Shown here in pieces: positions 1 through 50,626 of a DNA stretch of 50,626 bases (positions within the stretch are counted from its first letter, which is position 1; each line of letters begins with the position of its first letter). The stretch is taken from positions 1 through 50,626 of the forward strand of contig JBDSOU010000158.1 of assembly GCA_039914625.1 (NCBI GenBank), in the 5' to 3' direction. The notes under the pieces were generated by a model. It saw only the letters and a list, made by a program, of their open reading frames with translations. It did not search any database and had not been told where the DNA came from. The position numbers were made by a program, and so were the translations under genes. The DNA is from Bacteroidia bacterium. GTDB taxonomy: Bacteria > Bacteroidota > Bacteroidia > AKYH767-A > OLB10.

Positions 1-792
1 GGAATCAGAGATGCAATTATCTATAATGGTGATTTATACGTTGCAGGTGATTTCAACGGAGGTCCCGGCAAAAAAGATATCGCCAGGTTTAACGGAACTA
101 ACTGGGTAAGCGTTGGCGGAGGCTTTAGTGGGCCAAATTCATGGATGAATGATCTTGAAATTTACCAGGGTAATTTATACGTAAGCGGATATTTTCAAAC
201 TTCAAATGGTGATCCGGGAAATAATATAGCAATTTGGAATGGTACGAGTTGGAGCCAACCTGGAAATGGACTAATGCCTGCAAATGTTTTTGCAATGCAC
301 GAATTCCAAAACGAGCTTTATGCCTGCGGCCAGATAAATGATGCAAGCGGTATTTTAGTAACTTTCATTGCCAAATGGAACGGAAATAATTGGGCTGCTA
401 CGGGAGGTATTTTTGACAATGGAATGACATGCTTTGCTTCTCATGATAATGATTTATACATCGGAGGATCTTTCTTTACTGTTAATGGCGATACCATGAT
501 TGCTATCGCACGTTATTCGGCACCTTTAGACATAGAAGAAAACAATACCTGGAGCACAAGAGGTATTACTATCACACCAAATCCAAATACCGGTAATTTT
601 TCTTTTACATCATTATTTTATCCGATGGAGAGCATTCGTTTATTTGATTTGTCAGGAAGCATTGTTTTTTCAAAGGAAAAAATTTTAAGTAATTCATATC
701 AATGTAAATTAAACCTGCCTGATCGGATTTATGTTGCGGAGGTTTTTGTTCATGGTAATGCTTACAGGAATAAGGTTTTGGTAATGCATTGA
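1..792 (+). CDS. T9SS-sorted secreted repeat protein, 5'-truncated by the window edge
   Basis: Frame 1 is open from nt 1 (GIRDAIIYNGDLYVAGDFNGG...) into listed ORF 145..792. It has recurring ~50-aa 'NG.xW...G.G' beta-propeller-like repeats. The C-terminus (ITPNPNTGNFSF...LPDRIYVAEVFVHGNAYRNKVLV) fits the Por/T9SS type-A C-terminal domain pattern. Confidence 0.75.
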   Translation, partial: GIRDAIIYNGDLYVAGDFNGGPGKKDIARFNGTNWVSVGGGFSGPNSWMNDLEIYQGNLYVSGYFQTSNGDPGNNIAIWNGTSWSQPGNGLMPANVFAMHEFQNELYACGQINDASGILVTFIAKWNGNNWAATGGIFDNGMTCFASHDNDLYIGGSFFTVNGDTMIAIARYSAPLDIEENNTWSTRGITITPNPNTGNFSFTSLFYPMESIRLFDLSGSIVFSKEKILSNSYQCKLNLPDRIYVAEVFVHGNAYRNKVLVMH

Positions 793-795
793 TGA

Positions 796-897
796 AACAG
801 AAGCAGAACTCACCTTTCTTTTTTACCGCAGGGAGTTTATTTTTTAAATTTGAAAAGTAAGGGAGGGAGTTATACGAAGAAAATAGTGAAGCTATGA
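796..897 (+). pseudogene. Relic last ~28 codons of a second T9SS C-terminal domain, in frame just after the stop of the upstream gene
   Basis: After the TGA TGA at 790-795, the same frame reads NRSRTHLSFLPQGVYFLNLKSKGGSYTKKIVKL* (stop 895-897). This is the typical terminal 'L..G.YF......G.....K' strands of a T9SS CTD. It has no start codon of its own. Confidence 0.45.
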
Positions 898-1004
898 GAA
901 GGGAATGAAAAAAAATAATGATAGCGGCACGGCAAAAGATTACCTTGATGAAAAAGGATTGGTTAAAATTTGTTTGCAATATGCAGCATAATGATGCCGG
1001 GGAG

Positions 1005-1460
1005 TTACTCCATATCCAGCAAATTATTCAACTGCCGCACACGCGCCATAAATTTTTTATTGTCGCTCAGCGAAGTTCTCATGCCTTCCATTACGACCTG
1101 GCAGCCTTTTAAAAGCGTGTTTCTTACTTCAGCGTAATCTTCACCGCTCGATTTAATTACATCCTGGTTAATTTCTTTAACTTCATCACCAATGTTTGTA
1201 AGAAACGTCTTGCAGGTTACATCCAATACAGTATAAATGAGGATTTCGTCATCCAGTGAAAATTGAATTTTGTCAGTGTCTTTTGCATTTTTTATACGCT
1301 GGTAAAGAGTGGCCATCTGCTCTTCATTGATAAGCTCATTTTCATAAATCGCATCTTCGAGCGGATGTTGCTCGTGCAACAAAGTAAACTTTGCAGTGCT
1401 GAATGCCGAAATCAAAAGCAACCGTGAAAGTGGTGTAAGTTGAACCGTGAATGTTTCCAT
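1005..1460 (-). CDS. hypothetical cytoplasmic protein (151 aa)
   Basis: Complete ORF with an ATG start and no signal peptide. I recognise no family motif. Confidence 0.5.
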   Translation of the reverse strand: METFTVQLTPLSRLLLISAFSTAKFTLLHEQHPLEDAIYENELINEEQMATLYQRIKNAKDTDKIQFSLDDEILIYTVLDVTCKTFLTNIGDEVKEINQDVIKSSGEDYAEVRNTLLKGCQVVMEGMRTSLSDNKKFMARVRQLNNLLDME

Positions 1461-1497
1461 CTGAATGAATAAAGTTCAAGGTTAAAAGTTCTCCGTT

Positions 1498-1532
1498 AAA
1501 AACTTTAAACTTTAAACTTTAAATTTTAAACT
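1498..1532. repeat. (AAACTTT)n heptamer microsatellite, about 4 units
   Basis: aaaaactttaaactttaaactttaaattttaaac lies directly after the stop of ORF 1531..2394 and upstream of the start of ORF 1005..1460. Near-identical tracts occur at 28630-28656 and 20371-20401. Confidence 0.8.
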
Positions 1533-2394
1533 AATTTTTAACTATTACAAGGTATTTCGAGACTCCCCAGAATTTCTCGTAATCGTTTATGGTCAGTGAT
1601 TTTATTTTATCTTTATCCTTATCAAGAGTATAAGAATTTGCGGGATGTGTGGTTACAATTTTTGCTTCCTTGCAATTCAGTTCAATTGACAAAGTCTGGG
1701 TAATATCAATTTTTGTAAATGCATCTCCATTAAAATCATTTATCAGTTTTTGATTTTTTCCGATACCAAGAAAGCCGCCTTCTTTGCTCAATACATTTTT
1801 ATCGCGCAGTTCTTTATAAGTACCAACTGCATAATATGCTGTTTGGAGCTTCTCTGTTTTTTCTTTTATCCGGCCTTCTTTCACAACGTTTTGTGCAGTG
1901 AGCGTATCAATGGTAACATTAAGATTTTCCACGTTCATTTTCATATCAGCTAACTGGTAATTGAGCTTCACCAGTTCGCTGTCTTTTTCGGCAAGTTTAA
2001 TGTTCAGGTTATCCACTAACTTTTGCAAAGCGCCCAACTTATTACCCTGCGACCGCACTTTTTTCTGCAATTGACCAATCAACTCTTTATTCTTGTTAAG
2101 CAAATCATTAATGGCAAGAATATTCTCATTAATGCGTGTTTTCTGATCGGTCTTTGTTTCACCCGAAACAGAGGTAGATTGTTCGATGCTGCCTTGCTTA
2201 TGAGCAATGGTATCAAGATTTGTTTCAATTTCATTCATCGAAACCAAAAATGAATTGATTGATGAATCTTTCATATCAGCAGCAATTATTAATGAATCTG
2301 CTTTACGCGAAGCGCTTTCATATTGTGTTTTAAAATTTTCACAGGATGCGAAAACAAAGCAGAGAGCAAAACTTAAAAGAATAATATTTTTCAT
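1531..2394 (-). CDS. coiled-coil lipoprotein, function unknown
   Basis: The N-terminus MKNIILLSFALCFVFASC has a lipobox-like Cys. A long heptad-rich central region follows (LNKNKELIGQLQKK...LNIKLAEKDSELVKLNYQL). Confidence 0.6.
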   Translation of the reverse strand: MKNIILLSFALCFVFASCENFKTQYESASRKADSLIIAADMKDSSINSFLVSMNEIETNLDTIAHKQGSIEQSTSVSGETKTDQKTRINENILAINDLLNKNKELIGQLQKKVRSQGNKLGALQKLVDNLNIKLAEKDSELVKLNYQLADMKMNVENLNVTIDTLTAQNVVKEGRIKEKTEKLQTAYYAVGTYKELRDKNVLSKEGGFLGIGKNQKLINDFNGDAFTKIDITQTLSIELNCKEAKIVTTHPANSYTLDKDKDKIKSLTINDYEKFWGVSKYLVIVKN

Positions 2395-2509
2395 GATAGT
2401 TATGGCTTAGAATTCTAAGAGGCAAAAATAATAAAACACTTCACATGTTTTCAAGGCATGTTAATAAACATATTAACATGGAAATACTAAATAAAGCAAT
2501 AAGAATTCC

Positions 2510-2691
2510 GGAGCCTTCTAAAGGAATCGAACCTGCGACCCAAGCTTTACGAAAGGTTGCTCTACCGGCTGAGCTAATACCGATACGGTATCTGTAATAG
2601 TCCAATGAGATTGGACTAAACAGCTACTCTATCGGCATTATACCGTTTTTAGGTTTGGACTAATTTGATGTAAGTAATGGTATAAGAAGGC
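2510..2691 (-). tRNA. tRNA-Thr(CGT)-like gene interrupted between nt 9 and the D-stem; probably a pseudogene
   Basis: The minus strand reads GCCTTCT-TA-[106 nt]-GCTC AGCCGGTA GAGC ...TTCGTAA... GCAGG TTCGATT CCTTT AGAAGGC T. The acceptor strands at 2685-2691 and 2513-2519 pair 7/7 and the D arm is perfect. The anticodon arm is 1 nt short with a C-C mismatch, and the T stem has one mismatch plus one wobble. Confidence 0.5.
2577..2682 (-). other. 106-nt structured insertion inside the tRNA-like gene, flanked by TA/TA (MITE-like)
   Basis: TA occurs on both sides (2683-2684 and 2575-2576). The ends TACCATTAC / TACCGATAC are imperfect inverted repeats. There is an internal 9-bp hairpin TAGTCCAAT-gag-ATTGGACTA at 2598-2618 and a second TTGGACTAA copy around 2654-2662. 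Confidence 0.4.
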
Positions 2692-2751
2692 TTTGAAAAA
2701 AGTTAAAAAGTAAAATCCATTTTACTCCAAAGATATTTTAAAAATATTTTT

Positions 2752-3591
2752 TTAAATTTTCTTAAGAATACCGGCAATCGTTTTAGAAGAAATTTCAGAA
2801 AGCCTGCCGATCTGCGAAATATTTTCATTCAGGTTATTTAATGGCTGTTCTGCTTCTTTCACTGGCTTGAGACCTTTATTTATCACTTCCTGTACTACAA
2901 GTGCGTTTTGAAGTTCAGCAACAATGTCTTCATTAAGAAATTTGAGGCGATCCATTACCCCAAGCGACATTTGTCCTTTTGTAAAAGCATTGTTCTTTTC
3001 AAAAATATTTTGCCTGTTATTATGCAACAGGCTTTTGGCGGATTTTAATTTTTTTGTGTATTGCCTGAAAATAAAAATGAAAATTCCCAAAAACGCCAGT
3101 GTGAAAATGACCGAGTATCGAAGATTATTTTTCCGGAGGGCATCCAAAGTTGATTTGTCAAGCAGCCGCAAATTTTTTTCCTTTTCTGTGGCAGCAATTT
3201 CATTGAGAATGGAAGTATGCATATCAGCATGATTTTTCAAAGTTTCAGAAATCAATTTATTTTTTTCATCGTTCAACATGGTATCTTTCAATGAAAGGTA
3301 TTTCTGATAAATATCGTAAGCGGGGCGGCTATAGTGATGGTTCCTGAACGCCAGGGCAAGTTGCCTGTAAGCATCAGCATATAAATATTTTTCTTTATTA
3401 GTTTTCAATTCAGAAAAATCAATAGCACGCAGTTTTAAACGGCAGTCGTTTAATTTAGTCAAATCATTGGACACTTTTATTTGCTCTGTGATTTTCATAA
3501 TGTCGTCCGATTGGGCAGCAGCATGTTTGCTTAAAAAAAGAATCAGTAACAAGAGCAAAGACGGAATAGTTATTTTCTTCAGCATCATCAT
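2752..3591 (-). CDS. membrane protein resembling the sensor half of the upstream histidine kinase (no ATPase domain)
   Basis: It has a signal peptide (LLLLLILFLSKHAAAQ), a helical/TPR-like periplasmic segment, a coiled coil, one TM (YSVIFTLAFLGIFIFIF) and a short cytoplasmic tail. Its start overlaps the kinase stop by 1 nt (TAATG), which suggests one operon. Confidence 0.6.
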   Translation of the reverse strand: MMMLKKITIPSLLLLLILFLSKHAAAQSDDIMKITEQIKVSNDLTKLNDCRLKLRAIDFSELKTNKEKYLYADAYRQLALAFRNHHYSRPAYDIYQKYLSLKDTMLNDEKNKLISETLKNHADMHTSILNEIAATEKEKNLRLLDKSTLDALRKNNLRYSVIFTLAFLGIFIFIFRQYTKKLKSAKSLLHNNRQNIFEKNNAFTKGQMSLGVMDRLKFLNEDIVAELQNALVVQEVINKGLKPVKEAEQPLNNLNENISQIGRLSEISSKTIAGILKKI

Positions 3592-4838
3592 TACATAATT
3601 GTATTTAAGGGAAAACGAATAATAAAGTCAGTGCCTTTTCCCGGTTCGGATTCGATGATGATTTCACCGCTATGTTTCTTCTTTATTATATCCGCACACT
3701 GCGTTAAACCTAAACCATTTGCCTCCGCAGCAGGTTTGGTAGTGAAGAAAGGAGCATATATTTTAGAAAGTACTTTATCAGCTATACCCAAACCATTATC
3801 TTTTATTCGCACCTGCACAAAACGCGGCAGCTTTCTTGTGGTCACACTTATTTTAGGTACATAATTTTTTCCTGAATTTTTTTTCTTTTCATAAACAGAA
3901 TGAAATGCATTATTAAAAAAATGGAACAGGGCTGTTCGGATCGCAACCGGCATAATGCTGATTTCCGGCAATATTTTTTCAAGGTCTTTCACCTTTTCGC
4001 ATTCAAATGATGCGTCAGTTGATTTTATCCAATGATAAGAAAGATCAAAAACCCCGCTGATGAGAGTATTCAGGTTGGTCATTATTTTTTCTTCGATGAC
4101 TTCACCATGAGTTTGTTCAATGGCTGCAAGGGATGAGACGGCATTTTCCGCATCCGCAATAATATGCTTAAAGTTTTCTTCCAGCTTTTGAAACTCTTCC
4201 GGATTCTTTTTTTGATTAATGGTAACTGTTCTGAGTTTTGAAATTACCGGTATAGATTTTAAAGAAAGGTCAAAAACTGAACTGAATTCAAATTTCAAAT
4301 CAGCATGGATAGTATGTAATGCATCTGAAGTTTCTGAAAGTGTAATTGTACGTTCTAATTGAACGGTGGATACACCAGCCAGCGTTTGCGCTTTTTTTGC
4401 CATCCGCCTGCGGGTGGTTAAAATTGCAATAAGTACCGAAATAAAAATAACAAAAAACAAAATAGTGTTCCTTGTCATCTTTTGTTTTTCCTTTTCTAAT
4501 GAATCATTTTCTTTTTTAAGCGAATTAACAGACTGTTGCGTCACCGCAAGTTGCTGTTGCAACCTTGAATAATCTGTTTTAAATTTTGATTCTAATTGCT
4601 CAAGTTCCGCTGCTTTTTCTTTGTTTAATTCTTTTTCTTTCAGGTCACCGTATTTCTGGAGCACTTCAAATGCAGGTCCGTTTTTAAAAGCATTATACAA
4701 TTCATTTGCCTGCTGTTGGTACCCTTTTAATGATTTTGGGCTATCGGTGACAGCCGAATCAATCATTGTTTGAGAAAACCCGCTGAAAGCAATGAACACC
4801 AATGAAAAAATAAAAAAAATAACTTTCTTGTCAAACAT
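3591..4838 (-). CDS. sensor histidine kinase (HATPase_c) with periplasmic helical/coiled-coil sensor and one internal TM
   Basis: N, G1, F and G2 boxes are present: FHFFNNAFHSV, IKDNGLGI, FAPFFTTK, GLGLT...GKGTDFIIRFP. The candidate phospho-acceptor region is HTIHADLKFEF. TM: ILFFVIFISVLIAILTT. Confidence 0.8.
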   Translation of the reverse strand: MFDKKVIFFIFSLVFIAFSGFSQTMIDSAVTDSPKSLKGYQQQANELYNAFKNGPAFEVLQKYGDLKEKELNKEKAAELEQLESKFKTDYSRLQQQLAVTQQSVNSLKKENDSLEKEKQKMTRNTILFFVIFISVLIAILTTRRRMAKKAQTLAGVSTVQLERTITLSETSDALHTIHADLKFEFSSVFDLSLKSIPVISKLRTVTINQKKNPEEFQKLEENFKHIIADAENAVSSLAAIEQTHGEVIEEKIMTNLNTLISGVFDLSYHWIKSTDASFECEKVKDLEKILPEISIMPVAIRTALFHFFNNAFHSVYEKKKNSGKNYVPKISVTTRKLPRFVQVRIKDNGLGIADKVLSKIYAPFFTTKPAAEANGLGLTQCADIIKKKHSGEIIIESEPGKGTDFIIRFPLNTIM

Positions 4839-4939
4839 TTTTGCCGAAAATATTTTGTTGCAAATAAAATAAAATCATACCATAAAAAATAAGTTGCGAA
4901 TATAAAGCAAGCCAGTTGAAAAATAAGCTGCTTCAAAAA

Positions 4940-5872
4940 CTATTTTTTAACAGCGTGTATCATGCGGCTTTTTCCGCTTATATCCTGCTTTTCAGCCACA
5001 TCAGTAAATCCTTTTGCCGAAAGCATGTCAGAAATTTCATAACTTAAATTTTCATTCATTTCAAAATACAGACTGCCATTTCTTTTTAACAAGCCTCCAG
5101 AAGCCAGATGAGCTATACGTTCATAAAACAACAATGGGTTTTTATCCTCCACAAACAAAGCAATATGCGGCTCATGATCGGTTACGTTGCGGTGCATTTT
5201 CATTTTCTCATGACTTGATATGTAAGGTGGATTGCTTACAATTAAATTAAAAGAATGTTGTGAACTCAGAGATGAATTCAAAATATTCACTTGAATAAAA
5301 TTTATTTCAGTTTCATTCAGAGCTGCATTCTTGCGGGCAACCAGCAATGCATCTTCCGAAATATCAACAGCAGTTACTTTTGAATGAGGAATATTTTTTT
5401 TCAATGAAATTGCAATACAGCCGCTTCCTGTTCCAATGTCAAGAATGCGGAATTCAGAAATCGGATGTTGGAAATCAGATGTTGGATATTGAATTTTACC
5501 CTTATAATTGACAATTGGTAATTGGTAATTGGTAATTTGTTCATTGTACTCCTCAATTATCCATTCCACAAGCTCTTCTGTTTCCGGCCGGGGAATTAAT
5601 ACATTTTTATTGACCAGGAATCTGCTTCTCAAAAAGTCTGTTTCCCCAACAATATATTGCAGGGGTTCATATGTTTTAAGTCTGTTTAAAATTTCATGTG
5701 AATGCAGTAGTTGCTTTGCATTTATTTTTTCTTGCTTCTTTAAAATAATATCAGGGGAAGAAAATTTTAATGCGTGTCGTAAAGCATTTTGTGTGATCGC
5801 TTTTATTTCGCTCTCATCGTAAAGCTCTTTTAGCTCATCGTAATATTTTTTTATCAGTTGTTCAACCAGCAT
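4940..5872 (-). CDS. prmC: peptide chain release factor N5-glutamine methyltransferase (PrmC/HemK)
   Basis: Motifs ILDIGTGSGCI (SAM binding) and IVSNPPYI (NPPY catalytic motif), plus RPETEELVEW. I prefer the internal ATG at 5872 (MLVEQLIKKYY...) because the listed start at 6013 would overlap the divergent ribD start. Confidence 0.85.
   Translation of the reverse strand: MLVEQLIKKYYDELKELYDESEIKAITQNALRHALKFSSPDIILKKQEKINAKQLLHSHEILNRLKTYEPLQYIVGETDFLRSRFLVNKNVLIPRPETEELVEWIIEEYNEQITNYQLPIVNYKGKIQYPTSDFQHPISEFRILDIGTGSGCIAISLKKNIPHSKVTAVDISEDALLVARKNAALNETEINFIQVNILNSSLSSQHSFNLIVSNPPYISSHEKMKMHRNVTDHEPHIALFVEDKNPLLFYERIAHLASGGLLKRNGSLYFEMNENLSYEISDMLSAKGFTDVAEKQDISGKSRMIHAVKK
5455..5545. repeat. 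In-frame repeat-built insertion inside prmC: (AATTGGT)x3-4 plus a 14-nt direct repeat
   Basis: AATTGGT AATTGGT AATTGGT AATTTGT lies at 5513-5540, and GGATGTTGGAAATC / AGATGTTGGATATT at 5463-5490. Together they encode ..QITNYQLPIVNYKGKIQYPTSDFQHPISE.. between the conserved EELVEW and ILDIGTGSG motifs. Confidence 0.8.
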
Positions 5873-5946
5873 TTCATTCGTATTATCGTGGGTCAAAATA
5901 AAAACAATTAATGTATTTTTGACTGTTTCGTAAAAAATTTCCACAG

Positions 5947-7050
5947 ATGAATCATGAACACTACATGCGAAGATGCATTGAACTTGCCGCAAAGGGGTTG
6001 GGAAGTGCAGCACCTAATCCTCTTGTGGGTTGCGTTATAGTTCATGATTCAAAAATTATCGGTGAAGGTTACCATGCGATTTACGGACAGCATCATGCGG
6101 AAGTAAATGCAATTAATTCTGTTAAAGATAAGAATCTTTTGGAAAAAAGCACTATGTATGTAACCCTTGAACCTTGTTCTCATTTTGGTAAAACACCTCC
6201 CTGCAGCGATTTGATTATCCGCCACAAAATTCCTGAAGTGATCATTGGAAATATAGATCCTTTTACAAAAGTGGATGGCAGGGGAATTAAAAGACTTACG
6301 CAATCAGGAATAAAAGTAACAACAGGTGTACTTAAAAAAGAATGCAGATTTATGAACCGCAGATTTTTGGTTTTTCATGAAGAAAAACGGCCTTACATAA
6401 TTTTGAAATGGGCACAGAGCAAAGATAATTTTATTGCTCCCTCTGTTAAATCGTATGTGAAGACACAAAGAATTGCGGAGCAAAAGACACATAAGATCTC
6501 CAGGATGACGGGAAAAGATATAAAGGAAAAAATCCATTGGATCAGCAATGAATATTCCCGGATGCTTTCACATAAATGGCGCAGTGAAGAAGCTTCTGTT
6601 CTTGTCGGAACAACTACTGCTGAAAAAGATAATCCTGAATTGACGGTGAGGAATTGGAGTGGAAAAAATCCTGTCAGATTGGTCATAGATAAAAATTTAA
6701 GACTGAAAAGTTCGCTGCATTTATTTGATCAAAAGGTTAAGACAATTATTTATACATCAAAATCTAAAAACTCATCTGAAAACCTTGAATTTGTAACAAT
6801 TATTTTTAATGATAATGTTCTGAAACAATTGGTGGATCATCTGTATAAAGAAAATATTCAATCGCTGATTATTGAAGGCGGAACTCACCTCTTGCAATCT
6901 TTTATTGAAAATAAATTGTGGGATGAAGCAAGAGTTTTTACGGGTGATTCAGTTTTGAATGATGGAGTAAAAGCTCCTGCCATCAGTGGCGAAATTTTTA
7001 CGAATGAGAAAATTGGTTCAGATGAACTGACAGTTTTTTTACCAAAATAA
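5947..7050 (+). CDS. ribD: bifunctional riboflavin biosynthesis protein RibD (pyrimidine deaminase / uracil reductase)
   Basis: Deaminase zinc motifs HAEVNAI and TLEPCSHFGKTPPC are present. The C-terminal reductase half has ILKWAQSKDNFIA, HKWRSEE and IIEGG. Confidence 0.9.
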   Translation: MNHEHYMRRCIELAAKGLGSAAPNPLVGCVIVHDSKIIGEGYHAIYGQHHAEVNAINSVKDKNLLEKSTMYVTLEPCSHFGKTPPCSDLIIRHKIPEVIIGNIDPFTKVDGRGIKRLTQSGIKVTTGVLKKECRFMNRRFLVFHEEKRPYIILKWAQSKDNFIAPSVKSYVKTQRIAEQKTHKISRMTGKDIKEKIHWISNEYSRMLSHKWRSEEASVLVGTTTAEKDNPELTVRNWSGKNPVRLVIDKNLRLKSSLHLFDQKVKTIIYTSKSKNSSENLEFVTIIFNDNVLKQLVDHLYKENIQSLIIEGGTHLLQSFIENKLWDEARVFTGDSVLNDGVKAPAISGEIFTNEKIGSDELTVFLPK

Positions 7051-7061
7051 TTTAACTCTTA

Positions 7062-8915
7062 TTATTTACAATACTGATTATATAGCTGTATGGCCTCTTC
7101 GTTACGCAAATTTGCCCCGTTCAAAAAATCACTGCATGCATCAGCTTTCCGGTTCAGTTGCAAATACAATAAGCCCCTGTTTTTAAATGCAATTGAAAAA
7201 TCAGGTTTATGTTTAAGTGCAAGTGTTAGATGTTGTTCACAGCTTATATAATCTTTTTTGCTGAAATCAACATTGGCAAGTGTATTATAGCAATCAATAT
7301 TTTCCGAATCCAGCTCGAGGCATTTTTTGCAATCTGCTATTGTTCCTTCCATATCATTCAACATAAATTTGATCTGTGAACGGCTGGAATAAATTAAACT
7401 TTGACCGGAATCTATTTTTGCAGCCATGTTAAAATCAGCAAGTGCCGATATGTTGTCTTTAATTCTTAAATAAGCCAAGCCGCGGTTGTAATAGGTGCGC
7501 CCTTCATCCGGTTTCAGTTTAACGGCTTCAGTGTAATCACTGATGGCTTCATTATGCATGTTTAATTTTTCATAAGCAAGCCCTCTGTTTCCATATGCCC
7601 TGGCAATGTAATCAACGGCAGGGTTTTTAGCAATAATGTCGCTCAAAAGAGAAATATCGTTTTGCCAGGCAAGATTTCTTTTGACAACAGAAAAAGTAAA
7701 AAATGCAATATAAAAGATAAACAATGAAATTAAATACGGATAATATTTATTGAAAAAATATTTTTTTTTCTCTTTCACGTCAATGATAAAAAACAAAGGC
7801 AGCAAATACAAACCTATGTAGGGAAAATATGCATAACGGTCTGCAACAATAAACAACCTCGAAGGAATAAGTTGAATGTTGATGGCAATAGTTATTAAGA
7901 ACAAGCCGGCACAAAGGATGACCTGCTTATTCCTTCGCGCTTTGTAAACAAGAAACAATAGCAAAAGAAATAATATAGCTGCAGCATAATATTCCCACGG
8001 AAGCAATGAGCCATTTTTAGGCGGGTAAACATAAATGGAACAAAGATTAACTGGTAAAATAAATTTGAATAGATAAAAAACAAAAGAATAACAGGCAATA
8101 AAAAAAATATCCACCGCAGAGTATGAAATCAACATACCTTCAGCAATATTTTTCATGGTTGAGGAATTCATCAACGTAATTATTCCGAACAAAATACTTA
8201 AGAGAAAAAAAGGAATTTTTTCCAGGATTACTTTTTTTGACAACAATTTCCTGCCAAGATAAAAGTCAAGTAAAAGCAGTAGTACGGGAAGTGTTACCGC
8301 CTGTGCTTTTGAAAAAAGTGAAAGAATAAAAAACAGTCCGGTGAGGATAATATTTTTTAGTTGCTGTTCTTTCAAAAATTTCAAATAATAAATTAAGGCA
8401 AGCAAATAAAAAAAAGTGTACATGCTGCTGCTTCTTGCTGAAATCCATGAAACAGCTTCCACATTCATCGGGTGAATACCAAAAAGCAAAGCAACGATAA
8501 GCGCAATTGTAATGTTACCGGTAAGTAATTTTATAAATTTATAAATAAGAAAAATATTTGCGAGATGAAAAATCAAATTAACTAAGTGCAATGGGAATGT
8601 ATTTAATTCCGAAAAATGGTAATTGATCGCAAAAGACATCACCGGCAACGGCTGATACATTATGACATAATAATTGGTAAAAAATCCTTTAATGCTTTTC
8701 CAGGCAAGATGGGTTACTTCGGGATAATTTGAAAAATATTCATTGTCATCAAATGTGAGAATATTTCCATGGAGTGCATTTGAATAAATAAATGCAACTA
8801 AAATAATAATTCCCGCAAGAAAGTAGTTGGGATGTAAAATTGCTTTTTGTTTAGCAGCAGCTTCTGCTTTTGCAGTTGTTTGCTTTGGTAAGGAAGGTGG
8901 AGCTTTTTTTCTCAT
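7062..8915 (-). CDS. GT-C type (PMT/TMTC-like) multi-pass membrane glycosyltransferase with C-terminal TPR repeats
   Basis: About 11 predicted TM helices. The first loop carries an acidic TFDDNEYF motif, as in PMT/TMTC enzymes. The C-terminal ~200 aa hold several TPR units (AYGNRGLAYEKLNMHNEAISDYTEAVKLKPD, YYNRGLAYLRIKD..., FKNRGLLYLQLNRKADA). Confidence 0.65.
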   Translation of the reverse strand: MRKKAPPSLPKQTTAKAEAAAKQKAILHPNYFLAGIIILVAFIYSNALHGNILTFDDNEYFSNYPEVTHLAWKSIKGFFTNYYVIMYQPLPVMSFAINYHFSELNTFPLHLVNLIFHLANIFLIYKFIKLLTGNITIALIVALLFGIHPMNVEAVSWISARSSSMYTFFYLLALIYYLKFLKEQQLKNIILTGLFFILSLFSKAQAVTLPVLLLLLDFYLGRKLLSKKVILEKIPFFLLSILFGIITLMNSSTMKNIAEGMLISYSAVDIFFIACYSFVFYLFKFILPVNLCSIYVYPPKNGSLLPWEYYAAAILFLLLLFLVYKARRNKQVILCAGLFLITIAINIQLIPSRLFIVADRYAYFPYIGLYLLPLFFIIDVKEKKKYFFNKYYPYLISLFIFYIAFFTFSVVKRNLAWQNDISLLSDIIAKNPAVDYIARAYGNRGLAYEKLNMHNEAISDYTEAVKLKPDEGRTYYNRGLAYLRIKDNISALADFNMAAKIDSGQSLIYSSRSQIKFMLNDMEGTIADCKKCLELDSENIDCYNTLANVDFSKKDYISCEQHLTLALKHKPDFSIAFKNRGLLYLQLNRKADACSDFLNGANLRNEEAIQLYNQYCK

Positions 8916-8992
8916 TTAATAAGAATCACCAGAAAAATTTAAATGTCGAAATGTTTTACAATACCCATTATACCATCATTCCATCATTCTTT

Positions 8993-10105
8993 TCAATTTG
9001 CTATTGTCAGTTTTTGCAAAAAATCTTTTCCGTTAATCGCAGCATGGATCATATAAATTCCATTTGTTAATCCTAATGAATGACTGTTGAAAATTTTAAA
9101 AATTTTTCCACTGTTCATTGTATCGTCCATTAATTCTTTCACCAGCTCACTTGCACTATTATAAATTTCCACCTGAACAGTTGATTTGTTTTTCAATGTC
9201 ATATTTAAAACAAAATTTTCTTTTGCAGGATTTGGATAAACACTGAATGACTCTGATTGCAAAACATTTTCAGTAACACTGACAGGCAACGATCTGATAC
9301 TATCCGGGTAAACGATACTCGTAACGGTTTCTGTTCCGAATAGAGTAGTGGTATTGATTTGTAAAAGCGGAATACTTTTATTTTTTCCAATCCATTTATA
9401 TTCTGTTGTAAGCGGGCGGTCAATTCCGAAACCAATTCCTGTTACCAGGTAATTTATTGAATCATGAGCTGCAATTGTGGATGTGACTCGCAAAGCATCA
9501 AACGTACCGTAAGGAGTAATGAGGGTTCCCCATCCGTCAGCAAGATTTACGCGATGAAGACTGTAACCATAATAAAGAGTACTTGGAATAGTTAACGAAA
9601 AATCAGCGTTGCACGAATCATTGTCATTATAATTAAGAGGTAAATTATAAATAATGTCCATGCTGTTCATGGTGAGTGGTGTATCAAATCCGTTGATATT
9701 CGCACCGTATCCGACCATCCTGAACTGTGCAGAACTCCTGTAATAAAAGTTAAACACATCTCCAACCTGGATTCCTGCAACAGGCGGGAATGCAAATTGT
9801 CCGCGTGTGGCAACATTTGCCCTATTGGGGTTAAATGATACATCTGCAAAAGCAAGCTGATAGGTCGTTGCTGTTTGAGCAACACTTAAAAAAGTATCAA
9901 TGTTCTGTGCAATCCATTGCAACTGCGAAAAATCCCAGGTAAAATTTGCTCCTGTCGGAAGCGGATCAATTGCCGCAGTCACTAATCCATAACTTACACG
10001 GATAGTATCACCGGCTGCAGGCATATCGTTCTGATCAATTATAATTTGGGCGCTTGATGCACATGAAAAAGTAATTGCAATGATAAAGAAGTAAAGTTTT
10101 TTCAT
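8993..10105 (-). CDS. T9SS C-terminal-domain secreted protein, function unknown
   Basis: Signal peptide MKKLYFFIIAITFSCASSAQ. The C-terminus FSVYPNPAKENFVLNM...LGLTNGIYMIHAAINGKDFLQKLTI fits the type-A sorting domain. Confidence 0.75.
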   Translation of the reverse strand: MKKLYFFIIAITFSCASSAQIIIDQNDMPAAGDTIRVSYGLVTAAIDPLPTGANFTWDFSQLQWIAQNIDTFLSVAQTATTYQLAFADVSFNPNRANVATRGQFAFPPVAGIQVGDVFNFYYRSSAQFRMVGYGANINGFDTPLTMNSMDIIYNLPLNYNDNDSCNADFSLTIPSTLYYGYSLHRVNLADGWGTLITPYGTFDALRVTSTIAAHDSINYLVTGIGFGIDRPLTTEYKWIGKNKSIPLLQINTTTLFGTETVTSIVYPDSIRSLPVSVTENVLQSESFSVYPNPAKENFVLNMTLKNKSTVQVEIYNSASELVKELMDDTMNSGKIFKIFNSHSLGLTNGIYMIHAAINGKDFLQKLTIAN

Positions 10106-10315
10106 CTGTTTTTCTATTTATTACAAACTTACGGAAGAATTTCCATTCGTAAAAATTGTTCATTTGTTAAGCTTATAATCAGGCAAAAAATATTTATTCG
10201 ATTCCTGACGCGCTTTTTAAAAAAAATCATGTAGGTTTGGTTTTTTTAAATTCCATTCAAATAACAACGTAACAAACTTACTATTCCGATTTATTCAAAT
10301 GTTCCGAATAACAAT

Positions 10316-12928
10316 ATGAGCACATCCCGCCAACTTGCCGCTATACTGTTTGCCGATATACAGGGCTATACTGCACTGATGCAGGATGATGAAGCCAAAG
10401 CAAACTCTTTTCGGGAAAAACTTAAAAGGAATTTAGACGAGGAGACTCTTCTTCATAACGGACGCATTCTAAAGTTAAGCGGAGATGGGGCGTTATGTAG
10501 TTTCAATAGTGCTATTGAAGCTGTGCGTGCCGCTATTGGAATTCAGGAGGCAATGTTCATGGAGCCAAAGGTCCCGTTGCGTATTGGCATACACTTGGGT
10601 GACGTGATGTTTGAAGATGGAGATGTTTATGGTGACGGTGTGAATGTCGCTTCAAGAATTGAATCATTTGCCGTGCCCGAAGCAGTTTTTATTTCAGGAA
10701 AAGTGTTTGATGAAATAAAAAATCAGAAGGACATTGAAGCAGTTTCGCTCGGAAGATATTTACTCAAAAATGTAAAAGAGCCGGTGGAAATATATGCCAT
10801 CAGTAACTCCGGTTTACAGGTTCCGGATAAAATTAAACTCGCAGGGAAGGGTGTAAAATATTCAGAGCACAGATCAGTAAAAAATTTAAAATCAACAATC
10901 CTAAAAATCGGGATACCCATCATAGCGGCCTGCATTCTTGGATTTTTATTTATTCCTTCATGGTTTAAAAAACAAAACGCACGAAATGTTTTATTGCCTG
11001 CCATTCAAAGATTAGTGGATGAAAATTTTCGTCCGCCAACTGAAGCATTGGATATGGCAGTGGAAGCGGAAAAATATATTCCTGCTGATTCTGCATTAAT
11101 CAAATTGTGGCCATTAATTTCTACTGATGTTTCCTTTGAAACAAACCCGGCAGCAGCTGAAGTGTTTTGGAAAGATTATGACAAACCGGAAGCTGCATGG
11201 CGTACTGCTGGTACCACACCATTAAAGGGCTGGCGCTTTCCACGCGGCTATGTTCGAATGGAAATAAGAAAGAACGGTTTCCAAACCATTGAATATGCCG
11301 GACCGTGGGCTTACGGAAAATTGGGAAATGAATTATCACAACTGAAATTAGATTCTGCAGGAAGCCTTCCGGAAAACATGGTGCGTATTCCAATGAGTAA
11401 GCCCGACATGTATATAGTCGGACTGGAACAGTATGGCGGAAAAAATGTAGGCGAATTTTTAATTGATAAGTATGAGGTTACCAATAAAGATTTCAAAATA
11501 TTTATGGATGCTGGAGGATATACTCATAAATTATATTGGAACCATCCTGTTAGTGCCAATGGAAAAGAAATTCCTCTTGATTCAGCTTTGGTATTATTTA
11601 CTGACAAAACAGGAAGACAGGGACCAGCCAATTGGGAAGCCGGCACTTATCCGGATGGACAGGAAAATTTTCCGGTAACAGGAGTTTCATGGTACGAAGC
11701 TTCGGCTTATGGAGCTTACGTCAAAAAACAACTTCCCACCGTTTTTCACTGGGGCGCTGTAGCTGCCACTTCGCGTACACAGTTCATTGTTCCGTTAAGT
11801 AATTTTAATGGTAAATCTGCTGTTGATGTTGGAAGCAATCCCGGCTATTGTTCATTTGGTGTTTATGACCTGGCGGGCAATGCACGTGAATGGTGCTTCA
11901 ATGAAAGTACGAATCGGGGTCAACATTTTATATTAGGTGGGGGATGGAATGATCCGAAGTATGCGTTTAATGACAGCTATACACAATCGGCATCAGACAG
12001 AAGCATAACAAACGGTTTCCGTTGCATCAAAGAGCTTCCCGGAGATACCACTTTGGCTGGTCTGACTGGAGAAGTATCACTTGCTTTCCGTGACTACCGG
12101 AAAGAGAAACCCGTGGACGATAAGACTTTTGCTTTTATACTTAACCAGTATGCTTACGACAAAAAACCTTTGGATGCCAAAACAGAAAAAACTATTGAGG
12201 GCGAAAGCTGGATAGCAGAAAAAATTTCATTTGATGCAGGTTACAATAATGAACGATTGGATATATACCTGTATTTGCCAAAAAAATTTAAGGCACCTTT
12301 TCAACCGGTTTTGTTTTTTCCCGGCTCAGGCGATATTTTTTCAAAACAATACGATCCGCAATCCATCAATGGACGAATTGATTTCATATTAAAAAGCGGA
12401 AGGGCTATAATACGTCCTATATATAAAGGAACTCATGAAAGGCATGATGATTTGAAATCAGATTTACAGGACACAACAGTTTTTTATAAAGATCATATTA
12501 TTATGTGGCGCAAAGAAATCGGCAGAACAATAGATTTCCTTGAAACACGAGCCGATATGCAGGCGGATAAAGTTGGATTTCTTGGTTGGAGCTGGGGAGG
12601 GTTTCTTGGAGGTATTATTCCTGCTATTGAGAAAAGAATTAAAGTTGTTGTTCTCAATGTTGGTGGGATGGAAATGCACAAGGCTTTGCCCGAAGCGGAT
12701 CAAATAAATTTTCTGCCACGTGTTACACAACCGGTATTAATGCTGAATGGAAAGCATGATATGTATTTTCCTGTTGAAACCTCGCAAAAACCCATGTACG
12801 ATCTGTTAGGGTCACCAAAAGAAGATAAGAAAATTATCATTTACGAATCAGGACATTTGGTACCGCGAACTGATTTTGTAAAAGAAACACTGCTATGGTA
12901 CGATAAATATCTCGGGAGGGTGAAATAA
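10316..12928 (+). CDS. multidomain membrane protein: class III adenylate/guanylate cyclase - TM - PEGA-like - FGE-sulfatase (SUMF1)-like - alpha/beta hydrolase
   Basis: Cyclase motifs in aa 5-170: ILFADIQGYT, LKLSGDGAL, RIGIHLGDV, GDGVNVASR. TM at aa 194-216. PEGA-like segment at aa 270-328 (FETNPAAAEVF...GTTPLKGWRFPRGYVRMEIRKNGF). SUMF1-like region at aa 355-572 (FLIDKYEVTNKDF, FPVTGVSWYEASAY, YDLAGNAREW, GFRC). Hydrolase region at aa 640-865 with a GWSWG elbow (Ser codon 12590-12592), plus KHD and SGH. Confidence 0.8.
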   Translation: MSTSRQLAAILFADIQGYTALMQDDEAKANSFREKLKRNLDEETLLHNGRILKLSGDGALCSFNSAIEAVRAAIGIQEAMFMEPKVPLRIGIHLGDVMFEDGDVYGDGVNVASRIESFAVPEAVFISGKVFDEIKNQKDIEAVSLGRYLLKNVKEPVEIYAISNSGLQVPDKIKLAGKGVKYSEHRSVKNLKSTILKIGIPIIAACILGFLFIPSWFKKQNARNVLLPAIQRLVDENFRPPTEALDMAVEAEKYIPADSALIKLWPLISTDVSFETNPAAAEVFWKDYDKPEAAWRTAGTTPLKGWRFPRGYVRMEIRKNGFQTIEYAGPWAYGKLGNELSQLKLDSAGSLPENMVRIPMSKPDMYIVGLEQYGGKNVGEFLIDKYEVTNKDFKIFMDAGGYTHKLYWNHPVSANGKEIPLDSALVLFTDKTGRQGPANWEAGTYPDGQENFPVTGVSWYEASAYGAYVKKQLPTVFHWGAVAATSRTQFIVPLSNFNGKSAVDVGSNPGYCSFGVYDLAGNAREWCFNESTNRGQHFILGGGWNDPKYAFNDSYTQSASDRSITNGFRCIKELPGDTTLAGLTGEVSLAFRDYRKEKPVDDKTFAFILNQYAYDKKPLDAKTEKTIEGESWIAEKISFDAGYNNERLDIYLYLPKKFKAPFQPVLFFPGSGDIFSKQYDPQSINGRIDFILKSGRAIIRPIYKGTHERHDDLKSDLQDTTVFYKDHIIMWRKEIGRTIDFLETRADMQADKVGFLGWSWGGFLGGIIPAIEKRIKVVVLNVGGMEMHKALPEADQINFLPRVTQPVLMLNGKHDMYFPVETSQKPMYDLLGSPKEDKKIIIYESGHLVPRTDFVKETLLWYDKYLGRVK

Positions 12929-12951
12929 TTTCCGGGATGCTGACACATATT

Positions 12952-14085
12952 TTATTCCTTCACAAATTTTTTCACCACCTTGTCTTTTCCATCATTTACC
13001 GTTACAAAATAAATTCCTTTTGAAAATAATTTTACATCTATATCTTTTTTAGAATTAAAATCCGGGTTGCGGATTTGTTCACTATATAATAATTTTCCAA
13101 CAGCATCGTGTATAGTAATCCCCGCGGTTAAATTTTTTCCTGTTGTGACAAAACAGCTTATATGATCTGTAACTATAGTTGGCTGAATGGTAAACCACAG
13201 GGAGTTTCCCGGAGGAGACAGGGGAGCATCAATAGACAATGGTGTTCCCGCATTGCAACTTGCCAGATCTAATGAGCCGTTGGTAAAGCTTATAGGTGTA
13301 CCGGCTATTGCTGAATTACCCACAAACGATATAGGCAGCATCGTGTTTGGGGTATTAGGATTACCACCGCCTAACCCAACATACAAAATTCCGTTAAGTA
13401 AAAAACATCCGTAGCCGTTAAGGGTATTCATGCTGAAAGGATATTGTTTGATCACCTGTCCTGTTGGGGAAATTACCATTATTGAGTCGGTATTGGGTGT
13501 TGCCAAACCCATCAGGCACCAGGCATTTCCGGCATCGTCAACTGCTAAGTCTGCAATGGTAAATTTAAGCTGAGGTGCTGAATATACCTGTGTAAAAGAA
13601 GTGCCGTCATACTTGTCAAGGCAGGAGGCGCCATAAGAATTATAGTAAAGGTAATTACCGGCTCCTGCTGAATTAGACAATGAACAGTTAGACGTGGCAG
13701 GATCTGCGAGCCATGCGGCACCATCATAGTAAGCCGCACTGGAAGCTGAATGTGAATAAAAGGTCGGACTAAATGCGCCACCACTGAGATTATTGCAAAA
13801 ACTAAGTGAGTTGCCGGGAGATGTTGCGCTTACTATAATGCCGTTGTTAGTGATAACACCTCCGTTAATTGCATATTCTGATACCTGCGATCCGCTGATA
13901 CCCCAAAAAGTATTTGGGGTACATGTAATTCCGATCAGAGATTCATTTTTAAAAACAGGAGCACCGGGTTCATTTAGAGGAGGAACTGGGGGCAGATCAT
14001 TTTCACTCAAACCGGCATCGCGGTTCACTTGTGCTTTTAACGTTAGGCTGAAACAGATTAAAATAAGAGTGTAAATATTTTTCAT
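12952..14085 (-). CDS. T9SS C-terminal-domain secreted protein, function unknown
   Basis: Signal peptide MKNIYTLILICFSLTLKAQ and a Ser/Gly/Asn-rich body. The C-terminus ...KLFSKGIYFVTVNDGKDKVVKKFVKE nearly matches the tail of the neighbouring gene. Confidence 0.75.
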   Translation of the reverse strand: MKNIYTLILICFSLTLKAQVNRDAGLSENDLPPVPPLNEPGAPVFKNESLIGITCTPNTFWGISGSQVSEYAINGGVITNNGIIVSATSPGNSLSFCNNLSGGAFSPTFYSHSASSAAYYDGAAWLADPATSNCSLSNSAGAGNYLYYNSYGASCLDKYDGTSFTQVYSAPQLKFTIADLAVDDAGNAWCLMGLATPNTDSIMVISPTGQVIKQYPFSMNTLNGYGCFLLNGILYVGLGGGNPNTPNTMLPISFVGNSAIAGTPISFTNGSLDLASCNAGTPLSIDAPLSPPGNSLWFTIQPTIVTDHISCFVTTGKNLTAGITIHDAVGKLLYSEQIRNPDFNSKKDIDVKLFSKGIYFVTVNDGKDKVVKKFVKE

Positions 14086-14163
14086 AGTTTTTATATTTTT
14101 ACCAAATGTAGTACTTTATTTTTTCAAACTTCTTTACAGCTTTTTTGTAATTAGCCTGTGAGT

Positions 14164-16593
14164 TTACTCTTTCACAAACTTCTTCAGCACTTTTTCTTTT
14201 CCATTATCAATACTTACGAAATAAATTCCTTTTGAAAAATTGCTGATGTCTATTGTCAATTGTCTGCCTGCCCCGTATTTATCAGGGTTGTCAGTTGCCT
14301 GTTGTGAGAAAAGTTCTATACCGAGAACAGTATAAATTTTTATTGGTGCAGCAGCTTCAGCAGGAAGATTAAAAATGGTAATTTCATCTGTAGCAGGGTT
14401 GGGTACTATAATAATTTCAATACCGGAACCGGATGTTATCCGCTGCGGATCGCCAATAGGAGGAGGGCACACAATAATAACTGCATAAGAAGCAGAGAAA
14501 TCGGTGCACAAATTACTATCGGTTAGTTCAACTTTATAAAACCCGTTTGCTGTTGCATTGTAAAAAGAATTTGTGGCCCCGGCAATGGGAGCAGCATAGT
14601 GATACCATTGGTACGTATATCCGGTGGCGGTATTCACCATGAAGTGAACAGTATCACCAGCGCAAATGGCGCTGCTGGCTGGAGGTGTTATTATAGCAAC
14701 AGGATTGGGAACCGAAGTTACGGTTACGCTGACACTGTTGGTGCAGCCAAAAGCATTAGTAACATAAACGGTATAAATGCCAGCCGTATCAGCAACAACA
14801 CCCTGAGAACTTGCAACTATGCCACCGGGTAATGACCACAGATAGTTGGTAAAGCCCCATCCGGCATCCAGGAACGTGCTTCCACCGGGACAAATAACAA
14901 GAGAGCCGGTAATAAATGGAACAGGAAGAGGATTTACAGTAACAGTTATATTTCCACTTGCGGTGCAGCCGCTGGCATTGCAAACAGTAACCGTATAAAT
15001 GCTGGTAACGGCAGAAGATACATTAATTGTTTGTGTGGTGGCGCCTGTTGCCCATAAGTAACATGAATATCCAGAGCCGGCATTCAGTGTGGTGGAACCA
15101 CCCTGGCAAATTGAAGTAATTCCGGTAATGGTTGGCGGAGGTAGGGGGAGGTTTACATTAATAGTCACAGAAGCACATGCAGTAACTCCGCAGGTATCTT
15201 CGGCACGGACATAGTAAGTGGTGGTATCTGTAGGAGAAAAAGTCGGACTGTAGCCATTGGCGATTATTGTACCTCCACAGGAATCAGCATACCAACGAAA
15301 TAACCCAGTTGTACTTAAAACTCCGCCAATTTGTGTGAGAGTTACTGATTGATTTGAGCAAATGGTGTTGTTGGTTGCGTTGGGGTTAATGCTTGTGGGA
15401 GCAGAGGAACAAATAGGAGAGGGGCAATTAAAATTAAAACCCAAAGTCAGATATGCCCCATAAAGGTGATTTGTTTTAAACATAATTAAATATGTAGTAC
15501 CTGATGTTAACGGACCAAAACTTGCATCCCAAATTGCTGTATTAGTGCCATGTCCTGCACATATCCAGTTATGTTCATTAAAGCCAAGTAAACTATCTTT
15601 ATAATAAATGCCTATCTCAAGCTGTGACAATGAGCCTGGACCATGATGTAAAGAATAAATTCCTGTTGTATCAGGAGTGAATGTATATAATTTTTCAATA
15701 GCTTCATGAACTAAAGTTCCACAACTGTTCATGCTCCATGCTCCTTCAATAATCGGGTTAGCATTGTATAGAAATCCAAAAAATGTGTTACAATTTAAGG
15801 AAGATATATTGGCGGGATTGGGAATTCTTTTTCTGTTTACTGTTGAATTTGCGCTATAGGTTCCGCACTTATCTCTGAAATAAAAATCATAAACAGAATC
15901 TGGCGTAAGACCATAAAAAGTATAAGGTGAAACGGGATTATGAATAATGGTTCCGTTGATTCCCGACAAGGTATCATTTCCCGGAATAAAACCTTTCAGT
16001 CCGTGTTCAATTACCATATCATCAAAAGTTCCGTCCCACGAAACTGAAATAGAATCAGGAGTAATATCATAAAACTGTACATTAGAAACATGGGGTTTTG
16101 ACAACAAAAAGGTTAACGTCTGAGGTGGATCAGAAGTCGGATTTGCGCAGGCATAATCAATTAAAATATCATAAGTGAAACCGTTAGTAGCGGAAATATA
16201 AAATTTGTCATAATACAGTTGCTGCTGATTATTCCAAACCGAACTAAAAGGAATTAAACATGTATATCCTGTAGAATCACAATTAGTCAAAGTAGAAATT
16301 TTATATGAAACCGGAAACCAAACATTGCCCCAGGGAGAGATCATTTCTAAAATATAATTATTAGTACATTGTGCTGTGAACCTGATAATGTTTTCACCAC
16401 ACCAGGAAACATAACAACCGCCACTATGAAAATTGCTTATTGTGTCAAAATATAAATAAATAGTGGTGTCAGGATTTATAACATAAACAGAAGGGCAAGT
16501 AAAATTTACTGCTGTATTTTTTTCAACATTCTGCCCCTTCACATTTCCCCCAATCATCCCGCAAATCACAATCAACAAAATAATTTTTTTCAT
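14164..16593 (-). CDS. large T9SS-sorted surface protein with FN3-like and repeated Ig-like (Cys-containing) modules
   Basis: It has a signal peptide. Repeated units of the form ITG.xxICxGGST.L.AG.G...Y.W......T.Y.V.V.N..GC....V.V are present. The C-terminus is IVPNPATDEITIF...SKGIYFVSIDNGKEKVLKKFVKE. Confidence 0.8.
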   Translation of the reverse strand: MKKIILLIVICGMIGGNVKGQNVEKNTAVNFTCPSVYVINPDTTIYLYFDTISNFHSGGCYVSWCGENIIRFTAQCTNNYILEMISPWGNVWFPVSYKISTLTNCDSTGYTCLIPFSSVWNNQQQLYYDKFYISATNGFTYDILIDYACANPTSDPPQTLTFLLSKPHVSNVQFYDITPDSISVSWDGTFDDMVIEHGLKGFIPGNDTLSGINGTIIHNPVSPYTFYGLTPDSVYDFYFRDKCGTYSANSTVNRKRIPNPANISSLNCNTFFGFLYNANPIIEGAWSMNSCGTLVHEAIEKLYTFTPDTTGIYSLHHGPGSLSQLEIGIYYKDSLLGFNEHNWICAGHGTNTAIWDASFGPLTSGTTYLIMFKTNHLYGAYLTLGFNFNCPSPICSSAPTSINPNATNNTICSNQSVTLTQIGGVLSTTGLFRWYADSCGGTIIANGYSPTFSPTDTTTYYVRAEDTCGVTACASVTINVNLPLPPPTITGITSICQGGSTTLNAGSGYSCYLWATGATTQTINVSSAVTSIYTVTVCNASGCTASGNITVTVNPLPVPFITGSLVICPGGSTFLDAGWGFTNYLWSLPGGIVASSQGVVADTAGIYTVYVTNAFGCTNSVSVTVTSVPNPVAIITPPASSAICAGDTVHFMVNTATGYTYQWYHYAAPIAGATNSFYNATANGFYKVELTDSNLCTDFSASYAVIIVCPPPIGDPQRITSGSGIEIIIVPNPATDEITIFNLPAEAAAPIKIYTVLGIELFSQQATDNPDKYGAGRQLTIDISNFSKGIYFVSIDNGKEKVLKKFVKE

Positions 16594-16763
16594 CCCTTTA
16601 AATTTTCAAGTTAAGGTTTCATCCACCAAAGTTATTCTTTTCTGCATACCGTATTACGGCATTTTAAAGTAATTAAAAAAATCATACTTTCATCGTATTG
16701 CAGCATCCAGAAAATAGCAGGAAGTTTACGGCAATCTTTTTTTTTATCCTGGATATAATCCTT

Positions 16764-17030
16764 ATGCCCAGAACAAAAATCATTTCCGGTTTCAGCAAGC
16801 GCGAGATGCAGGTGCTGCTCTTATTAAGTTTTAATCTTACGAAAAAAGAAACAGCCAAATTATTATTTATCAGTTACCTCACGGTCAGAACCCATGTGAC
16901 CAATATGTATGCCCGGCATGAGGTGAGTTCAATTCAATCTTTGCTGATGATTGCTGTGCTGGGCAACCATATTAAAGGAATATTTTTTAACAACAATGGC
17001 GGGCTTACCTCTTCAATATGTCTCAACTGA
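16764..17030 (+). CDS. small stand-alone LuxR/GerE-type HTH transcriptional regulator
   Basis: FSKREMQVLLLLSFNLTKKETAKLLFISYLTVRTHVTNMY matches the GerE HTH signature (S.RE..VL.L...G....EIA..L.IS..TV..H..NI). I prefer the ATG at 16764; the listed ORF starts at a TTG at 16698. Confidence 0.7.
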   Translation: MPRTKIISGFSKREMQVLLLLSFNLTKKETAKLLFISYLTVRTHVTNMYARHEVSSIQSLLMIAVLGNHIKGIFFNNNGGLTSSICLN

Positions 17031-17046
17031 CTTATTAACCCGATAA

Positions 17047-17066
17047 AATACATCAATTGATGTATT
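17047..17066. promoter_or_regulatory. perfect 20-bp palindrome AATACATCAA|TTGATGTATT just downstream of the HTH gene
   Basis: The two 10-nt arms are exact reverse complements with no spacer. No T-tract follows, so an operator-type site is at least as likely as a terminator. Confidence 0.4.
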
Positions 17067-17186
17067 GTAAGGTCAGTTAATGATGCTTTCCTTTGTGCGG
17101 GTTATCAGAACAGATACGATAACAGCGTTCTTTAACAAGTTATTTCAATCAACCTGCCAATTAAGCTAAATAACTGACTATCAGCC

Positions 17187-17438
17187 ACCGCTAACCGGTT
17201 AGCCGCCTTAGCTATTCGGTTAGCGGTGTCAGCTATTCGGTTAGCGGCTTCAGCGGGTTGGTTAGCAGGGTCTGCTAAATGGTTATCAGTATCTGCTATA
17301 TAGTTGGCCATTTCAGCTAATTGGTTGCGGGCATCAGCAATTCAGAAATTTATCATTGCTGGTCAAAAGTTAATCATTGCTGGTTGGTTGCCTGTTTCAG
17401 CTATTAAGTTGCCGCAATCAGCAATATGGTTACCGGTA
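17187..17438. repeat. 12 in-phase copies of a 21-bp tandem repeat (consensus about TCAGCTAWWYGGTTAGCGGNN)
   Basis: Units start at 17187, 17208, 17229, 17250, 17271, 17292, 17313, 17334, 17355, 17376, 17397 and 17418, with no indel over 252 bp. Unit 1 contains the perfect palindrome GCTAACCGGTTAGC. A 13th degenerate, out-of-phase unit lies around 17163-17186. The array ends 90 bp before the ATG at 17528. Confidence 0.9.
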
Positions 17439-17527
17439 TAAAAACATCCTGTTTTGACTTTGTAAATACATTTATTATAAAAAACACATTAAATAAATCA
17501 AATATTAATCTTTAAAAATTTAACAAC

Positions 17528-18451
17528 ATGCCAGAACCGATAAAAAGAGCATTCCACATTTCTGATCCTGAAATGATAGGGGATGCACGAGTTAAACATG
17601 CCGCTTTTTTAGAAGACAAAGCGGATTTTGTGGTTTATGATGCTGACTTTGATGATCCATTTTCAGATAATTTTCTCGCTGACATTGACGCAGCCGAAGT
17701 TACCGAAGATGATGAAACCATACTGGACCAGCAGCAACAGCTTACTGTGAAAGTAGAAAAGGAAATGGATAAATGCCGCGACAAGTTCCAGGACAGCAAG
17801 CCCTTTATCATCAAAGCATTTCCGGATGATACCGAAATTCAAAATGAATTCGGATTTAATGATTATAAGAAAGCACAAAGCAACCAGGGAGTTTTCACCA
17901 AATTCATGCTCAAGTTTCACGGTGTTGCTACCAAGTACAATACAGAACTGATTGCCAAAAATTATTTACAGCCCAAAATTGATGAAATATTAACACTCTA
18001 TACCAAGTTGCGCGATGCCGATGTGGCGCAGGAATTATTTATTAAAAACCGTCCTGTAAAAACTAAAGAACGCATAGTGAAATATAATAAAGCATGGAAC
18101 GGTGAACAACTGATATGCGCAGCCGGCAAACGGATTTATAAAGATGATTATGCTAAATACCAGCGCTACCTGCTTCCGCCCGGTGAAGAATCGCCCGAAG
18201 CGCTTTCTATAAAAGGCACAATTACCAATTCGGTTTCTAATGCTCCTGAAGAGGATGTAAATGTACAGATAGAAGCTAACGGGATTTTAGTTTTAAGCAA
18301 CGGCCTGGGACTTTACGGCATTGGCGGGCTTCCGGCAGGAACCTACTCACTCAGGTTTATAAAAACCGGGTTGCAGGATAAATTAATGGATGCCGTGGTG
18401 GTAACGGATGGCGAAGTAACCACGTTAAATGTGGTGATGGATCCTGTGTGA
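17528..18451 (+). CDS. hypothetical protein: acidic helical N-terminal region plus C-terminal carboxypeptidase-regulatory-like beta-sandwich
   Basis: ATG start and no signal peptide. The C-terminal ~85 aa (IKGTITNS...DVNVQIEANG...GLPAGTYSLRFIKTGLQDKLMDAVVVTDGEVTTLNVVM) fit the CarboxypepD_reg pattern. An intrinsic terminator follows. Confidence 0.6.
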   Translation: MPEPIKRAFHISDPEMIGDARVKHAAFLEDKADFVVYDADFDDPFSDNFLADIDAAEVTEDDETILDQQQQLTVKVEKEMDKCRDKFQDSKPFIIKAFPDDTEIQNEFGFNDYKKAQSNQGVFTKFMLKFHGVATKYNTELIAKNYLQPKIDEILTLYTKLRDADVAQELFIKNRPVKTKERIVKYNKAWNGEQLICAAGKRIYKDDYAKYQRYLLPPGEESPEALSIKGTITNSVSNAPEEDVNVQIEANGILVLSNGLGLYGIGGLPAGTYSLRFIKTGLQDKLMDAVVVTDGEVTTLNVVMDPV

Positions 18452-18454
18452 TGA

Positions 18455-18535
18455 GGGGATTGGGTAATTGGGATAATTGGGTAATTGGGATAATTAAGGT
18501 AATTGGGTAATTGGGGTAATTAAGGTAATTGGGAA
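18455..18535. repeat. GGTAATT-based 8-9-nt tandem array (about 9 units)
   Basis: gggattgggtaattgggataattgggtaattgggataattaaggtaattgggtaattggggtaattaaggtaattggg. It has the same core as the heptamer tract inside prmC (5513-5540). Confidence 0.85.
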
Positions 18536-18536
18536 A

Positions 18537-18567
18537 ACCGTTCCGGTAAATGGGGACGGTTTTTTTT
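18537..18567 (+). terminator. rho-independent terminator
   Basis: An 8-bp stem ACCGTTCC / GGGACGGT (one G-U pair) with an 8-nt loop, followed by T8. Confidence 0.7.
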
Positions 18568-18594
18568 ATTTACTTTTGATTAAAAATAATTACA

Positions 18595-18789
18595 ATGGAA
18601 TTTGAGCACATCACATCTGACAGCAACATACTTGGCGGCAAGCCATGCATTACCGGAACTCGCATAAGCGTGGATATGATTTTGGAATGGATAGCATCAG
18701 GAGCTTCTATTGCCGATGTGGTAAAAAATTATCCGTCCCTTTCAGAAGAAGCCGTAAAGGAAGCGGTGCTTTATGCATCAACTATTTAA
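18595..18789 (+). CDS. DUF433-family protein (antitoxin-like HTH)
   Basis: ILGGKPCITGTRISVDMILEWIASGASIADVVKNYPSLSEEAVKEAVLYA matches the DUF433 signature (GkP.I.GTRI.V..IL......G.S.eeI...YP.Ls.e.i..Al.YA). Confidence 0.75.
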   Translation: MEFEHITSDSNILGGKPCITGTRISVDMILEWIASGASIADVVKNYPSLSEEAVKEAVLYASTI

Positions 18790-18880
18790 CCAGGACATTT
18801 CTCTTTTACCGCCATTTATAATTATTGTCGAGAATAGTGGCGGTGAAATAAAAATACGCATCCGGAATAATTTGTTCTGA
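18788..18880 (+). pseudogene. probable remnant (last ~30 codons) of a DUF5615/PIN-like toxin partner of DUF433
   Basis: The frame overlapping the DUF433 stop reads NQDISLLPPFIIIVENSGGEIKIRIRNNLF*. The '...IVVE....IRIR...' ending is what I recall for DUF5615 C-termini. No start codon and no N-terminal part is present. Confidence 0.35.
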
Positions 18881-18904
18881 AAACATTTAGTAAAAACTCT
18901 TGAG

Positions 18905-20485
18905 ATGAAAACATTTTATAAGATTATTTTAATGTTCAATGTGCACTATTCAATTTTCAATGTTCCATGTTTTTCTCAAACTGCTCCGGGGATTGAGTGG
19001 GCAAAATGTTACGGAGGTTCTGATGATGATGGGGCATATTCTATTGATCAAACAACTGATGGAGGTTATGTAGTAACCGGCCGTTCAAATTCCACTAACG
19101 GAGATATAACAATCCATTATGGTTCCACTGATTATTGGGTGGCAAAAATTGATAGTGCAGGAACTATACAATGGCAGAAATCATTAGGCGGAACCGATAC
19201 TGACATAGGAAATTCCATTCAGCAAACAACTGATGGGGGTTTTGTAGCAGCAGGAATTTCATTTTCGAATGACAGTAATGTAACGGGCAATCATGGTGGC
19301 GCTGATTACTGGGTGGTAAAGCTCGACAGTGCGGGCAGCATTCAATGGCAAAAAAGTCTTGGCGGTACAGGCTGGGATGGTGCCACATCTGTTTTGCAAG
19401 CTGATGACGGAAGCTATGTGGTTGCAGGCTTGTCAACATCCAATGATGGTGATGTAACCGGCAATCATGGCGGCTATGATTACTGGGTTGTAAAACTTGA
19501 TAGCAGTGGCAACCTTCTATGGCAAAAATGTTTTGGAGGAACAGCAGATGATGGTGCTGAATTTATTAAACAAACCAATGACGGAGGATATATGGTAGTT
19601 GGTGAGTCAAATTCCAATGATGGAGATGTAACAGGTAATCATGGCAACTTTGATTACTGGGTTGTAAAAATTGATTCGGCCGGAACTATTCAATGGCAAA
19701 AATCATCAGGAGGTACAAATCTTGATTATGCATATTCCTTTTGCCAGTCAGCTGACGGAAGCTATATGGTATTCGGTAATACATTTTCAAATGACAGTGA
19801 TGTAACAGGCAATCATGGCGGTTCTGATTACTGGGTAATTAAGCTTGATAGTTCAGGTAGTTTTCAATGGCAGAAATGCTTTGGCGGAACTGGTAACGAG
19901 AGGGCACAATCTATTGTGCAAACAACGGATGGCAGGTATGTGCTTGCCGGTTTTTCAAATTCCAATAACGGAGATGTAACAATCAGTTATGGCAACGGAG
20001 ATTTCTGGATAGTAAAGATAGACAGTTCCGGAACTATACACTGGCAGAAATCATTAGGAGGAACAAATACAGATTGGGCATATTCCATTCAGCATACTAC
20101 AGATGGCGCTTATGTGATTGCCGGTAATTCATATTCCATAGACAACGATGTATCAGGAAACCATGGTAACGGAGATTATTGGGTTGTTAAACTCAGACCG
20201 GAGGAGGGAACCGGCATTCCCAATTTTCAATATTCAATCACGAATCTTCAAATTTCCCCCAACCCCGCAAAAGAGTTTACAGTTATCAATTACCAATTTA
20301 TAAAAGGAGATGAAATACGAATTATCGATGTGTTAGGTGAAACAATTTTTGCAAAAATCTTTTCATCTCCAACTTTAAACTTTAAACTTCAAACCTTAAA
20401 CTATCCTGCGGGAGTTTATTTGTTTAATCTTGCTAATGAAAAAACACGAGAGAGGGTGAATGGGAAAATTGTGGTTAGCAATTAA
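18905..20485 (+). CDS. T9SS-sorted secreted protein built from ~7 tandem 47-48-aa repeats
   Basis: The repeated block is GG..xD.xxS..QTxDGGYV.xGxSxSNDGDVTGNHGxxDYWVVKLDSxGxxQWQK. The C-terminus LQISPNPAKEFTVINY...LNYPAGVYLFNL...GKIVV fits the type-A CTD. Confidence 0.8.
   Translation: MKTFYKIILMFNVHYSIFNVPCFSQTAPGIEWAKCYGGSDDDGAYSIDQTTDGGYVVTGRSNSTNGDITIHYGSTDYWVAKIDSAGTIQWQKSLGGTDTDIGNSIQQTTDGGFVAAGISFSNDSNVTGNHGGADYWVVKLDSAGSIQWQKSLGGTGWDGATSVLQADDGSYVVAGLSTSNDGDVTGNHGGYDYWVVKLDSSGNLLWQKCFGGTADDGAEFIKQTNDGGYMVVGESNSNDGDVTGNHGNFDYWVVKIDSAGTIQWQKSSGGTNLDYAYSFCQSADGSYMVFGNTFSNDSDVTGNHGGSDYWVIKLDSSGSFQWQKCFGGTGNERAQSIVQTTDGRYVLAGFSNSNNGDVTISYGNGDFWIVKIDSSGTIHWQKSLGGTNTDWAYSIQHTTDGAYVIAGNSYSIDNDVSGNHGNGDYWVVKLRPEEGTGIPNFQYSITNLQISPNPAKEFTVINYQFIKGDEIRIIDVLGETIFAKIFSSPTLNFKLQTLNYPAGVYLFNLANEKTRERVNGKIVVSN
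20371..20401. repeat. (AAACTTT)-type heptamer tract embedded in frame in the CTD coding region
   Basis: aactttaaactttaaacttcaaaccttaaac encodes ..TLNFKLQTLN... The 18-mer CAACTTTAAACTTTAAAC is identical to the intergenic tract at 28630-28647. Confidence 0.75.
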
Positions 20486-20629
20486 AGAAAAGCGGTTAAT
20501 CAGATCTAAACCTTAAACTCAAGACACTGCCTGTTCAAAAGTATAGCGTAAAACCCCGGTCTTTTTTTAAAATAATTTGCAATTTTTGCAGATGACCTAT
20601 ATTTGCTCCGCAAGAAAAAAGAAAAAAAA

Positions 20630-21688
20630 ATGAAAAAATATTTTTGTGTAAAATTTATTTTTCTCCTGCTGATTTCAGCATCAAGTCATTTTGCAAATGC
20701 GCAGCATCAAGATTCGACAGGTTCCGAACCAGCAAGCCTTGTAAAATGGATGACACTAAAGGAAGCGCAGGAGCAGAATAAAAAAACTCCCAAGCCTTTC
20801 CTGATAGATTTTTACACAGGCTGGTGCGGCTGGTGCAAGCACATGATGCGCACCACTTATTCCACTTCTGATATTGCCAATTATATTAATACCTGGTTCT
20901 ATCCCGTAAAATTTGATGCTGAAACTAAGGATACAGTTTATTACAGGGACACAGCTTATGTAAATAAAGGAACCGGTCCCAGGGCTACCCATGATCTTAC
21001 ACTTAAGTTTTTAGGACATAATATTTCCTATCCTTCCACAGTTTTTATTACTAATAATTTTCAATATACACTGAACTCATCAGGATATTTGGAAGTAAAA
21101 ACTATTGAACCGATTTTAATTTATATAGTGGAAAATATTTTTAAAACAGCACAGTATGAGGATTTTAAGAAAAATTTTCAAAAAGCTTTTTATGATTCAT
21201 CTGCTGTAGAGAATAAAGTATTGAAGTGGCATACTTTCAATGAAGCGCTTGCTTTAAGTAAAACAACTCCTAAAAAACTTCTGGCTTTCGTTCATACTGA
21301 CTGGTGTAATGGCTGCCGGGTAATGTATAAAACTACATTTGCAGATACAGCTATTTCAAATTATGTGAATAAAAATTTTTACCTTATTGATTTCAATGCC
21401 GAATCAACTGATACCATTTTATATAGCGGAAATACTTTTAATAATAACCACGCTAACGGATTGCCATTTCATCAATTGGCAGTTGCACTTTCAGGGAATT
21501 CGCTTTCATTCCCCACTACTGTTTTTATTGATGAAAATTACAAGACTTTAGATGCGATCCCTCATTACCTTGCGCCCGAAACAGTAGAAACAATAGCTCA
21601 TTTTTACGGAGAGGAAGCCTACAAGAACTCTAAATGGGAAGATTTTATAAAAAAATTCCAGGAAGAAAGGAAGAAAGCTGTTAAATAA
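20630..21688 (+). CDS. secreted protein with two tandem thioredoxin-fold (DUF255/thioredoxin-like) modules
   Basis: Signal peptide MKKYFCVKFIFLLLISASSHFANA. Two paralogous halves each have a CxxC: FYTGWCGWCKHM and VHTDWCNGCRVM. I prefer the ATG at 20630 over the listed TTG at 20603. Confidence 0.75.
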   Translation: MKKYFCVKFIFLLLISASSHFANAQHQDSTGSEPASLVKWMTLKEAQEQNKKTPKPFLIDFYTGWCGWCKHMMRTTYSTSDIANYINTWFYPVKFDAETKDTVYYRDTAYVNKGTGPRATHDLTLKFLGHNISYPSTVFITNNFQYTLNSSGYLEVKTIEPILIYIVENIFKTAQYEDFKKNFQKAFYDSSAVENKVLKWHTFNEALALSKTTPKKLLAFVHTDWCNGCRVMYKTTFADTAISNYVNKNFYLIDFNAESTDTILYSGNTFNNNHANGLPFHQLAVALSGNSLSFPTTVFIDENYKTLDAIPHYLAPETVETIAHFYGEEAYKNSKWEDFIKKFQEERKKAVK

Positions 21689-21887
21689 CATTATTTGTTT
21701 TATTAGCAATTTCAGATTGATAATTTGTTTGGAATAATTAAGCGACAGTTATGGAAACGATCTGTTATTTATTCACATTCTTTCTGAGACTTTATAAGAT
21801 GTTGAATTTACTTTGAAAAGCGGCACTTCATCAAATATTTGACAGTGTGGATGTAACAGAAAAATCAATACTTACGTACAAAAAGTC

Positions 21888-21958
21888 GGTCGTGTGGCTG
21901 AGTGGTCAGGCAAAGATCCGCAAGATCTTCCACAGTAGTTCGAATCTACTCCCGACCT
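21888..21958 (+). tRNA. tRNA-Cys(GCA), atypical
   Basis: GGTCGTG TG GCT GAGTGGTCA GGC A AAGAT CCGCAAG ATCTT CCAC AGTAG TTCGAAT CTACT CCCGACC T. The GCA anticodon and the U73 discriminator (the CysRS identity element) are present. Position 33 is C instead of U, and acceptor pair 6-67 is a U-C mismatch. Confidence 0.65.
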
Positions 21959-22169
21959 CAAAAGTTTTTTTTATTTCAGGAATTTTTTGATATTAATTCT
22001 TGTAATCCTTTCCCAGCAGTCATTTCCGGATGAATTGTTTTTTTTTAAAATTTGGAATTTATTAAAACATTTTCTAATTTGGCGGTTTAAAATATGAAGA
22101 TTATGACCTTATTCTTATTTTGAAAATTTTATTACCCCATTTTTAAACTAAAATAACTCTTATATTTTT

Positions 22170-22385
22170 ATGCCTGAATTACTTTGTAAAATTTTAGGTC
22201 ATACCTGGCATTATAAAGACTATACCAATGCCATGCAGCCGGATGGAACTCCATATACGTACACTGAATCGAAAAGGTGTTTCCGGTGTAATTTAAAATT
22301 AGTCCAGTTGTATGATGGAGAATGGGAGCAACCGCCACTGGAAAAGAAATCCAAAAAAATTCCAGAAGAAAATAGTTTCAGGTAA
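22170..22385 (+). CDS. small hypothetical protein with Cys/His zinc-ribbon-like spacing
   Basis: LCKILGHTWHY...CFRCNLK gives a C-x4-H ... C-x2-C arrangement, with an ATG start. The overlapping antisense ORF 22220..22483 looks less protein-like. Confidence 0.4.
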   Translation: MPELLCKILGHTWHYKDYTNAMQPDGTPYTYTESKRCFRCNLKLVQLYDGEWEQPPLEKKSKKIPEENSFR

Positions 22386-22591
22386 TTGTCATGAACCAAA
22401 TTTTTTTGATCCAATGGTAATAGTTTTTTTTCTTTTCTTACGACCGTTCTAAAAGTTAAAATATTCAGTTCATAGTTTTTCAATCATTTGTCACTGAAGA
22501 AGTGAAAAGTCATTGTTTTGTAAAAATTGCTTTTTGTAAAATTTTATGAAATTCCTCTGCGTTATGCATCAAACTTTAAAATCTAAACACT

Positions 22592-23407
22592 ATGCAAAGA
22601 GAATTCATTTTTACGGACAAATGGTTAGACCTTGTGTTCGAAAACCGCAATCAATCTTATGGTGCTTATGTATTGCGCAAACGTTTACCCGGTAATATCC
22701 TTGTCGGATATTTAACAGCTCTTATTTTTACAGCCACAATTGTTTTTACAGGATACCAGTTAAGTAAAATTTCGGGACTGGATATTAAAATTTTAAATAC
22801 CGATACTTATAAACTTACGACCTACGAGGCAGTTCCATTGCCAATTGAAGAACCTCCGTTACAAAAAGAGGAACATAAAAACCCACCGCCACCACCATCA
22901 ATGGAAAAATTGATTCCTGTTGTTATGGACAGTGCAATTGTTATTGACGAGAAAGAAAAAGATTCAGAAACGAAGGATATTAATGATTCAAAAGATGTTG
23001 CTGACCTTAATGTTACTGCAAGCAACAACAAGACAAATGGGACAGAAAAAACAGATATTAAAGAACCAACCAGGCCATTATCAATTGCAGGAGTGGAGAA
23101 AATACCGCAGTTCCCCGGTGGCGATTTGTCGCTGCAGAAATTTATGCGTAACAACACCAACTATCCTCATCGATATCTCCGCGATGATATTTCGGGTACG
23201 GTTTATATTTCTTTTGTGGTTGATTCTTCAGGAAAAGTTACTGAAATAAAACTTGCTCATGGTATAGGTGGATTTCCTGAATTTGCTGATGAAGCAATAG
23301 AAGCAATTTCAAAAATGCCGCGATGGATTCCCGGTCAGCAAAATGGAACGCATGTGCCGGTTCTATTAACACTTCCAGTTAAATTTTCATTAAAAAAAGA
23401 TTTTTAA
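22592..23407 (+). CDS. energy transducer TonB family protein
   Basis: The N-terminus NRNQSYGAYVLRKRL is followed by a TM, then a Pro-rich spacer (EEPPLQKEEHKNPPPPPS). The C-terminal TonB domain has PQFPGGDLSLQKFMRNNTNYP...GTVYISFVVDSSGKV...PRWIPGQQNG. Confidence 0.85.
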   Translation: MQREFIFTDKWLDLVFENRNQSYGAYVLRKRLPGNILVGYLTALIFTATIVFTGYQLSKISGLDIKILNTDTYKLTTYEAVPLPIEEPPLQKEEHKNPPPPPSMEKLIPVVMDSAIVIDEKEKDSETKDINDSKDVADLNVTASNNKTNGTEKTDIKEPTRPLSIAGVEKIPQFPGGDLSLQKFMRNNTNYPHRYLRDDISGTVYISFVVDSSGKVTEIKLAHGIGGFPEFADEAIEAISKMPRWIPGQQNGTHVPVLLTLPVKFSLKKDF

Positions 23408-23475
23408 AATACGGGTTAGTTTTAGTTTTATCCGGATTTTTTTTATAGCTCCGGATTTTTTTTGAAAGGCAATCT

Positions 23476-24873
23476 TTAATGCAATGCCTTCATCACTTTT
23501 ATTCTTTCTGTACCGCTATCACGCTTTACACAAAGAAAATAGATTCCAGTTGGCAATGATGAACCAAAATAAAAAGTTTTTTGATCAATAGCAATAGGAA
23601 ATGTACCAATGCATTTTCCGAGAGCATCATATATATTAATTTCTGAAGCAGGATTTTTTGCAGAAAAATTAATTACAAAATTATTTTCAAACGGATTCGG
23701 GAAAGCAATCACTGTACTCCCTGAGTTTAGTTCATCTACACTATTTGCAATGCAGAAAATTTCTGATCTGAAATCGGATTGTACAAAGGCGGGCAATCCT
23801 AAAGCAGAAGTAATTCCCATAAAGTTAGGATCAAGGTCAATGCCGTTATCAATATAATTGCATCCAGTTCCCTGGACTAACGGGCTACTAATTACACCTA
23901 AAAACTGACTGAACGATCTGCATGCATAAATTTTTCCATCGGAGGCCATTTGCAGGGCGTAAATATCAGGGGTAAAGCTCAAAATTGTTTTTGAAGCAAT
24001 TATTGCAGCAGTATTTCCTGCTGCTAAATCAAATTGAACCAACGTGCCTGAAGGATCATAAGTGCTCGCATAAAGTAAATGCCCGTCACCGGAAAGTTCC
24101 ATCCCATAAACATGAGCGTATAAGGGGAGAGCTATTGCATTTGAAACAACGCCTGATGTAGTATTAAAATCTAAAATTTGTATCGTATCCAAATATCCGG
24201 CAGCTAAAGCTAATTTATCACCGCAGGATGAAAATTTCATCTGTCCGTATGTATTTTGATTTACAGTGAGTGAATGAACTATTCCTGCATAGCTAATGAC
24301 AGGAGTTGTTTGAAATCCTGTTGATGTAAGGCTATAAACATAAAATGCATCGGAGCCCCATTCATGAATTGCCACCCAGTAATCAACTCCGTTTGCATTT
24401 TTAACAGCAGTTAATTTTTCTGTAACATTGTTTAAAACAAGAACATTTTTAGAAGTAATATCCCCATTACCTGCCTGCAGATTCATATCCACAATTGAAT
24501 AACGAAACCCATTAGATCCTCCGAATTCATCGGTTGTAAAAATGTAATAAAAATTAGCGCTTCCGGGTTGAGGAACAATTAGAGCAGCCTGGGTGGATGA
24601 TGATCCTCCGAGTAAACCGACTCCATTTGGCATCACCTGGTGATTTTTATTCCAAACTGAAATGCCATCTGTATAAAAAAGAAGACTGCCGGAAATGTCA
24701 GAAATAGATGCGCATCCTTCGTTGGTAACTAAAGTAGTTGAAGAAATTGCAACCGGGCTTCCGCTAGTAAAATCAAGTCCGGCATGTACACCAAAATACC
24801 AATTGGCAGTCTCCTGCTGTGAAAAAGTGGTGGTGCTGATGAAGATAAATGCGATAAGGAATTTTTTTCTCAT
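23476..24873 (-). CDS. T9SS C-terminal-domain secreted beta-propeller-like protein
   Basis: Signal peptide MRKKFLIAFIFISTTTFSQ. The C-terminus VIAFPNPFENNFVINF...LPTGIYFLCVKRDSGTERIKVMK fits the type-A CTD. Confidence 0.75.
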   Translation of the reverse strand: MRKKFLIAFIFISTTTFSQQETANWYFGVHAGLDFTSGSPVAISSTTLVTNEGCASISDISGSLLFYTDGISVWNKNHQVMPNGVGLLGGSSSTQAALIVPQPGSANFYYIFTTDEFGGSNGFRYSIVDMNLQAGNGDITSKNVLVLNNVTEKLTAVKNANGVDYWVAIHEWGSDAFYVYSLTSTGFQTTPVISYAGIVHSLTVNQNTYGQMKFSSCGDKLALAAGYLDTIQILDFNTTSGVVSNAIALPLYAHVYGMELSGDGHLLYASTYDPSGTLVQFDLAAGNTAAIIASKTILSFTPDIYALQMASDGKIYACRSFSQFLGVISSPLVQGTGCNYIDNGIDLDPNFMGITSALGLPAFVQSDFRSEIFCIANSVDELNSGSTVIAFPNPFENNFVINFSAKNPASEINIYDALGKCIGTFPIAIDQKTFYFGSSLPTGIYFLCVKRDSGTERIKVMKALH

Positions 24874-25079
24874 AAGCTGTTTTTTTTATTTTTTTGTTAT
24901 ATACTCCGTACCTAATTTAATTCATAAATTGAAGAATTTGTTTTTAAAGGTTCATATTTTCTTCTTTCAAATATAATAAAAAAAATGATTAAAATTTTAT
25001 TTCGGTTGTTTTTCGGATTTATAAACAACATTTATTTGAATAATTCCAATACCACTTTTTCCTTTTTTACTTTTGCCGC

Positions 25080-26480
25080 ATGAAGTACCAAAAAATTACG
25101 CCTTCAATCATCAGGGAATTAAAAAATATCATAGGAGAAAATTATGTGTTTTCTGATGTGGAAAACCTGGAACATTATTCACAGGATGAAACAGAAGACT
25201 TGTCTTTTTTACCGGAAATAGTTGTAAAACCTCGCACGGCTGAAGAAATTTCAAAAATTTTAATTCTTTGCAATACTGAAATGATTCCGGCAACTCCCCG
25301 TGGCGCAGGAACAGGGTTGAGCGGTGGTGCATTACCTGTTTATGGAGGAATTGTTATTTCAATGGAGCGGTTTAATTCCATTTTGCAGATTGATGAACGA
25401 AACCTGCAGGCTACAGTTGAACCGGGTGTAATTAACCAGATATTCCAGGATGCAGTAATAGAGAAAGGATTATTTTATCCGCCTGATCCTGCAAGCCGTG
25501 GTTCTTGTTTCCTGGGAGGCAATCTTGCTGAATGTGCAGGAGGTCCTAAAGCTGTAAAATATGGTGTAACTAAAGATTATGTGTTGAACACCGAGGTTGT
25601 TCTTCCGTCAGGGGAAATCATCATGACCGGAGCAAATGTATTAAAAAATTCCACGGGATATAATCTGACACAATTAATGATTGGCAGCGAGGGCACATTA
25701 GGGATCATTACAAAAATTATTTTCAAGCTTATTCCTTATCCGAAACAAAATTTGCTGATGCTGGTTTCGTTTCTGTCCGCTGAAAAAGCATGTGAAGCTG
25801 TTTCGGCTGTATTCAGAGAAGGAATTGTTCCATCGGCAATGGAATTTATGGAACGTGATGCCATTGATTTTGTGCTTCAGTTTGTAGATGTGAAAATGAA
25901 CATCAAAAATGAAATCCAGGCACATCTGATTGTTGAAGTGGATGGTAATGATGTGGACGTTTTGTTCAAGGAATGTGAAAAAATTTCAGAAATAATGTAC
26001 CGGCATGAATGCGATGAAGTTTTATTTGCAGATACTGCACAGCAAAAAGCCGAAATTTGGAAGATGCGCAGATCAGCAGGTGAAGCTGTAAAATCTCATT
26101 CTGTTTATAAAGAAGAAGATACCGTTGTTCCGCGTGCTGAATTAGCCATTCTCCTTGACGGTGTAAAAAAAATTGGAAAAAAATATGGCTTTCGCTCTGT
26201 ATGCTATGGTCATGCGGGTGACGGTAATCTCCATGTAAATATTATAAAAGAAAATATGAGTGATGCAGATTGGGCTGAAAAAGTTCCAACCGGCATTCGG
26301 GAAATTTTTCAATTGTGTGTCAGCTTAGGCGGAACTATTTCCGGAGAGCACGGGATAGGGTGGGTGCAAAAGAATTATATGGATATTCCGTTCAGCGAGA
26401 AGCAAATTCAATTGCAGAAAGGAATTAAAATGCTTTTTGATCCGAATATGATTTTAAACCCGGGGAAAATATTTGCATGA
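25080..26480 (+). CDS. FAD-linked oxidase (GlcD / D-lactate dehydrogenase family)
   Basis: FAD_binding_4 motifs PRGAGTGLSGGALP and GSEGTLGIITK are present. The C-terminal oxidase part has GHAGDGNLH and GGTISGEHGIG. Confidence 0.85.
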   Translation: MKYQKITPSIIRELKNIIGENYVFSDVENLEHYSQDETEDLSFLPEIVVKPRTAEEISKILILCNTEMIPATPRGAGTGLSGGALPVYGGIVISMERFNSILQIDERNLQATVEPGVINQIFQDAVIEKGLFYPPDPASRGSCFLGGNLAECAGGPKAVKYGVTKDYVLNTEVVLPSGEIIMTGANVLKNSTGYNLTQLMIGSEGTLGIITKIIFKLIPYPKQNLLMLVSFLSAEKACEAVSAVFREGIVPSAMEFMERDAIDFVLQFVDVKMNIKNEIQAHLIVEVDGNDVDVLFKECEKISEIMYRHECDEVLFADTAQQKAEIWKMRRSAGEAVKSHSVYKEEDTVVPRAELAILLDGVKKIGKKYGFRSVCYGHAGDGNLHVNIIKENMSDADWAEKVPTGIREIFQLCVSLGGTISGEHGIGWVQKNYMDIPFSEKQIQLQKGIKMLFDPNMILNPGKIFA

Positions 26481-26818
26481 CCCGGGACTTAACACTTTGG
26501 ATGAATACAAAAAGTAATTTCTCAAAGTGCATTTTACGTTAGACAGGCGTGAGCATGCGCAGTGCAGGTTTAGGATAGTACTCATTTTTCCGGCAAATTA
26601 AAATTTATTTTGGTAAATTGAAAAATTTCCTTATTATTGTCACAAATTTTAGATTGTTTCTGATGCGACTGTTAATAATGCTTTTGCGTCAAACCCCATA
26701 ATTGAGTGCTTTTGTGAGATTTTGATGAATTAGAGTTTAAAATACTTGCGTATTTATTAAGCTTGCTTAACTTGCTAAACAGAAGTTAAAGTAAAACTTT
26801 AAAATATAATGATTTTGT

Positions 26819-27073
26819 ATGAGTAAGATTCTGCCTGCTGTTATTAATTCAATAAAATTTGAAGCGAAACTTTCATGCAGTGTATCTATTACAGATGCTG
26901 ATGCAGAATACATTTTTACCAAGCACAGAGAATTAATTAAAACACTCCCCAAGCAACAGGCTTATAATATGAATTATCTGAAAAAAATAATGATGGAATA
27001 TTTAGAGTCTAAGTATCCTGACCAGTACAAACCTGCGACAAGCATTGAGGAAATAATTAAAAATCTGAAGTGA
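26819..27073 (+). CDS. hypothetical small protein (84 aa)
   Basis: ATG start, followed 35 nt downstream by a clean intrinsic terminator. I recognise no family. Confidence 0.45.
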   Translation: MSKILPAVINSIKFEAKLSCSVSITDADAEYIFTKHRELIKTLPKQQAYNMNYLKKIMMEYLESKYPDQYKPATSIEEIIKNLK

Positions 27074-27107
27074 ATAAATAATAGTCTTTTTTAATCTCTA
27101 TGACAAG

Positions 27108-27134
27108 GTCCGCTGAAAAAGGCGGACTTTTTTT
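27108..27134 (+). terminator. rho-independent terminator
   Basis: Stem GTCCGCT / GGCGGAC with loop GAAAAA, then T7. Confidence 0.7.
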
Positions 27135-27380
27135 GTTAGTGTTCCATTGAGGAAAACTTCGGATTTATCTAAATGAGAGGTTTTGTACATTTGTTTTTTG
27201 GTTGCATAAAAAATGCGAGTGGCAAATAAATTAAACCGGAGTGAACCGTAAGACTCATTTATATCTCAGGAGAATATTCTATTTTTTCAAATTATTTGAT
27301 TCAACATTCTTCCGGCAACCAACAGTCAGAACATGGAATGTTAATGAAATTCAGACCCTTACTTTATTTTATGAAAAACA

Positions 27381-28178
27381 ATGTTTGATAACTGGAATGA
27401 TCCTGTCTTCAAAGAAAGGATAGACATTGTTTTTTCACAACGTGATAAAAACTATGGTGCTTATGCAATCAGAATACACTATAGAAAACGCCTGTTGTTT
27501 TCTTTTATTTTTACCGTAATATTCATCCTGATAATCTGCCTGAGTTACTTCATCACAGAACTATATACTAAAAAGGAAATATTGTCAAAACTGAAATTGT
27601 CAGAAATAATAATTCTTTCCACTCCTCCTCCGATTGATAAAACAGATCCGCCTCCCCTCCCTTTGGTGCCACCGCGTTTAGTCATTGAGCAAGCCATCAA
27701 GTTTGTTCCTCCGGTTGTTATAGATAATCCGATTAAAGAAGAGCAACCTCCTGTTCAGGAAAACATAATGGAAACGCAGACAGGTGTTCTGTTAGAGGAA
27801 AATACTAAAGAAAACACTCCGCCTCCTGAAAATCCTGTTATGCCCGAAGGAGATGCAGACAAAGTTTTCACTTTTGTTGAGGAAATGCCGTCCTTTCCGG
27901 GAGGTGATCAGAAAATGACAGAGTTTATTAAAAAAAATATAAACTATCCTGCAGTTGCATTGAATATTGAAATAGAAGGCAAAGTTTATATGAAATTTAT
28001 GGTTGACAAAGACGGAAAAGTTCGCAATCCGGAATTAGTAAAAGGAATCGGTTATGGATGTGACGAAGAAGCAATGCGTGTAATCAATGAAATGCCTAAT
28101 TGGATCCCGGGCAAACAAAACGGAGTAAATGTCAAAGTGGGAGGAATGACAATTTTTATTACATTCAAACTGAAATGA
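27381..28178 (+). CDS. energy transducer TonB family protein (second paralogue)
   Basis: The N-terminus QRDKNYGAYAIRIHY is followed by a TM, then a Pro-rich spacer (STPPPIDKTDPPPLPLVPP). The C-terminal TonB domain has PSFPGGDQKMTEFIKKNINYP...GKVYMKFMVDKDGKV...PNWIPGKQNG. Confidence 0.85.
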   Translation: MFDNWNDPVFKERIDIVFSQRDKNYGAYAIRIHYRKRLLFSFIFTVIFILIICLSYFITELYTKKEILSKLKLSEIIILSTPPPIDKTDPPPLPLVPPRLVIEQAIKFVPPVVIDNPIKEEQPPVQENIMETQTGVLLEENTKENTPPPENPVMPEGDADKVFTFVEEMPSFPGGDQKMTEFIKKNINYPAVALNIEIEGKVYMKFMVDKDGKVRNPELVKGIGYGCDEEAMRVINEMPNWIPGKQNGVNVKVGGMTIFITFKLK

Positions 28179-28182
28179 AAAT

Positions 28183-28572
28183 TTATTTTGTGTACTTGAG
28201 ATTAATCTCCTCATCCGTTGGAAAAATAATTTCTTTGTCACCTGCTTTTCGCGCCCAGAAAATATATTTACCAGTGCCAACACACGCATAAGCAGAAACG
28301 CTGTCTTTAGGAGCAAGGTTTGTCCGCATAAATGTTCGCCATTTTTTTGTAGTTTCCTGAACACCGATTTTAACATCTAAATTCTCATCGCATACATTTG
28401 TCAGATACACACGATAAGTGTTTGCGGCACTAAAACACTGCTGACAATTATCAGCCCATTTGGAACTTGTTTTTTTTAAACAGTTCGAATATTTATCTCC
28501 ATTTTCAGCATCCTGCGAATAGAGTAGGGTAGAGGTAAGCAGAATAATTTGAATTACAATTAAGTTTTTCAT
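28183..28572 (-). CDS. small secreted Cys-rich protein, function unknown
   Basis: Signal peptide MKNLIVIQIILLTSTLLYSQ and six Cys in the mature part. Confidence 0.5.
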   Translation of the reverse strand: MKNLIVIQIILLTSTLLYSQDAENGDKYSNCLKKTSSKWADNCQQCFSAANTYRVYLTNVCDENLDVKIGVQETTKKWRTFMRTNLAPKDSVSAYACVGTGKYIFWARKAGDKEIIFPTDEEINLKYTK

Positions 28573-28629
28573 TTGGTTGAATTGTAAATATACGGCTTTT
28601 AATAATCAGTATTCAGTTCGGAGTCGTAC

Positions 28630-28656
28630 AACTTTAAACTTTAAACCTTAAACTTG
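28630..28656. repeat. (AAACTTT)-type heptamer tract
   Basis: caactttaaactttaaaccttaaactt lies immediately after the stop of ORF 28658..29164 and upstream of the start of ORF 28183..28572. This is the same placement as the tract at 1498-1532. Confidence 0.8.
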
Positions 28657-28657
28657 T

Positions 28658-29164
28658 TCATTTACATTGGTTATTTTTCAAAATAATTTTCGCTTCAGAA
28701 TTTCCAAGCTGTTTTGATTTATTCCAATCTTCGCAGGCACCCTCTTTATCACCCAAACCTTTTTTTGAAAACCCGCGGTTATTATACGCTTCCTGATCTG
28801 ACGGATCCAACTCAATGGCATTGTTAAAATCCGCAATGGCACTTTGAAAGGCGCCCGTTTTGTTTTTTGCGCTGCCTCTCGATATATATGCAAATTTATG
28901 TTTTGGATCAATTTGTATAGCTTTGGAATAATCTTCGATTTGTCCATTAAAATCTTTTATCATGCCTTTGCAAAAACCTCTTTGAAGATACGCATTGATG
29001 TAGGATGAATCCAGCGCAATTGCTTTTGTATAATTGTCAATGGCTTCTTTATAATGTAAGTGCTTGTATTCATTTTGTCCCTGGTTGTACAATTGCTTAG
29101 CATCCTGGGCATAACATATATTGCAAATTGTCAATAATAGAAATACAAAATAATTTTTAGTCAT
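28658..29164 (-). CDS. secreted TPR-repeat protein
   Basis: It has a signal peptide. Four consecutive TPR units are present (YKEAIDNYTKAIALDSSY, AYLQRGFCKGMIKDFNGQIEDYSKAIQIDPKH, AYISRGSAKNKTGAFQSAIADFNNAIELDPSD, AYNNRGFSK...). Confidence 0.7.
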   Translation of the reverse strand: MTKNYFVFLLLTICNICYAQDAKQLYNQGQNEYKHLHYKEAIDNYTKAIALDSSYINAYLQRGFCKGMIKDFNGQIEDYSKAIQIDPKHKFAYISRGSAKNKTGAFQSAIADFNNAIELDPSDQEAYNNRGFSKKGLGDKEGACEDWNKSKQLGNSEAKIILKNNQCK

Positions 29165-29196
29165 AGTAAAAATAATTTTTGATGGTGCATTTAATT

Positions 29197-29685
29197 TTAT
29201 TCGAACGGTTCGCTGCTTGCGTATTTTGAATCCATAACAAGTTTTATCAAATGCGTAAAAGCTTTTTTCATCGCGTTTACTCCTTTTTCATCCAGGTTAA
29301 CTTCCCAACTTATACGGGCGTAAGGTTTATAGGATTCACTATGTCCTGATTTAAATAACTCTCGGGTAACATTTTTTTTGGATGGAGCTCCTTTATTATT
29401 AATAGAAAATACATGGTATTCTGAATCGTACTTAATGGTATTCAAGTCAAGACTGCTAATACTGACTTGGTCTTCTCTGAAAATTTCTTCATTATCTTTA
29501 TACAAAGCAATCAGCACACCTTTAGAAACATCTATTGAACAGCGTCCGCCTAATTTTCCGTTGATGTAATCCAGTGTTTGCTTCATGGTAATGTCCTGAG
29601 AAAAACAACGTGATGAGAAAAAGAGAAACAGGAAACAAAAGCCGGTTTTGAACGTAACATATTTATTAACCGAAGTATTTTTCAT
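29197..29685 (-). CDS. secreted hypothetical protein (162 aa)
   Basis: The N-terminal hydrophobic signal is FCFLFLFFSSRCFSQ. I recognise no family. Confidence 0.5.
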   Translation of the reverse strand: MKNTSVNKYVTFKTGFCFLFLFFSSRCFSQDITMKQTLDYINGKLGGRCSIDVSKGVLIALYKDNEEIFREDQVSISSLDLNTIKYDSEYHVFSINNKGAPSKKNVTRELFKSGHSESYKPYARISWEVNLDEKGVNAMKKAFTHLIKLVMDSKYASSEPFE

Positions 29686-29770
29686 GATTCAAAAATAAAA
29701 ATCTTATCTTAATTAAGAGGAATGTAAATTAAATATCTTTGTGTGTAAAAGAAGTGAAGAAAAGAAATTA

Positions 29771-30982
29771 ATGCGATCAAAATTTTCACGGATAAAAATA
29801 TCAAGAGGTTTCACCTTGGTTTTCATGCTACTATGCAGTTTCAAATCTTTTGCCCAACAGCGTAACGTAAATGTTCTGATAAATTTTAAAATCGAAGAAG
29901 GCAATTTCGATAAATCTTATGTGGTGATGGAAAACACCTCAACCGGTGAAAAGCAGACTATTCCCGGTCAATCGAAATATTCCTTAACCCTGAAATTTAA
30001 TAGTGATTACATTCTCTCCTTTAACAAGCCCGGGTTTATCACAAAAAAAATTGAACTTAATACTTCAGCTCCTGCCGACAGAATTGAACAGGGATTTTAT
30101 CCGATTGAAATGAACGTAATTCTGATTAAACAATACGATGGTGTAAACATCGTGGTATTTAATCAACCGGTAGGGAAATATAAATATATTCCAGGCAGGG
30201 ATGGGTTTGATTATGATACGGATTACACCAAGCAAATTCAATCCGCTTTAAAAGAGGCCGAAGATGAACTTGCCGCAAAGCAAAAAGAAGAAAAAGAGAA
30301 TGCTCCGGCTATTGCAAAAGCTGCTGAAAAAGCAAAAATGGATTCCATAGCAAACTCAAAAGCTGAGGCAAAAGCAAAGTTGGAAGAAGAACAGCAACAG
30401 AAAACAGAGACCAAAGCAAAACTTGAAGCAGAAGCAAAAGCGAAAAATGATTCCATAGCACAGGCAAAAAAAGACTCATTTGCTAAGACAGAGGAGGAAA
30501 AACGCCAGCAAGCCAAAGCAAAAATGGAAGACGATGAACGGAAAAAAGCTGCTGCAAAATCTGAAGAAGAAGAAAAAGTTAAAACCACAAAAGCCAACGC
30601 TGACGAAGAAGCGAGAAAAAAAACGATTGCAAAACAGGAAGAAAATGAAAGAAAGAAATTGACTGCAAGTGCAAGTATGGGAAGTGATTTAAAAAAATCT
30701 GCCATTGCTATTGAAGGGAACGATCAGAAATTGAAGCAACTTGCACTTCCGAATAGCGGGAGTTCCGTTCATGAACCGGAGAAATCAGAATCGCTGCCTC
30801 CGAATGTGAATGTAGAAGATATTATTGAAAACAACAGGACAATTAAAAAAGCCATAGTAAGCACAGGCACTAAGGAAACTGTTTATCTGAAAATTATTTA
30901 TAAGTGGGGTGGAGTTTTTTATTTCAAAAATGACCAAAGCATTAGTCAAACTGCTTTTCAACTGGCAACGAACTTGAAGTAG
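29771..30982 (+). CDS. envelope protein with N-terminal beta-rich domain and long Lys/Glu/Ala-rich low-complexity region
   Basis: Signal peptide MRSKFSRIKISRGFTLVFMLLCSFKSFAQQ from the ATG at 29771 (the listed GTG is at 29741). About 150 aa are KAEAKAKLEEE-type charged repeats, a TolA-like composition. Confidence 0.6.
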   Translation: MRSKFSRIKISRGFTLVFMLLCSFKSFAQQRNVNVLINFKIEEGNFDKSYVVMENTSTGEKQTIPGQSKYSLTLKFNSDYILSFNKPGFITKKIELNTSAPADRIEQGFYPIEMNVILIKQYDGVNIVVFNQPVGKYKYIPGRDGFDYDTDYTKQIQSALKEAEDELAAKQKEEKENAPAIAKAAEKAKMDSIANSKAEAKAKLEEEQQQKTETKAKLEAEAKAKNDSIAQAKKDSFAKTEEEKRQQAKAKMEDDERKKAAAKSEEEEKVKTTKANADEEARKKTIAKQEENERKKLTASASMGSDLKKSAIAIEGNDQKLKQLALPNSGSSVHEPEKSESLPPNVNVEDIIENNRTIKKAIVSTGTKETVYLKIIYKWGGVFYFKNDQSISQTAFQLATNLK

Positions 30983-31041
30983 TCATCAGGGAATGCGAAT
31001 CTGATTTTCCACATTATTTATATTTTAGCAAGTTAAATTCA

Positions 31042-31509
31042 TCAAGTAGTTTTTTTCAAAAACTTTTTTACAATTTTATCGCTTGCTTTATCAATCAAAT
31101 GAAAAACTTCTTCAAAATCTTTTCTTGTTCCGTAATAAGGATCGGGAACTTCAAAAGACACATTCCATTCTGCAAAATCTAAAAAGAGATAAACTTTTGA
31201 TTTGTGTTCTGGAGATGCAGCAAGAGAAATGAGTTCATTGTAAACAGAAGTTTCCATTGCAAAAATCAAATCAAAATTTTCGAAATCTTTTTTTCCGAAT
31301 TGTCTTGCAATCTGTTTGCTGATATCAATCCCATTTTGTTTTCCAACTTCAACAGACCGGTAATCCGGGTTTTCACCTGCATGATAATTGATCATTCCTG
31401 CAGAGTCAACAAAATAATTTAGACCTGATTTTTGCAACTTGTCTTTTAAAATTCCCTCGGCAAGAGGGGAGCGACAAATGTTGCCGATGCAGACCATGAG
31501 AAGATTCAT
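31042..31509 (-). CDS. low-molecular-weight protein-tyrosine phosphatase
   Basis: The CX5R(S) P-loop VCIGNICRSPLAEG sits at the N-terminus and the Asp loop is VPDPYYG. Confidence 0.9.
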   Translation of the reverse strand: MNLLMVCIGNICRSPLAEGILKDKLQKSGLNYFVDSAGMINYHAGENPDYRSVEVGKQNGIDISKQIARQFGKKDFENFDLIFAMETSVYNELISLAASPEHKSKVYLFLDFAEWNVSFEVPDPYYGTRKDFEEVFHLIDKASDKIVKKFLKKTT

Positions 31510-31573
31510 TGGAGTTTAAAATTTAAAGTTGAGCAGATACTTCCATCTAATAAAAAATAAAAAGTCTTTAAAT

Positions 31574-31606
31574 AAAAAAACCATACTTGATTGAAGTATG
31601 GTTTTT
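31574..31606. terminator. bidirectional intrinsic terminator downstream of dnaA
   Basis: A7-CCATACTT-gattg-AAGTATGG-T5. It is a hairpin with an A-tract on one side and a T-tract on the other. Confidence 0.7.
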
Positions 31607-31623
31607 GCAATGTATTGTTTCTT

Positions 31624-33060
31624 TTATCCTTCACGGGAAACATTAATTCGTTTCTGAATATCAGTAACATAAGTTTTAAATTTTTTATCGGTTTCCATTA
31701 AATTGTTTACTGTTCGGCAGGCATGAAGAACAGTTGCGTGATCTTTGCCACCACAATGGATTCCTATATTTGAGAGCGAAGATTTTGTTAAGCTTTTAGA
31801 AAAATACATTGCGAGTTGCCGCGCCTGCACCACTTCACGCTTTCTCGTGTTTGATTTTAAAAGATCAAGCGGGAGTTCAAAATAATCGCACACAACCTTT
31901 TGAATATAGTCAATAGATATTTCATGAACAGTATTTTTAACAAATTTGTCAATCATCTGTTTCGATAATTCCAGGGTGATTGGTTTTTTGTTCATTGAAG
32001 CTTGGGCGATAATGGAAATAAGGGCTCCTTCGAGTTCACGAATATTTGAAGTGATGCTGTATGCTATATAATCTACAATCTCATTCGGAAGCTCAATACC
32101 GTCAATGTACATTTTTCTTTTCAGGATTGCAATGCGTGTTTCCAAGTCGGCTGTTTGCAAGTCAGCGGAAAGCCCCCACTTGAATCGGGATAACAACCGA
32201 TGTTCCATTCCCTGTAAATCAACCGGAGCTTTATCGCATGTAAGAATAAGTTGTTTCCCATTCTGATGAAGATGATTAAATATATGAAAAAATACATCCT
32301 GTGTTTTTTCTTTTCCTGTGAAAAACTGAATATCATCAATAATAAGCACATCAATCATCTGGTAAAAATGAACAAAATCATTTGTTGAATTATTTTTCAC
32401 AGCATCAACAAACTGGTGCATGAACCTGTCAGAAGGAACATACAAAACAGTCTTATTCGGAAAACGATCTTTCGTTTCAATTCCAATCGAATGAACAAGA
32501 TGCGTTTTTCCGAGACCGACTCCGCCATAAACTAACAAAGGATTAAACGAAGTACCTCCCGGTTTTTGTGCAACTGCATAACCAGCAGAACGTGCAAGGC
32601 GATTACAATCTCCTTCCACAAAATTTTCAAATGAATAATTAGGATTGAGCTGCGAGTCAATATCAATTTTTTTCAGCCCGGGTATTATGAATGGATTTTT
32701 TATTGTTGAATTCAAATTCAACGGGGCCATTAAAGAAGGATTTTTTAAAGAATTGGAATTCTTTCCTGGAAATTTTACAGTGTAAGGCTTATTGTTGCCG
32801 GAATTGTTTTCCATAACAATGCTGTATTCCAATTTTCCTTCTCGTCCGATTTCGTGCTTGATAATTTTTCTTAAAAGAGTAATGTAATGCTCTTCGAGAT
32901 ATTCATAAACAAATTGGCTGGGAACTTCAATCGTTAAAACATTACCTTCTAACTTAATTGATTTTATCGGAGCGAACCATGTTTTAAAATTCTGTTCGGT
33001 TACATTATCTTTTATTATATTCAGGCAATTCTCCCAAACTTTTACATGTGATTTCTGCAT
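31624..33060 (-). CDS. dnaA: chromosomal replication initiator protein DnaA
   Basis: Walker A is GGVGLGKTHL and Walker B is VLIIDDIQF. Sensor motifs and the C-terminal DNA-binding signature (RQLAMYFSKSLT..SLSNIG..CGGKDHATVLHACR) are present. Confidence 0.95.
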   Translation of the reverse strand: MQKSHVKVWENCLNIIKDNVTEQNFKTWFAPIKSIKLEGNVLTIEVPSQFVYEYLEEHYITLLRKIIKHEIGREGKLEYSIVMENNSGNNKPYTVKFPGKNSNSLKNPSLMAPLNLNSTIKNPFIIPGLKKIDIDSQLNPNYSFENFVEGDCNRLARSAGYAVAQKPGGTSFNPLLVYGGVGLGKTHLVHSIGIETKDRFPNKTVLYVPSDRFMHQFVDAVKNNSTNDFVHFYQMIDVLIIDDIQFFTGKEKTQDVFFHIFNHLHQNGKQLILTCDKAPVDLQGMEHRLLSRFKWGLSADLQTADLETRIAILKRKMYIDGIELPNEIVDYIAYSITSNIRELEGALISIIAQASMNKKPITLELSKQMIDKFVKNTVHEISIDYIQKVVCDYFELPLDLLKSNTRKREVVQARQLAMYFSKSLTKSSLSNIGIHCGGKDHATVLHACRTVNNLMETDKKFKTYVTDIQKRINVSREG

Positions 33061-33176
33061 ACTTAAAAGTGGTGAATTAGTAGGTTTAGGTTATGATTTA
33101 CTGATGTTTTTTTCAACGGTACAATTGTACGAAATAAATATGTGCAAATTTTATATAAAAAAAAATAAAATAAAAA

Positions 33177-34136
33177 TTAAATTTCACTTGTCTTTTTGGA
33201 AACTTTTAACGTGGTCGCAGTCGTAATACTTTTTTTTGACTTTGATTCAAAATAATAATCTATTCTTCCAAGTTTAATTCCAGCCCAGCCAACCTGGGCA
33301 ACTAAAACTTCCTTCCCGTCACGATTAATGTACTTGTATGGATCATCAATAAAGGTATGCGTGTGCCCTCCTAAAATCAAATCAATGTTCATGGATTGCT
33401 TGGCAAGAACAATATCAGATACCTTTTCATCAGGATACTTAAAACCAAGATGTGATAAGCAAATCACCAGGTCGCATTTTTTTTCTTTTTTTAGATGATG
33501 GGCAGTTACGGCCGCTTTTTCCAATGGATTAAGATAAATTGTTTTTCCGGTTAATTTTGGATCCACCAATCCTTTTAATTCAATTCCCAAACCGAATATT
33601 CCGATTGTAATTCCGTCTTTAATAAATATTTTATAAGGATCAATTTTATCTTTCAGGATGGTTGAAGAAAAATTATAATTGCAATTCAGCAGGGGAAAAG
33701 TCGCGTTCGGTAGCTGTTTTGCTAATCCTTCAATGCCATTGTCAAAATCGTGATTGCCGATGGTGGATGCATCATACTTCATCATGCTCATGAGTTTAAG
33801 TTCCAATTCTCCTCCGTACAAATTAAAATAAGGAGTGCCCTGGAAAATATCTCCCACATCAAGCAGCAATACATTTTTTTCTTCACTCCTTATTTTTTTT
33901 ATAATTGCTGCCCGCTGGGCAACACCGCCCATACCGGCAAATTTCGGATCATTATCAGGAAACGGTTCAATGTGACTGTGAACGTCATTAGTATGAAGGA
34001 TGGTGATTTTTACTAAATCTTTTTTTGCGAATGTATTAAGAGGAATTCCTCCGAGCGTTGCAAGCGCAGCACCGGCAGAAATTTTTTTCAGGAAATGGCG
34101 CCTGTTATTTATTTTATTCATTGCTGATTCTTCCAT
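33177..34136 (-). CDS. metallophosphatase half of a split 5'-nucleotidase (Tat signal)
   Basis: The twin-arginine leader is NNRRHFLKKISAGAALATLG. Metallophosphoesterase motifs are HTNDVHSH, DVGDIFQG, GNHDFD and GGHTH. An alternative ATG at 34121 is equally plausible. Confidence 0.85.
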   Translation of the reverse strand: MEESAMNKINNRRHFLKKISAGAALATLGGIPLNTFAKKDLVKITILHTNDVHSHIEPFPDNDPKFAGMGGVAQRAAIIKKIRSEEKNVLLLDVGDIFQGTPYFNLYGGELELKLMSMMKYDASTIGNHDFDNGIEGLAKQLPNATFPLLNCNYNFSSTILKDKIDPYKIFIKDGITIGIFGLGIELKGLVDPKLTGKTIYLNPLEKAAVTAHHLKKEKKCDLVICLSHLGFKYPDEKVSDIVLAKQSMNIDLILGGHTHTFIDDPYKYINRDGKEVLVAQVGWAGIKLGRIDYYFESKSKKSITTATTLKVSKKTSEI

Positions 34137-34872
34137 CTAATTTCGGATCAATCATCTTTCCATCTTTTGTCAACTGTTGAATGTATTCAATCATAGCATC
34201 TCTTATTTTAAGATTTACATATTCACGTTGATTATTCTCAGCAAGAAAAGAAAGATTATCCCCTCCATTGGCAAGATAATCTGAAGTTACTGCTTTGTAA
34301 ATTTTAGTGGTATCAAAAGGAGCATTGTTAATCATTATATCTGAAGCTTCTTTATTTTTTATTTTCATTCTCAAACCTGCAACAGGAATTCCGCCTTTGC
34401 TTACTATATAATAAAGGAGTTGTTTTATATCAGAGCCATTCAAAGTAAGCACGATCAGTTCATTTTCAAAAGGCATTACTTCAAAAACATTTCTTTTCGT
34501 AATGTCACCTTCAGGGAATGCTGCCCTTAACCCGCCATTGTTGAAAAAGCAGAAATCAATGTTTTTATTGTCAGCCGGGTAAAAATGTTTTTTAGATTCT
34601 TCAAGAGAAAGATCAGCGACAAAGTTTCCGAGCAATCCTTCAGGCTGATCTTTTGAAATTACTTTCGAAGTTTTGCCAAGCAGGATATTTACTTCAGCAT
34701 CTAATTTTGTTTTGTAAGGAAGAATGCTTTGCCAGAGAGTAGAATCAAAAGAAGCATAATCTTTGGAGCTAAACGCGTATTGTTTTTTTTCAACATGATC
34801 TAGTCTGGCGGGAGCGGAACACGCATAGTAGAACAATATAAAAATATATATATAATTAATAAATTTATTCAT
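34114..34872 (-). CDS. 5'-nucleotidase C-terminal (substrate-binding) domain lipoprotein
   Basis: The lipobox-like signal is FILFYYACS. Motifs GNFVADL, NNGGLRA, FENELIV and TSDYLANGGD are typical of the 5'-nucleotidase C-terminal domain. It overlaps the downstream metallophosphatase gene. Confidence 0.8.
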   Translation of the reverse strand: MNKFINYIYIFILFYYACSAPARLDHVEKKQYAFSSKDYASFDSTLWQSILPYKTKLDAEVNILLGKTSKVISKDQPEGLLGNFVADLSLEESKKHFYPADNKNIDFCFFNNGGLRAAFPEGDITKRNVFEVMPFENELIVLTLNGSDIKQLLYYIVSKGGIPVAGLRMKIKNKEASDIMINNAPFDTTKIYKAVTSDYLANGGDNLSFLAENNQREYVNLKIRDAMIEYIQQLTKDGKMIDPKLDGRISNE

Positions 34873-34966
34873 GTTGTTTAGCCTGCGAAAAGCCGTTTGA
34901 AAAATGTTGCTACAATGTTAATAAGAATTCTCTTTACATTTGTTCAGATCACAAAAAAAATATTTT

Positions 34967-35371
34967 ATGTTTTCTTCAGAAATAAAAATCAGGGTTCGTT
35001 ATGCAGAAACTGACCGCATGGGTTATGCATATTATGGAAATTATGCCACCTATTTTGAAGTTGCCCGTGTGGAAGCACTCCGTGAAATGGGAATGACCTA
35101 TAAGGAAATGGAGGATGAGGGGATCATACTTCCTGTCCTGGAATATGCCATTAAATTTAGCAAGCCGGCTTTTTATGATGACCTGCTCACCATAAAAACT
35201 GCGATTAACAAGATGCCCGGTGCAAGGATCAGGTTTGATTATGAAACTTTCAACGAGAAAAATATTTTACTGAACATGGCAAATACAACACTGGTTTTCA
35301 TAAATAAAATTAATAATAAACCCTGCGCTGCCCCGACTTATTTTACCGAACACATAAAAAAATATTTTTAA
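34967..35371 (+). CDS. acyl-CoA thioesterase, YbgC/4HBT family
   Basis: The hot-dog fold signature is IRVRYAETDRMGYAYYGNYATYFEVARVEALRE. I prefer the ATG at 34967 over the listed TTG at 34940. Confidence 0.8.
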   Translation: MFSSEIKIRVRYAETDRMGYAYYGNYATYFEVARVEALREMGMTYKEMEDEGIILPVLEYAIKFSKPAFYDDLLTIKTAINKMPGARIRFDYETFNEKNILLNMANTTLVFINKINNKPCAAPTYFTEHIKKYF

Positions 35372-35432
35372 TTAACCCGGATAAGAAAAAATTGTACCTT
35401 GAACAGTGGATATTAAAAATTGCGGATTTAAC

Positions 35433-36344
35433 TCAAAGTTCTTTCATCAAAATCCTGTAAGCCTCCAGCATGCTTTCAATGTCTTTCTTATGAACTTTTT
35501 CATTTGGTGAATGAACAAAATCTTCCGCAGCACCTACAAAACACCAGTCAATAGGGTAGGGAATCTTTTGCAATTCAGTTCCGTCACTGCCACCGCTTTT
35601 TTCAACTTCCAATTGAAATAAAATGGTTGCACTTTTAAGAATCGAAATTATTTTATCAACGAAAACTCTTCTTGGAATTCCCATATCACGCATAGACACA
35701 ACAACACCTTCTCCATGAGTTACTCCTTCTGTAATCCAGGTTATATCACAGATCAGTGCCTTTTTTACCTGATATTTTTCATAAAGAAATTTTGCAAGGT
35801 AACCGGCACTTCCGCCACCGTGTTCTTCCCAGCAGGAAAAAACTATTGCACCGTTCTCTAAAGTTTCAGCAAGTCTTAAAGCAGTCCAGACTCCGAGTCG
35901 GTTATCTAAATAATTGGCTTGAATAAAATTTTCGTTCTCTCTGAAATTTGGTTTAAATGTAAGATCAGTACCTCTGTCAATTTCACGATCAAATTCACAT
36001 TTTATGTTTTCATCTTCATCAGCAGCTAACACACATTCAATTTTTCCTTTACTGTCAGTGCCGGTTAATTTTATCCCTTGTTCAATATGCGGTCCGCCAA
36101 TTTTTACCAATTCATTTTTATAGCGCACGGTAAAACCGATGGAATCAATATGAGCAAACACTGCAGTAGTTGGCTTTCCGAAAACCATTACGATGCAATT
36201 CTGAAAGCCATCTCCATAAAATAATGCAGGATGGACTTTCCAGCCTCCTGAATTTTCAGTTACATAGTTCAATAAAAATTCTGTCATCGCGGTTTCATTA
36301 CCTGAAGGTGCATGAATGTGAATTAACTTTTCGAGGAGTTGCAT
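35433..36344 (-). CDS. M42-family metallopeptidase-like protein
   Basis: The N-terminus LLEKLIHIHAPSGNE is present, with AHIDSIGF (HxDE-like), YLDNRLG, WEEHGGGSAG and GGSDG, in the order expected for M42 aminopeptidases. The DE is replaced by DS. Confidence 0.65.
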   Translation of the reverse strand: MQLLEKLIHIHAPSGNETAMTEFLLNYVTENSGGWKVHPALFYGDGFQNCIVMVFGKPTTAVFAHIDSIGFTVRYKNELVKIGGPHIEQGIKLTGTDSKGKIECVLAADEDENIKCEFDREIDRGTDLTFKPNFRENENFIQANYLDNRLGVWTALRLAETLENGAIVFSCWEEHGGGSAGYLAKFLYEKYQVKKALICDITWITEGVTHGEGVVVSMRDMGIPRRVFVDKIISILKSATILFQLEVEKSGGSDGTELQKIPYPIDWCFVGAAEDFVHSPNEKVHKKDIESMLEAYRILMKEL

Positions 36345-36430
36345 TTTTTCTGTTAAGTCAGGAAAAATAATATCAGAATTAAAGTAAATGAGAACAGAAA
36401 ATCATTTTTAAACGTCTTCGGTTTTATATT

Positions 36431-37660
36431 TTAAAAAGAAATTAATGCAACAACACCTATGGTAAATTTACTGAGATATTGCATGTAAATATCTTTAAGC
36501 GAAGAAGCATTTTTTATAGCATCAAAATTATCTTCAATATGCTTTCTTGCATCAGCAGAAAACCGTTGATATTCATCATTGGTCATTCTGTAAAACCTTA
36601 CGATGGATTCGGTGAGTGCAAAAGAATTTTTTTCGGGAGTAAGAAATCCAGTTTTTTTATGAATCACTTCCAGAGGAATATCGCAATGAGTGGTTGCAAT
36701 CACAGGCATGCCGGTAGCTTCTGCATCAAGAATCACAACAGGAGCGCCACCTTCGCAATCACGGTTATCGGCATAACAGCTGGGTTGAATAAATACATGA
36801 AAGGATTTCAGGAAATCATATAATTGAGAAAAATCAATAAAATCAAGGAACGTAATTTTATCTTCAAGATGATGTTCTGCTGCCATTTTTTCAAGAATGA
36901 TTTTGCTGTTTTCAAAGTCACTTCCGACAAATGTCAGCGATAAATTCGTGCACGTTTTTGCTGCTTGTATAAATGCCTGCAGGGTGTAAAGCTGCCCTTT
37001 TTTCTGAAAAAAGTTACTGATCTGAACAAGTCTTAATTCATTTTCTTTTTTCTCACGCTGAAAGAATGGAATTTTTTTCAGATCAACTCCCAGCCGGTTT
37101 ATTTTTATTTTTTTTTCAGAACAACCTTTTGATTTTAAAGTGGAGGCTCCGAAAGGTCCTTCGCAAATAAAAAGATCGGCAGTAGTAAATAGTTTCTGGT
37201 ATCTTTTTTCCCACTCCGTAAAATTATGAGGAAGACTTTCGTAATCGAAACCATAAAAAGAAACAATGAATGGCAGTTCGGTAAGTTTTTTTAATTTCAA
37301 AAATTCCCATCCGACATTGGCAAAGTGGCAATGAATCAAATCTATATTTAATTCTTTTGCTTTTTTTGAAATATAGTCAAGGTATTTGTCAAACCTGGTC
37401 TTTCGTTTTAATTTAGCAATGGCTTTATCGTAAAGAGAATCAGATTGTCCGCCACCTTCAATCATCAGATCAGATGACACATAATTTGGAATGGGCAACA
37501 AGTGAATTTTTGGGGATACAAAATGCGGATTAACATACGCAGGAGCACATACATAAACTTCCGAAGCGTCAAAATTATTGAGAAAACGAAACGCCCAGTT
37601 TTGCGATTCGGGTAAATAACTCTCAAATATATGAAGTGTTTTTAGCCTGGGTTCTGTCAT
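36431..37660 (-). CDS. glycosyltransferase family 4 (GT-B fold)
   Basis: The C-terminal donor-binding motif is EGGAPVVILDAEATGMPVIATTHCDIPLEVI. The N-terminal half has a Rossmann-like layout. Confidence 0.8.
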   Translation of the reverse strand: MTEPRLKTLHIFESYLPESQNWAFRFLNNFDASEVYVCAPAYVNPHFVSPKIHLLPIPNYVSSDLMIEGGGQSDSLYDKAIAKLKRKTRFDKYLDYISKKAKELNIDLIHCHFANVGWEFLKLKKLTELPFIVSFYGFDYESLPHNFTEWEKRYQKLFTTADLFICEGPFGASTLKSKGCSEKKIKINRLGVDLKKIPFFQREKKENELRLVQISNFFQKKGQLYTLQAFIQAAKTCTNLSLTFVGSDFENSKIILEKMAAEHHLEDKITFLDFIDFSQLYDFLKSFHVFIQPSCYADNRDCEGGAPVVILDAEATGMPVIATTHCDIPLEVIHKKTGFLTPEKNSFALTESIVRFYRMTNDEYQRFSADARKHIEDNFDAIKNASSLKDIYMQYLSKFTIGVVALISF

Positions 37661-37879
37661 TAATACTTATTTCTTAAATGTTTCTGACTGCTGTGTAAAA
37701 TTCTTTTCCTCAAAAGTTATTTACAGTAATGGCATTGCAGTTTTACTCAGGTGTTACCCAGCAATACTTATAGAGTCGGATGTAAGAAATGCAAAGTTCA
37801 TAAATATTTTTAAAAAATACTACTGTATATGACGAATTAATTAAAAAAAAATAATACGGACAGGTGAAAAAATAAAAAA

Positions 37880-37908
37880 GTTTTCCAGCCTCACGGAAAA
37901 CCCTTTTT
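37880..37908. terminator. orphan terminator-like hairpin in the middle of a 508-bp intergenic region
   Basis: GTTTTCC-agcctcac-GGAAAAC has CCTTTTT on the plus side and an A-rich tract on the other side (T6ATT on the minus strand). No annotated gene ends here on either strand. Confidence 0.45.
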
Positions 37909-38168
37909 GTATTAAAAATAATCTTTTACAAAAATTTAACCCTGCGGCAGCAATAATTTCTCCAGTGCAATCGCGATCATTTAAAGCGTGAAAACAATAC
38001 CGCCCAAACCAGTTTTGTGTCCTACATGAGATAAAACGGGTGGTACTTTAAGAATAGAGTAACCATCTATCTCTGTAATTTATTTTTAATTTAGTGGAAT
38101 CTAATTTTAGTCGCTCAGCAGCGAAATTTTAATATAAATTTTACCCTTTAAACTTTCAAATCAGTAAA

Positions 38169-38555
38169 ATGCAAAAAAGAAAAAATATTTGTTCAGGCAC
38201 ACAATGGGAAGACATTGTCGGATACTCACGCGCTGTAAGAATTGGAAACATTATTGAAGTTGCAGGAACAACCGCTGTTGATGGTGATAAGATAATCGGG
38301 GAAGGTGATGCGTACGTACAGACAAAATTTATTTTTCAAAAAATTGAAAAAGCTTTGAGAGAAGCCGGAGCTGAATTGAAGGATGTGATAAGAACCAGAA
38401 TGTTTGTCACTGATATTTCACAATGGGAAAAAATAGGGAAAGCACACAGTGAAATTTTTAGAGAAATAAAACCAGCGGCAACTATGGTTGAAGTTAAATC
38501 GTTGATAAATCCTGCACTTATAGTGGAGATTGAAGTGACAGCTATTATTGAATAA
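38169..38555 (+). CDS. RidA/YjgF-family protein
   Basis: WEDIVGYSRAVRIGNIIEVAGTTAVD...VIRTRMFVTDI...PAATMVEV..L....LVEIEV fits the YjgF/RidA fold signature. Confidence 0.8.
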   Translation: MQKRKNICSGTQWEDIVGYSRAVRIGNIIEVAGTTAVDGDKIIGEGDAYVQTKFIFQKIEKALREAGAELKDVIRTRMFVTDISQWEKIGKAHSEIFREIKPAATMVEVKSLINPALIVEIEVTAIIE

Positions 38556-38606
38556 ATAAAATAAAATTATAAATCTTATGACAGGCAAAACAAGTTAATT
38601 CTTGAG

Positions 38607-39497
38607 TCAGCGACTCATCTCTTTCATCAATTTCAGCTTAGTAGCAACATCTTCCATCAGCCACATAGGAGTGGAGGTAGCACCGCAAATCCCCACATTC
38701 TTCACACTTTGAAACCATTCGGGAAGAAGTTCACTCACCGAAGAAATAAAATAAGTGTTTGAATTAGATTCTTTACACACGCTGTACAATGCTTTGCCAT
38801 TGGAGCTTTTTTTACCGCTCACAAAAATAATCACATCATGTTCACGGGAAAATTGTCTGAGCTGCGGTTCACGGTTAGATACCTGCCTGCAAAGGGTATC
38901 GTTTGAAATAAAATCGCCCTCTTCCAACGAACCTTTTTCTTTGATGACTCTCTCCTCAAGCATGCGCTCCATTTTTTCAAATCCTGAAGTGTTCTTGGTG
39001 GTCTGTGAAAAAAAATGGATAGGTTTTGAAAAATCCACCTTGCTGAGATCGGCTTCTGTTTTAACTACAATTGCTTTTCCCTCTGTTTGCCCTACCAATC
39101 CGTTTACTTCCGCATGACCTTCTTCACCGTAAATAACAATTTGCCCGTGGTCTTCTGGAAATTGATCATAGCTGGTGCGAACACGGTTCTGAAGTTTCAG
39201 CACTACAGGGCAGGATGCGTCAACTAATTCAATATTATTCTTAAGGGCTGTTTGGTATGTTTCCGGAGGTTCACCATGAGCGCGTATCAATACTTTGCAA
39301 TTTTGTAATTTTTTAAATTCGTCATGATTGATAATCTTCAATCCTTTTGCTGTAAGCCGTTCCACTTCCATATTATTATGGACAATGTCACCCAGACAAT
39401 AAAGAGTACCCGAACGATCCAGTTCATCTTCCGCCATCTGAATGGCAAAGACAACTCCGAAACAAAAACCTGAATTGGGATCAATGGTGATTTTCAT
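38607..39497 (-). CDS. ispH: 4-hydroxy-3-methylbut-2-enyl diphosphate reductase
   Basis: The three Fe-S ligand contexts are GFCFGV, DASCPVV and NDTLCRQV, plus IRAHG and FVSGKKSSN. Confidence 0.9.
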   Translation of the reverse strand: MKITIDPNSGFCFGVVFAIQMAEDELDRSGTLYCLGDIVHNNMEVERLTAKGLKIINHDEFKKLQNCKVLIRAHGEPPETYQTALKNNIELVDASCPVVLKLQNRVRTSYDQFPEDHGQIVIYGEEGHAEVNGLVGQTEGKAIVVKTEADLSKVDFSKPIHFFSQTTKNTSGFEKMERMLEERVIKEKGSLEEGDFISNDTLCRQVSNREPQLRQFSREHDVIIFVSGKKSSNGKALYSVCKESNSNTYFISSVSELLPEWFQSVKNVGICGATSTPMWLMEDVATKLKLMKEMSR

Positions 39498-39561
39498 AAT
39501 GCAAAGATAACCGAATTACTCCGTTGTTTCATCCTAATATTGGTGAATTTCCTTTTGGCTT

Positions 39562-40269
39562 TTAGCAATTCAACAATTTCCCGATTTCATTCGTTACAAA
39601 ATCCAATTGTTCTTCGAAATTCAAATTGGTATTATCAAGAATTAAAGCATCATCCGCTCTTCTTAAAGGGCTTATTTCACGGTGCGTATCTTCTTCATCA
39701 CGGCTTTCGATATTTTTTTTAACATCTTCAAAAGTTACTTTAATGCCTTTGCTGTTTAATTCCTTATAGCGTCTTTCAGCACGGATTAACGGATCGGCAA
39801 CCATGAATATTTTAAGATCAGCATTTGGAAACACAGTGGTGCCTATGTCCCGCCCGTCCATGACCAATCCGCCCTCGTGTTGCATTTTTTGCTGAAATGC
39901 AACTAATTTTTTCCTTACAGATTTAATAGCACTTACATGGCTTACATTGTCTGAAATTTCCATGCTTCGAATTTCATGCTCCAGGTTTTTTCCGTTCAGA
40001 TAAATTTCTGAAAAATGTGTTTTGGGATTTATTTTAAATGTGATGTCTATTTCATTCATCACCTTCTCAAAATCAAAAGCAGTTGTAATTAAATTTTCCG
40101 GTAACGGAACCGGGATATTATGTCGCAGAAAATACCACGTCACTGCGCGGTACATGGCTCCTGAGTCAATGTAATGTAATTTGAGCTTTCGCGCCAATGC
40201 TTTAGCAACAGTGCTTTTTCCGCAAGAGGAGTACCCATCAATTGCAATAATTAATTTTTTGAATTGCAT
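39562..40269 (-). CDS. cmk: cytidylate kinase
   Basis: The P-loop is IAIDGYSSCGKSTVAKALA, with YIDSGAMYR, MDGRDIGT and RA.RR. Confidence 0.9.
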   Translation of the reverse strand: MQFKKLIIAIDGYSSCGKSTVAKALARKLKLHYIDSGAMYRAVTWYFLRHNIPVPLPENLITTAFDFEKVMNEIDITFKINPKTHFSEIYLNGKNLEHEIRSMEISDNVSHVSAIKSVRKKLVAFQQKMQHEGGLVMDGRDIGTTVFPNADLKIFMVADPLIRAERRYKELNSKGIKVTFEDVKKNIESRDEEDTHREISPLRRADDALILDNTNLNFEEQLDFVTNEIGKLLNC

Positions 40270-40369
40270 GTGAGCAAAGGTAAGAAAAGCCGTTTAATCA
40301 ACCCAAAATTGAAAAGATAGACAATAGTTTATTTTCAGGCATTCCCGGCCTCAGACCGGTCTCAGGAAT

Positions 40370-42484
40370 TTATTTAACCTCCATTCCCAGGTTATACATC
40401 ATAAAAGAGAAAATATCAGACTGCTCATCAATTAATTTTCCGGTAGGCTTTTCACCTCCGCCTCCGTGCCCGGCCATTGTATCAATTCGTATTAGCACGG
40501 GGTTAGTGCCCGCCTGCTTTTCCTGCAGTGTCGAAATAAATTTGAATGAATGTGCAGGCACAACACGGTCATCATGATCACCTGTGGTTACTAACGTTGC
40601 AGGATAATTTTTTCCCGCTTTCAAATTATGGAGGGGAGAGTAGGTATACAGCGCTTTAAATTCTTCTTCATTATCACTGGTGCCGTAATCACTTTTCCAT
40701 GCCCATCCTATAGTAAATTTATGAAAGCGCAACATGTCCATCACTCCAACTGTGGGTATGGCAACTTTATATAATTCCGGCCGCTGAGTCATTGCTGCGC
40801 CAACTAATAATCCTCCGTTTGAACGGCCACCGATGGCAAGCTTTGAAGAATTTGTATATTTTTCTTTAATAAGATATTCGGCAGCAGCTATGAAGTCATC
40901 AAATACATTTTGCTTTTTAAGTTTAGTTCCTGCTTTATGCCATTCTTCACCATACTCTCCGCCACCGCGCAGGTTGGGCATTGCGAAGATGCCGCCATTT
41001 TCTAAAAATGCCAGACGTTCCGTTTTAAATTCGGGAGTTTTGCTTAAATTGAATCCTCCATATCCAAAAAGCAATAAGGGATTATTCCCGTCTTTTTTAG
41101 TTCCCCTTTTCATGACGATAAACATAGGAATCTTTGTTCCATCCTTGCTGTTATACCAAACCTGCTTTGTTTCATAATCCCCAGATTTAAAATCGAGTTT
41201 TGGTCGAAAATAAATTTCGGATTCTTTTGTTAAGAGATTATATTTATAAACAGTAGGAGGGAAGGTGAAGGAAGTAAGCGAGTAAAAAACAAGGCTGTCT
41301 TCTTTATGGCCGCTCACTCCATCAATAGTTCCGATTGCATCCAATTGAATCTTATTTTCCGCAGTTCCTTTTTTGTCATACACTTCAAGGTAATTCCCGG
41401 CATCTTTCATATAACGTGCAATGAGCTTATTGCCAGCCTGTGTAACGGCTTGGAGCACTTCGGGCTTTTCCGGGATAAAATCCTTCCAGTTTTCTTTACC
41501 CGGTTTATTCAGGTCAATAATAATAACTTTTCCACGGGGAGCATTATAATTAGTTTGCACTAACATAGAATCACCAAAATGATCAATCACATTGTATATA
41601 TTGTCAAAATCGGAAACTATCTTTATAAAGTCTGAACCCGGCCCCGATAATTTTTTTGCCATGAGCCCGTTTCCACCTGATCCTTCCGAGAACCCCACAA
41701 ATAAAAATTGTTCATCATCGGTCATTTGCGCTCCTAAATTTCGGAGAGGGTGATCTTTGTCCTCATAAACTAATGAATCCTTTTCCTGTGAGGTACCGAT
41801 AACATGGTAATAAATTTTATGGAACTCATTTTTTTTCTTCAGCTCGTCTTCTTTTGCAGGAACCTCATAGCGGCTGTAAAAAAATCCATTCCTGTACCAT
41901 GCAACACCTGAAAACTTAACCCATTTCAAAACTTCATCGTATTCTCTTCCGCTCCTGATATTCCGGGTGTGGATTTCACTCCAGTCTGAACCGCCTTTTG
42001 ATAATCCATAAGCAAAATAATTACCGTCATCAGAAATGGAAGTGATGCTTAAAGAAACCGTTCCATCAGCTGAAAGCACATTCGGATCAAAAAAAACACC
42101 GGGTGGTGAATTCAAATCTTTTAAAATCTGCATCACATTTTGATTTTGAATTCCGTCATTTTTAAAATTAAAATAAAATGGGCCTGCTTTAAACGGTGCT
42201 GTGGATTTAGGAAAATTCCAAAGTTGTGTCATACGGTTTTTGACTTTTGCACGAAAAGGAATTTCAGACAGGTAATCTTCTGTAATTTTATTTTGTTCCT
42301 TTACCCATGCGGCAGTTTCTTCTGAATGATCGTCTTCAAGCCAGCGGTAAGGATCTTCAACCAATGTATTAAAGTACGTATCTTTCTGATCAACTTTTTT
42401 TGTTATGGGATAGCTGATCTTTTGTGCAAACGACAGGTGGAAAATGCAGTTTATTAAAAAGAGCAGGAAGAATTTTTTGTACAT
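40370..42484 (-). CDS. prolyl oligopeptidase (S9A family), secreted
   Basis: It has a signal peptide. The N-terminus is DPYRWLED, followed by a beta-propeller region. The catalytic part has GGRSNGGLLVGA (Ser), TGDHDDRV (Asp) and AGHGGG (His). Confidence 0.9.
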   Translation of the reverse strand: MYKKFFLLFLINCIFHLSFAQKISYPITKKVDQKDTYFNTLVEDPYRWLEDDHSEETAAWVKEQNKITEDYLSEIPFRAKVKNRMTQLWNFPKSTAPFKAGPFYFNFKNDGIQNQNVMQILKDLNSPPGVFFDPNVLSADGTVSLSITSISDDGNYFAYGLSKGGSDWSEIHTRNIRSGREYDEVLKWVKFSGVAWYRNGFFYSRYEVPAKEDELKKKNEFHKIYYHVIGTSQEKDSLVYEDKDHPLRNLGAQMTDDEQFLFVGFSEGSGGNGLMAKKLSGPGSDFIKIVSDFDNIYNVIDHFGDSMLVQTNYNAPRGKVIIIDLNKPGKENWKDFIPEKPEVLQAVTQAGNKLIARYMKDAGNYLEVYDKKGTAENKIQLDAIGTIDGVSGHKEDSLVFYSLTSFTFPPTVYKYNLLTKESEIYFRPKLDFKSGDYETKQVWYNSKDGTKIPMFIVMKRGTKKDGNNPLLLFGYGGFNLSKTPEFKTERLAFLENGGIFAMPNLRGGGEYGEEWHKAGTKLKKQNVFDDFIAAAEYLIKEKYTNSSKLAIGGRSNGGLLVGAAMTQRPELYKVAIPTVGVMDMLRFHKFTIGWAWKSDYGTSDNEEEFKALYTYSPLHNLKAGKNYPATLVTTGDHDDRVVPAHSFKFISTLQEKQAGTNPVLIRIDTMAGHGGGGEKPTGKLIDEQSDIFSFMMYNLGMEVK

Positions 42485-42507
42485 AGTGTATTAAATTTAT
42501 AAAATCA

Positions 42508-43821
42508 TTGCAGCGCAAATCTGCAAAAATTAGGCTAATCTTGTGCAACTTATTATCAATACATAAAAATGTGATTTGCCATTCATCAAAAAATAAATCT
42601 CAACAGGAACAAAAGGATATTTCATTTGAAATTTTTAATTCAGTGAATGATTTTTCCGGCAGCGAATGGAATAAAATTGCCGGGGCAAAATTTTTTCTTC
42701 ATTACCATTATTTGAAGGTGATTGAAATTTCCAAACCTGCCGGTATCACTTTCAGGTATGTGTTAATTTACAAAAATAAAATCCTTTCAGCAATCAGTTG
42801 TTTCCAGGTTGCTGATCTCAGTTCAAAGGAATTAGGCTCTTTAATTAATCTTGAAAATTCAGGACGTATTCTTTCTTCAGTCGGCAATAAGATTAATAGG
42901 GTCTTGTTTTCAACCAATAAATATGCTGCTAACAATCTGCTGGTTTGCGGCAACCTGTTTGTAAGCGGTGAATATGGAATTGCCTGTGCTGATGAAATGT
43001 TTATGCCTGTGGTGGTTAATTCGCTTTCTGAAATAACTGAAAAAATTTCTCAGCAAATCAGTGAAACAAACGGAAGAGTTATATGTTATGCTGTGAAAGA
43101 TTTTTATGATACCGAAGATATTTATGTAAAAGAGCTTATTAAAGAAAAGTTTCACCGTATGGTGATTGACCCCAATATGATTTTTTCAGTGAGAAAAAAT
43201 TGGAAAAAGTTTGAAGATTATCTCAATGACATGTCATCCAAATACCGCCTTCGGGCAAATAACGTGTTAAAAAAAATAAGCGATGTGGAGATAAGAAACC
43301 TCGAACCGGGCGAGATGGAAAAGGAGAAGAAAGCTGTTGAAAATTTATATTTACAGGTGCAGAAGAAAGCTCCTGTGCGAATTATACGGGTGGACGTAAA
43401 TTATTTTTTAACATTAAAAAAATATTTAAAAGAAAAATTTGTATTCCGGGCATTTTACCTTAATGGAAAAATGATTGCATTCACCACTGGATTTAAACAG
43501 GGATCACATTATGAAGCGCATTTTATCGGGATAGACTATCATCATAACAAATCTCATGCGCTTTACCAGAATATACTTTACGATTTTATCCATGAGGCAA
43601 TAAAAAATAAATCCGAACAATTAGTTTTCGGACGGACCGCAATGGAAATTAAAAGCACTGTGGGCGCAACTGCATACCCGCTTTATTCATATATAAAACT
43701 TTCAAATACTTTTTTAAACAAAATAATAAAACCATTTATTCCATCTGAAGAAAATGAAAATTGGATACCGAGAAAGCCGTTTAAGGAAGAAGTAGGGAAT
43801 ACAAACGATGGCATAATTTAA
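42508..43821 (+). CDS. GNAT-like acetyltransferase-fold protein (FemAB / DUF482-like), function unknown
   Basis: The length and the C-terminal pattern (AFYLNGKMIAFTTGF...HFIGIDY......LYQNILY..I..A......L.FGRTA.E.KS..GA) resemble BioF2-like/GNAT_6 proteins. The start is uncertain: TTG at 42508 or GTG at 42571. Confidence 0.5.
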   Translation: MQRKSAKIRLILCNLLSIHKNVICHSSKNKSQQEQKDISFEIFNSVNDFSGSEWNKIAGAKFFLHYHYLKVIEISKPAGITFRYVLIYKNKILSAISCFQVADLSSKELGSLINLENSGRILSSVGNKINRVLFSTNKYAANNLLVCGNLFVSGEYGIACADEMFMPVVVNSLSEITEKISQQISETNGRVICYAVKDFYDTEDIYVKELIKEKFHRMVIDPNMIFSVRKNWKKFEDYLNDMSSKYRLRANNVLKKISDVEIRNLEPGEMEKEKKAVENLYLQVQKKAPVRIIRVDVNYFLTLKKYLKEKFVFRAFYLNGKMIAFTTGFKQGSHYEAHFIGIDYHHNKSHALYQNILYDFIHEAIKNKSEQLVFGRTAMEIKSTVGATAYPLYSYIKLSNTFLNKIIKPFIPSEENENWIPRKPFKEEVGNTNDGII

Positions 43822-43878
43822 AGGGATGATAAGTTAAAACAAAACAATAAATTTCACTATTTCCATCTTTCATCGAAA

Positions 43879-44892
43879 TCAAAACAAAATTGAAGTAATA
43901 AAATAAACAACTTCACTGTTGAGCATCGGTGAGCCGGTTTCAGTCCCGCATCGGTAACCCTTTTCGCGATAATCCTTAACGGAAGAGTATTGTCTTGCAA
44001 AATAAAATTTTGATTTTACCCCGGCAATAAGATAAAGTAAGTTGCAAAAGATTCCTCCGAATAGCGCTCCGCCTAAAGCGGAAAGTAGCGGATTGAAATC
44101 TATTTTTCCGCCTAACAGAAATCCCCATGCGAAAAAAAAAATTTTCATGCCTGTACCTATGCGATGGTACACATGAGCATAATGGCTGCGCGGAATCAAA
44201 AGTGTGTGGTTGGTGTTTTTAAAAGTTCTGTGTTGCTCCGTTCCCTCTGTTGATTCATGATTCATCACTAATTTTAGTGGCTTTCCATCAGCTTTTTTAT
44301 TTTTTGTAAAGTGGCAGCTATTTTCAATTATTATTATGCTGAGCGGTTCAGTTGAAAAAGGTTTGGAATCAATTTTAATAAATGCTTCTTCAATTTGCAA
44401 AGTCCCTTCCTCCATCGGAGCAATCACATAGACCAAACTGGTTTCTTTAACTTCCGCATTATTTATTAAAACATTCCGGAATGAAACAAAAGGCGCGCCT
44501 GAAACAAAAAACTTTTTAAATGATGGCTTCTTAAAAACTCTTCCTTCACCTGAATAAGTGAACGTGATTTTTAATTCATTATTAACTTTTACTTTATATT
44601 GATCGGGCAGCACATAAAAATAATACTGAATATTTTTTTGCGATTTTTTGTAAAAGCCGTATAACGGATGATTAATTAATTTCAGGTCATACAGCTTTCT
44701 TTTTTCACCATCGCTTAATACAGTATGAGCCTCCTGGATTTCCTTGAAAAATTCTTCCGCTTCTTTGCTGCCATCATTATGATCAGGGTGGAATTTAAAA
44801 GCCAGCGCCCTGAATGCTTTCTTTATTTCAGCATCCGAAGCCGTTCTTTCAATACCTAAAATTTTATAATAGTCTTTTTCCAGGCACGAAAT
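43879..44892 (-). CDS. J-domain (DnaJ-like) membrane protein lacking a canonical start codon
   Basis: Upstream of the listed start (GTG at 44613) the same frame stays open and encodes [36 protein letters not shown]...KRKLYD, with the HPD motif. Between the in-frame TAA (44893-44895) and 44613 there is no ATG, GTG or TTG, only ATT (44890-44892) and CTG (44881-44883). The C-terminus has a Gly-rich TM. Confidence 0.65.
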
Positions 44893-45341
44893 TTAAGAAA
44901 ATGAAACCGGAATTCTACAAAAGAACTTCTTCAGGGGTAGTTTATCATGATTTGTGGGAGGTATGTTTGTCTGTGCTGAAAATGGAATTCCTTTCCATAA
45001 TATAGATTTAATAGATTAATCTTTCAGATTGTTTTTAAAATACGAAAAATAATTATTTTTCTATCTTTCCAAACGCTTTTCATCTCTCAAAATGGAGCGT
45101 ACTTATTTTCTTAAATTAGTGTAAATTCCTTCGCGTTTTATTATGCTGGAACACGGATTGATTAAGCCCTCCTCAAAAAAACAATTCTTTCTGAAAAATT
45201 AATTTTAACAAACCAAAATAAATGAAAGACCTTCAAAGTTATAGTGACCAGCAAAAGATTATTTTAAAAAATCATTGCAACTCATCAGTGAATCCATCCT
45301 TTGGTGTAACCCTTATCAAACTTTTGAACGGATTCGTAATT

Positions 45342-45379
45342 CGTATATTCGTACAAATTCGTTATTCGTTGATGTCATT
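45342..45379. repeat. five closely spaced ATTCGT hexamers upstream of the alpha-2-macroglobulin gene
   Basis: ATTCGT occurs at 45342, 45349, 45357, 45367 and 45374, with spacings of 7, 8, 10 and 7 nt. The tract ends 32 nt before the ATG at 45412. Confidence 0.6.
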
Positions 45380-45411
45380 CCTTCCTGCTCACTTCTAAAC
45401 CACCAATAATT

Positions 45412-48400
45412 ATGCGCTTCTTAAAATTAAATCCAAAGCTGCTTGCAGCGATGTGCATACTTGTGTATGCTTGTACCAATGACAAAAACCTTGTCAGGTT
45501 TACCGAAAAAAACTTTTCAGATGAAATCGAATTGCAGCAAAATCTCGTTTTCACGTTTGATCAGGACCTGTGCCCTGATTCTCTAATCAACCGGTGGGAC
45601 TCTGTTCAGTATGTTAAAATCACACCGCCAGTAAAAGGATCGTTCATGTTCATATCAAAACGTGAATTGCAATTTTCACCTGCATTACGTTTTGACCCCT
45701 GCATGAAATATCATGCGGAAATCACCACTGAGTTGCTCCGTTATTCGGGCAAAGATCTGCACCTGGAAAAGATACTTGCCTTTGAATTTCATACACCGTA
45801 TTTGAAAATAGAAGTTGCAGATGCATTCTGGGTGCGATCAGATAAAGGTGCTGATAAGATTGCAATGACAGTTAATATAGGTTTTAACTATCGGGTTGAA
45901 CCCGGAGAGATCAGCAGGCTCCTGAAATTTTCTGCTAACAAAACTGAAATGCCATTTACTATGGTTACAAATTCTGTTGATCATGTGATGGTAATAAAAG
46001 TAGATGGGTTGGATAAGTCGCTTGCTGAAAAAACAGAAATTGAATTAAAAATTGAAAAAGGTTTGCGCTGTGCTGATGCTGAAAAATATATTACAGATGC
46101 TTCACTCGTTTTTTCACAGACTGTCCCATCTCCTGCAAAGCTTGATATCATGCAGGTGCAGGCGAACAATACAGAAATTACAGAAACTTTCATTGAAGTA
46201 AATACCAACCAGGCTGTGGAAAAGGAAGGCATTCAAAAACTGATTACCATAAAACCTTCTGTGCAATTTAAAATTGAAGATAACGATAACGGATTTAGCA
46301 TTATTGGTGCATTTGAATCAGGAAAAACTTATGAACTCAATATTTCAAAAAAGTTGAAAGGAATTTTAGGTGGTGAAATGTTGAATGATCATTTGTCAAT
46401 TGTTCTGTTTGGTCAATTGAATCCATCGCTCTCATTTGCTTCAAAAAAAGGAATTTATCTTTCATCCAAAAGTTCTAAGAAAGTAGGGATAAATATTGTG
46501 AGCCTTCCAAAGATTCAACTCAGGGTGACAAAAATTTATGAGAACAACATTCTGCAATACATGAGGAACAATCGTTATTCCGAATATTATGGGGAAGGAG
46601 AAGGTGATTATTACGGTTATAATTATAATGATTATAATCTTGAGCAAGTGGGTGACGTGGTTATGGACCAGGAGTATGAAACAAAAAATCTTCCCAATCA
46701 AAGCGGTGTGAATTTGCTAAGTGTTGACTTTGAAGATCAGAATAATTTCAAAGGTGTTTATCTTGTCCGCGTTTCTTCTAAGACCGATTATTATTTGCGT
46801 GCGAATAAATTAGTTTCTATTTCTGACATTGGTATCATTACAAAACAAACCGATGATGAAGTTTATGTTTTTGCAAATTCAATCATGAACATGGAACCCA
46901 TGAGCGGAGTTAAAATAAATTTTACCAGCACCAATAACCAGGTACTCGGAACTGCAACTACTAACAATGAAGGCGTAGCAGTATTAACCGGAATAAAAAA
47001 TAAATTTCCGAAATTCAATCTCGGACTTATCACAGCTCGTGCAGGAAATGACTTTAATTATCTTTTATTCAGTGATACACGAGTGGAAAATTCACGGTTT
47101 GATGTCGGAGGCTTGCGAAATAATGCATCCGGATACCAGGCTTTTATTTATGGTGACCGTGAAATTTATCGCCCCGGTGAAACAGTTCATATTAACACTA
47201 TTCTTAGAAACGATCAGTGGAAAACTGTTTCGGATATACCCATGAAGCTTAAATTTATAATGCCTAACGGAAAAGAGCTGACAACCATAAGAAAGAATTT
47301 GAATCATGAAGGAGCATTTGAGTCAACAATTGAATTGCCGGTTGCTGCTGTGACTGGGTTTTACAACATTCAGGTTTATACCGGCAATGATGTATATGTC
47401 GGAGATAAGACTATCAATGTGGAAGAATTTATACCTGACAGAATTAATGTGGTGCTGAGTACAAATAAAAATCTTTATGACTTAAACGATTCAGTTACTA
47501 TAAATGCAAATGCAGTAAATCTATTTGGTCCGCCTGCTGCCGGAAGAAATTTTGAGATTGACTATTCCCTTTCGAAAAAATGGTTCACTGCGAAAAATTA
47601 TCCGGAATACAATTTCAATATACAGGGAACTAAGAAATTAAATTTTCCTCACCAGGTGCGCCAGGGAAAAACGGATAAGGAAGGTAAGCTTTCTGAAAAA
47701 TTTACAATTGATCCGGCATATAAGGATGCGGGAATGTTATCCGGGAAAATTCTTGTTACAGTTTTCGATGAAACGGGAAGACCGGTTAATCGCATCAGCA
47801 ATTTTGATGTGAAGACACAGGAACTATTTTACGGAATTAAAATTCCGGATTATTATGTGGATGCAAGAAAAAGCATGCAGATTGGTTTGATAGCTTTGAA
47901 TAGAGATGGAGTGGCAGTTGACAATAGTGAAGCACATGTTCAGGTTATAAAAAACTACTGGCACAGTGTGATGCAGCGGGATTATGATAATCATTACCGT
48001 TATGTGTCACAGCGCGAAGAAAAAATACTTTCGGACAAAATTTTGAAAGTGACAAAAACAGGTTTGGTTTTTAATTTCACTCCCAACGAAAGCGGTGAGT
48101 ATCTGGTGCGAGTCAGAAGGCCGGGATCAGAAAAATATGTTGAGAGTTATTTTTATGCTTACGGCTGGGGCTATACGCAAAATACTTCTTTCGAAGTCAA
48201 CAACGAAGGACAGGTGGACATCAGCTTCGATAAAGAAAAATACAACCCGGGTGATGCAGCAAAAATATTATTTAAAACTCCTTTTGCGGGAAAAATGCTG
48301 GTTACAATTGAGCGTGATAAAATTTATGAATACTATTATCTCACCACTGACAAACGCGCTGCATCACTGACTTTACAAATAAAAGATTCGTATTTGCCAA

Positions 48401-50626
48401 ATGTATATATCACAGCAACATTATTCAAACCGTTGAGTGATGATGCCATTCCATTAACAGTTGCACATGGTTTCGCTCCGCTGTTTGTAGAGAAAGCTTC
48501 GGACAAGTTGCCCGTAACAATTGTTGCAGTGGAGAAATCCCGCTCGAAAATAAAACAAAATATAACCGTAAAAACAATTGCAAAGTCTGACGTTGAAATA
48601 ACGGTTGCAGTTGTTGACGAAGGAATCATGCAATTAAAAAATTCGAAGACTCCTGATCCATACGGATATTTTTACCAGAAGCGCGGACTTGAAGTGAATG
48701 CGTATGATGTATATCCCTATTTGCTTCCCGATTTAAAATTAAAACGCAGCAGCACAGGCGGTGACGGTTATGATTTGCAAAAACGTGTAAACCCTCTCAG
48801 TAATAAACGTGTGAAGTTAGTTGCTTACTGGAGTGGAATTTTGCACACTAACTCTTCAGGTGAAGCAACCTGTTCTGTTGACATTCCGCAATTCTCCGGT
48901 GATCTTCGTGTAATGGCAGTTGCATATAAAGACCGTTCTTTCGGAAGTGCAGAAAAACATATCAAGGTTGCTGATCCGCTTGTCATCAGCGCTTCCATTC
49001 CGAGATTTTTAAGCCCGGGTGATACCTTGTACATGCCTGTTACACTTACTAATACCACATCAAAAGAAATGAATGCAAATGCAGCTCTTGAATTCTCAGG
49101 TTTGCTTTTTGCAGTTGGTAATTCGCAGCAAAATGTTGTGATTCCCCCGAACAGTGAAAAGCGTGTCAGTTTCAAGGTGTATGCGGAGCCGTCAGTTGGC
49201 GAAGCAAGCATTGAAGTGGTTTGCAATGCTGCGGGTTCATCTTATTCTGACAAAACGGATATTACTGTTCGTCCTGCTGCATCGTTGCAGAAAATAAGTG
49301 ACAATGGCGTGATAGCCGGGGGCAGCTCGAAAACAATCAACCTGAATTCAAATTTCATTCCGTCATCTATAGCCGGAAAATTATTAATCAGTAAATCACC
49401 GATGGTTCAATTTACTGACGATCTCGAATATTTGCTTGACTATCCTTATGGATGCGTGGAGCAAACTACTTCCACTGTTTTTCCACAGTTGTATTTTGCT
49501 GATCTTATTCAAAACATAAAAAACAAACCCGGACATCCGATAAATATTTCGCGTAATATACAAGCCGGTATGGCCCGTCTTCAAAGCATGCAGATGTATA
49601 ATGGCGCATTAACCTATTGGCCAGGTGCTGACAATGAATCATGGTGGGGAACATGTTATGGCGGACATTTTTTATTTGAAGCTAAGATGGCAGGATATGA
49701 TGTGAACCAAAGCGGGCTTGATAAAATGCTGGCTTATCTTTCTACGAAAGTAAAAACCCGTCCTGTTGAAAATTACTATTACTATGACAGAAATCGTATT
49801 CAACAGAAAAAAGTAATTGCAGATAAAAATATTTCTTATTCACTTTATCTGCTTGCTATGTTTGGCAGAGCTGATATTCCAACTATGAACTATTATAAAA
49901 CAAAAACAAGTGAAATGGCGCTCGATTCAAGGTACATGCTTGCAGCATCTTATCTTGCAGTTGGTGATCGTAAGAGTTACAATGAACTGCTACCCGGTTC
50001 ATTTTCGGGAGAAGAATCCATCAGGTGTTCTGGAGGGAACTTTTATTCGTACGTGCGTGATGAAGCCATTTCACTAAATGCCATGCTCGAAACTGATCCT
50101 GACAATCCGCAAGTGGCTGTGATGGCGCAGCATTTGTCAACACAGTTGAATAAGCAACAGTGGTATTCTACACAAGAACGTTCATTTTCCTTTCTTGCTC
50201 TTGGAAAATTTGCAAAACGAAATGCTGCAAATACTGTAACGGCATCTATAGCCGCAGATGGAAAATCAATTGCACAATTTAAGGGAGCTGACCTCGTCAT
50301 CAAAAAAGATATAGTGAATAAAAACGTAACTGTAACAACAAGCGGCAAAGGAAACCTCTATTATTTTTGGGATTTCGAAGGACTTGATAAAGACGGCAAA
50401 TTCACTATTGAAGATAAATATTTGCGCATTCGCAAAAACTTTTTTAACCGCTTTGGTCAGCCGGTAACCGGAGCAACTGTTAATCAAAATGATTTAATTG
50501 TCGTGAAGCTAACATTAGAAAATACCGAGCGCAGCTTTGTGGAGAATATAGTGATTACAGATTTGCTTCCGGCAGGATTTGAAATTGAAAACCCGCGTGT
50601 AGGAACTGTTCCTGAATTAAATTGGA
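45412..50626 (+). CDS. bacterial alpha-2-macroglobulin family lipoprotein (thioester-containing), 3'-truncated by the window edge
   Basis: Frame 1 is open from the ATG at 45412 to the window end in the stretches I translated, and no frame-1 ORF end is listed; it is missing from the ORF track because it has no stop. The lipoprotein signal is MRFLKLNPKLLAAMCILVYAC. MG-domain motifs such as YGDREIYRPGETVHI are present. The thioester motif is YPYGCVEQTTS (CVEQ at 49453-49464). Confidence 0.9.
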   Translation, partial: MRFLKLNPKLLAAMCILVYACTNDKNLVRFTEKNFSDEIELQQNLVFTFDQDLCPDSLINRWDSVQYVKITPPVKGSFMFISKRELQFSPALRFDPCMKYHAEITTELLRYSGKDLHLEKILAFEFHTPYLKIEVADAFWVRSDKGADKIAMTVNIGFNYRVEPGEISRLLKFSANKTEMPFTMVTNSVDHVMVIKVDGLDKSLAEKTEIELKIEKGLRCADAEKYITDASLVFSQTVPSPAKLDIMQVQANNTEITETFIEVNTNQAVEKEGIQKLITIKPSVQFKIEDNDNGFSIIGAFESGKTYELNISKKLKGILGGEMLNDHLSIVLFGQLNPSLSFASKKGIYLSSKSSKKVGINIVSLPKIQLRVTKIYENNILQYMRNNRYSEYYGEGEGDYYGYNYNDYNLEQVGDVVMDQEYETKNLPNQSGVNLLSVDFEDQNNFKGVYLVRVSSKTDYYLRANKLVSISDIGIITKQTDDEVYVFANSIMNMEPMSGVKINFTSTNNQVLGTATTNNEGVAVLTGIKNKFPKFNLGLITARAGNDFNYLLFSDTRVENSRFDVGGLRNNASGYQAFIYGDREIYRPGETVHINTILRNDQWKTVSDIPMKLKFIMPNGKELTTIRKNLNHEGAFESTIELPVAAVTGFYNIQVYTGNDVYVGDKTINVEEFIPDRINVVLSTNKNLYDLNDSVTINANAVNLFGPPAAGRNFEIDYSLSKKWFTAKNYPEYNFNIQGTKKLNFPHQVRQGKTDKEGKLSEKFTIDPAYKDAGMLSGKILVTVFDETGRPVNRISNFDVKTQELFYGIKIPDYYVDARKSMQIGLIALNRDGVAVDNSEAHVQVIKNYWHSVMQRDYDNHYRYVSQREEKILSDKILKVTKTGLVFNFTPNESGEYLVRVRRPGSEKYVESYFYAYGWGYTQNTSFEVNNEGQVDISFDKEKYNPGDAAKILFKTPFAGKMLVTIERDKIYEYYYLTTDKRAASLTLQIKDSYLPNVYITATLFKPLSDDAIPLTVAHGFAPLFVEKASDKLPVTIVAVEKSRSKIKQNITVKTIAKSDVEITVAVVDEGIMQLKNSKTPDPYGYFYQKRGLEVNAYDVYPYLLPDLKLKRSSTGGDGYDLQKRVNPLSNKRVKLVAYWSGILHTNSSGEATCSVDIPQFSGDLRVMAVAYKDRSFGSAEKHIKVADPLVISASIPRFLSPGDTLYMPVTLTNTTSKEMNANAALEFSGLLFAVGNSQQNVVIPPNSEKRVSFKVYAEPSVGEASIEVVCNAAGSSYSDKTDITVRPAASLQKISDNGVIAGGSSKTINLNSNFIPSSIAGKLLISKSPMVQFTDDLEYLLDYPYGCVEQTTSTVFPQLYFADLIQNIKNKPGHPINISRNIQAGMARLQSMQMYNGALTYWPGADNESWWGTCYGGHFLFEAKMAGYDVNQSGLDKMLAYLSTKVKTRPVENYYYYDRNRIQQKKVIADKNISYSLYLLAMFGRADIPTMNYYKTKTSEMALDSRYMLAASYLAVGDRKSYNELLPGSFSGEESIRCSGGNFYSYVRDEAISLNAMLETDPDNPQVAVMAQHLSTQLNKQQWYSTQERSFSFLALGKFAKRNAANTVTASIAADGKSIAQFKGADLVIKKDIVNKNVTVTTSGKGNLYYFWDFEGLDKDGKFTIEDKYLRIRKNFFNRFGQPVTGATVNQNDLIVVKLTLENTERSFVENIVITDLLPAGFEIENPRVGTVPELNW

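Follow-up and report, generated by a model that had tools for sequence, protein, structure and literature searches.

A predicted single-pass receptor adenylyl cyclase of Bacteroidota with an FGE-like and serine hydrolase ectodomain

The gene and its genomic setting

The open reading frame at 10316..12928 (+) of the window, which is the whole 50,626-nucleotide stretch of DNA analyzed here, starts with ATG, stops with TAA at 12926-12928, and encodes 870 amino acids. It was annotated as a putative single-pass, receptor-type adenylyl cyclase. The original prediction had described one reading frame of this length with a cyclase, a transmembrane (TM) helix, an FGE-like part, and a hydrolase part. 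This observation was confirmed, and the motifs FADIQGYT, SGDGAL, GDGVNVASR, GFRC, GWSWG, NGKHD, and ESGHL were all present.

The gene is monocistronic in its own genome and lies between T9SS cargo genes. The upstream neighbor (8993-10105, minus strand) is divergent and the downstream neighbor (12952-14085, minus strand) is convergent; both carry a Por_Secre_tail domain, as expected from the flanks originally described. The divergent intergenic region (10106..10315) is 210 bp long. Its single match to the Bacteroidota −7 motif TAnnTTTG upstream of the gene was TAGGTTTG at 10232-10239 (+). Since TAnnTTTG was not enriched in the window (55 found, 74 expected), this site is a candidate only. A sigma-70 scan for a promoter of the gene gave matches at chance level.

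The orthologues formed at least 120 full-length clusters of about 870 aa with 65–86% identity, spread across Bacteroidota and including cultured strains. The architecture of cyclase, FGE-like domain, and hydrolase is therefore common, not rare. The original proposal was to count as refuted if the architecture proved common and already characterized; the first half of this applies, but a literature search for the cyclase plus FGE architecture found no paper describing the family.

The absence of operon partners, proposed earlier, held for the gene's own genome but not across the family, as FIST (NosP-like) genes surrounded the orthologue at 8 of 20 well-flanked loci. In Chitinophagaceae and Saprospiraceae, the orthologues are flanked by a histidine kinase gene and by stand-alone FIST+FIST_C genes that match NosP in size (~380 aa). 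NosP is a haem NO sensor with a FIST domain, and NosK is its histidine kinase (PMC12570481). These FIST proteins are separate from the protein studied here, and the single FIST gene of the present genome is unlinked, lying in a kinase/regulator operon of its own on contig C160. Peptidases (M19, M20, M28, and M14), an amidohydrolase, and HGSNAT-like acyltransferases were present at some orthologous loci. A functional link to the peptidase, HGSNAT, and SnoaL neighbors was dropped, because they were seen in 1–3 of the 20 well-flanked loci.

One cNMP_binding domain was detected in the assembly, in a cNMP_binding-HisKA-HATPase_c histidine kinase. This kinase is a candidate cAMP receptor. Further cAMP receptors may exist, given a genome completeness of 90% and a search that used a loose first pass. 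A tblastn search with the catalytic core of this kinase matched many kinases beside orthologues, with diverse N-termini (periplasmic, TPR, and others). This type of catalytic core is presumably very common in Bacteroidota. In view of both points, no specific link between the neighboring histidine kinases and the orthologues was drawn.

The cyclase domain and membrane topology

The class III cyclase homology domain covers residues 5-163 (10328..10804, +), as judged by Pfam and by alignments. Guanylate_cyc (PF00211) scored 44.3 bits over residues 8-163 (cut-off 21.9), and Foldseek comparison of the domain model with solved cyclase domains gave TM-scores of 0.82–0.92. The cyclase motifs are FADIQGYT (residues 12-19), SGDGAL (55-60), and GDGVNVASR (106-114). 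Alignment to Rv1900c and Ma1120, with 3mr7 also aligned, located six catalytic residues, whose codons were read from the DNA (all +). These are the metal-binding Asp14 (10355-10357) and Asp57 (10484-10486), the substrate-specifying Lys53 (10472-10474) and Asp103 (10622-10624), and the transition-state Asn110 (10643-10645) and Arg114 (10655-10657). The substrate pair is Lys and Asp in adenylyl cyclases, and Glu and Cys, Ser, or Gly in guanylyl cyclases. By its residues, the domain is a complete cyclase of the adenylyl type, predicted to make cAMP. The cyclase had earlier been called complete-looking, with the choice between adenylyl and guanylyl type left to the substrate residues; the profile score and the six aligned residues bear out the former, and the Lys53/Asp103 pair points to adenylyl.

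Conservation of these residues was counted on cyclase-type N-termini alone and on orthologues, as the N-termini of all 151 ectodomain relatives described below are not globally alignable. D14, D57, N110, and R114 were invariant in 120 of 120 orthologues compared; the K53 and D103 pair was kept in 119 of 120. The close homologue P0003 carries Glu53/Asn103 instead. Distant cyclase-type relatives have Gln, Asn, Glu, Ala, or Asp at the position of the substrate Lys, and the predicted cAMP output is thus secure for the close orthologue group only.

The nearest solved cyclase domain was 3mr7 from Silicibacter pomeroyi, a structural genomics entry (E 1e-26). In Rv1900c (LipJ) of M. tuberculosis (1ybt, E 1e-8), as in the present protein, a class III cyclase shares one chain with an alpha/beta-hydrolase. 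However, LipJ is a soluble protein with its hydrolase at the N-terminus and its cyclase at the C-terminus, and it is not known to contain a TM helix, a PEGA domain, or an FGE-like domain; the present protein has the opposite domain order and contains a TM helix, a PEGA-like domain, and an FGE-like domain. The Rv1900c structure paper is said to report Asn at the substrate Lys and His at the Asn position, and our alignment agrees with both changes. The cyclase activity of Rv1900c is reportedly low. The NCBIfam LipJ model NF058673 scored 45.4 bits against a cut-off of 800, with only the cyclase part matching, so membership in LipJ was rejected. N-terminal cyclase-TM-TPR proteins of Bacteroidota (~650–760 aa) were also related, with cyclases 45–56% identical over residues 5-176. 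They share the N-in layout but have TPR repeats outside, in place of the PEGA-like, FGE-like, and hydrolase domains. Of 400 genomes sampled from the phylum, about 70 encode such proteins, and their genes adjoin orthologues in some cases.

A Lys/Ser-rich cytoplasmic linker follows the cyclase at residues 164-194 (10805..10897, +). It contains neither a HAMP domain nor a coiled coil, and its model has a pLDDT of 57–71. Linker and TM helix together are 42% identical among orthologues, the lowest value of all segments, and cyclase-type and TIR-type proteins share no homology in the linker region. The single TM helix lies at residues ~195-216 (10898..10963, +), where the Kyte-Doolittle profile has its one peak above 1.4 in the whole protein (maximum 2.54). 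This agrees with the single TM helix originally proposed. In the AF2 model, one long helix (residues 188-236) spans the TM segment. Lys/Arg residues beside the helix number 4 and 3 on the two sides, and charge does not settle the orientation. The cyclase begins at residue 5, there is no signal peptide, and the TM helix is single; on these grounds, the N-terminal cyclase is taken to be cytoplasmic, as suggested before, and the C-terminal tail is predicted to be extracytoplasmic. Cys527 and Cys570 in the tail are invariant among orthologues, which would fit an oxidizing compartment.

The ectodomain and its exchangeable outputs

The AF2 model of the protein had a pLDDT of 77.5, with every domain folded. 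The ectodomain opens with an extracytoplasmic juxtamembrane helical segment at residues 217-268 (10964..11119, +). It is 71% identical among orthologues, with the motif ARNxLLPAIQ.LVDENFRPPTEA.DMA.EAEKYIP.DSALIKLWP and modeled helices at 242-254 and 259-268. Homology with TIR-type and kinase-type proteins starts in this segment, at the outer end of the TM helix. The juxtamembrane helices are the first part of a conserved mobile module.

The second part is a PEGA-like beta-sandwich at residues 269-344 (11120..11347, +), a span that the AF2 model builds from strands. Pfam PEGA (PF08308) did not match the protein itself even at E ≤ 1. It matched at the equivalent position in the homologues P0194 (23.4 bits against 20.8), P0134, and P0124. 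The PEGA domain proposed earlier is thus retained as PEGA-like, on the predicted strands and the homologue matches, but not on a match of its own.

The third part has the FGE-sulfatase (SUMF1, C-type-lectin-like) fold and covers residues 355-575 (11378..12040, +). FGE-sulfatase (PF03781) matched residues 376-572 with 77.7 bits (cut-off 23.3), which supports the domain call made originally, and the family profile matched FGEs in the PDB with E 2.5e-19. The catalytic copper-binding Cys pair of FGE is C-x4-C (C336/C341 in human numbering). The 'LCHESYC' segment of T. curvata FGE aligned with the Cys-free GGGWNDPKYAFND here, and no conserved Cys pair occurred at that site among the best 151 representatives or among 120 orthologues. 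This answers in the negative whether the FGE Cys pair is conserved, a point that had been raised as a check. Catalytic FGE identity was rejected, and the domain is read as a non-catalytic binding fold. Its invariant cysteines lie elsewhere, at Cys527 (11894-11896, +) and at Cys570 in GFRC, residues 567-570 (12023-12025, +), as identified in the orthologue alignment. Conflict systems use FGE-fold domains as binding modules, and non-catalytic members of this fold are known to bind ligands (PMC7159879). The database product name of the orthologues is "SUMF1/EgtB/PvdO family nonheme iron enzyme". An EgtB-type enzyme was rejected: the EgtB, SenA, and OvoA models scored 58, 48, and 25 bits, far under their cut-offs of 360, 420, and 400, and matched within the FGE-fold part, leaving the N-terminal DinB-like iron-binding domain unmatched. 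Judged by its residues and domains, the product name has no support.

The fourth part is an alpha/beta-hydrolase with an N-terminal extension at residues 576-870 (12041..12925, +), defined by its triad, Foldseek, and profiles. The putative nucleophile is Ser759 in the elbow G757-W-S759-W-G761 (codon 12590-12592, +), with Asp815 in NGKHD, residues 811-815 (12758-12760, +), and His847 in ESGHL, residues 844-848 (12854-12856, +). In the AF2 model, these residues follow beta5, beta7, and beta8 (strands 753-757, 807-812, and 838-843) in canonical order. The triad was kept in 120 of 120 orthologues compared and, among the best 151 diverged representatives, in 147 (Ser), 146 (Asp), and 145 (His). The domain is the most conserved among orthologues (78%). 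The hydrolase recognized earlier by its elbow, Asp, and His is therefore upheld; with its extension it measures ~295 aa and is larger than the GWSWG core. With its triad intact in sequence and model, the serine hydrolase is apparently catalytic. Weak alpha/beta-hydrolase Pfam families covered residues 733-854, of which FSH1 passed its threshold (22.2 bits against 21), and the family profile matched MHETase-like enzymes, cutinases, DLH, and DPP-IV. Foldseek found resemblance to CE7 acetyl-xylan esterases (TM 0.62–0.67, 14–18% identity). The signature motifs of CE7 are RGQ, GxSQG, and HE. Membership in CE7 was rejected, as GWSWG and GHLVP are present, Pfam AXE1 did not match, and the likeness is one of fold alone.

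Helical stalk, PEGA-like domain, Cys-less FGE-like domain, and serine hydrolase together are a conserved four-part mobile module. The ectodomain, from the outer TM end to the C-terminus, was compared across its best 151 representative clusters (34–73% identical to the query), whose output classes were assigned by Pfam and by jackhmmer with Pfam-verified exemplars. In these clusters, the ectodomain was joined to a Ser/Thr kinase (86), a cyclase (25), or a 3-TM anchor (14); further outputs were TIR or TIR-like domains, a ToxR-like wHTH, and cyclase plus Ser/Thr kinase. Some ectodomain relatives have one TM helix only ahead of the module. A recognized cytoplasmic signaling output was present in at least 120 of the best 151 clusters, and a tree of the tails shows 37 or more changes of output label.

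The nearest ectodomains belonged to TIR and TIR-like proteins (54–68% identity), whereas kinase-type ectodomains reached at most 49%. The TIR-bearing relative P0169 matched TIR_2 with 4.6e-20 and comes from Gammaproteobacteria loci. For the TIR-like N-terminus, the Foldseek top matches of the predicted structure were all TIR (E ~1e-4); a profile search of the PDB sequences with it gave no significant match (E 0.85). That the same ectodomain also occurs on Ser/Thr kinases shows that outputs have been exchanged. It had been proposed that a kinase output was replaced by a cyclase; the tail is indeed common to Ser/Thr kinases, but the closest tails are of the TIR type. Nor was the hydrolase appended to the cyclase version, as had been supposed, since the entire four-part module, hydrolase included, is homologous in the kinase, TIR, wHTH, and cyclase versions.

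Ser/Thr kinases with FGE-sulfatase (DUF323) C-termini have been described in bacteria, as 'Proteo1' in a bSTK atlas preprint (10.1101/2025.01.12.632604), and in chlamydiae (PMC1262709). Like the present protein, they combine a cytoplasmic N-terminal output, a TM helix, and an extracytoplasmic FGE fold, but their output is a kinase instead of a cyclase. These papers name the FGE-sulfatase only and do not mention the module of PEGA and hydrolase, whereas the kinase versions found here share the entire tail, PEGA and hydrolase included, at up to 49% identity.

Proposed mechanism and alternative readings

Proximity activates class III cyclases, and the same holds for Ser/Thr kinases, TIR domains, and ToxR-like wHTH domains. 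From one output type to another, conservation extends to neither the TM helix nor the cytoplasmic linker. The most likely signal is therefore that the ectodomain changes how it dimerizes or oligomerizes. The protein is probably a receptor adenylyl cyclase with a single membrane pass and type II topology (N-in, C-out), in which dimerization driven by a ligand or substrate leads to cAMP. An extracytoplasmic ligand would bind, or would form an acyl-enzyme, and the ectodomain would shift to another dimeric or oligomeric state. Two cyclase domains would then meet, create two ATP sites at their interface, and raise cAMP, which may be read by the candidate cNMP_binding-HisKA-HATPase_c histidine kinase. 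The FGE-like domain could provide the binding groove; the hydrolase could capture the ligand covalently or end the signal by destroying it. Candidate ligands would be an ester, lactone, or peptide of envelope or environmental origin.

Trypanosome GRESAG4 and animal receptor guanylyl cyclases also have one TM helix, an extracellular ligand part, and a dimerizing intracellular cyclase, and GRESAG4 cyclase domains gave weak sequence matches. However, their topology is the inverse of the present one, in which the cyclase comes first in the chain and the sensor last. Unlike them, the present protein has no kinase-homology or coiled-coil transducer between TM helix and cyclase, and its sensor holds an apparently active hydrolase. 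BlaR1/MecR1 carry an extracellular, enzyme-derived serine acyl-acceptor, and covalent acylation by a beta-lactam sends a signal across the membrane. The likeness lies in the enzyme-derived serine sensor and is an analogy of principle only, since BlaR1/MecR1 have an unrelated fold (penicillin-binding/class D beta-lactamase-like), several TM helices, and a zinc protease output.

The 78% conservation of the hydrolase and the 3-TM-anchor-only proteins (14 of 151) suggest that the ectodomain may have an enzymatic job of its own. In a less likely alternative, it would be chiefly a membrane-anchored periplasmic esterase or peptidase acting on an envelope or nutrient substrate, with the protein being bifunctional or cAMP reporting the substrate load. 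The near-invariant triad over the entire superfamily, the relatives with one TM helix only, and the peptidases, amidohydrolase, and acyltransferases at some orthologous loci speak for it as well. But the signaling outputs of most of the best relatives are hard to reconcile with a pure enzyme, and the peptidase neighbors are too sparse (1–3 of 20 loci) to add much. The two readings also overlap, as an occupancy-gated enzyme is still a receptor.

It is rather improbable that the protein is an envelope-surveillance or conflict receptor, in which a phage, predator, or competitor molecule would trigger a nucleotide signal and defense, in parallel to its TIR sisters and, with inverted topology, to Toll-like receptors. 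The TIR_2 or TIR-fold N-termini on the nearest ectodomains, the use of FGE-fold binding modules in conflict systems, and a weak likeness to PycC, the Pycsar cyclase (18 bits), would fit such a role. However, no effector gene adjoins the monocistronic gene, PADLOC showed generic cyclase similarity and nothing more, and the Lys/Asp pair predicts cAMP, not cCMP or cUMP. The ectodomain is also 71–78% conserved across orders, whereas arms-race receptors are expected to diversify. Assignment to Pycsar or another known defense system was rejected on the PADLOC PycC score (E 2.6e-4), the T9SS cargo neighbors, and the lack of an adjoining effector.

A cyclase domain that is a non-catalytic dimerization scaffold, or makes a product other than cAMP, is very improbable: the substrate Lys does vary in distant relatives and in P0003, and the nearest solved relatives (3mr7 and Rv1900c) are not known to be strong enzymes, but this protein and 119 of 120 orthologues have the full canonical set of six residues.

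Beyond the preferred reading as a receptor adenylyl cyclase, a wider and more speculative proposal is that the stalk, PEGA-like, FGE-like, and hydrolase module defines a family of single-pass bacterial surface receptors in at least two phyla. They would sense enzymatically, through acyl-enzyme capture or turnover of the ligand, in the manner of BlaR1 with beta-lactams, and would signal by proximity through whichever output is attached, be it Ser/Thr kinase, adenylyl cyclase, TIR, or ToxR-like DNA-binding domain. The cyclase and TIR proteins might then be sister branches that turn one cue into two nucleotide signals, and the TIR branch an inverted-topology counterpart of Toll-like receptors.

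Few of the signals perceived by bacterial class III cyclases are known, and there are apparently few studies of cAMP signaling in Bacteroidota. In this family, the putative sensor of the cyclase pairs a conserved serine hydrolase, apparently catalytic, with a domain of lectin-like fold. The family amounts to a natural experiment, with one sensor linked to kinase, TIR, DNA-binding, and cyclase outputs. Carriers available in culture are Flavihumibacter petaseus NBRC 106054, Gaetbulibacter aquiaggeris KEM-8, Namhaeicola litoreus CCUG 61485, and Eudoraea adriatica. Were the ligand identified, thousands of database entries could be annotated together, and it would become clear whether enzymatic or covalent capture is a general route of transmembrane sensing.

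Layout of the receptor-type cyclase and its ectodomain

The ORF at 10316–12928 (+) of the ORF list is predicted, from residues and layout, to encode a receptor-type class III adenylyl cyclase of 870 aa. Every motif quoted in the original prediction was found at its place, and that reading was largely correct, with four corrections. Pfam matched a class III cyclase domain at residues 8–163 (44.3 bits, cut-off 21.9) and an FGE-sulfatase domain at residues 376–572 (77.7 bits, cut-off 23.3). Several weak Pfam matches covered the alpha/beta-hydrolase region at residues 733–854, with FSH1 just above its cut-off. The hydropathy scan gave exactly one membrane-spanning segment, at about residues 195–216. 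As predicted, the gene had no operon partner in the window: the divergent gene on one side and the convergent gene on the other both encode T9SS cargo with a Por_Secre_tail domain. The divergent intergenic region (10106–10315) contained TAnnTTTG at 10232–10239 (+) and at 10124–10131 and 10273–10280 (−); these may be candidate Bacteroidota −7 promoter elements of the two divergent genes. By motif count, TAnnTTTG was not enriched across the whole window.

The three-dimensional structure was modeled with AF2 (mean pLDDT 77.5). After the TM segment, the model showed a helical segment (residues 217–268), a beta-sandwich (269–344), an FGE fold (355–575), and an alpha/beta-hydrolase with an N-terminal extension (576–870). 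The beta-sandwich agreed with the predicted PEGA-like domain, and Pfam PEGA matches occurred at the corresponding position in three homologues, but Pfam detected no PEGA in the 870-aa query.

The fold of the expected FGE-sulfatase/SUMF1-type domain was retained, but not the enzyme. The family profile matched solved FGEs with E 2.5e-19. The segment 'LCHESYC' of T. curvata FGE, which holds the copper-binding Cys pair, aligned with 'GGGWNDPKYAFND' in the query; no conserved Cys pair at the FGE copper site was found in the 151 representatives or the 120 orthologues. Identity with EgtB, SenA, or OvoA was rejected, as the model scores were a small fraction of the respective cut-offs. The absent Cys pair and these scores argue that the domain is a non-catalytic FGE or C-type-lectin-like fold. 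Such a fold without catalysis is a known type of ligand-binding module (PMC7159879). Cys527 and Cys570 were invariant among orthologues, which fits a periplasmic disulfide. In public databases, the query and entries P0046, P0087–P0089, P0103, and P0118 are labeled 'SUMF1/EgtB/PvdO family nonheme iron enzyme'. This name is not supported by the sequences: it omits the cyclase and the hydrolase and implies a catalysis whose defining residues are missing.

The hydrolase was found as predicted. Ser759 lies within the GWSWG elbow, with a strand before and a helix after it; in the model, Asp815 follows the next-but-one strand and His847 the last strand, which is the canonical alpha/beta-hydrolase order. 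Among 151 representatives 34–73% identical to the query, the triad was conserved in 147 (Ser), 146 (Asp), and 145 (His). The closest folds in Foldseek were CE7 acetyl-xylan esterases (TM 0.62–0.67); the closest by profile were MHETase-like enzymes, cutinases, dienelactone hydrolases, and the DPP-IV catalytic domain.

Exchange of the ectodomain between outputs

An exhaustive search gave 2974 representative clusters at E<=1e-30, and the majority aligned to residues 195–870 only. The best 151 of these 2974 clusters were sorted into architecture classes with Pfam-verified exemplars. The tail, from the outer end of the TM segment to the C-terminus, was joined to a Ser/Thr kinase in 86 clusters, a cyclase in 25, a 3-TM anchor in 14, a wHTH (Trans_reg_C, with or without BTAD) in 5, and a TIR-like domain in 4. 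Cyclase–kinase–tail chains and tails with a P0176-type N-terminus (no Pfam match) accounted for 2 each and kinase–3TM–tail for 1. The other 12 were unclassified or fragments, among them P0169, whose N-terminus was TIR_2 (4.6e-20). The hydrolase is thus not an appended extra, as had been proposed, but part of an ancestral module found with kinase, TIR, and wHTH outputs too. As 14 relatives have only a 3-TM anchor and the hydrolase is the best-conserved domain, the ectodomain may be chiefly an anchored periplasmic enzyme; however, signaling outputs predominate.

In a tree built from 172 tails, 37 changes of output label were required, against 70.6 with shuffled labels, and at least 9 changes were forced for the cyclase label. 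The clade of the query (local support 99%) held 13 cyclase, 5 TIR_2, 4 TIR-like, and 1 kinase rows. Tail identities to the query agreed with this placement: 54–68% for the TIR type and 49% for the best kinase tail. The predicted replacement of a kinase output by a cyclase is borne out in that kinase versions of the tail exist, but the nearest ectodomain relatives are of the TIR type. The TIR-like N-terminus was not detected by Pfam; its predicted structure (pLDDT 72) had only TIR domains as top Foldseek matches. Homology between cyclase-type and TIR-type proteins starts where the TM segment ends on the outer side, and the TM and cytoplasmic linker are unrelated. The same stretch was the least conserved among orthologues (42%).

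The TIR-type proteins (loci L075–L108, e.g., L075:5254–8061 and L085:5350–8025; P0169 and P0124) are membrane-anchored receptors in which a single TM joins a TIR_2 or TIR-fold N-terminus in the cytoplasm to a PEGA–FGE-like–hydrolase ectodomain. They occurred in MAGs of Bacteroidia, Cytophagales, Cyclobacteriaceae, Chryseolinea, and Gammaproteobacteria. Their layout is similar to that of a Toll-like receptor, whereas the topology is inverted. With such sister proteins, a role of the query in conflict or immunity may be considered; against this stand the lack of an effector, an empty PADLOC result, the ordinary cAMP specificity predicted, and high conservation.

Other combinations were also observed. 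P0194 (1202 aa) and P0202 (1146 aa) carry a class III cyclase, then a Ser/Thr kinase, a TM, and the homologous ectodomain in one chain. ToxR/CadC-like versions with a winged-helix N-terminus, TM, and ectodomain (P0183, P0195, and P0198 with Trans_reg_C; P0144 and P0226 with BTAD) would act as membrane-spanning transcription factors of the one-component kind, with this ectodomain as sensor. Paralogues with an N-terminal cyclase, TM, and TPR adjoined the orthologue in one Cytophagales MAG and one Chitinophagaceae MAG (L025:1–1928 and 8617–10893; L022:3938–5320). Of 400 genomes sampled from the phylum, about 70 encoded this TPR type with its other tail.

Distribution and gene neighborhood

The architecture proved common. 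A word-indexed search gave 3770 relatives, and the best 120 of these were taken as full-length homologues, all of about 870 aa with 100% query coverage and 65–86% identity. Species-representative genomes were scanned as well, and MAGs of Chitinophagaceae (Ferruginibacter, Terrimonas), Saprospiraceae, Cytophagales, Cyclobacteriaceae, and Cryomorpha carried full-length copies. Cultured carriers were Flavihumibacter petaseus NBRC 106054, Gaetbulibacter aquiaggeris KEM-8, Namhaeicola litoreus CCUG 61485, and Eudoraea adriatica. When 400 genomes were sampled evenly across the phylum, the gene turned up in just 2 others. With this count and the 65–86% identity, the full-length architecture is sporadic in the phylum, yet strongly conserved. 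Immediately upstream of the E. adriatica (Flavobacteriaceae) orthologue (L020:6001–8598, 68% identical to the query) are a gene of the phage integrase family and genes resembling restriction enzymes (L020:3132–4700, −), which hints at horizontal arrival of this copy. The query is one member of a large group of modular receptors with a single TM; the literature search found no experimental study of this family and no paper describing the architecture. The bacterial kinase papers mention the kinase and FGE-sulfatase combination alone (10.1101/2025.01.12.632604; PMC1262709).

Gene neighborhoods were compared for the 20 orthologous loci flanked by at least 4 kb both upstream and downstream. In 8 of these (Chitinophagaceae, Saprospiraceae), one to five FIST+FIST_C genes lay within 6 kb of the orthologue on the same strand, with shortest intergenic gaps of 17 bp. 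In these eight genomes, 23 of 24 FIST genes were inside the cyclase locus. Such arrays of stand-alone, NosP-like FIST genes, often with a large histidine kinase, were seen in L024 (935–5983, 9056–10195), L026, L018, L038, L055, L056, L058, L067, L069, and L078. Stand-alone FIST proteins are NosP, haem-based NO sensors controlling adjacent histidine kinases (PMC12570481). The linkage does not apply to the window's genome, because its only FIST gene sits elsewhere, in a NosP/NosK-type FIST+FIST_C operon on contig C160 (L109:165–5200, −). The order there was FIST, sensorless histidine kinase (361 aa), receiver (145 aa), and hybrid kinase with Hpt (775 aa).

Predicted cyclase product and proposed signaling

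The cyclase part was well folded in the AF2 model (Foldseek to cyclase domains, TM 0.82–0.92) and matched the solved domain 3mr7 with E 1e-26. Alignment to 3mr7, Rv1900c, and Ma1120 identified Asp14 and Asp57 as metal ligands, Lys53 and Asp103 as the substrate-specifying pair, and Asn110 and Arg114 as the transition-state pair. In Rv1900c, Asn replaces the substrate Lys and His the transition-state Asn; both substitutions reappeared in the alignment, which supports the residue mapping. All six catalytic residues were invariant in 119–120 of the 120 full-length homologues, so the cyclase is as complete as it had looked, and with these residues present a dead domain is unlikely. Lys with Asp is the adenylyl-cyclase combination, which decides the AC-or-GC question for the adenylyl type. 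Distant cyclase-type relatives (36–45% identity) kept the metal and transition-state residues, while Lys was often changed to Gln, Asn, or Glu. The prediction of cAMP as product therefore holds firmly for close orthologues alone.

Class III cyclases, Hanks kinases, TIR domains, and ToxR-like wHTH domains are all known to be activated by proximity. No conserved transducer (HAMP domain, coiled coil) was found between the TM and the cyclase. Signaling through the dimer or oligomer state is thus the simplest reading. Ligand binding, or an acyl-enzyme at Ser759, would alter this state in the ectodomain, and the cyclase dimer with its two ATP sites would then be assembled. The invariant triad suggests that the ligand doubles as substrate. 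It would be either covalently captured, for which BlaR1 is a precedent and is proposed here by analogy only, or destroyed, which would end the signal.

The window's genome (90% complete) contained five cyclase-domain genes and one detectable cNMP-binding domain. The latter was in a cNMP_binding–HisKA–HATPase_c histidine kinase of 437 aa on contig C46 (L028:2022–3332, +). This protein would be a cyclic-nucleotide-gated two-component kinase and is the obvious candidate for the downstream cAMP receptor.

Follow-up and report, generated by a model that had tools for sequence, protein, structure and literature searches.

A phased array of 21-bp repeats linked to an uncharacterised gene family of uncultured Bacteroidota, and its possible role as a regulatory binding platform

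The window analysed here is a stretch of 50,626 nucleotides, positions 1 to 50,626 of contig JBDSOU010000158.1 (assembly GCA_039914625.1, Bacteroidia bacterium), and the locus of interest within it contains two genes separated by an array of short tandem repeats. The first gene (16764..17030, + strand) encodes an 88-aa solo LuxR/GerE-type helix-turn-helix (HTH) protein (Pfam GerE, E 2e-10), which is basic (pI 10.2) and has neither a receiver nor a ligand domain. Its ATG at 16764 is backed by the MPK/R.K N-termini common to the HTH proteins of four related loci (L004, L007, L008 and L045). The second gene (17528..18451, + strand) encodes a 307-aa protein with an acidic, all-helical N-terminal domain of ~220 aa and a C-terminal CarboxypepD_reg (transthyretin-like) domain. 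The transcription unit is closed by a terminator-like hairpin (18531..18566, + strand), located 3' of ATTGGGTAA-type short repeats at 18459-18533. Between the genes lie twelve 21-bp units in phase (17187..17438, no strand assigned), with the consensus TCAGCTATTCGGTTAGCGGTG, 156 bp from the stop codon of the HTH gene and 89 bp from the ATG of the 307-aa gene. A previous sequence-only reading of this DNA had reported the twelve exact units, the two flanking genes, a 14-bp palindrome in unit 1 and a separate 20-bp palindrome, and all of these features were confirmed.

Stepping from 17187 in increments of 21 bp, the register is kept over 12 of 12 units with no indel. Across 17187-17438, lags of 21, 42 and 63 give self-identities of 0.60, 0.50 and 0.48, and none of the remaining lags from 1 to 69 exceeds 0.36. 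Units 8-10 have diverged strongly, and the call made by Tandem Repeats Finder (17196-17305) covers only the best-conserved units. When at most one mismatch is allowed, GCTANNNGGTTAGC occurs five times in the window (chance expectation 0.26), all five within the array. Each of units 1-4 consists of two direct TYAGC half-sites, whose spacing alternates between 9 and 12 bp, and the array as a whole holds 11 copies of TYAGC versus 0.47 expected. The units are contiguous and without spacers, and thus do not form the repeat-spacer architecture of a CRISPR. Stop codons are present in all six frames.

The promoter-distal edge of the array carries a reverse-complement copy of ~1.3 units (17171..17196, no strand assigned), which gives rise to an inverted repeat, I1, with 33-nt arms at 17171-17203 and 17211-17243 that are 79% complementary. 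Where this copy meets unit 1 the two form the junction palindrome GCTAACC/GGTTAGC, the 14-bp sequence GCTAACCGGTTAGC at 17190-17203; the palindrome is accounted for by the one or more reverse-complement units with which ~20 arrays open. The perfect 20-bp palindrome AATACATCAATTGATGTATT lies further upstream (17047..17066, no strand assigned) and does not resemble an array unit. Palindromes of locus-specific sequence are found at the equivalent position in L004, L007 and L048, and in the mid clade that position is taken by terminator-like hairpins bordered by A-runs and T-runs. The 20-bp palindrome may be either the terminator or insulator of the HTH gene or an operator for the HTH protein.

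The final two bases of the 20-bp palindrome are shared with the -33-like TTG of a promoter-like box, TTG-N20-TTCCTTTG (17065..17095, + strand), which is directed towards the array and resembles the Bacteroidetes consensus (-33 TTG / -7 TAnnTTTG). An alignment of six near-clade loci shows no variation in the TTG, in the TTTG or in the distance between them, and mid-clade loci likewise have a TCCTTTG-type box 5' of their arrays. A conserved leader follows (17101..17141, + strand), composed of the inverted repeat GTTATC-N11-GATAAC and then the box ACAGCGTTCTTTAACAAGTT, in which GCGTTC and the flanking T's are invariant in the near clade; the leader of L045 has GTCA...TGAC at the position of the window's GTTA...TAAC. 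The stretch from the end of the array to the start codon (17439..17527, + strand) is AT-rich and contains no conserved -33/-7 boxes in an alignment of seven near-clade loci. The promoter-like box stands 5' of the array, which is therefore probably part of the transcribed leader and not an element 5' of the promoter, and which may accordingly have a role at the RNA level. A sigma-70 promoter scan, which uses a model ill-suited to Bacteroidota, found sites to be no commoner than in shuffled sequences.

The AF2 model of the 307-aa protein has a pLDDT of 93.6. Searches of Pfam, PHROGs and NCBIfam recognised only the C-terminal CarboxypepD_reg domain and gave no family match for the N-terminal ~220 aa, so that the earlier description of an N-terminus without a recognisable family stands and the C-terminal domain is an addition to it. 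The structure comparison proposed at that time was carried out. Foldseek matches of the full model in the PDB were confined to the transthyretin-like C-domain, a model of the N-domain alone found generic long-helix matches at E >= 0.09 only, and a profile search against PDB sequences found nothing. The predicted N-domain thus appears to be a novel fold, with no known fold or function. Proteins of the family are acidic (median pI 5.0), a property that speaks against binding of nucleic acids by the N-domain. A 222-aa relative matches NCBIfam NF052641, the 'PQLLE family', with 37 bits (E 2e-9), below the curated cut-off of 80 bits, and the window protein itself has no match to this model. These scores hint that the 307-aa gene family is related to NF052641 without being a member of it; no mention of the name 'PQLLE' was found in the literature.

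The 307-aa gene has 55-83 homologs, all from uncultured Bacteroidota-type metagenome-assembled genomes (MAGs) or metagenomes, and the family is specific to such lineages. At least ~100 clusters at 50% identity were counted among the best 150 representatives, which is a lower bound because the search of the representative library was swamped by multi-repeat CarboxypepD_reg proteins. Genes for T9SS cargo often flank members of the family.

The survey of arrays covered ~45 non-redundant loci, with protein identities down to ~33%. Every locus came from a MAG or a metagenome, and Bacteroidota supplied most of them. Nearly all of these loci have a tandem array of ~5-25 units (median 10) directly 5' of the start codon, and the last unit ends a median of 86 bp before the ATG. 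Of lags 5-60, the one with the best self-similarity is 21 or 42, just 5' of the gene, at ~50 of the 55 loci with enough upstream sequence. Additionally, a scan of 469 kb over lags 15-30 found period-21 arrays upstream of this gene family only. The spacing is nearly invariant: of 448 distances between successive units, 402 measure exactly 21 bp, 417 are a multiple of 21 and only two are 20 or 22 bp. The sequence of the unit differs completely from locus to locus, at G+C contents of 17-62%, and the 21-bp period is kept. Searches of the literature on the cassette and on 21-bp repeats in Bacteroidota found no description, in agreement with the earlier remark that this combination is not known as a described system, and the array in the window is one local example of an element that seems not to have been described.

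The conservation profile within units places 19.4% of its power at 10.5 bp, compared with 10.0 +/- 1.4% in permuted profiles (0 of 2000 reach the observed value; p < 0.0005). No 3-nt periodicity is seen in how units differ from one another (8.1% of power versus 10% expected, p 0.92), and at least 12 arrays besides that of the window have stops in all six frames; the arrays are non-coding. The core CGGAA/TTCCG occurs three or more times in 18 of 45 arrays versus 1.8 expected (z 11.7), on the + strand relative to the gene in 13 arrays and on the - strand in nine, and in L019, L051 and L060 the cores are arranged as TTCCG-N5-CGGAA palindromes. The core is absent from the units of the window and from ~60% of arrays. 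About 20 of 45 arrays have an inverted unit at their left, promoter-distal edge or ahead of it (~0.01-0.2 expected per locus), and whole arms are inverted in L025, L028, L041 and L074. The units of the sister loci L008 and L045 were considered as reverse complements of each other, which was suggestive by eye but was not significant without a gap. No strand composition bias is shared by the arrays, GC skew being positive in 28 of 46.

Array length and sequence are the same at 99-100% gene identity in independent samples (L066, L067, L068, L069, L041/L073, L063/L064 and L020/L034), and copy number differs between loci at 94-96% gene identity. The proteins of L009 and L011 are 94% identical and their arrays merely 62% alike; their leaders share a ~39-nt stretch, near-identical with one mismatch, that ends 50-60 bp 5' of the array. 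Units are most homogeneous in the middle of arrays and decay at the edges, a pattern that ordinary unequal crossing-over produces, and unit quality showed no trend with distance from the junction across arrays.

The constant partner of the arrays is the 307-aa gene family and not the HTH gene. A LuxR-type HTH gene adjoins the array in about one third of the non-redundant loci (~15 of 45), including all near-clade and mid-clade loci, and ~30 of 45 loci have an array with no recognisable adjacent HTH gene, so that the HTH protein cannot be the universal binder. A search of 5.8 billion proteins for close homologs of the 88-aa protein found only the query itself. Where it is present, the solo HTH diverges far faster than the downstream gene. 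Mean pairwise identity is 28% for the HTH versus 53% for the downstream gene, and the window compared with L004, L007, L008 and L045 gives 29-33% versus 64-70%. Two cassettes in one MAG (L020 and L024) have 19 of 21 unit positions in common and a single HTH gene between them, and in another MAG, which has four cassettes, neither the HTH nor the unit is shared among them. Covariation between HTH and unit sequences was null (rho 0.03; Spearman and partial correlations, 78 pairs), in a test of low power because unit similarity is saturated near the chance level.

We tentatively favour, with a little less than even confidence, the reading that the array is a phased platform for many protomers of a DNA-binding protein that controls the downstream gene, with the adjacent HTH protein as the likely binder in the window. 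The 10.5-bp component, the occurrence of CGGAA in both orientations and the reverse-complement units at the start of arrays point to recognition of duplex DNA, and the array would then be a row of predicted protein sites on double-stranded DNA. Each 21-bp unit, being two helical turns long, would offer two contact patches one turn apart, which would place the protomers on one face of the helix and make cooperative binding possible. Protomers bound in this way could form a nucleoprotein filament ~250 bp long. The symmetric junction GCTAACC/GGTTAGC is the likely high-affinity site of nucleation, from which occupancy would spread along the direct units towards the gene. Since the array stands between the promoter-like box and the start codon, such a filament would control expression of the 307-aa gene, most simply by acting as a roadblock or by silencing the transcription unit. 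What the data show is a conserved, non-coding, strictly phased and orientation-independent array with its junction architecture and its exclusive link to the gene family, whereas binding, the choice of binder and the sign of the regulatory effect are inferred. The strict 21-bp phasing, the 10.5-bp periodicity and the promoter-distal palindromic junction favour the earlier proposal of a functional same-face element tied to its neighbours.

In the window and its closer relatives the binder would most likely be the adjacent, fast-evolving solo LuxR/GerE HTH protein, and each cassette would be a private pair of regulator and operator array. The sequence-only reading had seen the array as a multi-dimer loading platform for this protein. 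The same-face geometry of that proposal is supported, whereas the part given to the HTH protein is weakened by its presence at only ~15 of 45 loci and by the null covariation. Two further points count against the HTH protein on the array. LuxR-type dimers usually read palindromes, and the units are mostly asymmetric direct repeats. Additionally, the 20-bp palindrome is a more conventional HTH site than the units and an equally good or better candidate for binding of an HTH dimer.

Among the closest known systems is BvgA, a protein with a LuxR-type HTH that occupies the fha and ptx promoters of Bordetella. Its head-to-head dimers have their centres 22 bp apart along a single face of the helix; Pptx takes six of them, and Pfha has its strongest site, an inverted one, furthest upstream and weaker sites downstream of it (PMC7250471). 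Direct repeats can likewise be read by HTH proteins of the tetrahelical ComA type (PMC4797271). The window array has in common with the BvgA sites a two-turn spacing on one face (21 bp here and ~22 bp for BvgA). The GerE-domain protein encoded beside the array may be its regulator, and the palindromic junction at the end distal to the gene may correspond to the inverted BvgA site, although BvgA-type arrays abut the -35 element of the promoter that they regulate. The two-turn, same-face spacing is seen in the 402 of 448 spacings of 21 bp, in the 10.5-bp component and in the TYAGC half-sites at 9 and 12 bp. In contrast, BvgA sites are degenerate, number 3-6, lie 5' of the -35 and activate, whereas the arrays consist of 5-25 recognisable tandem copies, mostly direct, and here the array lies 3' of the only promoter-like box. 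BvgA also acts with a phosphorylated receiver domain, unlike the bare 88-aa HTH domain here, which is absent from most loci.

A role for the array as RNA is unlikely in our estimation, although several observations speak for it. The array would lie in a leader of ~430 nt, where the 21-nt repeats and the 5' hairpin formed by the inverted unit would bind a protein periodically or set the stability or translation of the mRNA. The conserved TTG-N20-TTCCTTTG box 5' of the array, with no conserved promoter from array to ATG, fits this, as do the constant position of the array between promoter-like box and gene and the alternating complementary 8-mers of L039, which could form tandem hairpins. Leader and array also fold better than shuffled sequences (z -4.6), but the opposite strand does so just as well (z -5.3), which means that the signal comes from the inverted repeat at the DNA level and the z-scores are uninformative. 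Strand evidence likewise disfavours an RNA, with no common composition bias (GC skew positive in 28 of 46) and the CGGAA core in both orientations (+ strand in 13 arrays, - strand in 9); there is no evident reason why an RNA should be conserved with a 10.5-nt period, and Rfam gave nothing at the gathering threshold and, at the E-value threshold, only sub-threshold miRNA-hairpin artefacts on both strands. It is also doubtful that the array is read by another protein, with the HTH binding the 20-bp palindrome over the -33 to gate the promoter and an unlinked, family-wide factor reading CGGAA-like cores. Such a division of labour would account for the ~30 array loci that have no adjacent HTH gene, for the core motif common to distant loci and for the lack of covariation between HTH and unit sequences, and the perfect 20-bp palindrome, with its equivalents in L004, L007 and L048, is a textbook dimer site. 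However, CGGAA is missing from the window units and from ~60% of arrays, locus-specific units fit a locally encoded, co-evolving reader better, and the equivalent mid-clade hairpins, with their A-runs and T-runs, look like intrinsic terminators rather than operators.

It is very improbable that the arrays are a neutral or selfish minisatellite, founded once in the ancestor of the gene family and spread by slippage and unequal crossing-over without a function. The homogeneous central units and decayed edges, the shifts in copy number between loci at 94-96% identity and the 62% likeness of the L009 and L011 arrays, despite proteins 94% identical and a near-identical leader stretch, would all be expected of one. 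Against it stand the array position kept at protein identities down to ~33%, the rarity of off-by-one spacings (2 of 448), the non-random 10.5-bp conservation pattern, the recurrent inverted boundary unit, the core motif common to arrays and the absence of comparable arrays elsewhere in 469 kb. The arrays are therefore not the unlinked, hypervariable minisatellite that the earlier reading had named as a possible outcome, being linked to a gene and stable at 99-100% identity. The known contingency repeats of Haemophilus hmw (7 bp) and Moraxella uspA2 (AGAT) also lie between the promoter and the start codon (PMC4679880), and the arrays resemble them as tandem repeats between a promoter or promoter-like box and the start codon of a single gene. 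Those repeats have units of 1-7 bp and are hypermutable among isolates, whereas the units here are 21 bp long and arrays are identical at 99-100% gene identity, which is not the pattern of a phase-variable copy number.

The sequence-only reading had entertained a centromere- or iteron-like relic of an integrated element, and on the present evidence it is a remote possibility that the array consists of iterons or serves as a partition centromere from an integrated plasmid- or phage-like element. Plasmid iterons, such as those of P1, R6K, pSC101 and RK2, are direct repeats of 17-22 bp, about two turns apart, that are bound cooperatively by Rep. Partition centromeres include R1 parC (11 bp, ten copies), F sopC (43 bp, twelve copies), pBtoxis tubC (12 bp, seven copies) and the heptad arrays of the pSM19035 omega protein. 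Direct tandem repeats of ~20 bp, two helical turns apart and beside a small HTH gene, resemble iterons and parC/tubC-type centromeres. Like iterons, the arrays are two-turn direct repeats of element-specific sequence with a protein encoded next door, and they recall centromeres, in which ~10-12 short repeats, sometimes in mixed orientation, take a coat of a small DNA-binding adaptor that makes a filament or superhelix. However, genes for Rep, ParA/ParM/TubZ, integrase or relaxase are absent within +/-5 kb at six loci and near the window array; Pfam, PHROGs and NCBIfam recognised no Rep-like domain, and neither DnaA boxes nor an AT-rich unwinding element was identified. The arrays differ from centromeres in period and in the length of the unit, and they do not sit on a mobile replicon. 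They are chromosomal, occur several to a genome with no plasmid context, are tied to a gene unrelated to replication and are flanked by ordinary chromosomal genes that differ by locus. Searches with tblastn found nothing for the 222-aa relative, which consists of the N-domain only, in 50,697 phage records and nothing for the 307-aa protein in 72,556 plasmid records. A weak, partly faint CbiA/MipZ/AAA_31 match was seen at L005, located in a polysaccharide gene cluster. Lastly, a 21-bp unit is as long as seven codons, some arrays are annotated with ORFs by gene callers (L003, + strand, 98 aa; L004, - strand, 91 aa) and the minus frame of the window contains ANRIADT-like heptads, all of which could suggest a remnant or cryptic heptad-repeat coding sequence. 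This reading, including the decayed heptad gene that had been raised earlier, is effectively refuted by the six-frame stops in the window array and at least 12 others and by the missing 3-nt periodicity (8.1% versus 10% expected, p 0.92). Additionally, any open frame varies in strand and phase by locus, and a start, a ribosome-binding site and non-repeat termini are not conserved.

Beyond the binding platform, a bolder and rather improbable proposal is that the cassettes represent a new type of cis-element, a 'private-code' phased repeat scaffold, which in an extreme form would double as DNA and transcribed leader with a non-classical reader. The period would be set by the geometry of a filament-forming reader, and the 21-bp sequence would drift and be re-homogenised in each array. 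A repeat code specific to each array would in turn insulate each paralogous gene copy from its siblings. In the extreme version, the helical protein that the gene itself encodes, for example, or else some unlinked factor, would assemble periodically on the scaffold, an autoregulatory ruler without a described counterpart.

If the platform reading is true, these cassettes would be a natural family of dozens of mutually orthogonal site arrays that share one geometry (21 bp, same face), partly with matched regulators. They would serve as a model of DNA reading by small HTH proteins in cooperative filaments and as a natural experiment on how regulators and operators co-evolve, and they might be a source of insulated regulatory parts for Bacteroidota. 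A strict period without a conserved repeat sequence is also a usable signal for finding functional non-coding arrays. The survey flags a sizeable uncharacterised protein family with an N-domain of no known fold, and the tight and unusual control of its genes suggests that their expression is costly or conditional.

Read in 21-nt steps from 17187, the window carries twelve units in perfect register (17187-17438), as the sequence-only reading had claimed, and the coordinates and distances it gave for the array, the palindromes and the flanking genes all proved correct. Over these 252 bp, self-identity reaches 0.60 at a lag of 21, 0.50 at 42 and 0.48 at 63, and stays at or below 0.36 at all other lags up to 69. 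Units 2-7 and 11-12 resemble TCAGCTATTCGGTTAGCGGTG, units 8-10 are strongly diverged, and in the best units each 21-mer contains two TYAGC half-sites in direct orientation, with spacings that alternate between 9 and 12 bp. The motif GCTANNNGGTTAGC, with at most one mismatch, occurs five times in the 50.6-kb window against 0.26 expected, every time inside the array, where the 14-bp palindrome GCTAACCGGTTAGC lies at 17190-17203. Upstream are an 88-aa GerE/LuxR HTH gene (16764-17030; Pfam E 2e-10) and a 20-bp palindrome (17047-17066); downstream is a 307-aa gene (17528-18451) whose sole domain is a C-terminal CarboxypepD_reg. The only other periodic match in the window at lags of 15-30 is a lag-24 periodicity at 30328-30477, within the ORF 29741-30982.

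The window makes up an entire contig (50,626 bp) from an NCBI MAG that carries the label 'Bacteroidia bacterium', and the 55-83 homologs of the 307-aa protein found among 5.8 billion proteins are all hypothetical and come from MAGs or metagenomes. DNA around them was taken from assemblies (loci L001-L006), species-representative genomes (L007-L042) and metagenomes (L043-L082). Upstream sequence was long enough at 55 loci, and in about 50 of them self-similarity over lags of 5-60 bp peaked at 21 or 42, directly upstream of the gene. Arrays hold 5-21 units by PWM matches (median 10), with extents reaching about 25 units, and a median of 86 bp separates the end of the last unit from the start codon. 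The period is invariant although unit sequence differs between loci: 45 non-redundant arrays gave 448 spacings between successive units, of which 402 measure exactly 21 bp and 417 a multiple of 21, with just 2 at 20 or 22, while distant loci have unrelated units (such as GGGGATCGCCCGATGATGACA in L013, CATTCGGGAGAGTGATGAGAG in L035 and TATCTTCAAGGTGTCGGACGC in L074) and array G+C content ranges from 17 to 62%. In the 469 kb of fetched DNA and the window, scanned at lags of 15-30, period-21 arrays were confined to the region upstream of members of this gene family and other periods were essentially absent. Several MAGs carry three or four such array-gene cassettes.

The AF2 model of the 307-aa protein (pLDDT 93.6) has a long-helix N-domain and a transthyretin-like C-domain, and its PDB fold matches cover the C-domain only; the N-domain modelled alone (pLDDT 89.6) gave no fold match better than E 0.09, and a sequence profile returned nothing from the PDB. 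At the family level the one link is a match, below threshold, between a 222-aa member and the NCBIfam 'PQLLE family', a name we found in no paper. T9SS-tail cargo genes flank many loci. The window encodes a 526-aa T9SS-tail protein at 18905-20485, with tandem repeats of about 58 aa (174 bp) at 19278-19702 of the form ...DYWVVKLDSxGxxQWQK.... A 64-aa DUF433 gene (18595-18789) directly follows the cassette's terminator-like hairpin, and an 870-aa fusion of adenylate/guanylate cyclase and FGE-sulfatase-like domains with a C-terminal serine-hydrolase fold is found at 10316-12928.

A LuxR-type HTH gene is present next to every locus where the protein reaches about 45% identity to that of the window. 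It lies on the same strand in the near clade, the window and its closest loci (L004, L007, L008, L045), and is divergent in the next, mid clade (L009-L014, L016, L047, L049) and in L020. The co-occurrence of arrays with both neighbours thus held for the 307-aa gene family but not for the HTH, which was not found beside about 30 more distant arrays, where the protein is often a bare 222-240-aa helical domain or has that domain fused to another beta domain. Judging from pairwise identities, the HTHs evolve very fast: the window's HTH is 29-33% identical to those of loci with 64-70% identity in the 307-aa protein, with means over all pairs of 28% for the HTH and 53% for the structural protein, and no homolog of the window's HTH was present in a word-indexed protein database. 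Two loci of MAG La1_metabat2.114, L009 and L011, have proteins 94% identical, HTHs 23% identical and units 62% alike, and their leaders have in common a near-identical stretch of about 39 nt (one mismatch) ending 50-60 bp before the array, a pattern pointing either to gene conversion of the gene or to a swapped regulatory module. That such similar proteins follow diverged units argues against sequence-specific reading of an array by the product of its own gene; the N-domain of that product is also acidic (median pI 5.0). In MAG HK-STAS-BACT-68, L020 and L024 have 19 of 21 unit positions in common with gene DNA only 79% identical, and the single HTH of the pair adjoins L020 only. An under-powered test gave a null correlation between HTH similarity and unit similarity.

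Three features of the units point to recognition of duplex DNA. Within-unit conservation has a 10.5-bp component with 19.4% of the power, against 10.0 +/- 1.4% in permutations (reached in 0 of 2000), so that two conserved patches lie one helical turn apart. In 18 of 45 arrays CGGAA/TTCCG is present three times or more (1.8 expected, z 11.7), always in phase; 13 arrays have it on the strand of the gene and 9 on the opposite strand, and it forms TTCCG-N5-CGGAA palindromes in L019, L051 and L060; the window's own units have CGGTT in its place. One reverse-complement unit opens about 20 arrays at the gene-distal edge (about 0.01-0.2 expected per locus), and in L025, L028, L041 and L074 there are 4-7 inverted units followed by 7-11 direct ones. 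The window palindrome, GCTAACC meeting GGTTAGC, is such an inverted/direct junction, with an inverted arm of about 33 nt. Apart from these features, L039 (2583-2922) and L071 have a 42-bp super-unit whose adjacent 21-mers bear the reverse-complementary 8-mers CCGTATGC and GCATACGG, so that half-site orientation flips every 21 bp.

Alignment of six near-clade loci gave the leader order from HTH gene to array as a locus-specific palindrome, ATTG-N20-TT(C/A)CTTTG, a GTTA-N14-TAAC-type inverted repeat, and the box ACAGCGTTC(A/T)TT.AA.AGTT. The TTG-N20-TTCCTTTG part resembles the Bacteroidetes promoter consensus, -33 TTG / -7 TAnnTTTG. In the mid clade, a TCCTTTG-type box stands 10-90 bp ahead of the array, and before that box comes a hairpin that has A-runs and T-runs and resembles an intrinsic terminator. 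Between array and ATG lies an AT-rich spacer of only about 45-90 bp, which had no conserved promoter boxes in the alignment. With a promoter-like box before the array and none in the spacer, the array probably lies inside the transcription unit. Short heptamer/9-mer direct repeats (ATTGGGTAA/TAATTGG, AAACTTT, AATGTTC, AACTTTA), mostly intergenic, occur at 18459-18533, with the same class at 5505-5537, 1500-1532, 18931-18971, 20371-20402 and 28630-28655; L007, L048 and L017 have similar heptamer runs between array and start codon. Direct repeats of heptamers immediately before start codons are on record for Beggiatoaceae, for cyanobacteria and for a small number of Bacteroidetes (PMC4679880).

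Judged by their defining tests, the cassette does not qualify as an iteron set, a centromere, a contingency repeat, a coding heptad or a known RNA. A remnant of a heptad-repeat gene (21 bp = 7 codons), a scenario raised earlier, is highly improbable: all six frames of the window array are stopped (the best plus frame by one TAG, the best minus frame by two TGA), as in many other arrays, open frames vary in strand and phase from locus to locus, and a 3-nt period is absent from between-unit variation (8.1% of spectral power, with 10% expected; p 0.92). We rejected a contingency locus, since loci with 99-100% identical genes from different samples or MAGs have identical arrays of equal copy number. 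Among loci with 94-96% identical genes, the unit is retained and copy number changes (for example, 12.6 against 15.3 units); the array thus turns over faster than the gene, yet is not hypermutable. A hypervariable minisatellite without linkage to its flanks, named earlier as a refuting scenario, did not survive this stability and the linkage to one gene family, and we consider a neutral minisatellite very unlikely. Little credence is given to a mobile-element relic; the suggested iteron or centromere origin was not borne out, and the downstream protein had no relatives in phage or plasmid collections.

Action of the array in an RNA leader would be favored by its probable place in the transcription unit, but the two strands of the window leader fold equally (z -4.6 and -5.3) and arrays have no common strand composition bias, and we regard it as unlikely. 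Our tentative preference is for a phased cooperative protein-binding platform on duplex DNA that would control the downstream gene, with the HTH as binder in roughly two thirds of that probability. The array geometry matches that documented for BvgA, a LuxR-type HTH regulator: its dimers occupy one helix face at 22-bp intervals, with as many as six consecutive dimers, and the strongest inverted site of Pfha is the one furthest upstream (PMC7250471). Direct repeats, too, are readable by tetrahelical HTH proteins (PMC4797271). For the role of reader in the window, the solo HTH next to the array is the obvious candidate. Array geometry and gene linkage agree with the earlier proposal of a platform for it, but three points temper this: an HTH stands beside a minority of arrays, the 20-bp palindrome is an alternative HTH site, and covariation of HTH and unit is not in evidence. 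The many arrays lacking an HTH neighbour favor a platform read by another factor, which we nonetheless think doubtful.

No description of the cassette was found in the literature. It has its geometry in common with LuxR-type phased operators and differs from them in being a genuine tandem array that can reach about 25 units, downstream of a promoter-like box, and tied to a single gene family instead of a single regulator. Binding would nucleate at the distal palindromic junction and extend along the direct units on one helix face, and the bound platform would control the downstream gene. If the array is inside the transcription unit, the bound filament would be a roadblock, and a role at the RNA level may also be played.
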